Source of the DNA: a virus
Taxonomy: Duplodnaviria; Caudoviricetes
Strand: one strand, 5' to 3'
Virus record (IMG/VR): IMGVR_UViG_3300030095_001230
Coordinates: 1 to 38,395 of that record
Length of the DNA stretch: 38,395 nt
Shown here: positions 1 through 38,395 of the stretch, one piece after another
How the letters are laid out: every line of letters starts with the position of its first letter
How positions within the stretch are numbered: position 1 is the stretch's first letter
Position numbers and translations under genes: made by a program
The notes under the pieces: model-generated
Seen by the model: only the letters and a program-made list of their open reading frames with translations
Told to the model about the DNA's origin: nothing
Database searches by the model: none

Positions 1-2
1 AT

Positions 3-452
3 ATTTTATCAAGCACATCAAATACTTTTTATCTTACAGGTGTTCAAATGGAAGTAGGCGAATATACTTCTTCTACTATACCAGATTTTCAACATGAAGA
101 TTTTGGAGATAACTTAGCTAGGTGTCAAAGATATTTCTTTAAAAATAATAGTGTTGCTAATATGCCTATGGCAAGTGGTGTCTGTAATGGCACAACAAAT
201 GCAAGAGCAGTTTATTATTTTCCAAAAACAATGAGAGCAAATCCTTCTTTAGATAAATCTTCTAGTACAGATTTTAAAGTTCAAATTGGTGGCTCAGTAC
301 ATGATACAACAAATGTAGCTTTTTATTATCAAAATTTAAATCAAGCATTATTATATGTTGATGTATCATCTGGTCTAACTGATGGAAAAGGTTGTTTAGT
401 AATAGATGATGGTGGCTCAAATATTTTTATATCTGGGAGTGCAGAGTTATGA
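3..452 (+). CDS. Tail fibre/receptor-binding protein, C-terminal part (5'-truncated by window)
   Basis: Frame is open from base 3 (ILSSTSNTFYLTGVQMEVG...). The TGVQxEVG...LARCQRYF...MRANPS motifs are typical of phage tail-fibre C-terminal domains. Confidence 0.8.
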   Translation: MLSSTSNTFYLTGVQMEVGEYTSSTIPDFQHEDFGDNLARCQRYFFKNNSVANMPMASGVCNGTTNARAVYYFPKTMRANPSLDKSSSTDFKVQIGGSVHDTTNVAFYYQNLNQALLYVDVSSGLTDGKGCLVIDDGGSNIFISGSAEL

Positions 453-619
453 TTAATACAGTAAAAAAATTAAATGTAGATGGAGTTTTTTCTAACTCAT
501 ATTTACTGACTTTAGAAAATGGTAATACATTGTATGTACCTAAAGACGAAGCTAACACAGACTATCAAAATATTCTTCAATGGGTAGCAGATGGTAATAC
601 AATACAGGAGGCTGATTAA
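449..619 (+). CDS. Small tail-fibre assembly chaperone-like protein (56 aa; not in ORF track)
   Basis: MINTVKK...VPKDEANTDYQNILQWVADGNTIQEAD; PxDxxNxDYQ..W...GN motif; ATGA overlap upstream and TAATG overlap downstream. Confidence 0.75.
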   Translation: MINTVKKLNVDGVFSNSYLLTLENGNTLYVPKDEANTDYQNILQWVADGNTIQEAD

Positions 620-1641
620 TGACCTATGTAGGTGCAGTACCCACAACTGGAGATTTTAAAAAATTAGATGCGATAACAGCTAGTGCTACTGCTACATATA
701 ATTTAAGGCAAGGTGGTGTTGCAGTATATCCTCAAAGTAGTTCACATTGTTTAGTGGTACTAAACGGAATTTTACAAACAGGTGGCAGTAGTTTTAATAT
801 CGTAAATGACACAATAGTTTTTGCAGAAGCCTTAACATCAAGTGATGTAATAAATCAAATCCTAGTATTAGGTAATGTTAATGATATTGGTGTACCAAGT
901 GATGACACAGTATCTACTGCAAAGATACAAGCAGACGCAATCAATGCAACTAAGATAGCAGACGATAGTATCTCAGATGAACATTTAGATATAACAGCAA
1001 TCACAGGTCAAACAGCAATTACCTCTTTAGCAGATACCGATAAGTTTTTAGTATCTGATGCAAGTGATAGTGGTAATCTTAAATATGTAGAGAAACAATA
1101 TTTACCAAAAGGTACTTTAGTAGAAGTAGCACAATCAAGTATTGCGGCTGGGTCTAGTGTAGCGGCAGTTGAGTTTTCAAATATATTTTCTTCTAGTTAT
1201 AATACTTACTTTGTTAGAATGAGTAAAATTAGATTTGTTGGAGATACGAGTTTACAAATGAGATTTTATTCTGACACAGGAACTACTGAATATACTGGTT
1301 CTTATTATTATTATGTTCGTTATGGTCTTGAAGTTGGAGGAAGTAGAGAAGATAATACGGGAAATGGGTCAGACAGATTATATCTTTGTGCAACTTTAGA
1401 TTATAACCAACCAGCAGATGGTGGATCAACAGGATTTTTTTACATTGATAATCCACTTGCAAACGATAGTTTTTCTGTAAATGTAACAGGTCAATTTGGT
1501 TATCGTAATAATAGTGATAAATTTAACGGAATAAATTTTGCTGGTAAATATAGTGGTAGTTCAGCAAGATATGGATTTAAACTATATGGCTCAAGTAATG
1601 TAGAGTACGCAGATATAACAGTTTACGGAGTAACACCATAA
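619..1641 (+). CDS. Tail fibre protein
   Basis: Gly/Ser/Thr-rich; N-terminal fibre-type domain; short STAKIQADA/NATKIADDS repeats; RBS GGAGG; followed by a chaperone gene. Confidence 0.75.
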   Translation: MTYVGAVPTTGDFKKLDAITASATATYNLRQGGVAVYPQSSSHCLVVLNGILQTGGSSFNIVNDTIVFAEALTSSDVINQILVLGNVNDIGVPSDDTVSTAKIQADAINATKIADDSISDEHLDITAITGQTAITSLADTDKFLVSDASDSGNLKYVEKQYLPKGTLVEVAQSSIAAGSSVAAVEFSNIFSSSYNTYFVRMSKIRFVGDTSLQMRFYSDTGTTEYTGSYYYYVRYGLEVGGSREDNTGNGSDRLYLCATLDYNQPADGGSTGFFYIDNPLANDSFSVNVTGQFGYRNNSDKFNGINFAGKYSGSSARYGFKLYGSSNVEYADITVYGVTP

Positions 1642-1955
1642 TGAAAGCATGGAATAATGGACAATTAAGAGAACTATCGGCTGAAGAAATTGCAGTTATA
1701 GAAGCTGATAGAAAAGCATGGAATGATGCAAGCGCAACTAGAAAACTTGCACATATAAAAGAAATTAGATTACAAAAATTACAAGAAACAGATTATCTTG
1801 CTATGTCAGATAATACGATGCCAGACAACATAAAGACATGGCGACAATCTTTAAGAGATATACCAGCTAACCATACTGATGAAAACGCATACGACTTATT
1901 ACTAGCAAGAGATAGTGATGGAAACTTAACACATTCAATTTGGAGTAAACCATGA
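1641..1955 (+). CDS. Tail fibre assembly chaperone (Phage_tail_APC-like)
   Basis: R..KLQETDY...WRQSLRDIP motif; translationally coupled to the upstream fibre gene. Confidence 0.8.
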   Translation: MKAWNNGQLRELSAEEIAVIEADRKAWNDASATRKLAHIKEIRLQKLQETDYLAMSDNTMPDNIKTWRQSLRDIPANHTDENAYDLLLARDSDGNLTHSIWSKP

Positions 1956-2539
1956 GCTTAGTTAAATTAAATGCAAGATCAGCAACAGCTTTAGATGCAA
2001 CAGTATTAACTGGTAATTTACCAGCTATTAGTGGTGCTAGTTTAACTGGCTTATCTAGTGGACTAACAGTAGGTGACCAATGGAGAGTAAGTTCTGCTTT
2101 TGATGGAGCAGCTAATCCTCCTACAGCGTGGGAAAGAGTTGATACAAGTGGTCAAGGTACTTTAGGAAGTGCCATGACTGTTAGTTCTGGGTATTTTTCA
2201 TTTCCTTCAACAGGAATTTATTTAGTTCAAGCACAAAGACAAGGATATTGTCCAAATAAAGCAGCTAATATTCATATACTTTTAAAAGTAACTACAAATA
2301 ATTCAAGTTATACAACAGTTTCACAAGGGTATGGTAAAACACAACCTAACTCACAAGACCCTTCAAACAATGACCATTATACAGTTACAACATCTAGTCT
2401 TATTGATGTTACTGATACAAGTAATGTAAAATTTTGGTGTGGTTTTTCACATTATGGTAGTGTTAGTAGTTTAACAACTGTTGGAGACACTAACCAAAAT
2501 AATAGTTTTGTTACAATTTTAAGATTAGGAGATACATAA
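1952..2539 (+). CDS. Short tail fibre/receptor-binding protein with C1q/TNF-like beta-sandwich
   Basis: LPAISGASLTGL linker followed by SGYFSFPSTGIYLV motif. Confidence 0.65.
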   Translation: MSLVKLNARSATALDATVLTGNLPAISGASLTGLSSGLTVGDQWRVSSAFDGAANPPTAWERVDTSGQGTLGSAMTVSSGYFSFPSTGIYLVQAQRQGYCPNKAANIHILLKVTTNNSSYTTVSQGYGKTQPNSQDPSNNDHYTVTTSSLIDVTDTSNVKFWCGFSHYGSVSSLTTVGDTNQNNSFVTILRLGDT

Positions 2540-2540
2540 A

Positions 2541-2765
2541 ATGAGACCAAATCATATTGAACAAGCATTGTGTAAGATGCACGATAACCAATGGTTTATA
2601 TGGACAGATAGCAATAATAAAATTTATGCTAATTTAAGATTAAATCCTAAAATTGGTGTTGATGGTAATATCGTAGATAATCCAGTAACAGAATTACCAA
2701 CTGAAACAGCAGTAAATACAAAACTTACAGAACTACAAACAGCTTGGGATAATGCAAATGATTAA
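2541..2765 (+). CDS. Small tail-fibre-associated protein
   Basis: 74 aa ending PTETAVNTKLTELQTAWD; RBS AGGAG; same fibre+partner arrangement as the two upstream pairs. Confidence 0.6.
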   Translation: MRPNHIEQALCKMHDNQWFIWTDSNNKIYANLRLNPKIGVDGNIVDNPVTELPTETAVNTKLTELQTAWDNAND

Positions 2766-2805
2766 TCCTTGTTGCGAAGATGGAAAGTGTATTTGTGGTA
2801 AATGA
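2758..2805 (+). CDS. Putative 15-aa Cys-rich micro-protein (MINPCCEDGKCICGK)
   Basis: Exactly bridges two genes: overlaps the upstream stop and has an ATGA overlap with the start at 2802; 4 Cys in 15 residues. Confidence 0.5.
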   Translation: MINPCCEDGKCICGK

Positions 2806-3455
2806 AAACATTATTCATACTACTAGCTGCAATAACTTTTATTGCTGTATCAACTGACGTAAGATCTGATGATAACAATGCCACCAATACATCTGGCAGT
2901 AATACAATCATAGACGGAAATTACGAAACAACTAACAACAATACATATCAATCTGGATCATCTAATGACACGACTTCTACAACGACTAACAACACAACCA
3001 ACTCTACAAGTAATAAGTCTACTATACCACCTCCTAGTGCCAACGCACCTTCGTATTCAAGTATGTCTCAAGATGTGTGTAGCATGGGTGTTAGTGGCTC
3101 TGTTACTACCAGCCTTGTTGGGGTTAGTGGGGGTCGTCATTTCGTGGATACCAACTGTGAACGAATTAAATTAGCAAAAGTAACAAAAGATTTTGGAATG
3201 TCTGTGGCAGCTGTGTCAATACTGTGCCAGGATGAAAGAGTGTTTGCAGCGATGATGATTTCTAATACTCCTTGTCCAGCACCAGGTGGATTGCTTGGAG
3301 ATGCAGCTATTAAATTTTGGAAAACATATCCAAAACTAAGACCAGATTATGAAACATATATTAAAAATGAGGAATACATGGCATCCATTAGGATTGAAGA
3401 AATGTGTAAAGATTGCAACGATCCTTTTGAGCCTATTTCTCTCCACGACAGGTAA
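2802..3455 (+). CDS. Secreted/periplasmic Cys-containing hypothetical protein
   Basis: N-terminal signal peptide, Asn/Thr/Ser-rich linker, PPPSANAP...QDVC...DTNCERIKLAK core. Confidence 0.75.
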   Translation: MKTLFILLAAITFIAVSTDVRSDDNNATNTSGSNTIIDGNYETTNNNTYQSGSSNDTTSTTTNNTTNSTSNKSTIPPPSANAPSYSSMSQDVCSMGVSGSVTTSLVGVSGGRHFVDTNCERIKLAKVTKDFGMSVAAVSILCQDERVFAAMMISNTPCPAPGGLLGDAAIKFWKTYPKLRPDYETYIKNEEYMASIRIEEMCKDCNDPFEPISLHDR

Positions 3456-4875
3456 GAGTGAAACTGTAAACACAGGAAACATATTAACCAATTCTACGTT
3501 TGGTACTGGTACTACTTACGATACTACTGGCTGGACAATAGATGAGCATACTCATGGTCATAATAATATGGCAGCTGGTGGTGGTAATAATCCTGGTGGA
3601 TCGGTAGCAGCAGAAGAAAATACAATTATAAGTCAAACTGTTTCTCTGGCAGATGACACTAATATGATTACCGAAGAAATACAAAGTGGGTGGTCATCAA
3701 CTCTATCTGCTGATCTTTGGTTTTGGAATGACTATGATAATACAGTTACTTTAAAACAAACAATAACTGGATCGGATGGAACGACATCAGTTAATCAAAG
3801 AATTATAGAAGATACTGGATGTGGATCTATAAACTGTGGTCAGTTTGTTAATTATAGTGATACTTATATTCAAGGTGTAAACACACAAACAGATTTTGAT
3901 ATTAAAGTTGATGTTACAAACACCAATAGTCTTACTGGTCATTGGGGAGCAGATATTGATGATATAGAATTATCTGTTTCTTATACAAAATACAATCCTA
4001 TTACTAATGACATCCAAGAAGATTTAGATACCATTGATGATATTAATTTTGATTATGAAGAAATAGATTTTGCTATACCAGAAGAAATATGGACAGATGT
4101 TTGGACAGATTTTGAGGATGTATTCATAGAAGAAGAATTATTTGAAGAAGAATTTGAAACAATATTCCTAGAGGAGTTTGAGGACTTTGAGGAATTTGAA
4201 GAAGCTGCATTTGAAGAATTAGAAGTACCAGAAGAATTTGAAAGTTTCTTTTCGGAAGAATTTACCGATGAAGAAATGGAAATAATAGAGGAAGAATTTG
4301 CAGATGAATTTACTGATGAGATTATGGATGAAGTTGTGGAGGATGAACCAACCGAACTCTCCGAAGCCAAAGAAGAAGAAATCATTGAAGAAGCAGCCAA
4401 CGAAGAAAAAGAAGTTGCTAGTAAAGAAGAAGAAACAAAAGAAGAAATAACTGAGGAGAAAGATAATGAACCAATTACAGAAGAAGAAACCAAAACCGAG
4501 AAAGCCGAAGGGGTACTAAAAGAAGATAAAGAAGTTGAGGTTGCTGAAACCAAAGATAATAAAATTAACATAGAAGTTAATGATAATGTATCGGTAGTAG
4601 TAAAAGAAATTTCTTTATTCGATAATGGTAATCAATTAGCTGCTTACGATAATACAGATTTTTACCAGCCAGAAACTATTTATTCTGATGTTGATAGTGC
4701 TTTGTTTATCCAGGCAGATCTATCCATTTATAACAAGGGTATTTATCTCAACATAGGATTAGATAATTATATTTCTACTGATCCAGTTGGACAGCATGAA
4801 CAAAAATTATACGAGATTAAAGTAAACAAAATACAATTAATGATTGAGTTGCAAAAGTTAAAGGAATTATTATGA
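3349..4875 (+). CDS. Secreted protein: putative carbohydrate-binding jelly-roll domain + very acidic linker + C-terminal coiled coil (start uncertain)
   Basis: Signal-like KIATILLSLFLSTTGKS; NILTNSTF..GW..SQTVSL..GHWGADIDDIELSV; long Glu/Asp-rich tract at about 4005-4560. Confidence 0.7.
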   Translation: MKHILKMRNTWHPLGLKKCVKIATILLSLFLSTTGKSETVNTGNILTNSTFGTGTTYDTTGWTIDEHTHGHNNMAAGGGNNPGGSVAAEENTIISQTVSLADDTNMITEEIQSGWSSTLSADLWFWNDYDNTVTLKQTITGSDGTTSVNQRIIEDTGCGSINCGQFVNYSDTYIQGVNTQTDFDIKVDVTNTNSLTGHWGADIDDIELSVSYTKYNPITNDIQEDLDTIDDINFDYEEIDFAIPEEIWTDVWTDFEDVFIEEELFEEEFETIFLEEFEDFEEFEEAAFEELEVPEEFESFFSEEFTDEEMEIIEEEFADEFTDEIMDEVVEDEPTELSEAKEEEIIEEAANEEKEVASKEEETKEEITEEKDNEPITEEETKTEKAEGVLKEDKEVEVAETKDNKINIEVNDNVSVVVKEISLFDNGNQLAAYDNTDFYQPETIYSDVDSALFIQADLSIYNKGIYLNIGLDNYISTDPVGQHEQKLYEIKVNKIQLMIELQKLKELL

Positions 4876-5369
4876 TACAAAAACTAACTAACTACGCATC
4901 TATTATAGGTGTCATTGGTGCTATTGGTGGTGGCTTTTATGCCTGGGGAGAGTTTAATACTCGACTTGATGGTATAGAAAATAAAGAATTTGTTGTTAAT
5001 GAAACAGTTGATCTTGCTCCAGTTAATGAAAAGATTTCTGATTTAGAAGTAGAAATATTAGATCGTATGTCAGCACTAGAAGATGAGTGGATGGCTAGAG
5101 ATAATGATAGTAACGATGATATATTAAATGATATTGCTGGAGTTCAATTAGAAATAAAATCTTTAATAGATAAAATGGATAATGCAGATCGACAGCTGCA
5201 ACTAAATATTGTCGAGTTATCAGATAAAACTTTTAAAGAGTTTGGTAAGATGAGAGATCTTATTAATGAATTAAATAAAAAGATTGCTATTGCTGAAAAG
5301 CAAAGTGAATTAAATAAAATATTAATTGATGAAATAAAAGCTGAAGCAAGTAATCCTTTAGGTGGGTAA
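4872..5369 (+). CDS. Membrane-anchored coiled-coil protein (i-spanin-like topology)
   Basis: Single N-terminal TM segment (ASIIGVIGAIGGGFYAW) then heptad-like sequence; ATGA overlap. Confidence 0.65.
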   Translation: MIQKLTNYASIIGVIGAIGGGFYAWGEFNTRLDGIENKEFVVNETVDLAPVNEKISDLEVEILDRMSALEDEWMARDNDSNDDILNDIAGVQLEIKSLIDKMDNADRQLQLNIVELSDKTFKEFGKMRDLINELNKKIAIAEKQSELNKILIDEIKAEASNPLGG

Positions 5370-5590
5370 TGTTTAATATCTTTGCAACAATCTGTTTTTT
5401 ACAATTATCTTCTTTGCCAACAGTTTGCATTTCTAATGGTTACATCGCTATTGATTTTGAAACAAAAGATGAGTGTTTATTAAAAAGAAATATGCTTGTT
5501 GAACAAATAGATAGAGATTTAAAATTTAGAAATGTATCAATGTTTCTTTCTTGCCATGAAAAAATAACCTGGGAGCAAACAGATGCCTGA
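5369..5590 (+). CDS. Small Cys-containing exported/membrane hypothetical protein
   Basis: Hydrophobic N-terminus, 4 Cys, FETKDEC motif; TAATG coupling. Confidence 0.6.
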   Translation: MFNIFATICFLQLSSLPTVCISNGYIAIDFETKDECLLKRNMLVEQIDRDLKFRNVSMFLSCHEKITWEQTDA

Positions 5591-5780
5591 GTCATGGGAA
5601 AAACAAATTGCTGAATTGCAAACTGACATTAAGCATATGTTGCACAGCCAAGAGATTATGCAAAAGCAAATAAGAGATCTCCAACGCATGAGCAATATGG
5701 GTGCTGGAGGTTTAAAAGTATTATTAATTGTAGGAGCTTGTTTAGCTGCGATGTACACCTGGATCAGATTATTAGATTAG
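5583..5780 (+). CDS. Coiled-coil + C-terminal TM protein (XhlA/holin-like)
   Basis: N-terminal coiled coil then GAGGLKVLLIVGACLAAMYTWI hydrophobic helix. Confidence 0.6.
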   Translation: MPESWEKQIAELQTDIKHMLHSQEIMQKQIRDLQRMSNMGAGGLKVLLIVGACLAAMYTWIRLLD

Positions 5781-5781
5781 T

Positions 5782-6075
5782 TTGTCTTATTCTAAAATTG
5801 CCAAAGGTATGCAATCTGAATTTATTGCTGCTGCTTGGTTATCAAAAAAAGATTATACAATTTATTGGAAAACACAGGACAATGATCCAATAGATTTAGT
5901 TGCAGTTCATAGAGTTACTGGAGCTGTAATTAAAATAGATGTTAAAACAGCATCTATAAGAAAGACCTGGAAGCCAGGCACTTTGATTACAAGAACACAA
6001 TCAAAATATCAAAAACAATTAGGTGTTAAGATCCTATATGTTTTCAAGAATGGAGAATGCAAATGGAAAAAATAA
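5782..6075 (+). CDS. Small PD-(D/E)XK endonuclease (Holliday-junction-resolvase/YraN-like)
   Basis: G..SE..AAAWL...Y....PIDLVA....IKIDVKT motif; TTG start. Confidence 0.7.
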   Translation: MSYSKIAKGMQSEFIAAAWLSKKDYTIYWKTQDNDPIDLVAVHRVTGAVIKIDVKTASIRKTWKPGTLITRTQSKYQKQLGVKILYVFKNGECKWKK

Positions 6076-6167
6076 AATATTTTTGGAACGGACTTACTAA
6101 AAGAGGGAAGCTTCTTACAGTATTTCTTATAATTGTACTTGCTGTAATTGCTTACGGACAATTCTAA
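6063..6167 (+). CDS. 34-aa single-TM peptide (not in ORF track)
   Basis: MEKIKYFWNGLTKRGKLLTVFLIIVLAVIAYGQF; RBS GGAG upstream; TAATG overlap with the holin start. Confidence 0.65.
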   Translation: MEKIKYFWNGLTKRGKLLTVFLIIVLAVIAYGQF

Positions 6168-6562
6168 TGTGGCAATTACTTTTAAAACCTTTGATGGGTG
6201 TCGCTGGCGATGCCGTCAAGGGTTTTGTAGAAACTAAAAAAATTAAAAGTGAAATAAAAATCACAGAAATTAAAGCAGAAAAAAAGAGATTAGAGGACAT
6301 AGCTGCTGGTAAAATAAAGTGGGAGCAAACAGCTGTTGATCAAATGAAGGGAAGCTGGAAAGATGAATTTGTTTTGCTTGCGCTAATGATCCCAGCAATT
6401 TGTGCCTTCATAAAACCTTTACAACCACACATAGCAGATGGTTTTGAAATCCTCTCAACACTCCCTGAGTATTATAAACACCTCTTATATCTTGCGTGCA
6501 GCGTGTCGCTTGGATATCGTGCAGCACCTGGAGTAATGGGATTATTTGGTAAAAAGAAGTAA
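6167..6562 (+). CDS. Holin (GTA 3TM holin-like)
   Basis: SWKDE motif, two C-terminal hydrophobic segments, basic C-terminus (FGKKK). Confidence 0.7.
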   Translation: MWQLLLKPLMGVAGDAVKGFVETKKIKSEIKITEIKAEKKRLEDIAAGKIKWEQTAVDQMKGSWKDEFVLLALMIPAICAFIKPLQPHIADGFEILSTLPEYYKHLLYLACSVSLGYRAAPGVMGLFGKKK

Positions 6563-6628
6563 AAAAAAACCCTCATATTTGACCATACAAGGGTTTGTAG
6601 CAAGGGGGTAGTGTGTTTATACCCCCCT
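6561..6628. terminator. Tandem hairpins between convergent late operon and integrase
   Basis: AAACCCT(6567-73)/AGGGTTT(6590-96) preceded by A9 (U-tract on the minus strand), and GGGGGTA(6604-10)/TACCCCC(6620-26). Confidence 0.6.
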
Positions 6629-6678
6629 AAATTTCCTAAAAATATATAAAATGATGAGAGTAAGGATTAAGATATAAA

Positions 6679-7845
6679 TCAATTCAAGTACCCAGCAATT
6701 TCATTTTGATCTTCTCTATTCTTATCAAAGTTTACCCATTTACCCCTGACATAATGATCTGAGATCTGTTTACTTCCATGTCCAGCATCAGCCATTATGT
6801 TTTTCTTTTTATGTGCAAGGTAATCTCTTAAAGTAATAACAAAGACTCTAAAACTATGAGGATTAATTCTTCCAACAACTCCCAGCTCACTATTAAATTT
6901 ATTTAGTATTCTATTACTAAAATTGTTTCCCTGAATAATAGTATTTCTACTACTAGGAAATAATAATTTTGTTTCTGGTTTATGCTGCATCAATAATTGT
7001 TTAATTAATATTCCCATAGGTTTTGATAAAGCAACAGTTCGCATACCAGTTGATGTCTTTGTTTGATAATGCAGTTCATTGTTACCAGTATTAACTGTTT
7101 TGTTAATGTCGATTGTATTCGTTCCAGGATTATAATCAGTAATTAATAAAGGTAAAACCTCCCCACATCTTCCTCCCAGCTCACACATTAGTCTAACCAT
7201 AACATAGTGTTGATAGTTCCATGATTTCAATTTGTCTAATAAGCCATTGATTTTCTTTAATGACTCATCGAACCCACCCTGAACAATAACTGGATCTTGT
7301 TTATTTTCCTCGTAATCTTTTTTAATAGATTTATATTCATCACGATCAACTTCTCTACATGGATTGAATTGATTTCCTAAATTATAATTAAGAGCATATT
7401 TAAATAATCTTGTTAATAAATTAAAACATTGTTTATTAGAACGCACACTAAAATTTTCATTCATATGTACATTAATTAAATTTACATCAGGAACAGTAAA
7501 ATCTTTGACATGAATATCACTAATAAAAATATTTTTTATTTTAATAGTCCACAGCTGCTTTGCACAATAATCATAATCATTAAATGTAGAAGATGATGGT
7601 GGATTTTTTCTATTCTCTAAACTTGCTCTATATTTGTTGTAAGTATCTTTAAGTGAAACAAAATCTAATCCGTAAAGATTATTTTTTATTTGCAAATCAA
7701 TCTCATCTTTTAAACGAGAGCAAGGTATTAATTCTTTTTCAGTAATTCTTTTTTTCTTCTTTGGATTTTCAGCATCTATAATTTCAAAATAATGTTTTTG
7801 TCTAGCTGTCCAATAATAAATATTAGTAGTTGAATATCGACTCAT
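6679..7845 (-). CDS. int: Tyrosine recombinase / phage integrase
   Basis: Catalytic motifs GGRCGEVL (R), TKT (K), HSFR (HxxR), AGH...DHY (H, Y); 388 aa with N-terminal extension; adjacent to attP. Confidence 0.95.
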   Translation of the reverse strand: MSRYSTTNIYYWTARQKHYFEIIDAENPKKKKRITEKELIPCSRLKDEIDLQIKNNLYGLDFVSLKDTYNKYRASLENRKNPPSSSTFNDYDYCAKQLWTIKIKNIFISDIHVKDFTVPDVNLINVHMNENFSVRSNKQCFNLLTRLFKYALNYNLGNQFNPCREVDRDEYKSIKKDYEENKQDPVIVQGGFDESLKKINGLLDKLKSWNYQHYVMVRLMCELGGRCGEVLPLLITDYNPGTNTIDINKTVNTGNNELHYQTKTSTGMRTVALSKPMGILIKQLLMQHKPETKLLFPSSRNTIIQGNNFSNRILNKFNSELGVVGRINPHSFRVFVITLRDYLAHKKKNIMADAGHGSKQISDHYVRGKWVNFDKNREDQNEIAGYLN

Positions 7846-7879
7846 TTTCCCTTTCTTTTTTGTTTAGCAACATATGCTA

Positions 7880-7908
7880 TTTATAGTATATATTTTATTT
7901 TATTGCAA
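7880..7908 (-). promoter_or_regulatory. Sigma70-type promoter for int
   Basis: TTGCAA-17 bp-TATAAA on the minus strand; the -35 overlaps an arm-type repeat at 7907-7914. Confidence 0.6.
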
Positions 7909-8133
7909 CTGACACTTTCACTTTTGTCAGTTAGTGCTGTCAGTAAATCTGTCAGTTAGTAGTACATATAATGGCGTATTTACTAGGGATATAATGGGAT
8001 ATAAAGGTATATACTAAATTTAAATAATGGCAGAAAACAAGGATAAAAAAAAAAGAGCTTTTGATTAACAGACACTAGCTACCCCCAATAAAACAGCCAT
8101 AAATCAACACGCTGTCAGTTAATATGTCAATTA
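7907..8133. mobile_element. attP: arm-type repeats, Xis-type repeats and symmetric core
   Basis: TGTCAGTTA-like repeats at 7907-14 (inverted), 7925-33, 7938-46, 7950-58, 8113-21, 8125-33; 10-bp direct repeats GGGATATAAW at 7986-8005; dyad core AGCnnnTGA-TTAACAG-ACAnnnGCT at 8056-8080; IHF-like AATCAACACGCTG at 8102-14. Confidence 0.8.
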
Positions 8134-8190
8134 ACTATTTTAAAATCTCCAAAAACCAAGGTACAAAATCGATTGCTCCTTTACTTTTAT

Positions 8191-8219
8191 TTGAAATGTA
8201 GCAAATTATTCTATAAAGG
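8191..8219 (+). promoter_or_regulatory. Promoter for tRNA-Asn
   Basis: TTGAAA-17 bp-TAAAGG ending 10 bp before the tRNA. Confidence 0.5.
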
Positions 8220-8229
8220 ATTTTCAAGT

Positions 8230-8304
8230 TCCTTGGTAGCACAATGGTAGTGCGTCTGACTGTTAATCAGAAGGTTACTGGTTCGAGTCCAGTCCAAGGA
8301 GCCA
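8230..8304 (+). tRNA. trnN: tRNA-Asn (GTT), complete with encoded CCA
   Basis: Cloverleaf: TCCTTGG/CCAAGGA acceptor, GCAC/GTGC D stem, TCTGA-CTGTTAA-TCAGA anticodon arm, ACTGG-TTCGAGT-CCAGT T arm, discriminator G, then CCA. Confidence 0.98.
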
Positions 8305-8306
8305 AT

Positions 8307-8516
8307 TTATTTTTTAGCTTTTAAATATGCTAAACCACAATCACTACAAAAACCAAAACGATCTATAATGGCAGTAACTTCTTTTTTACATCCCTCGGAT
8401 CTGCACTTTAATGGTTGATTATTTAATGTACCAAGAGCTTTTATAATATTTGGGTGATCTTCTTTTCGCATATCACTTTGTTTGTTACTAGGTAGCCATT
8501 TACCTTTTAATTTCAT
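8307..8516 (-). CDS. Small zinc-finger protein
   Basis: CRSEGC...FCSDC; last gene of the coupled leftward operon. Confidence 0.65.
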   Translation of the reverse strand: MKLKGKWLPSNKQSDMRKEDHPNIIKALGTLNNQPLKCRSEGCKKEVTAIIDRFGFCSDCGLAYLKAKK

Positions 8517-8935
8517 ATTGTACCTCCATACGATTCATTTTCATCGTGCATTTCTTCACATTCTTTTAAATGATTATCTTGTAACTCTTTTAAATATTTA
8601 AACCATTTTTCAGGACTAACATTTTCATGCAGCATACCAACTGTCCTGGCTATTCTCTTAACTCTAAATCTAATTATCTCATCACTTTCATCAACTTTAT
8701 AAAAAACAACAAATCCAGGTACATCAAATTTTAATGCTAATTTTTTTGTTAATGTATATGCCTTAAATGTTTGACCAGTATCTTTTGCTAATTCTATAAA
8801 TGCCAGGGGTTTATAACAATGCTTGCACACTTCAACACTATCAACATCTATCATGGCAATTCCCTCAAACTTACGATGCCATTTACTGTAAGCTTCTTGT
8901 TTTAAATTAGAATACCACTCTCTAGCCATCAACAA
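8513..8935 (-). CDS. Hypothetical protein, probable restriction-endonuclease-like fold
   Basis: MIDVDSVEV-CxxC-PLAFIELAK resembles a PD-(D/E)XK-type core. Confidence 0.6.
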   Translation of the reverse strand: MLMAREWYSNLKQEAYSKWHRKFEGIAMIDVDSVEVCKHCYKPLAFIELAKDTGQTFKAYTLTKKLALKFDVPGFVVFYKVDESDEIIRFRVKRIARTVGMLHENVSPEKWFKYLKELQDNHLKECEEMHDENESYGGTI

Positions 8936-9128
8936 CCTCTACTGATCTTGCATTGTAAGGATGATGTTTAAGTTTATTTCTTTTAATAAGTGCGTGAACT
9001 AAACGATGTATTCCTGATTTAGATTTAAGGCGTAACCCCTTCATCATATCTTCATACGATGGAGAATAACCATGCCATCTAATATAACTTTTTATGTATT
9101 CAAGAAGTTCAGCTTGTCTTTTTGTCAT
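8922..9128 (-). CDS. LexA DNA-binding-domain-only protein
   Basis: MTKRQAELLEYI....HGYSPSYEDM..GL.LKSKSGIHRLV.AL; no S24 peptidase domain. Confidence 0.9.
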   Translation of the reverse strand: MTKRQAELLEYIKSYIRWHGYSPSYEDMMKGLRLKSKSGIHRLVHALIKRNKLKHHPYNARSVEVVDG

Positions 9129-9270
9129 GCAACATATTTGGGTTCAGCTTGATAAGTTCTTGTCGTAACTTAAAATTATCATCTGTTTTTTTTTCTAGTT
9201 GTTGCAGCATAAAATCATTTTGTATTTTTAATTCTTTATTTTCTTTTTCTAATTCGTCTTTACTTGCCAT
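9109..9270 (-). CDS. 53-aa coiled-coil protein (not in ORF track)
   Basis: MASKDELEKENKELKIQNDFMLQQLEKKTDDNFKLRQELIKLNPNMLHDKKTS; fills the operon gap and overlaps both neighbours. Confidence 0.6.
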   Translation of the reverse strand: MASKDELEKENKELKIQNDFMLQQLEKKTDDNFKLRQELIKLNPNMLHDKKTS

Positions 9271-9511
9271 CTTTTTCGCCTTCTAACAAAGTAACGGCTT
9301 TCTCAATATAAACAGCAGCATCTAATAATTCCTCAACAGTATTCTTTAAGGCAGCTGTTAATCCCATTTTAGTTTGATCCATTGTATCGCCATACTTCTT
9401 AATGCCTACATTGGATCTATTAATCATTCGTTCAGCAATTTTTCTGACTAATGGATCAGGAGCAATCTTCTCAGGAATAGATATTAAATTTTTTGCAGAT
9501 AGATCTGTCAT
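9260..9511 (-). CDS. All-alpha NTP pyrophosphohydrolase-like (MazG-fold) small protein
   Basis: RSNVGIKKYG...EELLDAAVYIEK motif. Confidence 0.7.
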   Translation of the reverse strand: MTDLSAKNLISIPEKIAPDPLVRKIAERMINRSNVGIKKYGDTMDQTKMGLTAALKNTVEELLDAAVYIEKAVTLLEGEKDGK

Positions 9512-9723
9512 AATCCTTTTTCCTCAATCCATTTTTCTAATGATCTTAACGAAATAACAAATTTACCTGATATTAATTTCATCGGTAAATCTTCACGATC
9601 TTTCAGGTGCAATACTCTTTTCTGTAATGATACATTGTTTAATTCAGGTTGAGATTTAAATAGTATTTTCCCAACCTGAATAGCACCTAAGAGTTGTAGA
9701 TTATTATTAATCCCAGTTGACAT
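9508..9723 (-). CDS. Excisionase/RDF-like winged-helix protein
   Basis: 71 aa, basic; LPMKLISGKFVISLRSLEKWIEE resembles the Xis/HTH_17 wing motif. Confidence 0.6.
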   Translation of the reverse strand: MSTGINNNLQLLGAIQVGKILFKSQPELNNVSLQKRVLHLKDREDLPMKLISGKFVISLRSLEKWIEEKGL

Positions 9724-10069
9724 CGTTTATGTTATTATCCTTGCTTTCTTTTGCTGCTTCTCTTGCAACTTTATCTTCCCAAGCTTTCCTGAACGGCATA
9801 ATCTTTAAAGACAGTATTGGTGTACCTTTTTCCTTTGTAGCACCACTCCACGCTTGAATATGGACTTTTGTACCAGCTTTAATATTAATATCTTCAGTAA
9901 CTTCCCAGCCACCACTTGATTTATCATCAGGCGAGGAGGGGTTTCCTTCTCTATCTTTTGTAAATAAAAGACTTTCTGCTATAGGAAATTTCTTCCCAGC
10001 AGCATTAAATTTTTCTATAAATTCTTTTAAGTCATTTCCAGGAAATGCTATAAAACTTAAATCAGGCAT
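9707..10069 (-). CDS. Putative single-stranded DNA-binding protein
   Basis: Follows the annealing protein; G.KV.IQAW.....G...LSLKI beta motif; acidic-aromatic tail (NDVNWD). Confidence 0.55.
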   Translation of the reverse strand: MPDLSFIAFPGNDLKEFIEKFNAAGKKFPIAESLLFTKDREGNPSSPDDKSSGGWEVTEDINIKAGTKVHIQAWSGATKEKGTPILSLKIMPFRKAWEDKVAREAAKESKDNNINDVNWD

Positions 10070-10766
10070 TTGGCGTTAGCTCCTTTATCTTATCGTCATA
10101 TATTTTTTTAACTTCTTTCTTATTGTTAGAAGCTAATGTTGTTATCCAGCTTTTATAACGAGTTGTAATTTTATCTACTTCTCCAGGAGAGAATGCTTCA
10201 TTTATATTGGAGGAAAAATGATGAACTTTTTCTGCTATACCTAAATCATCCCATCCTGGAGGTAGTGCCTGATCAAGCTGCGAGCCGTTACTACCCTTAT
10301 TGGTCTTAATGGCATGATCAGACTTTCCTGACTGTGAATAAACATTGTTGCTGTCAGGAAGCTCTTTTGTTTGCTGTTTAATAGCTATTAGTAATTCATC
10401 GCCTGATGGATATTCCCCACCTTGCAGACCTAAATTAGCTAATGCACGACCTATGGATGATGTTTCAGCATTCTCAGCTGCTGATGTTTTATTAACCATC
10501 CCAAATCGCCTATCTTCTTCAGCAATACCATTAGCAACTCTATTATCGCCAATGGAAATAGTTGTTTCAGAACGCACATAATGTTGATCTATTACTTGTG
10601 TCGTATCTATTTGTGCATTCACTCCAAAATGTTTTCTAAAAATACGCACACGATCTTTTACCATCGTATATTTTTGCTTACCTTTAGTTGGAGATTTTAG
10701 TTTTTCATCAATAGCAGCTAGTTCTTTAATAGCAGCTGCCAAGCATTTATTATAATCTACCACCAT
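10062..10766 (-). CDS. Single-strand annealing recombinase (Rad52/Sak-like)
   Basis: Y..VKDRV..FR...ANGIAEE....ENAETSSIGRALANLG motif; located next to the exonuclease. Confidence 0.75.
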   Translation of the reverse strand: MVVDYNKCLAAAIKELAAIDEKLKSPTKGKQKYTMVKDRVRIFRKHFGVNAQIDTTQVIDQHYVRSETTISIGDNRVANGIAEEDRRFGMVNKTSAAENAETSSIGRALANLGLQGGEYPSGDELLIAIKQQTKELPDSNNVYSQSGKSDHAIKTNKGSNGSQLDQALPPGWDDLGIAEKVHHFSSNINEAFSPGEVDKITTRYKSWITTLASNNKKEVKKIYDDKIKELTPNA

Positions 10767-10942
10767 GTTACATCTTCCAATGTTACTTGATTAATTAATT
10801 TAGTTTGTAGTGGTGTCATTTTAGGAGGATTTACTTTTCTCTCCTGACATTCTTTTTTTATTTTTTCTTCACGATCCATGTTTAACCAATCAAGTTTCGT
10901 GCAGATAATATTATCTTTAGCTATAAAATTTATTTTATCCAT
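10757..10942 (-). CDS. Hypothetical protein
   Basis: 61 aa; overlaps both neighbours in the operon. Confidence 0.55.
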   Translation of the reverse strand: MDKINFIAKDNIICTKLDWLNMDREEKIKKECQERKVNPPKMTPLQTKLINQVTLEDVTWW

Positions 10943-11814
10943 AAGCTCCTTGCTTCTTCCATTTCTTCATCCGACAAATCATTCCAATAAAAACTAGAAA
11001 AATCTGGCTGTATGTATTTTGCCAATTCTCTTGGAGAGGAAGATATTTCCAAAAGATTTTGGCGTACAGTCTGAACCATCTGAAAATGCTCCAAACAATA
11101 TTTTAAAAACTCAGGTCGCATCTTTTCACAGTTATCTTTGTGAAATATTTTGTAGCTGCCTTTTTCAAATCCAGTATGATAAATTAAGTAAATTGGTTTT
11201 TTTGTTGCAAAATGATAAAAAGCACATTGACACAAATAATTCCAATCAGGTTCTTTTGGTAATGTAACTTTATTCCAGCTGCGTGTACCATCCTTCTTTA
11301 CTGCTCCACGCCTTTTCCATTTTGTTTTTAATTCAATGGCATAATTTTTTGTTAATAAATCTGTTTTACCTTCTGTCTTAACTTCTATTCCTGGTATTTG
11401 AAATTGACAGTATTCTTCTGTGGTACTGCTTTGTGTAAAAAATTCTATTTCTGTTAATGCATCTATTCCATTCTCTACACACATTGGCAAAAGCTCATGA
11501 CAAACTTCCCATTGTTCTAACTGATCTCCATGAAAATATATTTTTGATTTTTTAAATAATGTTTTAGCGTGCAACTTTGCAGCAGCTAGTGGATTATCAT
11601 CTTCTTGTGAATTATAAATATAATAATTGACTCCCTCTTGTGCTGCATTACCAGCGTGGACATTTGGGTTCATTGTTCTTTGTGAACGCCAATCCTTATC
11701 TCTAAAAATATAATTGTGCAGCCAAACATCATTTGGCAAGTTGCATTGACTAGGGGAGAAATGACTAAGTTTTACTTTAGAATAATAATCAGGGATAAAA
11801 TTAAAGTCTGTCAT
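10930..11814 (-). CDS. PD-(D/E)XK exonuclease (RecB/lambda-Exo-like)
   Basis: SHFSPSQ, GNAA, EEY, GKTDL...IELKTK and QCAFY motifs. Confidence 0.85.
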   Translation of the reverse strand: MTDFNFIPDYYSKVKLSHFSPSQCNLPNDVWLHNYIFRDKDWRSQRTMNPNVHAGNAAQEGVNYYIYNSQEDDNPLAAAKLHAKTLFKKSKIYFHGDQLEQWEVCHELLPMCVENGIDALTEIEFFTQSSTTEEYCQFQIPGIEVKTEGKTDLLTKNYAIELKTKWKRRGAVKKDGTRSWNKVTLPKEPDWNYLCQCAFYHFATKKPIYLIYHTGFEKGSYKIFHKDNCEKMRPEFLKYCLEHFQMVQTVRQNLLEISSSPRELAKYIQPDFSSFYWNDLSDEEMEEARSLWIK

Positions 11815-11820
11815 GAACCA

Positions 11821-11884
11821 TTCCTAAACATATTAGGAACGCTTCTATTATAATATCGTAGAATTTGTCAAGGATAATAGAATT
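11821..11884 (-). promoter_or_regulatory. Leftward early promoter/operator region
   Basis: TTGACA on the minus strand at 11866-71; two AATTCTA half-sites; ATCGTAGAATT shared with the Cro promoter; TTCCTAA/TTAGGAA inverted repeat (11821-39) over the RBS. Confidence 0.6.
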
Positions 11885-11885
11885 A

Positions 11886-12737
11886 TTAAAGTAAATCCAT
11901 TATAACATCGTCTTTTCGGAGTGATATATCCCACACTTCTACTGGGTACATTTCATAAAATAAACAATCTTTAAGTTCATAATGTTCAACCCACATACCA
12001 GATTTATCTCTTTTCATACCCTTAAACCATTGCCATTTAACTTTAAATTCTGTTTTTTTTGGATCTTTATAATCTGTATCTGTCCATTCTATAGGTTTAC
12101 CAAGATAATATTTATCATCTGTTGCACATTTTATTAATGTATATTTACAAATTAACCAATCACGACCATGTTGTTTTTTATAAATTTTATTTTTTTGATC
12201 ATTAAATAAACAAACATTTGTATCGTTGCGTGGTTGATCTTCTGTTCTAAACACAACAGCTTTCATACCTGGATCTGGTTTTTTCATATTAGAAAAATAA
12301 ATTGCTTGTTTTGGTTTGTTAAATGGAATTGGATCGCAAAAACCTTTTTCAAAATTAAAACTAAATACTATTTCTGTTTTAACATTAGTGTTTGGTTCTT
12401 CTAAAATATCCATCGCAGATATTCTTATTATTCTGCTAAATTCTTGAAGCTGCATCGCATTAAAATGTATCTTGCCATTCATTATATTATAGATTGTAGC
12501 ATGACTCATTTTTGTCCAACCAATAGGCATATCTCTTGTCAGAGCAGCAAACTCTTTTGGTGTTTTTCCAAAAGAATTAAAAGCTGAAATTAATCTACCT
12601 AATTGTTCTGAATATTTTTCTTCGGTACTAATAGAATTATCAATATCTATTAAATGTTTTGTATCATCGTCTTTATTCACAAAGTATGAGTTCTCCTTGT
12701 TAAAGTTTTTGTCTAGTAAATGTTTTTGTGTAATCAT
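11886..12737 (-). CDS. CI-like repressor (XRE HTH + divergent C-terminal beta domain)
   Basis: TPKEFAALT...MSHATIYNIMNGK...QLQEFSRII HTH; divergent from the Cro-like gene. Confidence 0.75.
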   Translation of the reverse strand: MITQKHLLDKNFNKENSYFVNKDDDTKHLIDIDNSISTEEKYSEQLGRLISAFNSFGKTPKEFAALTRDMPIGWTKMSHATIYNIMNGKIHFNAMQLQEFSRIIRISAMDILEEPNTNVKTEIVFSFNFEKGFCDPIPFNKPKQAIYFSNMKKPDPGMKAVVFRTEDQPRNDTNVCLFNDQKNKIYKKQHGRDWLICKYTLIKCATDDKYYLGKPIEWTDTDYKDPKKTEFKVKWQWFKGMKRDKSGMWVEHYELKDCLFYEMYPVEVWDISLRKDDVIMDLL

Positions 12738-12892
12738 CTATGCGACACTTTCGGTGGTGCTGTTTGTTGGTCTGTATAAAAACCATTTTGTGAACCCAAA
12801 CCAAGACTTGTTCTTCGTGAAGTTGCAGAATTATAATAAAAAAATCTTTTTGTTATTAAATCAGTAAAAGATTTCCAAACTAAATTAAGCAT
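12734..12892 (-). CDS. Putative 52-aa leader ORF coupled to the repressor (not in ORF track)
   Basis: MLNLVWKSFTDLITKRFFYYNS...PPKVSHR; its TGA overlaps the repressor ATG (ATGA); promoter TTGATT-17-TAATAG ends 6 nt before its ATG. Confidence 0.5.
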   Translation of the reverse strand: MLNLVWKSFTDLITKRFFYYNSATSRRTSLGLGSQNGFYTDQQTAPPKVSHR

Positions 12893-12947
12893 ATTATTCT
12901 ATTAATAGCATTTAATTCTATAATCAAATAAAAAATAAATTATTTTG

Positions 12948-12976
12948 TTGAAATTCTAGGATCGTAGAATTATAAG
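12948..12976 (+). promoter_or_regulatory. Rightward early promoter with palindromic operator
   Basis: TTGAAA-17-TATAAG; AATTCTA-GGATCG-TAGAATT palindrome (12952-71) fills the spacer; ATG follows 5 nt after the -10. Confidence 0.75.
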
Positions 12977-12981
12977 CTATT

Positions 12982-13188
12982 ATGACTTTAAAAGAGTGGC
13001 AAATCCTAGAGAATATAAAAACTCTATCAGAATTGGCTAAAAGACTCAAAGTTGCTGAGTCCTCTAACCCAGCGAGGTTAGTACAAAGATGGTTAAATGG
13101 CGAGTCTATGCCAAGAAATCATCATTTATCTTTAATATTTAAGGCAACTAATGGCAAAGTTACAGCAAACGACTTCCTTACCTACTAA
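12982..13188 (+). CDS. Cro-like HTH regulator
   Basis: MTLKEW...SELAKRL...VQRWLNGESMPR...TNGKVTANDF motif. Confidence 0.85.
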   Translation: MTLKEWQILENIKTLSELAKRLKVAESSNPARLVQRWLNGESMPRNHHLSLIFKATNGKVTANDFLTY

Positions 13189-13492
13189 TATTAGAGTTGG
13201 AAGTTTTGATATAAAAATTAAATTACAGCATAACCTGACAAATATGTCAGGCGATGAAGGTAGTTATATTGAGTCTGAACAGACTATTTTACTTGATAAA
13301 TCCTTAATAGAACTAAAAAATAGCTATAGCCTTGCTTTAATTTGGCATGAAATTTGCCACGCCATCTTTTCTCAATATTCCTTATCAGGTCAAGTTGAAG
13401 AAATTACTGTTAATAGTTTTAGTCAGGGAATTGTCCAAGTGCTGCGTGATAATCCTATATTTGAAAAGTGGGGTAAAGAATGCATTACTTAA
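13151..13492 (+). CDS. HExxH zinc metallopeptidase-like protein
   Basis: IWHEICHAI plus a downstream EE; ImmA/IrrE-like size and motif. Confidence 0.75.
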   Translation: MAKLQQTTSLPTNIRVGSFDIKIKLQHNLTNMSGDEGSYIESEQTILLDKSLIELKNSYSLALIWHEICHAIFSQYSLSGQVEEITVNSFSQGIVQVLRDNPIFEKWGKECIT

Positions 13493-13830
13493 CGCAAGAA
13501 GAAATTGTTGGAGTAAAAAAACTCCTAAAAGTAACAAACACACCATATATTGTTAAAAACTTATCCGTACATAATTCATTGGCTGTTATTGCCATTAAGG
13601 TCTGTTTGGTTCATGGCATTACTTTGGCTGAATTAAAATCTGAGAAAAGAAACAGACATTTATTATTAGCTAGAATAGATTTTTATTATATTGCAAGCAA
13701 TTACACCAAGAAAAAAGATGCAGATATTGCTCGTTATTTAAACAGACATCATACAGTTATTATTCATTATGCGAAAAAACATAAGCCAAGTGCTGATTAT
13801 AAAACTATCTATGGACTCCTTGATCAATAA
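13480..13830 (+). CDS. DnaA C-terminal (domain IV) HTH protein
   Basis: ITLAELKSEKRNRHLLLAR...IARYLNRHHTVIIH matches Bac_DnaA_C. Confidence 0.85.
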   Translation: MHYLTQEEIVGVKKLLKVTNTPYIVKNLSVHNSLAVIAIKVCLVHGITLAELKSEKRNRHLLLARIDFYYIASNYTKKKDADIARYLNRHHTVIIHYAKKHKPSADYKTIYGLLDQ

Positions 13831-14420
13831 TGCTGCTCGAAAAATGGCATTTAGTTAAACGAGTTAATGCTGATATTCATGTCAACAGCTCGGCTAGACG
13901 ATTAATAGTATTTTTATTAGATCGTGAAAATTCAAAAACTAAAGCATTGTTCCCCAGCCAAGAACGACTCTCCGAAGATACAAATCTGTCGGTACGTCAG
14001 GTCATACGAGGACTTAAAAGTTTAATTGATAATGGATATTTGCAAATTATTAAACGAGGTTGTCCAGGTCGAGCTACCCAATACAGAATTATACACATGA
14101 CAAAAAAGGTAAAGACACATGACAAAAAGGGTAAAAATATCCTGTCAGAAATGACACACCAATCCTCTTATAAATCCACTTATATTAATCCAGTAAAAAA
14201 TCTTATCAACAAGGTGGTAAAGAATACTAATGCGAATTATGTAGCAGCCAAGCAAGGTCTAAAGCAGCCATATAATTCTAATGACATGATAGCTCAACGA
14301 TTGCTGCAAAAAACGAATAATCCCATCTTGGTCGAACAATGGCTTAAATTAAAAACTGGCACTTGGGATGAACAAGAAAAAGCAGAAGAATTAGCGAGGT
14401 ACTATCAATGCCTGAAATAA
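13830..14420 (+). CDS. Replication initiator with N-terminal winged HTH (HTH_36/lambda O-like)
   Basis: FPSQERLSEDTNLSVRQVIRGLKSLIDNGYL motif; internal iterons. Confidence 0.8.
   Translation: MLLEKWHLVKRVNADIHVNSSARRLIVFLLDRENSKTKALFPSQERLSEDTNLSVRQVIRGLKSLIDNGYLQIIKRGCPGRATQYRIIHMTKKVKTHDKKGKNILSEMTHQSSYKSTYINPVKNLINKVVKNTNANYVAAKQGLKQPYNSNDMIAQRLLQKTNNPILVEQWLKLKTGTWDEQEKAEELARYYQCLK
14093..14156. repeat. Iteron-like repeats / probable replication origin
   Basis: ACACATGACAAAAARGGTAAA twice at a 22-bp period (14093-113, 14115-135) plus TGTCA-GAAA-TGACA (14143-56), followed by AT-rich DNA. Confidence 0.7.
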
Positions 14421-14848
14421 CACAAAAAGATATTATAGATTTATTTGAAGAAGCAGCTCTAACAGATAGACGGCTTCCGTCTGCTTGGTCTAAGCAACGA
14501 GTTACGGCTTGGTTAGATTACAGACAAGAAAAAATGTATATGCATTCTTACGAAAAAGCTAATTTTAGAATAGTACCTAGTGCAAGAGATATTGAACGAT
14601 GGCAAATAGCAACAGAAATATTAAAAGAGGTTGTTGAATCTATTGAGAATAAAAAGATAATATGGAGTCGAGCAAAGAAAATTCCTTTTACCCAGCTTGG
14701 TCGTATGTTTGGTATGAGTCGAAGAAAAATTAAAGAAGTATGGTTTGAAGAAATAATTTATATTCGTCTATGGTTGCAGCTTCATCAAAAAAATAAAAAA
14801 ATTATGTACATCATTGACAAAATAGTACATAAAAAAACATATAATTAG
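14408..14848 (+). CDS. DUF6362-like late-gene regulator (C-terminal HTH)
   Basis: FEEAALTDRRLP N-terminus; IIWSRAKKIPFTQLGRMFGMSRR HTH; Q-like position. Confidence 0.7.
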   Translation: MPEITQKDIIDLFEEAALTDRRLPSAWSKQRVTAWLDYRQEKMYMHSYEKANFRIVPSARDIERWQIATEILKEVVESIENKKIIWSRAKKIPFTQLGRMFGMSRRKIKEVWFEEIIYIRLWLQLHQKNKKIMYIIDKIVHKKTYN

Positions 14849-14864
14849 ATAAAGTATCTAAATA

Positions 14865-14896
14865 AGAAAAAGCCACTCGTTGAAGTGGCTCTTTTT
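14865..14896. terminator. Bidirectional intrinsic terminator
   Basis: AAAA-AGCCACT-cgttga-AGTGGCT-CTTTTT between convergent genes. Confidence 0.85.
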
Positions 14897-14924
14897 ATTT
14901 AAAGCTCTAGCTTTGCTTGGTCTA

Positions 14925-15077
14925 TTATTTTGCTTTGTTTACAAATTCTAATAGTTTTTCAAGCTTTGGCTGCAAGTCGTTTTCATAGTCTGGATCATCT
15001 GCAAGTAATTTTGAAACTTCAACAACTGTTTTCACAGCTACTGCTTTATCAAATAGTTTAATTTGTCTTTGGTTCAT
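14925..15077 (-). CDS. 50-aa hypothetical protein (not in ORF track)
   Basis: MNQRQIKLFDKAVAVK...LLEFVNKAK; RBS AGGAG; ATGA overlap with the upstream HTH gene. Confidence 0.65.
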   Translation of the reverse strand: MNQRQIKLFDKAVAVKTVVEVSKLLADDPDYENDLQPKLEKLLEFVNKAK

Positions 15078-15262
15078 TGTTTAGACTCCTTGTAATATTT
15101 TAACATTTGCTGCACCCATCTTGGAATTGGTTTAGCACCTGATAGCCAAGTTGAGACAATCACTCGATCAGATTGTGTAACTTGATCAAAGCATATACGA
15201 GATAAATCAGCTTGACTAATATCAAGCTGACTCATTAATTTTTTTAATTGGTTAGGTTTCAT
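15074..15262 (-). CDS. XRE-family HTH protein (start revised to MKPNQ)
   Basis: LKKLMSQLDISQADLSR...VSTWLSGAKPIP; TAATG coupling to the upstream gene. Confidence 0.75.
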   Translation of the reverse strand: MKPNQLKKLMSQLDISQADLSRICFDQVTQSDRVIVSTWLSGAKPIPRWVQQMLKYYKESKQ

Positions 15263-15849
15263 TAGTGTCCAAAGTGTGAATTTGTTTGATATAGTGGCTG
15301 TCCATCCCATAAGGAAGCACTAGCGAAACTATATACACTAACTGAATTATATAAACTATTAACAACTTTTATCATTGGTTCTGCACCTTCTTTGATTGAA
15401 CCAGCTGACACCTTGTCTTGACCATATTCACTGTCAATTTGATTAAAAGCGTTATTAAGTCTGATGATCTTAACTTTGTTTTTACCGATTTTTTCTAATA
15501 CTCTGTAAAAATCAATGTTAGTTTGATCATAACCCCAAGAACAATATAAAACATCATCAACATTTAATTTATGAGGTTTAAATCGTTCTTTTCGTTGAGC
15601 TTTAACACTCGCCTGTCTTTCAAGGCGATTGGCAATAGTTTCTTTAACTTTTAAAAATAATCTTTCAGTATTATTAAATTTATAATACCAAGTATGATTA
15701 AATGATTTTTTAGTGAAGCACATAGCTTCTGTTTGATCTGCATTTACATAAAATAACAGATCAACTTCATCACTTGCAAGATTTGAAATATCTAAAAGAC
15801 TATAATCTTTTGGAATATATCTTTTTGCAGCTATTAGTTGTTCATTCAT
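15262..15849 (-). CDS. Phage hypothetical protein with SWGYDQTN motif (start revised to MNEQ)
   Basis: DVLYCSWGYDQTNIDFYRV motif; RBS AAAGGA before the ATG at 15849. Confidence 0.75.
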   Translation of the reverse strand: MNEQLIAAKRYIPKDYSLLDISNLASDEVDLLFYVNADQTEAMCFTKKSFNHTWYYKFNNTERLFLKVKETIANRLERQASVKAQRKERFKPHKLNVDDVLYCSWGYDQTNIDFYRVLEKIGKNKVKIIRLNNAFNQIDSEYGQDKVSAGSIKEGAEPMIKVVNSLYNSVSVYSFASASLWDGQPLYQTNSHFGH

Positions 15850-15872
15850 AATTAAACATCCTTTCAATTACT

Positions 15873-15901
15873 CTTGTAATGCTAGGATTAATATAAGTCA
15901 A
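15873..15901 (-). promoter_or_regulatory. Promoter of the reverse three-gene cassette
   Basis: TTGACT-17-TACAAG on the minus strand. Confidence 0.65.
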
Positions 15902-15934
15902 GGCATAATATATAAATAATTAAAAATAAATAAT

Positions 15935-16171
15935 ATGGTAGGCAGACCTAGTAAAAAAATACAATGTGAAGCACGAAGGAAGTATGACGGCAAGCAGTGC
16001 CAAGCAAAAGGCATATTAAAAAATAATGGTCGTTATATCTGCAAGCTTCATGGTGGCATGAGCTATGGTCAAAGAACTATTGAAGGCAAGATCAAAGCAT
16101 TAATGAATTTAAAACAAAATAAAAATAAAACATATGAAGAAATCAAAAGAAATATTCAGCCGTATTATTGA
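15935..16171 (+). CDS. HGGxSTG-motif zinc-binding protein
   Basis: CEARRK..GKQC....GRYICKLHGGMS; usual position upstream of terminase. Confidence 0.85.
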   Translation: MVGRPSKKIQCEARRKYDGKQCQAKGILKNNGRYICKLHGGMSYGQRTIEGKIKALMNLKQNKNKTYEEIKRNIQPYY

Positions 16172-16586
16172 AGCTGTTGAACTAGGCACAACATTGACGC
16201 AAGTTTGCAAATCAAAAGATATGCCAGGACTAACAACAGTTCATACTTGGATGAAGCAAGATCAGAAGTTTAAAGAGCAATTATTAGACGCTAGGCGTAT
16301 CGGTGCTATGGTTTGGCTTGATAAGATGCAAGACATGGTCATGGATGATGTTGAACCAACTAAGGTACAATTACTTCGTGAAAGATTGCACCACTCAAGA
16401 TGGGTAGCAAGTAAGCTAATCAGTATATTTGGAGACAAGCAAACAGTTGAGAATATTGGAGAGCCAATAATAAAAGTAGTGTGGGATGATGGCAGTCTTG
16501 AACGCAAACAGACAGGACTCGCACACGCTACAAGAAGTTCGGAAGCTGAAGATGACAAAACAAATGACACTAACACAATTAACTAA
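16134..16586 (+). CDS. terS: Terminase small subunit
   Basis: G.TL..VC....MP...TVHTW...D..F...L..AR..G and RWVASKL...FGDK motifs. Confidence 0.85.
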   Translation: MKKSKEIFSRIIEAVELGTTLTQVCKSKDMPGLTTVHTWMKQDQKFKEQLLDARRIGAMVWLDKMQDMVMDDVEPTKVQLLRERLHHSRWVASKLISIFGDKQTVENIGEPIIKVVWDDGSLERKQTGLAHATRSSEAEDDKTNDTNTIN

Positions 16587-16733
16587 GGAATATATAGCTA
16601 GAGCAAGCGACTAGGTATCAATCAATCGTATATATACTGCCAAATTAATTGAAAAATGGCGGAAATGCGACCTCGATACCATCCCAACAGCCGTGCCATT
16701 GTTTTATATATATAATGGGAGAATTAGACACTC

Positions 16734-16907
16734 ATGACCACAGACATAGTTGCTGCCGTATTTTATGACGACAATAAAGATACTGTAACAGTAGAATTAA
16801 CAAATTTTTTAAATAAGGATGAAGCCATGGAAACGGCTAATCTTATTATAGCTGCACTAGGAATTACAAAAGTAAACCCAATTAAAATTACAGAAACTTT
16901 GCACTAA
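16734..16907 (+). CDS. 57-aa hypothetical protein (not in ORF track)
   Basis: MTTDIVAAVFYDDNKD...ITETLH; TAATG overlap with terL. Confidence 0.65.
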   Translation: MTTDIVAAVFYDDNKDTVTVELTNFLNKDEAMETANLIIAALGITKVNPIKITETLH

Positions 16908-18199
16908 TGAAGCTAATTAAGATACCTTATACGCCACGACCACAACAAAAGATGCTGCATCAAAAACTAGATGAGTTTCGTTTTGCTGTTGCCGTAATGC
17001 ATCGTAGAGCTGGTAAGACAGTATTTGCGATTAACCATTTAATTAAGCTTGCACTTACAAGTAATAAAAAGAATTTTCGTGGAGCATTCTTTTCTCCAAC
17101 GAGGGTGCAGTCTAAATTGGTAGCATGGGATTATTTAAAAGAATTTGCTAGAAAAATACCTGGCACGAAGTTTAATGAAACCGAGCTGCGTGCAGATTTT
17201 GCAACAGGAGGTAGGATAGCTTTATTTGGAGCTGATAATCCTGATGCCAGTCGTGGACAATATTTTGATTTCTGTTGTTGTGATGAATATAGTCAGATGG
17301 ACTCCAGGATGTTTGCTGAAGTTATCAGACCAGCGATTGCAGATAGATTAGGTTCAGTTTTATTTATTGGAACGCCACAAGGAATGGGAAATAATTTTTA
17401 TGATCTATTCCATGAAGCACAAAGTTTACCTGATTGGTTTACTTGTACCTTTAAAGCATCGGAAACTGGGTTAGTAGCAAAAGAAGAATTAGAGTCAGCA
17501 AGAAAGCTGATGACAGAATCACAATACCTTCAGGAATTTGAATGCTCCTGGACAGCAAATATTTCAGGTTCTGTATATGGTAAAATTATTGATCAGATGG
17601 AAGATGATAAAAGAATATCGAATTTTCCTCATGATCCTGGGTATGAAACAACTTGCTTTTTTGATTTAGGAATTTCAGACCAAACAGTTATATTATTTAC
17701 GCAGCAAATTGGGAGAGCTTTGTATGTGTTTGATTGTTATTCAAATAATAATCAATCCCTAGCTCACTACGCTGACTATATAAAAAAAACTGGCTACAAT
17801 ATAAAAAATTATGTGTTTCCGTTTGATATAGAACAACGAGAGCTTTCGACTGGTCATTCCAGGAAAGAGTATGCGTATTCAATGGGAATGCGACCAATAA
17901 AGGTGTGTCCGAAACTATCCATAGAAGATGGTTTGCACGCTGGTCAGGTTTTATTAGCCAAGTCGTATATAGATCGATCTAACTGTAAACCTTTTTTGGA
18001 TGCGATGAAATGGTATCATCGTAAATGGTTGGATAAGCAGCGAGTGTTTACAAAGCCAGTCCATGATTTTTCTTCGCATTATGCTGATGCGTGGAGAACA
18101 GCTGCCGTAGCTATTCAGGAATTAGACATGAATGAAAATAAAAGATTAGAAAAATTTGCACAAGGCACAAACTATAACCCTTTAGAAATAAGGAATTAA
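16907..18199 (+). CDS. terL: Terminase large subunit
   Basis: Walker A HRRAGKT, Walker B CCCDE, GTPQG coupling motif, nuclease DLG and SHYADA. Confidence 0.97.
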   Translation: MKLIKIPYTPRPQQKMLHQKLDEFRFAVAVMHRRAGKTVFAINHLIKLALTSNKKNFRGAFFSPTRVQSKLVAWDYLKEFARKIPGTKFNETELRADFATGGRIALFGADNPDASRGQYFDFCCCDEYSQMDSRMFAEVIRPAIADRLGSVLFIGTPQGMGNNFYDLFHEAQSLPDWFTCTFKASETGLVAKEELESARKLMTESQYLQEFECSWTANISGSVYGKIIDQMEDDKRISNFPHDPGYETTCFFDLGISDQTVILFTQQIGRALYVFDCYSNNNQSLAHYADYIKKTGYNIKNYVFPFDIEQRELSTGHSRKEYAYSMGMRPIKVCPKLSIEDGLHAGQVLLAKSYIDRSNCKPFLDAMKWYHRKWLDKQRVFTKPVHDFSSHYADAWRTAAVAIQELDMNENKRLEKFAQGTNYNPLEIRN

Positions 18200-18203
18200 G
18201 ACA

Positions 18204-18425
18204 ATGGGATTTCTACGACCAAAATTACCTCCACCACCTCCACCTCCACCAGCACCACCAGTATTACCACCACCGAATGTAGAGCAGATGGAACAGAAAA
18301 AATTAAATGAAATACGAGAATTGACGTACCAAAAGAAAAAAGGGTACACCGATACTATTTTGACAAGTAATGAAGGCGATACAGAAACGCCTGAAGTGTA
18401 CAAAAAAACTTTATTAGGAGGTTGA
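18204..18425 (+). CDS. Small proline-rich virion-associated protein
   Basis: Poly-Pro N-terminus; TILT and KKTLLGG motifs typical of genes preceding T7-like portals. Confidence 0.75.
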   Translation: MGFLRPKLPPPPPPPPAPPVLPPPNVEQMEQKKLNEIRELTYQKKKGYTDTILTSNEGDTETPEVYKKTLLGG

Positions 18426-18426
18426 T

Positions 18427-19122
18427 GTGGGTGCAAGTACAGCTCCTAAAGGTGGAAGGGGATCAGATGCTGGAGGTTATAAAGAAACCAATAGAAGAAA
18501 AAATGAAGTTAATCCTACTGCCTTACAAGGAATTAAAGATAAAGTAAAAAGTGATTTAGGATTATATACAAATCAACCTGGAGGAAGCTCTACACAAACA
18601 AAAACTTTAAGAGCTTATAATTTAAAAGGTAAAGATATGGATTTTTACGGAGAAGAAACCAGTAAATCAATTAATGAGCATTTAGTTAGTATAGGAGAAG
18701 CTCAAAGATCAGGTGGGGGAGGTTACATACTTACTTCAAAAGGATATGAAATGAAACATGGATCATATACTCCAGGACAAGCTCAAACGCCTGGAGCTAT
18801 GGGAAGTGGAGATCCAAAAGGAATTTTAACATCAACGCCTATTTCTAAAAAAATGCTGCAATCACAAAATAAATTTAAAGGATTAGTAGTAGGTGCATTA
18901 TCTTTAGGAATGCCAGGTATTGGAGCAACAGCGATGAGAGCTGATGCAGCTGTTGCGTTAAAAGATGCTGCACAACCAGACGCAGCATATGATGATTACA
19001 CAAAAAAATTTAATGCTACGCAACAAGGTAAAAAATTTACCTCTCAAAGAAACACATCAGGAATAATTCAATTAGGATTAAGTAAAGGTAAAGATAAACT
19101 AGGGGAAATATTTGGAAATTAA
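18427..19122 (+). CDS. Gly-rich hypothetical (possibly virion) protein
   Basis: GTG start 5 nt after AGGAGG; one hydrophobic segment; lies before the portal gene. Confidence 0.65.
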   Translation: MGASTAPKGGRGSDAGGYKETNRRKNEVNPTALQGIKDKVKSDLGLYTNQPGGSSTQTKTLRAYNLKGKDMDFYGEETSKSINEHLVSIGEAQRSGGGGYILTSKGYEMKHGSYTPGQAQTPGAMGSGDPKGILTSTPISKKMLQSQNKFKGLVVGALSLGMPGIGATAMRADAAVALKDAAQPDAAYDDYTKKFNATQQGKKFTSQRNTSGIIQLGLSKGKDKLGEIFGN

Positions 19123-19124
19123 TT

Positions 19125-20711
19125 ATGGATAATGCAAAAAAACTATCACATCAATTTGATAAACTAAAAGGCAAAAGACAAAACTGGGAAAGCCATTGGC
19201 AAGAAATAGCTGATTATGTTTTACCTCGTAGAGCTGATGTAAATATAACAAGATCACAAGGTGATAAACGCACCGAATTTATTTATGATGGTACAGCATT
19301 ACACGCAGCGGAACTATTATCTTCCTCGTTGCACGGAATGCTAACAAATGCTGCTACACCATGGTTTAGTATGCGTTTTAAGAACGAAAATTTATCCATG
19401 GATGATGAAAGTAGAGAGTGGTTAGAGTCATGTACCCAAACAATGTATATTGCTCTTGACAGGTCAAATTTTCAACAAGAGATCCATGAACTTTATACAG
19501 ATCTCGTTACCTTTGGTACATCATGTATGATGATCGAAGAAGATGAAGAAAAGTTTTTACGATTTTCTACAAGACACATTAAAGAAATTTATGCTTCAGA
19601 AAATGATAAAGGAGTGGTGGACACAATCCATCGTGAATTTAAAATAACAGCGAGAGCAGCATATCAACGATTTGGCGACAAATTACCTAAAAGATTAATT
19701 AAGGAAGCTAATGAAAATCCATATAATGAAATAACACTACATCATTGTGTACAGCCAAACGATAAACAAAATCCATATAAAATGGCAAGTACCTCCATGC
19801 CGTTTATTTCTATTTATTATGATCACGAAGATAAAAAAATAATTAGTACATCAGGGTTTAACGAATTCCCATTTGTTGTACCACGATGGTTAAAATCATC
19901 ATCAGAAATTTATGGTCGTTCTCCAAGCATGACAGCTTTGGCAGATATTAAAATGATTAATAAAATGTCTGAAACAACTATTAAGGCAGCACAGAAGATG
20001 GTTGATCCACCTTTACTTGTGCCTGATGATAGTTTTGTATTACCAGTTAGAACTCAACCAGGAGGATTAAATTATTATCGTTCTGGTACGAGAGATAGAA
20101 TTGAACCACTTAACATCGGAGCTAATACTCCAGTAGGATTACAATTAGAAGATCAAAGACGAGAAGCAATTAGACAAGCATATTTTGTTGACCAATTATT
20201 AATGTCGCAAGATGTACGAATGACAGCAACAGAAGTTATGCAGCGTAATGAAGAAAAAATGCGTTTACTAGCTCCAGTTTTAGGAAGGTTACAAGCAGAA
20301 ATGTTACAACCTTTAATTACAAGATCTTTTAATATCATGTTAAGGAAAGGTTTATTACCAACACCCCCAGTCAGTTTGCAAGGCAGCACGATAGACATCG
20401 AATATGTATCTCCTTTGGCTCGTTCGCAACGTACTGGGGATGTGCAAGCAATATTAAGATCATTAGAAATTATCACACCATTGGCGCAGATGTTGCCAGT
20501 TATGGATTACCTAGACTCAGATAAATTAGTTAAACATATTACGGATGTCTTAGGTGTACCAAGAAAAGTTTTACGATCTGATCAAGAAGTTGCTAAGATT
20601 AGAGAAGAACAACAGCAAGCTCAACAGCAACAAGCACAATTAGATCAAGCATCACAAATGGCTGAAGCTGGAGGGAGAGCTGCTCCGTTGTTAAAGGAGT
20701 TAAGTGGCTGA
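19125..20711 (+). CDS. Portal / head-tail connector (T7 gp8-like)
   Basis: PRW....EIYGRSP, MTATEV.QR.EE and IEYVSPLA motifs; Gln-rich tail. Confidence 0.96.
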   Translation: MDNAKKLSHQFDKLKGKRQNWESHWQEIADYVLPRRADVNITRSQGDKRTEFIYDGTALHAAELLSSSLHGMLTNAATPWFSMRFKNENLSMDDESREWLESCTQTMYIALDRSNFQQEIHELYTDLVTFGTSCMMIEEDEEKFLRFSTRHIKEIYASENDKGVVDTIHREFKITARAAYQRFGDKLPKRLIKEANENPYNEITLHHCVQPNDKQNPYKMASTSMPFISIYYDHEDKKIISTSGFNEFPFVVPRWLKSSSEIYGRSPSMTALADIKMINKMSETTIKAAQKMVDPPLLVPDDSFVLPVRTQPGGLNYYRSGTRDRIEPLNIGANTPVGLQLEDQRREAIRQAYFVDQLLMSQDVRMTATEVMQRNEEKMRLLAPVLGRLQAEMLQPLITRSFNIMLRKGLLPTPPVSLQGSTIDIEYVSPLARSQRTGDVQAILRSLEIITPLAQMLPVMDYLDSDKLVKHITDVLGVPRKVLRSDQEVAKIREEQQQAQQQQAQLDQASQMAEAGGRAAPLLKELSG

Positions 20712-20928
20712 TAAGAAGCAAGAAGAAATACTTAAAGAAGTAAGAAGAAATTATAAAATAGTTTTTAGTTCTAAAGAAGGTGCTGCTGTTTTAGCAGACT
20801 TAGAAAATAGAACTGGAATACACAACTCTACTTTTGATCCTGATCCATATAGATCAGCAAACTTAGAAGGAATGCGAGCCGTTACATTATTTATTAAATC
20901 AATGTTAAAGGAGAAAAAGAATGGCTGA
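20704..20928 (+). CDS. Bbp19-like small protein
   Basis: YK.VFSS.EG..VL.DL...EG.R.V motif between portal and scaffold; GTG start. Confidence 0.8.
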   Translation: MADKKQEEILKEVRRNYKIVFSSKEGAAVLADLENRTGIHNSTFDPDPYRSANLEGMRAVTLFIKSMLKEKKNG

Positions 20929-21757
20929 AGAACAGACAACTGCACCAGAAGTGCAATCTGAACCGACTATAAACGAACAAGCACCAGTAGAAACACAATC
21001 TTTTATTGATACGCTACCAGAAGATATACGAGAAGATGCATCATTAAAAAATTTTACTGATGCTGGACAACTAGCTAAAAGTTATGTCCATGCACAGCGA
21101 ATGGTAGGTGCTGATAAAATGGCAATACCAACAAAAAATTTTACCGAAGAAGATTGGCAACAAACATTTTCTAAATTAGGTGTACCTGACTCCCCAGAAA
21201 AATATGACATTAAATATAATGTGGCAGAAGGTCAAAGTGATGAACCAGTTAAAAATTTTGTTGCGAATGCTCACAAGTTAGGTTTATTACCTCAACAAGT
21301 CCAGGGAGTATTAGATTACTATACACAATTAGAAACTGGAGCTGTTGAAACAGCACAAAAAGATTTAGAATTACAAAAAATAAATAATGAAGGCGAACTA
21401 AGAAAAGAATTTGGTTTAGCTTATCCTGACAAAATAAAATCGGCAAATAATGTTTTTAAAAATTTTTTTGCAGAAGATTTAGCTGATGTAAAATTACAAG
21501 ATGGTACATCGATTGGTAATCATCCTGGTTTTATAAAAGCATTATCAAAAATGTCAGATAATTTTAGTGAAGATACAATTAGTGCTGGACAAGAAACAAC
21601 TGGTAATTTAACACCTAGTGAAGCACAAAAAGAAGTTACAAATATCATGGGAGATCAATCACATCCATATTGGTTGAAAGATCATCCAGGTCATGCTGCT
21701 GCTGTTAAAGAAGTAGCTGATTTACAAAACATGATACATCCGAATTTAGAAGGGTAG
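20921..21757 (+). CDS. Capsid scaffolding protein
   Basis: Acidic; LAKSY.HAQ.MVG, LG.P.SPE.Y and HP.H..AV motifs; precedes the capsid gene. Confidence 0.88.
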   Translation: MAEEQTTAPEVQSEPTINEQAPVETQSFIDTLPEDIREDASLKNFTDAGQLAKSYVHAQRMVGADKMAIPTKNFTEEDWQQTFSKLGVPDSPEKYDIKYNVAEGQSDEPVKNFVANAHKLGLLPQQVQGVLDYYTQLETGAVETAQKDLELQKINNEGELRKEFGLAYPDKIKSANNVFKNFFAEDLADVKLQDGTSIGNHPGFIKALSKMSDNFSEDTISAGQETTGNLTPSEAQKEVTNIMGDQSHPYWLKDHPGHAAAVKEVADLQNMIHPNLEG

Positions 21758-21845
21758 TGCGAAAGCATCCTTCTTGACCATCTGAATAGTAGAGCAACTA
21801 ACAGTTGTAAAATGCAGACGAACCTACCTGGTAGATAATTCATCG
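21748..21845 (+). promoter_or_regulatory. Structured RNA leader of the capsid gene
   Basis: AGAAGG..GTGC-GAAA-GCAT-CCTTCT GNRA hairpin; TCTG..CAACT/AGTTG..CAGA; GAA.CTAC/GTAG.TTC hairpin; RBS AGGAGG downstream. Confidence 0.5.
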
Positions 21846-21877
21846 AAATTTTAACCTTAATTTGAATAGGAGGACTT

Positions 21878-22753
21878 ATGTCTAATCAAATTACAACAGC
21901 TTTTGTACAGCAGTATGGTTCTAATGTACAAATGCTTTCACAACAAATGGGTAGCCGTTTGCGTGAAGCTGTTGATGTGGAAACTATTACTGGGAAAAAT
22001 GCATATTTTGAACAAATAGGTTCTGTCGCTGCACAAGTGAGAACTTCTCGCCACGCTTCGACTCCACAAATTGATACTCCACATTCTAGGCGTAGAGTTA
22101 GTTTAGCAGACTACGAGTGGGCAGATCTTATTGATGATGCCGACAAAGTAAGAATGCTAATTGATCCTACATCTAGTTACGCAAAAGCAGCAGCTAATGC
22201 GATGGGTAGATCAATGGATGATGTTATCATCACAGCTTTGGGTGGCACAGCTTACTCAGGCGAAACTGGAGGAACTTCAGTTGCGTTACCTAGCACTCAA
22301 AAGTTTGCAACATCTAACCAATCAGATGGTTTAACGATTGCAAAACTTCTTGATGCAAAAAAGAAAATGGATTTAGCTGACGTAGATCCAAGCATAGCAC
22401 GTTATGTGGTATGTGGAGCAACTCAAATAAGTGATTTGCTTAATACAACAGAAGTAAAATCTTCTGACTTCAATACAGTTAAAGCTTTAGCACAAGGTCA
22501 AATTGATTCTTTCCTAGGGTTTAAATTTATTATGTCAAACAGATTGAGCTTCGATGCAAGTAATACTGACGACAGATTAGTTTTTGCTTTCACAAAAGAT
22601 GCGATCAAACTTGCCGTTGGCAAGGATGTTACAGCAAGAATATCTGAGAGGGATGATAAATCATACTCTACTCAGGTGTACTACTGTATGTCAGTTGGTG
22701 CAACTCGAATGGAAGAAGAAAAAGTTGTTCAGATTCCTTGTCATGAAGCATAG
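21878..22753 (+). CDS. Major capsid protein
   Basis: ITTAFVQQY...LSQQ.GSRLR, DTPHSRR and GATRMEE motifs; strong RBS. Confidence 0.95.
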   Translation: MSNQITTAFVQQYGSNVQMLSQQMGSRLREAVDVETITGKNAYFEQIGSVAAQVRTSRHASTPQIDTPHSRRRVSLADYEWADLIDDADKVRMLIDPTSSYAKAAANAMGRSMDDVIITALGGTAYSGETGGTSVALPSTQKFATSNQSDGLTIAKLLDAKKKMDLADVDPSIARYVVCGATQISDLLNTTEVKSSDFNTVKALAQGQIDSFLGFKFIMSNRLSFDASNTDDRLVFAFTKDAIKLAVGKDVTARISERDDKSYSTQVYYCMSVGATRMEEEKVVQIPCHEA

Positions 22754-22765
22754 GAGGGTTAAGAT

Positions 22766-23203
22766 ATGGCTAGTGTAAAAAGTGTTGCAATAACAAATCT
22801 TGATGCTGTACCAGCAGTTAATTCTGATGGTGGCAACCTATCTCCAATGATGGTATGGCATGATACTTACGAAGCATCTTCTTTAGCAAGTGGTTCTGAC
22901 ATCACTATCGCAAGAATACCAGCTGGAGCAACTATTCACGATGTTATCGTGAAAGCTGATGCTCTTGGTGGCTCATCTACTTTAAAAGTAGGCGACTCAG
23001 GCGATGATGATAGATACCTTGCTGCTGTAGGTACTTGGAATGCTGCTGGACAAGCACAATCAATGTTAGCTGGCTCAACAGCTGCTAATACTGCTGTTGC
23101 TGGTTTAGGGTACAAAGTATCAAGTGCGACAGATCTAAAAATTACTACTGGTGGTGCAAGTATCACAGGTACGATTTATTTCTGGGTGTACTATACTCAA
23201 TAA
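22766..23203 (+). CDS. Capsid decoration/cement protein
   Basis: Ala/Gly-rich beta protein (IPAGA.I, LKVGD..D.DRY) between the capsid gene and a terminator. Confidence 0.75.
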   Translation: MASVKSVAITNLDAVPAVNSDGGNLSPMMVWHDTYEASSLASGSDITIARIPAGATIHDVIVKADALGGSSTLKVGDSGDDDRYLAAVGTWNAAGQAQSMLAGSTAANTAVAGLGYKVSSATDLKITTGGASITGTIYFWVYYTQ

Positions 23204-23210
23204 ATATTAT

Positions 23211-23234
23211 GGGGGGATTATTCCCCCCTTTTTT
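23211..23234 (+). terminator. Intrinsic terminator after capsid genes
   Basis: GGGGGGA-ttat-TCCCCCC followed by T6. Confidence 0.92.
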
Positions 23235-23254
23235 AATTTTAAACAAAAAAAATT

Positions 23255-23842
23255 ATGGCATCAAAAGTAGAAATTTGTAATTCAGCTCTTAATATGTTGG
23301 GAGCAAATAATATTACCGACATTACAGAAGATAGTAAAAACGCAAGATTATTAAACCAGAGGTATGAACCCATTAGGGATGCTGTTTTTAGAACGCATCA
23401 ATGGAACTGTTTAATTAAACGAGTAGAATTAGCACAAGATACTGATACACCTACGCATGAATATGCAAAACAATATACTCTACCATCTGATTGTTTACGA
23501 GTTCTTCGTATTGGTGGACACCATGACGGAAGCTCTAGTGATTTAGATGCTGGTCAAAGATTTAAAATAGAAGGCAGAAAAGTTATTACCGATGAAGCAT
23601 CTGTTTTTTTAATTTATATTGCAAAAATTACTGATGTAAATTTATACGACACATTACTGCAAGAAACGATTGCTGCAAGACTAGCAGCTGAATTATGTTA
23701 TGCTGTTACATCTTCTACTTCCCTGGCAAATCAATTAAAAGATTCTTATAATGAAAAATTACGAGAAGCTAGATTTACAGATGCAACTGAAGGTACAGCA
23801 GATAGTTTAGACTCTAGTACATTTATTAATTCAAGGTACTAA
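23255..23842 (+). CDS. Tail tubular protein A / adaptor (T7 gp11-like)
   Basis: EICNSAL..LGA..I, H.WNC and Y.LPSDCLRV motifs. Confidence 0.92.
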   Translation: MASKVEICNSALNMLGANNITDITEDSKNARLLNQRYEPIRDAVFRTHQWNCLIKRVELAQDTDTPTHEYAKQYTLPSDCLRVLRIGGHHDGSSSDLDAGQRFKIEGRKVITDEASVFLIYIAKITDVNLYDTLLQETIAARLAAELCYAVTSSTSLANQLKDSYNEKLREARFTDATEGTADSLDSSTFINSRY

Positions 23843-26349
23843 TGGCAAAGCAAACGATAGCTTTTACAAATTTTACAGCTGGAGAACTATCTCCAAGACT
23901 TGATGGTCGTACAGATCTAGGTAAATATTTTAATGGCACAAAGACATTAGAAAATATGGTTGTGCATCCTCATGGTGCTGCAACTAGACGACCAGGTACA
24001 AAGTTTGTGCATGAAGTTAAAAGTAGTGCTGCTGCTACACGATTAATTCCTTTTGAGTTTTCGACAACGCAAACATATATTTTAGAATTAGGTAATTTAT
24101 ATATTCGTTTTTTTAAAGACAAAGGTATTATTACAGAAGGCGATAAAACTATTACTGGAGCAACACAAGCTAATCCTTGTGTCATTACTTCTAATAGTCA
24201 TGGATTTACTAATGATGATCATGTGATTATTACAAGTGTTGTAGGAATGACAGAATTAAATGGTAAAACATTTATTGTTGCTAACTCTACAACGAATACT
24301 TTTTCGTTAAAAAATGTTGATGGTACGGCAATTAATTCATCTGCTTATACAGCGTATGGATCAGCTGGTACGGCAAATAAAATTTATCAAATAACAAGTC
24401 CATTTACGACTTCACAAATACCGACTGTTAAATTTGCTCAATCAGCTGATATTATGTACATGGTTCATCCATCACATCCGATACAAAAACTATCACGAAC
24501 TGGACATACATCATGGTCAATAACAACACCTACATTAACAACCTCCGATGATGTTACTGTAAGTGCTGTTACAAAAGCTAATCCAGGAGTTGTAACCACA
24601 GCAAAAAGTCATAAGTATGTAAAAGGCGACTTAATTACTTTTACTGGTGTTGGTGGCATGACACAACTTAATGGTAATACTTATACTGTTGGAAATGTTT
24701 TAAATACATTTGATATAACAGGAATTACACAAGCTAATCCAGGTGTAGTAACTACATCTGCTGCACATAACTTAGCAGTAGGCGATGATATTTCAATAAC
24801 AGATGTTAAAGGAATGACACAGTTAAACGATAATTATTATACTGTAAAAACTGTACCATCCTCGACAACTTTTTCTTTAGCAGATTCTGTTGGTACAAAT
24901 TTAAATACAACAGGATATACAGCGTATTCTTCTGCTGGAACTGTTACGACTCCTGATACACGATTTGAATTACAAGATGCTTCAGGTACAAATTTAAATA
25001 CCAGTAGCTACGGCACATTTAGTGCTAGTGGAAATGATATAGTAAATAAATTAACAGATCCATTATTAAATAAAACTACTGATACTTATCCAAGTTGTGT
25101 AACTTTTTTTGAACAACGATTAGTTTTTGCTGGTAGTAATAATGATCCTCAATCTTTATGGTTTAGTAAATCAGGATCATATGAAAATTTTACAACTGGT
25201 GTTAATGCAAGTGATGCGATGGTGTACACGATTGCATCTAATAAAGTTAATGCCATAAGAAATTTATCAGCTCAACGATCATTGATTGTAGGTACAGTAG
25301 GAGGGGAGTTTGTTGTTAGTGCATCTGGTACAACTTCGCCAATTACACCAACAAATATTCAAATACAAAAACAATCAAGTTATGGATCTGCGAATGTGGA
25401 TGCTGTTCAAATAGAAAATGTTACAATGTTTTTGCAGCGTGCAAAAAGAAAAGTAAGAGAGCTAACATACAATTTAAACATTGACCAATACCAAGCTGCT
25501 GACATGACATTATTGGCAGAACATATTTCAGAAGGTGGTATTACAGAAATGGCATACCAACAAGAACCTGATAGTATTTTATGGTGTGTAAGATCTGATG
25601 GTACTTTACTTGGTTTTACTTATGCAAGAGCTGAAGAAGTTGTTGGATGGCATCGACATATTGTTGGTGGTGTATTTGGTTCTGGTCAAGCTGTTGTAGA
25701 AAGTGTTGCCACTATTCCAAGTGATGATAACGAAGATGAATTGTACATGATTGTTAAGCGTACAGTAAATAGTGTTACTAGACGTTATGTAGAATATTTA
25801 AATTTATTTGATTATGGAGAAGATCAAAATGATGCATTCTTTGTTGATAGTGGACTTACTTATTCAGGAGGTGCAACAACATCTATTACTGGACTCGATC
25901 ATTTAGAAGGTCAATCTGTAACGATACTAGCTGATGGTGCAACGCATCCAAATAAAACTGTATCAGGTGGAGCAATAACTTTAGATAGATCTTCTACAAA
26001 AGTACATATAGGATTATCCTATACATCATTGTTACAAACAATGCGTATGGAGAGTCAAGGAAATGAAGCAACATCACAATCCAAAACAAAAAGAATTAAT
26101 GAAGTTACGCTGCGATTACATGAAACTGTGGGGGTAGAAGTAGGTTCAGATTTAACAAACATGGAACGCATACCATTTAGATCAAGTGCAGCAGCGATGA
26201 GTGCAGCTGTGCCACTTTTTACTGGCGATAAGCAAGTAGAATTTAGGGATGATTTCAATACGGATGGTCATGTTTATGTTAGACAAACACAACCATTACC
26301 ACTTACTTTAATCTCACTTTATCCAATAATTACAGTAAATGATGGCTAG
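23842..26349 (+). CDS. Tail tubular protein B / nozzle (T7 gp12-like) with three FCCH-like inserted domains
   Basis: NFTAGELSP, RRPGT, YPSCVTFFEQRL, GWHRH and QPLPLT motifs; repeated T.ANP.V.T...H...GMT.LN domains. Confidence 0.93.
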   Translation: MAKQTIAFTNFTAGELSPRLDGRTDLGKYFNGTKTLENMVVHPHGAATRRPGTKFVHEVKSSAAATRLIPFEFSTTQTYILELGNLYIRFFKDKGIITEGDKTITGATQANPCVITSNSHGFTNDDHVIITSVVGMTELNGKTFIVANSTTNTFSLKNVDGTAINSSAYTAYGSAGTANKIYQITSPFTTSQIPTVKFAQSADIMYMVHPSHPIQKLSRTGHTSWSITTPTLTTSDDVTVSAVTKANPGVVTTAKSHKYVKGDLITFTGVGGMTQLNGNTYTVGNVLNTFDITGITQANPGVVTTSAAHNLAVGDDISITDVKGMTQLNDNYYTVKTVPSSTTFSLADSVGTNLNTTGYTAYSSAGTVTTPDTRFELQDASGTNLNTSSYGTFSASGNDIVNKLTDPLLNKTTDTYPSCVTFFEQRLVFAGSNNDPQSLWFSKSGSYENFTTGVNASDAMVYTIASNKVNAIRNLSAQRSLIVGTVGGEFVVSASGTTSPITPTNIQIQKQSSYGSANVDAVQIENVTMFLQRAKRKVRELTYNLNIDQYQAADMTLLAEHISEGGITEMAYQQEPDSILWCVRSDGTLLGFTYARAEEVVGWHRHIVGGVFGSGQAVVESVATIPSDDNEDELYMIVKRTVNSVTRRYVEYLNLFDYGEDQNDAFFVDSGLTYSGGATTSITGLDHLEGQSVTILADGATHPNKTVSGGAITLDRSSTKVHIGLSYTSLLQTMRMESQGNEATSQSKTKRINEVTLRLHETVGVEVGSDLTNMERIPFRSSAAAMSAAVPLFTGDKQVEFRDDFNTDGHVYVRQTQPLPLTLISLYPIITVNDG

Positions 26350-26791
26350 ATTACAATTAATAGATTTTAAAGCAGACCATGCACACATCATGGTTAATGG
26401 ATTAATGAATGATCCGTTATTACAAATTGATGAAAAGTTACACAATCAATTAAACGGATTAGAAGTCGCTGATATGTCTTTCACAGCCATACACGATAAT
26501 AATATTATTTGTTCAGGAGGTGTTATTCCTATTTGGGAAGGTGTCTTTGAAGGATGGGTTATGGGTACAGAATTAATTTGGCAACACCAATTTTCTTCTG
26601 CAAAAATAATTAAAATAGGAATGCAAAAATTAATTGAACATAATAACATTGTTCGATTACAAACTGCTGTCAAAAAAGATTTTATCTTAGGACACCGATT
26701 TGCAGAATGGTTAGGAATGAAACAAGAGGGATTAATGACTAAATATCAAAACAACGAAGATTACTATCGTTATGCGAGGATAAATGATTAG
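26339..26791 (+). CDS. GNAT-fold acetyltransferase-like protein (T7 gp13 position)
   Basis: GG...IW.GV.EGW...RLQTAV......HRFAEWLG...EG motif. Confidence 0.8.
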   Translation: MMARLQLIDFKADHAHIMVNGLMNDPLLQIDEKLHNQLNGLEVADMSFTAIHDNNIICSGGVIPIWEGVFEGWVMGTELIWQHQFSSAKIIKIGMQKLIEHNNIVRLQTAVKKDFILGHRFAEWLGMKQEGLMTKYQNNEDYYRYARIND

Positions 26792-27533
26792 AACTCCTGG
26801 CTCTCCTGAAGATAGTTTTGCTTTTACTAATATAAATTATGATCCAGCAACAGCAGTAGTTGTTGGTACAGCTGTTAATGTTACAGGTAATATATTAGGT
26901 GGCGAAGCAGCGATGCAAGGTGGCAGATATACAGATGCGATGTATAAAAGAAACGCTGGTATTTATGATAGCAAAGCAGATTTAGCTCTTAAAATTGGCG
27001 AGAGAAATGTATCAATTTTTGATGATGCTTTTGAGAGTCAAATGGCTTCAACAGAAGCAGCACTTCTTAATTCTGGTGTACGAGCTGAAGGTACAGCATT
27101 AGAAATAATCCAACATAGTTACGGACAAGCAGAAATAGAACGACAAAATATTATGTATGATGCTCTTGTAGCATCGTATGATTTTAAAGAGCAAGCTGTT
27201 GGTGCAAGATCACAAGGCGACATGGCGATGTTTCAAGCACGATCACAACGAGCTAATGCATGGATTTCTTCTGTTGGTTCAGTCATAAGTACAGTTGGAC
27301 AAATTGGATATATGAATAAAGCAGCTGCTAACGCAAAACTAATGATTGATGCACAAGCAGCAAATAATAATATGCTAACAGATATGATGACAACAAACAC
27401 TATGGCTCTTACTGATTTAAATAACACTTTAAATAAAAATTTATTTGATAGTGCTATTAATAATTCCATAAAAGCATTAACTGATCCATTAGGACTTAGT
27501 GAGCATGGCAACTTATTAAAGGATGCAAAATAA
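26784..27533 (+). CDS. Internal virion (ejection) protein A
   Basis: Ala/Gly-rich helical protein with SGV..EGT.L motif; gp14-like position. Confidence 0.75.
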   Translation: MIRTPGSPEDSFAFTNINYDPATAVVVGTAVNVTGNILGGEAAMQGGRYTDAMYKRNAGIYDSKADLALKIGERNVSIFDDAFESQMASTEAALLNSGVRAEGTALEIIQHSYGQAEIERQNIMYDALVASYDFKEQAVGARSQGDMAMFQARSQRANAWISSVGSVISTVGQIGYMNKAAANAKLMIDAQAANNNMLTDMMTTNTMALTDLNNTLNKNLFDSAINNSIKALTDPLGLSEHGNLLKDAK

Positions 27534-30073
27534 TGGTACAGATTCCAGTTTTTAATGCTTCCCAAACTTCTTCTAAAATACCTGGAGTACCAACTGGTGT
27601 AGCTAATCCAACAGCTGCTGCTGTATTGCCGTATCAGGCGATGGCTAATGTTGGCGAAACAATTTTAAATCAAGGTATAAGAAGCTACGGACAAGACTTA
27701 GATTTTAAAACAAAAAAATATGAATTAGATAAAAATCTACAAACACAAAAATATAAATTATCTAAAGAAAAAGAAATTAAAGAATTTGAAATAAGAGAAA
27801 AATATCAATTAGAAAATTATAAACAAAACGAAGAATTAAAATTAACATGGCAAGAAAATAGAGTTAAGTTACAAAGAGAAACAACAATTAAAAATGGTTT
27901 AAATGACTTAACAAAAATATTTCATCAAATGACAACAGAAGCACAAAACAATCCTGATACAGATAGTGCTATGGATGCCTGGGATAAAGGCATGAATGAT
28001 GCTTTTGAAAATGTTAAAAATGGAATAAAAGATGAGTACACTAAAAAATTATTTGAATTAGAATACAATGATAAATATGTTGCTGAAAGATTAACAGCTG
28101 TTGACTCAGTTGATAAAAATATTTTACAAAATAATTTAATTGCTTTTGAAGATCAGGTTGATACGCTTAAAAATGAAGCGTTATACGGAAGTAATGGTAA
28201 TATTAAAACACAAGCGTGGTTAAAATTATTTGGCGAAAATTCTATATTTGATCAACGACACAATAAAGGAAATTTAAAAATAAACGGCAAGCCAGTATTA
28301 CCTCATGTTTATAAAGAAATAATTAAAAAAGAAGTTTTTGAAACACAAGGCGATTTACTTTCTAAAAATTCTCCTGATCGTTTTTTAACATTAAAAGAAA
28401 ATGGATATTGGAATGATAAATTAAGTGATACAAAAATTGGCGATTTTACAGATCAAGCTAATCGTGTTTTAGCAGCAGAACAATCAGCTTACTTAACAGA
28501 TTTACGATCACAAAAAACATCGTTTAATTCAGCTGTTACAGATTTTACTGATCCAGGTAATCCTGATTATTTTGGCAATTTAGCTCAATATGATACCATG
28601 CTAAATAATGGAATTAATCTTGTTCAAACATTAAATGCTGCTGGATTAAAAAATGAAGCTCAAAGTGTATTAAACTCTTTAAAAGATTTAGAGTCAGCTA
28701 AACTTAATCATAATGTTATTTTAGATCTTAAAGATCAACCATTAGATGTAATAAGAGATAATTTAAAAGCATTAAAATCTTTAAATCAAGCAACATCAGG
28801 TACACATGATCATGATCAACGAATGATAGATCTTGAACCACACATAGAAAAATTAATTACTTACATGGAAAGTAATATTGAAAATAATGCGATTGGTATT
28901 GCTGAAAGTACAGGTATGCAAGTGCCAGTATTAGATTTTTTAGAACCTGATATAAATAAATTTGCTGAGTCAGCACAAGGGTATAATCAATTTGTTTTAG
29001 CCAATACAGATAAATATCAATTACCAGCACACCAATTTTTTCGAGAAGAAAATCTTTTTAAATTTAAAGAAGTTTTTGATACTGGTAATAAAGAAGAAAT
29101 ATTAACTTTAGTTAGAAATATCTCTTTGGTTGCTGGCACAAACTCTAATGATGCATTTAGACAACTTGGTCAAAAGTCGCCACTCTTTGCACACATGGGA
29201 ATGATGATGATGTTAAATAATGGAGCATCAACTGAAGCAACAGAAATGATGGTTAATGGGTGGATTGGTTCTCGTAACCCTGACAATGCAGCTCTTGTAA
29301 AAAATATTCCTAATAAAGACTCAACAGATTTTAAAAATAAAATTACTGGTATGTTTAGTTCAGCTTACTTTGATACTGTACCTGAAACATATAATCAAAT
29401 AACAGAAGCATCACAGTATATCTTTACGGACATGGTGTTAAATAATGTTGGATTACAAACATTAATTAATGAAGGAGAATTTGATGATGATGCTATACAA
29501 GAAGCTTTAACAACATCAATTCAATATGCAGCTGGTATGGTTAAAAAAGGAAGTACCTTTAATGGTGGTATTGAAATGTTTAATGATACACCAATTATTA
29601 TTCCCCAGCACAAAGCAAATGGTTCTTTAGATAGTTTTGACATGACAAATCCTAATGGAGATACACCTTCCTTAGAATTCTTATTAGAAAATTATTTAAC
29701 TGATGATATGTTATTTACAGCAACGGCAACAGTAGGCGATCATCCTATTCATGAAAAAGCTCATTATAATAATATGCCTTATGATTTTCATACAAATAAA
29801 GAAATAACAGCTGCTGATTTATTTACTGTTGAAGGTGGGTATGAGTCTATTTATTTAGAAACAGCTGACTACGGAGAATATTATATTACGAGAGGTAATC
29901 CTGGTTCTCCTGGAGTAGAAACTTACATGAATAAAAAACAAGAAAAAGTTACGTTAAATATTAATCGTATTTTACCTTTATTGCTTGCTGCACATAAAGA
30001 AAATCCACAAATTATTGTTGAAACATCAACAGGAATATACTCATCAACTATGGGTATGGCATCAGGAATGTAA
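27533..30073 (+). CDS. Internal virion (ejection) protein B
   Basis: 846 aa, helical; MVQIP start; position in the core-protein cluster. Confidence 0.7.
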   Translation: MVQIPVFNASQTSSKIPGVPTGVANPTAAAVLPYQAMANVGETILNQGIRSYGQDLDFKTKKYELDKNLQTQKYKLSKEKEIKEFEIREKYQLENYKQNEELKLTWQENRVKLQRETTIKNGLNDLTKIFHQMTTEAQNNPDTDSAMDAWDKGMNDAFENVKNGIKDEYTKKLFELEYNDKYVAERLTAVDSVDKNILQNNLIAFEDQVDTLKNEALYGSNGNIKTQAWLKLFGENSIFDQRHNKGNLKINGKPVLPHVYKEIIKKEVFETQGDLLSKNSPDRFLTLKENGYWNDKLSDTKIGDFTDQANRVLAAEQSAYLTDLRSQKTSFNSAVTDFTDPGNPDYFGNLAQYDTMLNNGINLVQTLNAAGLKNEAQSVLNSLKDLESAKLNHNVILDLKDQPLDVIRDNLKALKSLNQATSGTHDHDQRMIDLEPHIEKLITYMESNIENNAIGIAESTGMQVPVLDFLEPDINKFAESAQGYNQFVLANTDKYQLPAHQFFREENLFKFKEVFDTGNKEEILTLVRNISLVAGTNSNDAFRQLGQKSPLFAHMGMMMMLNNGASTEATEMMVNGWIGSRNPDNAALVKNIPNKDSTDFKNKITGMFSSAYFDTVPETYNQITEASQYIFTDMVLNNVGLQTLINEGEFDDDAIQEALTTSIQYAAGMVKKGSTFNGGIEMFNDTPIIIPQHKANGSLDSFDMTNPNGDTPSLEFLLENYLTDDMLFTATATVGDHPIHEKAHYNNMPYDFHTNKEITAADLFTVEGGYESIYLETADYGEYYITRGNPGSPGVETYMNKKQEKVTLNINRILPLLLAAHKENPQIIVETSTGIYSSTMGMASGM

Positions 30074-33000
30074 ATGGAATATAAAATAGACTGGGATTTT
30101 ATTTCTTCTTTGGAAGGAAAAGGAGCAAAACATGGTTATGTACCATCGGATAATTCTGGTGTTACGATTGCTACTGGTTTTGATTTAAAAGAAAAAGATG
30201 AAAACTTTTTTAGAAGTATAGGATTATCACAAAATATTATTGATAAACTTATTTCTTATGTTGGCATATCAGGTGCAGAAGCAGAAGAATTTATTGCACA
30301 AAAACCTCTTATCTTAGAAGATAATGAAGTATCTGAAATAGATCTAGCAAGTAAAAACTTTTATGCTCACAGCATCGCAAAAGATTATAATAACAGAAAT
30401 CCTAAAGTTAAATTTGAAGATTTAGAACCTTACCAACAAACAATAGTAGCATCTGTTGGTTTTCAATATGGAAGTTTTAATCGTAAAGATGGCTCTCCTA
30501 TGAATTTTATTCTACAAGCAACAAGTGGCGATTGGGATGGACTTGTCAAAAATTTACAGAATTTTCAAGATCAATTTCCTACACGAAGAAATAAAGAAGC
30601 AGATTATTTTATAGAAAAGAGTAAAAAAAAAAGTCTAATTAAACCTGACTCAAAAATTACATTATTAGATAATGAATTAAAGCGTGAAGCTTTAACAATG
30701 GGAGGATCAGATTTTGATTTAATTACTAATCAGTATGTCGATGATAAAGTTAAAAAAGATATAACAACACCAAAGGAAAAAAGTTTTTTATCTGAAGTAC
30801 ATAATAAAATTAAAGATTTTAAATATAATATTAAAGAAAAAGAAAAATTTAAAACAAACACCTTAAAGGATGAAAAGAATAATTTAGAAGTTACACTTGA
30901 TGTACCTAAACAAATAACACCAACAAAGCATTTTGTTAAACCAGATGAAAACAAAACATTTTTTTCTGACACAACAGATAAACGATACCGAGGAAATAAT
31001 AAATTAGCTTATTCCAAGCCATATCAATTAGGCGAAATTTTTGAGTCAAATTTAAATGATATGAAGGAATATGGTTTATTTACATCTTCCTATAATGGTT
31101 TGGTTGATGATTGGGAAAAAGTTGTAGAAGAAGTAAGTCATGTATTTGGTGTAGAGATACCACACTTTGAGGATTATATTCCTGAAGTTGATGATCAATA
31201 TTTAATTTCTCCATCAGATCCAACTGGTATTGGTTTTGCTTTTAATGGAAAAGATGTTGCAGCTAAAGCACCTTATAAAGAAAAGATTGCATATTTAGAT
31301 AAAGTTATTGCACAGCTTATTAAAGATAATCCTGATAAAGCATCTGATTTTAAAGGATATGAACATTACTTTGCTTTACGTTCAGCAGAAGCAAAACAAT
31401 CACAAGAAGATATTGCGATTGCTGCGATGTATGCAGACTCAGGATGGGATAAATGGGGTGGCTCATTATCAGGTGTTGGATGGGGTGCATTACATGATCC
31501 AGTTGTTTTAGCAAGTTTACCAGTTTCCATGCTTGTTGGATGGGAAGGAAGTATTGCTGTTGCAACGATGCGAGTAATGGCTCTTGAAGCTATTATTGGT
31601 TCTGTATCAGAAACACTTATTCAAACACAAGTTGTACCTTACAAACAAAAATTAGGTTTAGATTATGACTGGGGGGATGCTTCCAAGATAATTGGTACAG
31701 TTGGATTAACGAGTAGTGTATTTGGTGGAGCAATCACAGCTGGTGGTAAAGGTTCAGTTGCTGCTTATAAAGCTATTGAAAAAACTTTAGCAAAAACTAA
31801 TCCAAATATTGCAGCAAAAATACTTGGTAAAGAATTAAACAGATTAGTAGATGAAGGTGCAGATCCTAAATTATTATTAGAATATTTAGAAGGAAGAATT
31901 GCGTTACTAAATCCAACAGAATTAGTACAACTATCAAAATCATTACCTGAAACTATTATTGTTAATCCTAAATATTCCCAAGCCATAAAAGATTTAGAAA
32001 ATAATATTTTAAATGAAGCAGAAAGTCCGATTGAAAATACTGTTGCTGGAAAAAATGAGCATAATGAAAGACACAATAAATCGATTGAAACAATACTGCG
32101 TAATGAAGAAGTAAGTATTCCTGATCAACCAATTAATAAATTAGATATAGATCCTGATAGACCAATAGTAAATCATGTTAAATTAGATCCTGATCAAATT
32201 GAAGTTGATGCAAAAACTTTTCAATTTAAAACTGGTGGAGATAGCAAAGGTGTTTTAGAAAAATTACAAGGTGTTGAAAAATGGGATCATAATGCAGCTG
32301 GTACTGTTATGGTTTTTGAAAATGCTAATGGTAAATATTTTATTGCAGATGGACATCAACGATTAGGTTTAGCAAAAAGAATTAAAGAAAAAGATCCATC
32401 ACAAGATGTCTATTTAATGACAACCATAAGACGAGAAGTAGATGGTCATACTCCTGAGAGTACAATGGTTGAAGCGATGTTAATTAATGTAATTGCTGAT
32501 ACAGCTAAAGCTCCTGATGTAGCAAGAATATTACTTAAAATGGGGGAAGCTGGAACGGCTGCTTTATTAGAAGGTCGAGTTAAACCTTCCCAAGCATTAT
32601 GGAGTAACGCTACTGGATTATATCGTTTAGGCGATGAAGGATTTGAATTTTGGCTGCAAGGAAATGTTAAAGATAATATTGCTGCACAAGTAGGACATAT
32701 TATTGATGATCCACAAGCGTCTATTAATATTTTAAAGATATTAGAAAAAGCTAAACCAGCCGATATTGTTGAAGCTCGTATGATGATTAGACAAGCTTTA
32801 TCAGCTGGATTGTATGAAACAAAACAAGTTGATTTGTTTGGTACAAGTGTCATGAAAAATACACTCTTTGTAGAACGAACAAAGGTGTACAAAGCAGCAC
32901 TAAATAATCTTAAAAAAGAAAAAGGAATATTTAAGGCATTAGTTGAGAATGATACTAAAATTAAAAAAAGTGGTAGAAATAAACTTGATACAAAGTATAA

Positions 33001-34345
33001 TCAGAAAGAGGTAGAATTAAATGAAATCGCAATCCAAAAACTCGAAAAGCTTGCCAATAGAAAAGGACAACTCTCCGATGATCTTACAGCCAGCGCAAAA
33101 CTCTGGCGTGATGGAAGCAAGCGAGAAGCAGTTGAATCTTTTAAAGAAGCTATCATTTCATCAATTAAACGAGGCGATCACAAGGGGATTGATGCAGTCG
33201 GAAGTGAACGCAATATCTATGCTTCGCAATCGAAAGCTCCAGTACGACAAAAACCAAAAGAAAATATTATAACTGAAAAGTTAGAAACTTTTGATAATCC
33301 TCAACAATCAGTAAAATTTATAAAAGAAGCTGATGATCAGTTAGAAGAACTTAAACTAGAAGTAGAAGCTTCAGGTAAAGATAAAACTTTAGATACATCA
33401 ACAGCATCTGTTAAAACCCAAGATGAGTTTTTCCAAACAACTACTGCTGAACCACCATCATCTGTTTTTGCTAAAGCCAATAAAGAGCCATCCCAATCTC
33501 TAGGAGAAGTAGATAGTTCTGTTGGTTCGGTTAAATTAATTTCAGGCACAGATCACACAGTATTACAATCGAGTAACAATGTCAAATTTTTACTTTCCCA
33601 AGCAAAAAAACAAAGAAAAAATATAGAAAACTCTTTAATTCAAATTGCTGAAAATTTTGAAAATACTAAAGTTGTTGTAAATCTTAAAAAACCAAAAAAT
33701 TTAAATGATAAAATAGCACAAAAAAAGGCATTACATGGCGATGAATTTGATGCTTCTCTTATAGGAGATATTGCAAGAGGTCGTATAAACGTTAGCTCGT
33801 TAGATGATCTTTATGCCTTAGATATTTATTTAAAAAATAATTTTCAAATAATTAAAAAAACTGATTATTTTGCTACACCTAAAGAAGATACTGGATATAG
33901 AGGTATTCATTATCAGCTTGTTACAGAAGATGGTTTGGGATTTGAGTTACAAATACATCATAAAGAATTAATTGATGTTATTGATAAACTTAGAAAATTA
34001 CCAAATGCTTCTTATAATAAATATAAAAGTGTAAGTAAATTAACTCCTGAACAAGAAGCAGATCGTATTAAAATTGCAGCTGGAGAGAAAAAAATAATAG
34101 ATGCAAAATTTGCTGAATTAGAATTACAAGCAAAAGGATTACCAGAACAACAAGCAGCTGGTGGTATGTTTGATGAGTTTGAACGAAACCAACTTAACTT
34201 AACAGATGAGGTTTTAATGGGAGATAAAATTGATCCAGATGGTGCATTAGTGCCAAATATAAAAACTTTAAAACAAGTAATTGATGATGTTGAAGATGAT
34301 GGAAATATCATTGACTTCTTAAAAGATTGTCCAGGTATAAAATGA
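30074..34345 (+). CDS. Multidomain internal virion protein: pesticin-type muramidase + TM region + ParB-like + RelA/SpoT-like synthetase
   Basis: IDWDFISSLEG..GYVP..NSGVTIATGFDL..RRNKEADY; hydrophobic helices at about 31440-31760; FIADGHQRL; DIARGRI..GYRGIHY..FELQIH. Confidence 0.85.
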   Translation: MEYKIDWDFISSLEGKGAKHGYVPSDNSGVTIATGFDLKEKDENFFRSIGLSQNIIDKLISYVGISGAEAEEFIAQKPLILEDNEVSEIDLASKNFYAHSIAKDYNNRNPKVKFEDLEPYQQTIVASVGFQYGSFNRKDGSPMNFILQATSGDWDGLVKNLQNFQDQFPTRRNKEADYFIEKSKKKSLIKPDSKITLLDNELKREALTMGGSDFDLITNQYVDDKVKKDITTPKEKSFLSEVHNKIKDFKYNIKEKEKFKTNTLKDEKNNLEVTLDVPKQITPTKHFVKPDENKTFFSDTTDKRYRGNNKLAYSKPYQLGEIFESNLNDMKEYGLFTSSYNGLVDDWEKVVEEVSHVFGVEIPHFEDYIPEVDDQYLISPSDPTGIGFAFNGKDVAAKAPYKEKIAYLDKVIAQLIKDNPDKASDFKGYEHYFALRSAEAKQSQEDIAIAAMYADSGWDKWGGSLSGVGWGALHDPVVLASLPVSMLVGWEGSIAVATMRVMALEAIIGSVSETLIQTQVVPYKQKLGLDYDWGDASKIIGTVGLTSSVFGGAITAGGKGSVAAYKAIEKTLAKTNPNIAAKILGKELNRLVDEGADPKLLLEYLEGRIALLNPTELVQLSKSLPETIIVNPKYSQAIKDLENNILNEAESPIENTVAGKNEHNERHNKSIETILRNEEVSIPDQPINKLDIDPDRPIVNHVKLDPDQIEVDAKTFQFKTGGDSKGVLEKLQGVEKWDHNAAGTVMVFENANGKYFIADGHQRLGLAKRIKEKDPSQDVYLMTTIRREVDGHTPESTMVEAMLINVIADTAKAPDVARILLKMGEAGTAALLEGRVKPSQALWSNATGLYRLGDEGFEFWLQGNVKDNIAAQVGHIIDDPQASINILKILEKAKPADIVEARMMIRQALSAGLYETKQVDLFGTSVMKNTLFVERTKVYKAALNNLKKEKGIFKALVENDTKIKKSGRNKLDTKYNQKEVELNEIAIQKLEKLANRKGQLSDDLTASAKLWRDGSKREAVESFKEAIISSIKRGDHKGIDAVGSERNIYASQSKAPVRQKPKENIITEKLETFDNPQQSVKFIKEADDQLEELKLEVEASGKDKTLDTSTASVKTQDEFFQTTTAEPPSSVFAKANKEPSQSLGEVDSSVGSVKLISGTDHTVLQSSNNVKFLLSQAKKQRKNIENSLIQIAENFENTKVVVNLKKPKNLNDKIAQKKALHGDEFDASLIGDIARGRINVSSLDDLYALDIYLKNNFQIIKKTDYFATPKEDTGYRGIHYQLVTEDGLGFELQIHHKELIDVIDKLRKLPNASYNKYKSVSKLTPEQEADRIKIAAGEKKIIDAKFAELELQAKGLPEQQAAGGMFDEFERNQLNLTDEVLMGDKIDPDGALVPNIKTLKQVIDDVEDDGNIIDFLKDCPGIK

Positions 34346-36846
34346 GTTTAGTAGATTGTATAATTAAAGGTTCAGATCAAGGAATTATATCAGCTGAGAA
34401 GCAAATGGATATGATTAATGATTTTGAATTAAATAAAGAAAAATATTTAAAATTAGGAATGTCAGAAGGTGCAGCTGAACGACAAGCTGGTATAGATACT
34501 TTTGATAAAGTTAAATATGATAAAGCTCGTAAGATACAAATAGCAACTATTAACGCAAAAAAACAAGCTGCATTTAATTATCAAATAGAAAATTCAGGCA
34601 TGAACCCAGGAGAAGTAATGGAACGCTTCTTTGGTCAAATGGAAGTACGAGAAGGTTTAAAGTTTATTAATAGTGTTGAAGATCAAATTTATTTTTTTCG
34701 AGCAATAGCACAAAAAGAATTTGGTAAAATATTATTTGAATTTAATCAAACAGCTACTGGTGGTGTTAAAAAGAAAGCTGGTCAAATGCAAATGGTAAGA
34801 GAAATAGTCGAGCCAGGCACAACTAAAAATAAATCAGCACAAGAATTAGCTTTGGCATGGACTAGAACATCAGAATTATTACGCAAAATGTTTAATGAAA
34901 GAGGGGGTAATATTCCTAAAATGGAAGGGAATTACTTACCTCAATTTCATGATAAAGATTTAATTGCTGCTGTTGATTTTGAAACATGGAGAGATTTTAT
35001 TCTTCCTCGTTTAGATTTAGAACGCATGATTAATTATCGTACTGGACAAGCTTTTTCTCCTGAAGCTTTAGAATTAGCTTTAGCTAAATCATATGATGGT
35101 ATTATTTTTGAAGGTGCAAATAAACCAAGTGTGCATCAGGGTTATGGTGCTGCGATGTATAATAAAAGAATAGATCATCGTTTTTTTCATTTTAAAAATG
35201 CTGATGCTTGGCAAGAATACAATGCCAAATTTGGTGGCGATAGTTCTCCTTTTGATATTATGGTTGGACATTTTGAAACCATGACAAGAGATATAGGAAT
35301 GATGGATGTATTAGGTGCTAATCCTGATGCGATGGTTCGTTGGATGGGTTCAAGAGTAAAACAATTACAGCGATTAGAAATTAAAAAAATGTCGCCAAAA
35401 GATTTTAAAAAATACGAAAACAAAATGAACCAACATATTAATAGTGCAGAAGCGATGCATATGTATTTAAAAGGTTCTCTCCATGCTCCAGTTAATAAAG
35501 GTATTGCTGTAACAATGGCATCTTTAAGAGGAGTACAAACAGTTACAAAATTAGGATCAGCTCCAGTATTAGCTTTAGGCGATGTAAACTTTGCTCGTAC
35601 AACAGCTGCTTTTGCTGGATTGCCACAAGCAAGATTTATGGCAAGTCATGTTAGACAAATAATGACATTACCTGGAAGTGAATGGAGAAAGATAGCAGCA
35701 ACAAGTGATGTTGTTGCCGATAGTTATATGAATGTATCTTCTTCATCAGCAAGATTTACAGCTGATATGACGGAGCAAACAGAAGTAATGCGTAGAGTTA
35801 CCGATGCTTCGTTAAAATTTTCTGGTTTAAATTGGCAAACACAAGGAGGAAAGAACGCAGCTGGTTTAGAATTTATGGCACAACTAGAAAGATTGCCTAG
35901 TAACTTTGATAAATTACCAAAACATTTTCAAGATTATTTAGAAATGAATGGCATAGGCAAAGATGCCTGGAGAATAATAAAAGAAACAGAACCATGGGAA
36001 GCAAGACCAGGAGCAAAGTTTTTACAACCCAGTGATATTTTAAACAGATCAGATTTATCTAAAGAAGTTGCAGAAGAATTATCAAAAAAATTAATGATGG
36101 CAACTAGACGATTTGTTGCTTTTGCCGTTCCTGAAGTTAATGCAAAATCTGCTACATCAGGTTTAATTGTTGGTTTAGGAAAAACTAAGTCAGGTACAGC
36201 TGAAGGGGAAGTGATGCGTATGATATTACAATTTAAACAATTCCCAATGACTTTTCATCACACACATATTATGCGTGGATTAACTCGTAATGGATTATCA
36301 GGCAAAGCAAAATATTTAGTACCATTAGTTATTTCTACAACCTTAATGGGAGCATTAGCTTTTGAATTAAAACAAGTATTAAAAGGAAAAGATACAACAA
36401 CTGTTGAAGGATTAACTGATCCTAAATATTGGCTCAATGCTATGATACATGGTGGTGGTTTAGGATATTATGGCGATCTTTTATTTGGTACAAGGTATAG
36501 TGCAGCTTCAGGACTTGCTGGTGTACTAGGTGCTACTCCAGCTATGCTCTTTGATATATTAGGTTTAACAACTGGTAATATTTATGAAGGTATTTCAAAA
36601 GATAAAGATATGAATATTGGTGCAGATTTATCAAGTTTTATGAGAAAACATACTCCAGGATCATCGCATTGGTATTTACGACTAGCGATGGAACGATTAA
36701 TTTTTGATACATTACAAAAAATGATTGATCCAAAATGGAATAGAAAAAAGAAACAAAAAATAAAACGAACAAAAAAATTACAGAATACAGATTTTTGGTG
36801 GCGACCTGGCGATATTATGCCTGACCGACCTCCAAGTTTTTTTTAA
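34342..36846 (+). CDS. Large internal virion (ejection) protein (start revised to MSLVDC, ATGA overlap)
   Basis: YLPQFHD, R.FHFKNADAW..Y...FG, QFKQFP and GGGLGYYGDLL motifs; precedes the tail fibre. Confidence 0.8.
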   Translation: MSLVDCIIKGSDQGIISAEKQMDMINDFELNKEKYLKLGMSEGAAERQAGIDTFDKVKYDKARKIQIATINAKKQAAFNYQIENSGMNPGEVMERFFGQMEVREGLKFINSVEDQIYFFRAIAQKEFGKILFEFNQTATGGVKKKAGQMQMVREIVEPGTTKNKSAQELALAWTRTSELLRKMFNERGGNIPKMEGNYLPQFHDKDLIAAVDFETWRDFILPRLDLERMINYRTGQAFSPEALELALAKSYDGIIFEGANKPSVHQGYGAAMYNKRIDHRFFHFKNADAWQEYNAKFGGDSSPFDIMVGHFETMTRDIGMMDVLGANPDAMVRWMGSRVKQLQRLEIKKMSPKDFKKYENKMNQHINSAEAMHMYLKGSLHAPVNKGIAVTMASLRGVQTVTKLGSAPVLALGDVNFARTTAAFAGLPQARFMASHVRQIMTLPGSEWRKIAATSDVVADSYMNVSSSSARFTADMTEQTEVMRRVTDASLKFSGLNWQTQGGKNAAGLEFMAQLERLPSNFDKLPKHFQDYLEMNGIGKDAWRIIKETEPWEARPGAKFLQPSDILNRSDLSKEVAEELSKKLMMATRRFVAFAVPEVNAKSATSGLIVGLGKTKSGTAEGEVMRMILQFKQFPMTFHHTHIMRGLTRNGLSGKAKYLVPLVISTTLMGALAFELKQVLKGKDTTTVEGLTDPKYWLNAMIHGGGLGYYGDLLFGTRYSAASGLAGVLGATPAMLFDILGLTTGNIYEGISKDKDMNIGADLSSFMRKHTPGSSHWYLRLAMERLIFDTLQKMIDPKWNRKKKQKIKRTKKLQNTDFWWRPGDIMPDRPPSFF

Positions 36847-36944
36847 AAATAGTTGAACACTATTGACAATTAATATATGAAATAACGATAAACTAATCGA
36901 TACATATCGATAGTTACTTATTTCCCAAACATTAAAGGACTACA

Positions 36945-38395
36945 ATGACAATTTCTAGCACGACTACGAAGAATTCGTATAGTGGTAATGGATCTACTAC
37001 AACCTTTGCTTATGGGTTTTACATACCAGCATCAACAGATATACAAGTAATTGTAAGATCTGCTACTGGAACGGAAACAGTAAAAGCTGAAGGTACTGGA
37101 TCAACTAACTATGCTATTACAAATGTTGGCAACGCCAGCGGTGGAAACATAGTATTTGTAACTGCACCAATATCAGGGGAAACAGTTGTACTTCGAAGAA
37201 ATACAGCAAAGACACAAGCAACTGATTATGTTGCTAATGATCCTTTTCCAGCAGAAACACATGAGGATGCATTAGATAAACTAACAATTATTGGTCAAGA
37301 TTTACAAGAGCAGATTGATCGTTCATTAAAAATTTCAAGAACGAATACAATGACTTCAACAGAATTTACTGTTGGATCAACAGATCGTGCATCAAAGATT
37401 TTAGCTTTTGATAGTTCAGGAGAATTATCCGTTACCCAAGAATTAGGTACAGTAAAAGGTAACTGGGCTGCATCAACAGCTTATGTTGTAAGAGATATAG
37501 TTAAAGATACATCCACTAATAATATTTTTATTGCTTTAACAGCTCATACATCTTCTGGCTCACAGCCACTAACAACAAATACAGATAGTGCTAAATGGAG
37601 TTTATTAGTAGATGCTGCATCGGCAACTACAAGTCAAACTGCTGCTGCATCAAGTGCTACTGCTGCTGCAAGTTCTGCAACAGCTGCTGCATCATCCGCA
37701 TCAACTGCATCTGGTCATAAAGATACTGCAACGACAAAAGCAAGTGAAGCTGCATCATCCGCTACAGCTGCGGCATCATCCGCTACGTCTGCTGCTGCAA
37801 GTTATGATAATTTTGATGATAGATATTTAGGAGCAAAATCTTCTGATCCATCTAATGATAATGATGGAGATAGTTTAATTACTGGTGCTTTATATTTTAA
37901 TACATCAAACAATGTAATGATGGTTTACACAGGAAGTGCCTGGGTAAGAACAACACCAACATCTTCTAACCAAACAAATATTAATACTGTTGCTGCTGAT
38001 GCTACTGATATTGGAAATGTTAGTGGTAGTATTTCTAATGTTAATACTGTCGCTGGATCAATTTCAAATGTTAATACAACTGCTGGATCAATATCCAATG
38101 TTAATACAGTAGCTGGTGCAATAGCAAATGTTAATACAACTGCATCTAATATTACTGGAGTAAATAGTTTTGCTGATAGATATAGAGTAGGATCTAGTGA
38201 TCCATCTTCTTCACTTGATGAGGGAGATCTATTTTATAACTCATCAGATAATGCTTTAAAATATTACAACGGATCATCCTGGTCATCTATTGTTGCTGAT
38301 ACCGATGTTAAAGTTCTTGTAAGTTCAAATGACTCAACTGCTGGTTATTTGAATGGTAAATTAGTTGCTGGTACAGCAATTACTTTCACAGAAAA
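36945..38395 (+). CDS. Main tail fibre protein, T7 gp17-like N-terminal anchor (3'-truncated; not in ORF track)
   Basis: MTISSTTTKNSYSGNGSTTTFAYGF...LRRNT..TQATDY...PFPAETHEDALDKLT; RBS AAAGGA; Ala/Ser-rich coil; reads open towards the window end. Confidence 0.93.
   Translation, partial: MTISSTTTKNSYSGNGSTTTFAYGFYIPASTDIQVIVRSATGTETVKAEGTGSTNYAITNVGNASGGNIVFVTAPISGETVVLRRNTAKTQATDYVANDPFPAETHEDALDKLTIIGQDLQEQIDRSLKISRTNTMTSTEFTVGSTDRASKILAFDSSGELSVTQELGTVKGNWAASTAYVVRDIVKDTSTNNIFIALTAHTSSGSQPLTTNTDSAKWSLLVDAASATTSQTAAASSATAAASSATAAASSASTASGHKDTATTKASEAASSATAAASSATSAAASYDNFDDRYLGAKSSDPSNDNDGDSLITGALYFNTSNNVMMVYTGSAWVRTTPTSSNQTNINTVAADATDIGNVSGSISNVNTVAGSISNVNTTAGSISNVNTVAGAIANVNTTASNITGVNSFADRYRVGSSDPSSSLDEGDLFYNSSDNALKYYNGSSWSSIVADTDVKVLVSSNDSTAGYLNGKLVAGTAITFTE
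37977..38156 (+). repeat. Six 30-bp (10-aa NVNTVAGSIS-type) tandem coding repeats in tail fibre
   Basis: AATGTTAATAC(T/A)...GCTGG recurring at a 30-bp period. Confidence 0.85.

Follow-up and report, generated by a model that had tools for sequence, protein, structure and literature searches.

A seven-base core matching the tRNA-Asn anticodon loop, and a tRNA-Asn gene beside it, point to tRNA-dependent lysogeny in a marine phage family

How might a temperate phage integrate through the anticodon loop of a host tRNA gene if its own attachment site carries neither half of that gene? The locus that raises this question lies in a virus record of 38.4 kb (G+C 33.1%), analyzed over its whole length and referred to below as the window. 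The window contains a tyrosine integrase and a lambda-like cI/cro region. No terminal repeat is present between positions 1-200 and 38196-38395, and both ends lie in tail-fibre-like sequence; the record is therefore likely a genome that is permuted or slightly incomplete. In its head and tail genes, the phage is related to HTVC010P-type pelagiphages, with 64-70% identity in the major capsid protein, and its G+C content and length fall within the range of that group (29-36% and at least 5 kb). Gene sharing, computed for two isolates, amounts to 14 of 45 genes (31%) for HTVC028P and 15 of 45 (33%) for HTVC010P. Because a passage of PMC8477408 sets the criterion at 40% or more of genes shared with an isolate of the group, we call this phage related to the HTVC010P-type group rather than a member of it.

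Integrase and attachment site

The integrase gene (6679..7845, minus strand; PF00589, phrog_1) encodes 388 amino acids. Residues R226, K263, H330, R333, H356, and Y365 are invariant in an alignment of 49 homologues, a set that we take to be the tyrosine integrase catalytic pattern. A search of a phage collection with the window integrase at E 1e-5 returned no match, and the protein is not detectably similar to the integrase of HTVC028P (best E 0.25). From sequence reading, the int promoter is predicted at 7880..7908 on the minus strand (TTGCAA, 17 bp, TATAAA).

The dyad at 8056-8080 reads as an earlier, sequence-only reading of this DNA had described it, and its center (8065..8071) is CTGTTAA on the minus strand, identical to the anticodon loop of tRNA-Asn. 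We assign these 7 bp as the predicted overlap region, within which crossover would occur. It is bordered by predicted core-type integrase half-sites, one on the int side (8054..8064), which mirrors the D-stem/anticodon-stem side of the host tRNA, and one on the tRNA side (8072..8082). Further out lie arm-type sites with TGACA-type repeats: one inverted (7910) and three direct (7925, 7938, 7950) copies within 7907..7960 on the int side, and two direct copies (8113, 8125) within 8111..8133 on the tRNA side. The core and the tRNA gene of the phage share a 10-bp match, CTGTTAATCA, which is present in the window at just these two places. That no tRNA 3' half follows the core, as claimed earlier, is correct, although the statement needs widening, since both tRNA halves are absent there. 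We do not claim a decayed tRNA 5' half in attP, where only 7 bases match. An attL terminator formed from the host D-stem and a phage T-run stays no more than an idea, the T-run not being conserved in relatives.

By themselves, the core signals carry little weight: of 9 dyad positions 6 match, a fit equaled at 1.8% of window positions, and the 7-mer CTGTTAA occurs 14 times in the window. Both figures would suit a reading in which the phage tRNA copy (8230-8304) is itself attP and the match at 8065-8071 is due to chance. We consider this barely credible, because the arm repeats flank the core and not the phage tRNA, the recombinant junction described below lies at 8065, and the phage tRNA is far from host sequences, with a low target score. 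Moreover, the core signals are conserved across relatives, which makes them more than a chance occurrence.

The integrase alignment was used to fetch 51 loci (9 viral and 42 metagenomic, some of them redundant) for this comparison. The core is visible in 37 of these, spanning 42-100% integrase identity, and the 7-mer is invariant in all 37, with 18 distinct pairs of flanks around it. An invariant 7-mer between variable flanks is how a strand-exchange overlap between two tyrosine recombinase half-sites is expected to look. The other 14 loci are all truncated, with at most 468 nt upstream of int. They include L031 and L032, which show no core within 468 and 372 nt, respectively, and are uninformative because an inserted gene displaces the core to 391-921 nt upstream in five other loci. 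In several relatives (L006, L034-L036, L046), the att site is separated from int by extra, inserted genes. The arm repeats keep nearly fixed distances from the core, with a similar layout in 26 of 26 distinct att regions: on the tRNA side, the clade with 56-100% integrase identity has TGACA at -58 and -46 relative to the core, and the 41-45% clade has a single exact copy at -45.

No tRNA half accompanies the core in any of the 37 family loci. Instead, 34 of the 35 loci of sufficient length have a whole tRNA-Asn, always inverted, at a distance of 116-159 bp from the core; the contig of L016 ends inside the tRNA, and that of L029 begins on the first core base. The exception is L025, where the att site is kept and the tRNA is gone: relative to L026, a 101-bp gap removes the whole tRNA and leaves the dyad, so that L025 is either a natural tRNA-less variant or an assembly artefact. 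The cargo is Asn throughout the family, with no variation in the isotype of core and cargo anticodon.

A junction contig and the predicted target

Contigs joining 8065-8071 to host tRNA-Asn halves, which the sequence-only reading had proposed as a check, were found once, as an attR-like junction in run X5. The other seven of the eight runs examined, out of 22 listed, gave none, and no attL junction was found in the eight. The X5 contig (1,935 nt, depth 4.87) ends in window positions 8065-8094 without any difference, and the 30 letters before 8065 are the reverse complement of the 3' half of a foreign tRNA-Asn. This half follows directly on the loop, and identity to the phage starts exactly at 8065, where the contig switches, so that its phage side includes the half-site at 8072..8082. 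A second X5 contig, at a depth of 2.6, crosses attP and stops at 8094; a third, at a depth of 2.9, begins at 8065. Such ends are expected where an assembly branches at the edge of the core, with an assumed word length of 31. The junction is attR-like, its common core being 7 bp long, and it has 30 bases on the phage side, one below the 31-base bridging rule.

The foreign half points away from Pelagibacter. Among 251 sampled alphaproteobacterial genomes, the 30-base junction half is exact in one (G810) and present at one mismatch in one more. Among 301 Pelagibacterales genomes it has no exact match and one at two mismatches, and in viral contigs there is none. It is part of tRNA-Asn in G810 and 22 relatives, all of which have a single tRNA-like match. 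G810 has a genome of about 1.6 Mb with 29.1% G+C and a 16S sequence 82.05% identical to that of Pelagibacter, and its order comprises 187 genomes. For AEGEAN-169/HIMB59, parts of PMC10308909 report 82.5% mean 16S identity, 1.26-1.84 Mb, and 27-32.5% G+C, and an excerpt of PMC10734472 recognizes two families in the HIMB59/AEGEAN-169 order. The size, G+C content, and 16S of G810 fit these bulk features. The host is thus likely a member of a streamlined alphaproteobacterial order, likely HIMB59/AEGEAN-169 judging by these bulk features, and not Pelagibacter. According to a preprint (bioRxiv 10.64898/2026.08.25.747067), HIMB59 cells carry rare, often integrated phages.

The target was also predicted with a half-site matrix built from phage sequences only (10 cores, integrases at least 56% identical). 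In a complete Pelagibacter genome (G001), it ranks tRNA-Asn first of 359 CTGTTAA sites (15.8 bits, with the next at -1.8). With permuted matrix columns, tRNA-Asn came first in 63 of 2000 trials, never reaching the real score. In G810, of which 1.18 of about 1.57 Mb was covered, tRNA-Asn again ranks first, of 243 sites (15.9 against 3.5 bits for the next). With a matrix for the 41-45% clade, which counts against this target, tRNA-Asn comes only 63rd among the 359 sites of G001 and 3rd among the 243 of G810. Since the flanks of tRNA-Thr(TGT) outscore those of tRNA-Asn, the matrix partly recognizes tRNA arms in general, and specificity comes from the loop. At 4.1 bits, the tRNA of the phage itself falls well short of host tRNA-Asn, which reaches about 16, a difference that would limit self-recombination.

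Could the X5 contig instead represent the attP of a sister phage that carries a tRNA 3' half, or a chimera? The target would then be known by prediction, and may be the tRNA-Asn of Pelagibacter. The far side is visible for 30 bases only, the core shares 11 bp with Pelagibacter tRNA-Asn as against 7 bp with the G810 type (both scoring about 16 bits), and the structural genes resemble those of pelagiphages. However, a 3' half is present in none of the 37 family loci, and the half seen in X5 is in no viral contig. In addition, the shared right-hand X5 contig runs unbroken for 4.9 kb at a depth of 2.9, less than the summed incoming depths of 2.6 and 4.87; a host contig bearing a few junction reads would explain this better than another phage. 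We therefore regard a sister phage or chimera as very unlikely, and even then an arm would have recombined with tRNA-Asn at the same base.

For the target to be a gene whose loss matters, it should be the only one of its kind, and the presumption of a single-copy tRNA-Asn is borne out in both candidate host groups. Of 41 genomes around G810, 39 have one tRNA-like Asn match and two have none (second matches are non-tRNA by eye), the count for G810 itself being taken from 1.18 Mb. In Pelagibacter, tRNA-Asn is single in five of five genomes and is one of 32 tRNAs in G001. Given this single copy and the equal matrix score, Pelagibacter may also serve as a host.

Searches for an integrated copy covered genomes that are mostly incomplete. 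No prophage of the integrase family was found with integrase peptides in the genome contig collection, or with the family alignment in 401 Pelagibacterales genomes and in the 187 genomes of G810's order; a portal protein search of 146 genomes of that order gave none either. The sole match of the attR pattern in 401 Pelagibacteraceae genomes, L182, is an ordinary 1.7-kb island, where the tRNA is intact and a decayed 3' half is present. A 1.7-kb island in a Pelagibacteraceae genome (L348, G064:C13:24141-26000) has one radical-SAM-like gene (by eye) between an intact tRNA-Asn and the decayed 3' half. Junction patterns in viral contigs retrieved 8, 44, 120 of about 280, 19, 0, and 3 stretches, none with family arms or flanks. 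Among the candidates dismissed, L204 is an attP with a tRNA 3' half that belongs to another integrase, and L059-L061 and L236-type loci have tRNA 5' halves followed by non-tRNA sequence, without family arms or flanks. Unrelated phages do target the same tRNA-Asn loop with a restoring tRNA half. One such marine phage (L059-L061, L498-L500) carries the 5' half of a G810-type tRNA-Asn beside its integrase, which suggests that it likely uses the same host group and target with ordinary repair.

The cargo tRNA-Asn and its possible control

ARAGORN finds one tRNA in the whole window, a complete tRNA-Asn(GTT) with encoded CCA at 8230..8304 on the plus strand. It lies at a distance of 158 bp from the core, in inverted orientation. 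The gene thus stands as the sequence-only reading placed it; its "own promoter" is a different matter, since a sigma-70 scan made no call there. From the sequence, a promoter is predicted at 8191..8217 on the plus strand (hexamers at 8191 and 8212, 15-bp spacer). A contig from one RNA run spans 7900-8234, which as a contig alone cannot show transcription.

The cargo gene appears to be under structural selection. Its 11 distinct variants in the family have all stem cells paired (231 of 231), and compensatory change is found in 14 of 21 pairs of the cargo tRNA across these variants, against a shuffle control that ignores relatedness. At 54/75 identity to the tRNA-Asn of G810 and 57/76 to that of Pelagibacter, the window tRNA has diverged too far to be a recent copy of either. 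Its anticodon loop is identical to that of the host tRNA-Asn.

These observations make it probable that the locus is a minimal attP, that crossover occurs in the 7-bp loop of the host's single tRNA-Asn, and that the phage tRNA supplies the lost function, an arrangement known as tRNA-dependent lysogeny. The proposed splitting of the host gene without repair draws its support from the X5 junction and from the co-occurrence of core and cargo tRNA in the family. With the integrase bound to arm and core sites, strand exchange likely takes place across the anticodon loop, and integration would leave two useless tRNA-Asn halves. The host 5' half would then face int, and the 3' half would follow the phage arm with neither a promoter nor a 5' half. 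The phage tRNA-Asn, 158 bp inside that same prophage end and with its own predicted promoter, would take over Asn decoding. The host gene would be restored on excision; for a host with a single copy, losing the phage tRNA in the integrated state would be lethal. From this arrangement we infer that the integrase binds these sites, that lysogens express and charge the phage tRNA, and that they depend on it.

How the cargo gene might be controlled is suggested by an operator-like dyad, TAG(C/A)A-N5-T(G/T)CTA, of which the window has three copies where 0.38 would be expected; three were reached in one of 100 shuffles. One copy (7865..7879) lies just downstream of the predicted int -10 box, the second (8199-8213) lies across the spacer and -10 box of the predicted tRNA promoter, and the third, an exact one, lies between the cI-like and cro-like genes (12906..12920), with weaker copies at 12887 and 12965. 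Because the motif was defined on the window, its relatives provide the real test. Of 17 distinct regions upstream of the tRNA, 15 have the tRNA-promoter dyad without any mismatch and 16 have it when one mismatch is allowed. The three-site layout (int, tRNA, cI/cro) recurs in four of four distant records (G402-G405), one of which has a fourth site, and thereby extends to phages with 42-44% integrase identity.

Two regulators flank the third site, a putative CI-like repressor (11886..12737, minus strand; phrog_8, E 2e-4) and a Cro-like protein (12982..13188, plus strand; phrog_35), our candidate dyad binder. The latter is 52-99% identical in relatives reaching it, whereas the gene at the cI position is not detectably similar in four of five relatives compared. 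Since the dyad is kept while cI is swapped and cro conserved, Cro is a likelier binder than CI. By analogy with lambda, binding by Cro would leave the tRNA on in lysogens. We infer that Cro may be the dyad-binding protein and would shut the tRNA, int, and cI promoters in lytic growth. If CI were the binder, the tRNA would be turned off in lysogens, which would count against tRNA-dependent lysogeny. Around the window region 11815-12981 and in L018, L436, L438, and L439, the gene opposite cro encodes 84-283 aa in types without detectable similarity, and it differs even where its neighbors are 95% identical, as in a swapped immunity module.

The dyad was also considered as a host LexA (SOS) box and rejected: the 200 bp upstream of G810 lexA lack it and hold a GTTC/GAAC-N7 repeat, presumably the LexA-box consensus, and the SOS-type pattern occurs in the window at chance level. 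Separately, the window encodes, at 8922-9128 on the minus strand, a 68-aa protein that consists of a LexA DNA-binding domain alone. It is 45-48% identical to the N terminus of host LexA (G810, G001), is present in most relatives checked, and is possibly a non-cleavable SOS modulator.

The overlap of the dyad with the predicted tRNA promoter, and its presence at the int and cI/cro promoters, also bear on a second view of the cargo, in which integration into tRNA-Asn is real and the tRNA serves mainly lytic growth or early infection. It would then be repressed in lysogens, which would be short-lived or rescued otherwise, and would supplement Asn decoding or resist a host anticodon nuclease. Codons for Asn make up 6.1% of phage codons, the genomes searched hold no prophage, and L025 is without the tRNA, all of which would agree with such a role. 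However, the sole tRNA carried is of the very isotype that is cut, it stays beside attP across 42-100% integrase identity, its anticodon loop equals that of the host, and retention of the dyad through swaps of cI, with cro conserved, points away from CI. On balance, we find a mainly lytic role unlikely and continue with tRNA-dependent lysogeny.

More tentatively, and with considerable doubt, we suggest that in a widespread family of HIMB59/AEGEAN-169 temperate phages one Cro-type operator governs the repressor, int, and tRNA promoters together, so that the replacement tRNA-Asn is a regulated lysogeny gene. If so, the only source of tRNA-Asn in the cell would be kept or given up through the lysis-lysogeny switch, and no prophage could leave a living host once it had lost its tRNA end.

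Relation to known systems

The strategy as such is already known from actinophages, pelagiphages, and Sinorhizobium prophages. Portions of PMC10865867 define and prove tRNA-dependent lysogeny in actinobacteriophages (Fionnbharth K4, Cluster L, Gaia, Gordonia CQ2/DL). Like the window phage, these have a tyrosine integrase, an attP with arms upstream of int, a short core in a host tRNA gene that is not reconstructed, a cognate but divergent phage tRNA, and natural tRNA-less variants. They differ in isotype (Lys, Ile2, and Leu, as against Asn(GTT)) and in core length (8-17 bp, as against 7); in the window family, by contrast, the presumed host is a marine alphaproteobacterium and the tRNA has a fixed place 116-159 bp from the core. 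Dependence of the lysogen, proven in the actinobacteriophages, is here a prediction.

Closer in habitat are HTVC019P, HTVC025P, HTVC119P, and HTVC200P, which, according to bioRxiv 10.1101/410191, split SAR11 tRNA-Cys or tRNA-Leu and carry a substitute. These too are marine podoviruses that leave the split gene unrepaired, and the tRNA they bring is of the type they disrupt, lying upstream of the integrase in HTVC119P and HTVC200P; they belong to another phage group, target Cys and Leu, and have cores of 11-46 bp group-wide. Among HTVC010P-type phages, with which the window shares head and tail genes, part of PMC8477408 describes tRNA-Asn(GTT) as a common target (attB), cores of 14-43 bp, and isolates without a tRNA. 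The shared core of HTVC028P likewise ends at this loop, in an orientation to int that agrees with that in the window, but at 40 bp it includes the 5' half and restores the tRNA gene (PMC8477408, in part). In Sinorhizobium meliloti, Lo5R7ANS-like prophages, also alphaproteobacterial, inactivate a host tRNA gene and carry a replacement, differing in their soil host, their tRNA-Leu(UAG), and their record of two strains (excerpts of PMC11476347; PMC12429752, in part, covers this system too). In a literature search that reached few subscription journals, we found no report of a split-and-replace design for tRNA-Asn or of an attachment site in HIMB59.

New in this case are Asn as the isotype, a core of 7 bp, the likely host, and a dyad common to the tRNA, integrase, and cI/cro promoter regions. 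Being shorter than the 14-43 bp cores found by BLAST-based prediction in the text of PMC8477408 that we draw on, a 7-bp core would leave such phages unassigned or lead to their misassignment from the cargo tRNA. With the present case, tRNA-dependent lysogeny would take in tRNA-Asn as well as a family of marine podoviruses related to HTVC010P, in which it would be the standard design. The case would also tie an uncultured phage to a streamlined bacterial order by sequence, and the shared operator may offer a handle on how the replacement tRNA is regulated.

Follow-up and report, generated by a model that had tools for sequence, protein, structure and literature searches.

RelA/SpoT domains have been described in polyvalent proteins from (pro)phages of Spirochaetes and Epsilonproteobacteria (Iyer et al. 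2017, PMC5512222). In the MuF-Apk2/IapK system a Rel toxin of the virion is accompanied by a small immunity protein that binds it (PMC12226406). The Apk enzymes are distinguished by the motifs RYT / GxN / YH from RSH enzymes with AVR / SxH / IR, and the swapping of motifs failed to switch the synthetase specificity (PMC12226406). Among marine phages, the integrase-bearing HTVC010P-type pelagiphages constitute the temperate subgroup II (PMC8477408). Here we compare with these systems a complete virus record of 38,395 bases and 33% GC (in the following called the window). A preliminary description of its sequence had placed a RelA/SpoT-type synthetase domain in an ejected virion protein and had pointed to such domains in phage polyvalent proteins, which are indeed described (PMC5512222, PMC12226406).

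Integrase, terminase, portal, capsid and tail genes are all present in the window, as seen by comparison with PHROGs. The capsid protein is 64-70% identical to the capsids of HTVC010P-type pelagiphages, and a related cassette is carried by one Pelagibacter MAG contig. The host is likely a SAR11 bacterium. We found no cultured carrier of the cassette, and a tblastn search with the cassette matched no phage record. The phage is likely temperate, since it possesses a tyrosine integrase gene:

6679..7845, minus strand: tyrosine integrase (phrog_1, E 5e-22)

Elsewhere in the window, a 294-aa ORF (10930-11814, minus strand) gives a weak PHROG match labelled CRISPR/Cas-associated (phrog_1706, E 4e-5); it probably encodes a core nuclease of this phage group.

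The synthetase domain resides in a long late-region gene, for which the following features were obtained:

30074..34345, plus strand: multidomain protein of 1423 aa, probable internal virion (ejection) protein whose payload slots are exchangeable (ORF and neighbouring genes)
30083..30535, plus strand: pesticin-type lysozyme domain, aa 4-154 (PF16754, 121.9 bits)
32141..33193, plus strand: ParB-like core, aa ~690-1040, with ADGHQR at aa 758 (phrog_10691, Atlas)
33563..34129, plus strand: RelA/SpoT small-alarmone-synthetase-type domain, aa ~1164-1352 (Pfam, motifs, AlphaFold model)

The gene is flanked by genes annotated as internal virion protein (phrog_418) and as virion structural protein (phrog_684); the latter is the downstream neighbour, which resembles the virion structural proteins of phiV10/SPN1S at ~28%. 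Due to this internal-virion gene block and the N-terminal pesticin-type lysozyme, the 1423-aa protein is likely packaged and ejected together with the DNA. The lysozyme fusion seems to be optional, because the lysozyme appears to be a separate gene in two loci (L003:4111-4624 and L004:3926-4438), in which the long ORF begins without it and tblastn matches the lysozyme region further upstream in these contigs. For the ParB-like core the phrog_10691 match spans aa 708-1120, and Atlas feature matches lead to ParB-type neighbours, i.e. ParB_N/sulfiredoxin clusters (0.92-0.93); Pfam, NCBIfam and PDB sequences provided no match. At the junction of core and cassette (window ~33340) unrelated insertions of 70-150 aa occur in P0003, P0008, P0009, P0014 and P0018-P0028. 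An ART-PolyVal-like domain, under the Pfam cut-off, is seen in P0056/L038 and in L122.

All motifs named in the preliminary description were found near the C-terminus of this ORF: NLKK at aa 1203 (33680), DKI at aa 1212, DIARGR at aa 1232 (33767), DYF at aa 1264, TGYRGIHY at aa 1273 (33890) and FELQIH at aa 1290 (33941). A Pfam scan of the whole 1423-aa protein did not report RelA_SpoT; scanning residues 1161-1359 alone yielded RelA_SpoT (PF04607) with 35.9 bits (E 9.9e-9), above the cut-off of 27. The AlphaFold model of aa 1164-1352 has a pLDDT of 95.4 and a pTM of 0.89. Its best structural match is RelP (6ewz; Z 17.1, rmsd 2.6, 167 aligned), followed by Tas1 (6ox6, Z 14.6), CapRel (7ztb, Z 13.4) and FaRel2 (Z 8.5). 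The modelled fold together with the catalytic residues confirms the presence of a RelA/SpoT synthetase-type domain. The extent of 33660..34130 given before holds for the place of the domain but not for its start, which lies ~30 residues further upstream, at 33563.

The specificity motifs of the domain read RGR / GIH / IH. Since the motifs are mixed and published swaps did not switch the specificity, the product cannot be read from the sequence. In our judgement (p)ppApp ranks first, at somewhat less than even odds, and (p)ppGpp second, being a less probable but serious candidate; pyrophosphorylation of tRNA 3' ends and an inactive domain are each unlikely and about equally so. In agreement with the earlier statement that no hydrolase is recognisable nearby, no HD_4 hydrolase was detected in the window genome or in five related genomes. 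If the Rel domain is active, some other guard would thus be needed.

The same statement for antitoxins is probably wrong, because a conserved antisense candidate is located directly upstream of the domain, within the same ORF:

33337..33549, minus strand: nested antisense ORF of 70 aa with a GTG start, candidate Rel immunity protein (comparative frame analysis)
33559..33585, minus strand: promoter-like element ahead of the antisense ORF, composed of TTGACA, a 15-nt spacer, TG-t-AATACT and 9 nt up to the GTG

The linker ahead of the Rel domain is conserved and rich in Ser, Thr, Pro and Ala, and its minus strand encodes the 70-aa frame, which starts with GTG in the window and with ATG in most relatives. 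The upstream element might serve as its promoter; it is weak in the window, with a spacer under the canonical length, and in a subgroup of loci whose carrier protein lacks the ParB-like core it often reads TG-a-TATAAT at equal spacing. A scan with the promoter consensus returned 4 sites versus 5.8 expected, none of them at the antisense start.

In a profile search a related antisense frame was detected in 28 of 29 Rel loci, a count that is partly circular, as the ORFs had first been chosen with a Trp filter and the profiles were made from those loci, versus none of the 36 loci with Zeta or an empty slot, where no circularity applies. The sole Rel locus missing the frame, L031, is cut at the locus edge. 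A further set was assembled from 69 loci picked by their Rel motifs, of which 7 duplicates and 6 too short ones were removed. For the remaining 56 loci, ~7 of which look like strains seen before and whose tblastn confirmation included the linker, a fixed 55-codon antisense window was free of stops in 53 cases, compared to 9.9 expected from synonymous shuffles. One of the open loci appears unrelated. A shorter family member occupies two of the three loci that failed, and the third appears unrelated as well. The small frame is thus in strict genetic linkage with the Rel domain, and on the level of sequence the comparison establishes both its conservation and its association with Rel.

We favour the reading, with a probability of about 0.58, that the locus encodes an injected virion protein with a Rel pyrophosphokinase toxin, for which the antisense 70-codon frame would provide the cognate immunity protein. 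The 1423-aa protein would be packaged in the phage head and subsequently be injected along with the DNA, such that the freshly infected cell would receive its C-terminal Rel domain as a pyrophosphokinase toxin. The antisense protein would bind and block Rel and would be made, from its own opposite-strand promoter, during virion production as well as lysogeny. Owing to the separate promoter, the antidote would protect both the cell that builds the virions and a lysogen that is hit by a kin phage. A naive host would experience an unopposed pulse of toxin until the incoming genome makes the antidote. With the antidote encoded in the adjacent linker, toxin and antidote would be exchanged together as a single in-frame cassette.

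The content of the slot bears on the nature of the payload. An orthologue search with the core as query found 424 proteins, and slot types were read in the best 120 of these 424 using local profiles built from subsets of the orthologues. Among these 120, Rel is present in 60 (43 type 1, 17 type 2) and a Zeta toxin in 40, and the remaining 20 have neither of them. In five loci (L027, L040, L077, L080, L081) a third Rel-like type with weak matches was assigned on the basis of motifs (DSYR, GW, EWY) and one 14.7-bit match; it is accompanied at its C-terminal end by a separate antisense ORF. Near-identical cores hold either Zeta or Rel, and in P0014 the core is 91% identical, yet another domain replaces the linker and Rel together. 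A quick tree of 65 cores requires at least 9-13 changes of the label 'Rel plus antisense', 13 in all and 9 of them forced by strong branches. Such a distribution is typical of a polymorphic payload. The exchange with a Zeta toxin favours a toxin payload over a tuned signal.

A tuned signal is nonetheless the best-surviving alternative: the antisense gene would be real but not an inhibitor of Rel, being e.g. a superinfection or regulatory protein that shares the cassette, and Rel would be a low-level signalling enzyme that tunes the host physiology or the decision between lysis and lysogeny, as the preliminary description had proposed. The closest solved relatives by sequence and by fold are the housekeeping ppGpp synthetases RelP/YwaC, and the S/G-x-H and I-H motifs are in part closer to those of RSH enzymes. 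The distribution of the integrase points the same way, as it is present in the window and in 4 of 5 type-1 Rel records, compared to 0/7 Zeta, 0/1 type-3 and 3/5 other records; payload type may accordingly track lifestyle, but the records (G001-G018) are few and related. Against a tuning role stand the exchange of the slot with Zeta, which itself is followed by a nested +1 ORF, and the finding that the antisense gene can lie at either flank of Rel (N-terminal in type 1, C-terminal in types 2 and 3) and, in the loci examined, never occurs without Rel. Overall we regard this alternative as unlikely.

As regards catalysis, the first (ATP-binding) motif deserves attention. The usual first motif of such synthetases begins with Arg. 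In the subgroup of the window the motif is degenerate, reading NLKKPKNLNDKIAQK versus VKEMRSLIEKLNRK in the aligned RelP: K1205 is invariant and K1213 nearly so, and the Arg and Ser positions are occupied by Asn in the window, the leading position being Arg in several relatives. Rel could thus be catalytically weak or dead here and serve as a binder or decoy for a nucleotide, a tRNA or a host sensor, with the antisense protein as its chaperone or cap. The catalytic residues K1205, D1232, Y1275, H1279, E1291 and Q1293 are, however, invariant across 50 type-1 domains, the most distant of which is only 23% identical to that of the window, such that we consider a dead enzyme improbable, and more so than a tuning role.

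An open antisense frame in the window alone proves little. The same gene contains five longer open antisense stretches of 84-184 codons, and in synonymous shuffles of the single sequence an open frame was obtained in 1.2% and an open frame with three Trp in 0.025% of the cases. The comparison between loci is more informative. Ahead of sense CAn codons the wobble position is occupied by C, which gives Trp in the antisense frame, at 109 of 140 sites inside the region versus 226 of 2352 outside. Within the antisense region mean BLOSUM62 scores were -0.81/-0.85 for the antisense frame and -1.10/-1.07 for the sense frame, and within the Rel domain the order was reversed (sense -0.82/-0.65, antisense -1.52/-1.55). 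Substitutions are therefore more conservative for the antisense protein in the linker and for the sense protein in Rel, bearing in mind that conservation in the antisense frame partly mirrors that in the sense frame. The antisense starts align as ATG/GTG/TTG across loci, with a GGAG/GAGG-type Shine-Dalgarno site upstream in most type-2 and type-3 loci. The frame is kept in 36 of 36 loci whose carrier protein lacks the ParB-like core. Against a general pairing, its linker signature was seen in only 15 of 94 wider relatives of the Rel domain. That the frame is a by-product of the Ser/Thr/Pro/Ala-rich linker composition (few Tyr, His and Gln codons) and of shared ancestry is very improbable: the longer antisense stretches, the wobble positions shared with the sense frame, the relatedness of the loci and RNA contigs that are unstranded and do not support an antisense transcript would fit such an origin, but the excess of open frames with the sense protein held fixed, a C-wobble bias yielding Trp in an A+T-rich genome, the BLOSUM reversal and the aligned start codons with their Shine-Dalgarno sites argue against it.

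The antisense protein itself had no meaningful match in Pfam, PHROGs, NCBIfam, PADLOC, PDB sequences, Foldseek or Atlas, and its model, a weak beta-meander, is of low confidence (pLDDT 61.9). Between type 1 and type 2 the antisense proteins show only a weak resemblance (hhalign probability 9%, E 0.0035). The profile matched 31 gene-called database proteins, mostly on short contigs. Four of the antisense-family proteins (P0232, P0239, P0245, P0237) have differing C-termini, and some of them may be free-standing (orphan immunity) copies. With P0239 as query 7 loci were obtained, six on contigs already in the set and one (L162) again with the frame nested beside Rel; the window and 84 loci held no free-standing copy. 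In four metatranscriptome runs the region was represented only by unstranded contigs spread across the entire block, which is uninformative about antisense expression.

Open +1 frames accompany the other two payload domains. In the window the following was found:

33078..33272, plus strand: nested +1-frame ORF of 64 aa, candidate small partner protein (frame openness, start)

Its ATG at 33078 lies behind AAAGGA, and the frame opens at an ATG at 33021. At the end of the ParB-like core (aa 1013-1055), 66 of 67 loci have a +1 frame free of stops, compared to 12.5 expected, and the product has a conserved helical motif. It is absent from all 36 loci that lack the ParB-like core and went undetected in L070, SI2 and Ruegeria 45A6. 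The start varies, and the Shine-Dalgarno-like site overlaps a conserved sense motif. The frame may represent a separate gene or, alternatively, a product of +1 frameshifting that drops the toxin. For Zeta, all 20 of the distinct segments that directly follow the domain have an open +1 frame, versus 3.2 expected. The ORFs comprise 50-75 aa, often with an AGGAG-type site before the ATG (e.g. L019:7735-7887, plus strand), and were seen in L014, L018-L024, L030, L036, L044, L051-L060, L065-L068, L072, L074 and L083. They are candidates for an epsilon-like antitoxin. An antisense partner for Zeta was also considered and rejected, as frame -2 had no clean signal and the signal came from the +1 frame. 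Tentatively, and at slightly less than an even chance, each payload cassette (Rel, Zeta, ParB-like) of polyvalent virion proteins may have its small cognate immunity gene overprinted on the adjoining linker. The scheme would use the antisense strand for Rel and the +1 frame for Zeta and ParB, with toxin and antidote swapping together as an in-frame module.

Toxin domains are common in virion proteins, and the survival of the producing cell is puzzling where no immunity gene is annotated. If the overprinting holds true, it would account for toxin-loaded virions that are built without visible immunity genes. With one short nested frame linked to each of the three payload domains, the locus family offers a direct and cheap test. 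If the antisense protein neutralises Rel, it would be a well-controlled natural example of a functional antiparallel overlapping gene and would found a new family of small inhibitors of alarmone synthetases; annotation would then miss an immunity layer in phages related to SAR11 phages. In addition, the locus family makes the effect of an injected alarmone synthetase in the first minutes of infection testable. A literature search whose coverage left out most subscription papers and bioRxiv supplements returned no paper on nested or antisense immunity genes in phage virion toxins.

Compared with known systems, the carrier resembles the phage polyvalent proteins in that several conflict domains are joined in one late-region, probable virion protein (lysozyme, a ParB-like core that may be of the DdrB-like kind, RelA/SpoT), in that this architecture varies among orthologues, and in the ART-PolyVal-like match, under the cut-off, among the relatives of the window (PMC5512222). 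Unlike the polyvalent phages named there, the window is an HTVC010P-type marine phage, and the main text of that study contains no occurrence of 'antisense', 'opposite strand', 'overlapping' or 'immunity protein'. With HTVC010P-type pelagiphages of subgroup II the window shares, besides the capsid similarity, the 33% GC, the integrase and a similar late gene order (PMC8477408); the text of that report has no occurrence of 'toxin' or 'SpoT'. HTVC028P, the one cultured isolate examined, differs from the window, having no Rel, Zeta or ParB-core match in the block. The Rel domain has its fold and catalytic residues in common with RelP/RelQ, Tas1, CapRel and FaRel2. Unlike these small alarmone synthetases it is embedded in a virion protein, and its identity to RelP/RelQ, Tas1 and CapRel is 18-24%. 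To MuF-Apk2/IapK/Aph1 the locus is similar as a probably temperate phage with a Rel-type domain in a variable toxin slot of a carrier that is, here by inference, head-associated (PMC12226406). The locus was nevertheless not filed as Apk2: its N-terminus is a pesticin lysozyme with no MuF match in Pfam or PHROGs, its motifs differ from those published for Apk (PMC12226406), and in place of a downstream iapK/aph1 the next gene is phrog_684, with no HD_4 hydrolase. The carrier would be an ejection-type core protein rather than MuF, and Rel is internal, before a conserved C-terminal tail, whereas the Rel-type domain of Apk2 is C-terminal. Apk2 has a cognate protein inhibitor, and the window has a candidate immunity gene that is nested antisense instead of lying downstream. 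A Rel domain in a virion protein is thus known in kind; what is new is the set of candidate partner genes that are overprinted and matched to the individual domains.
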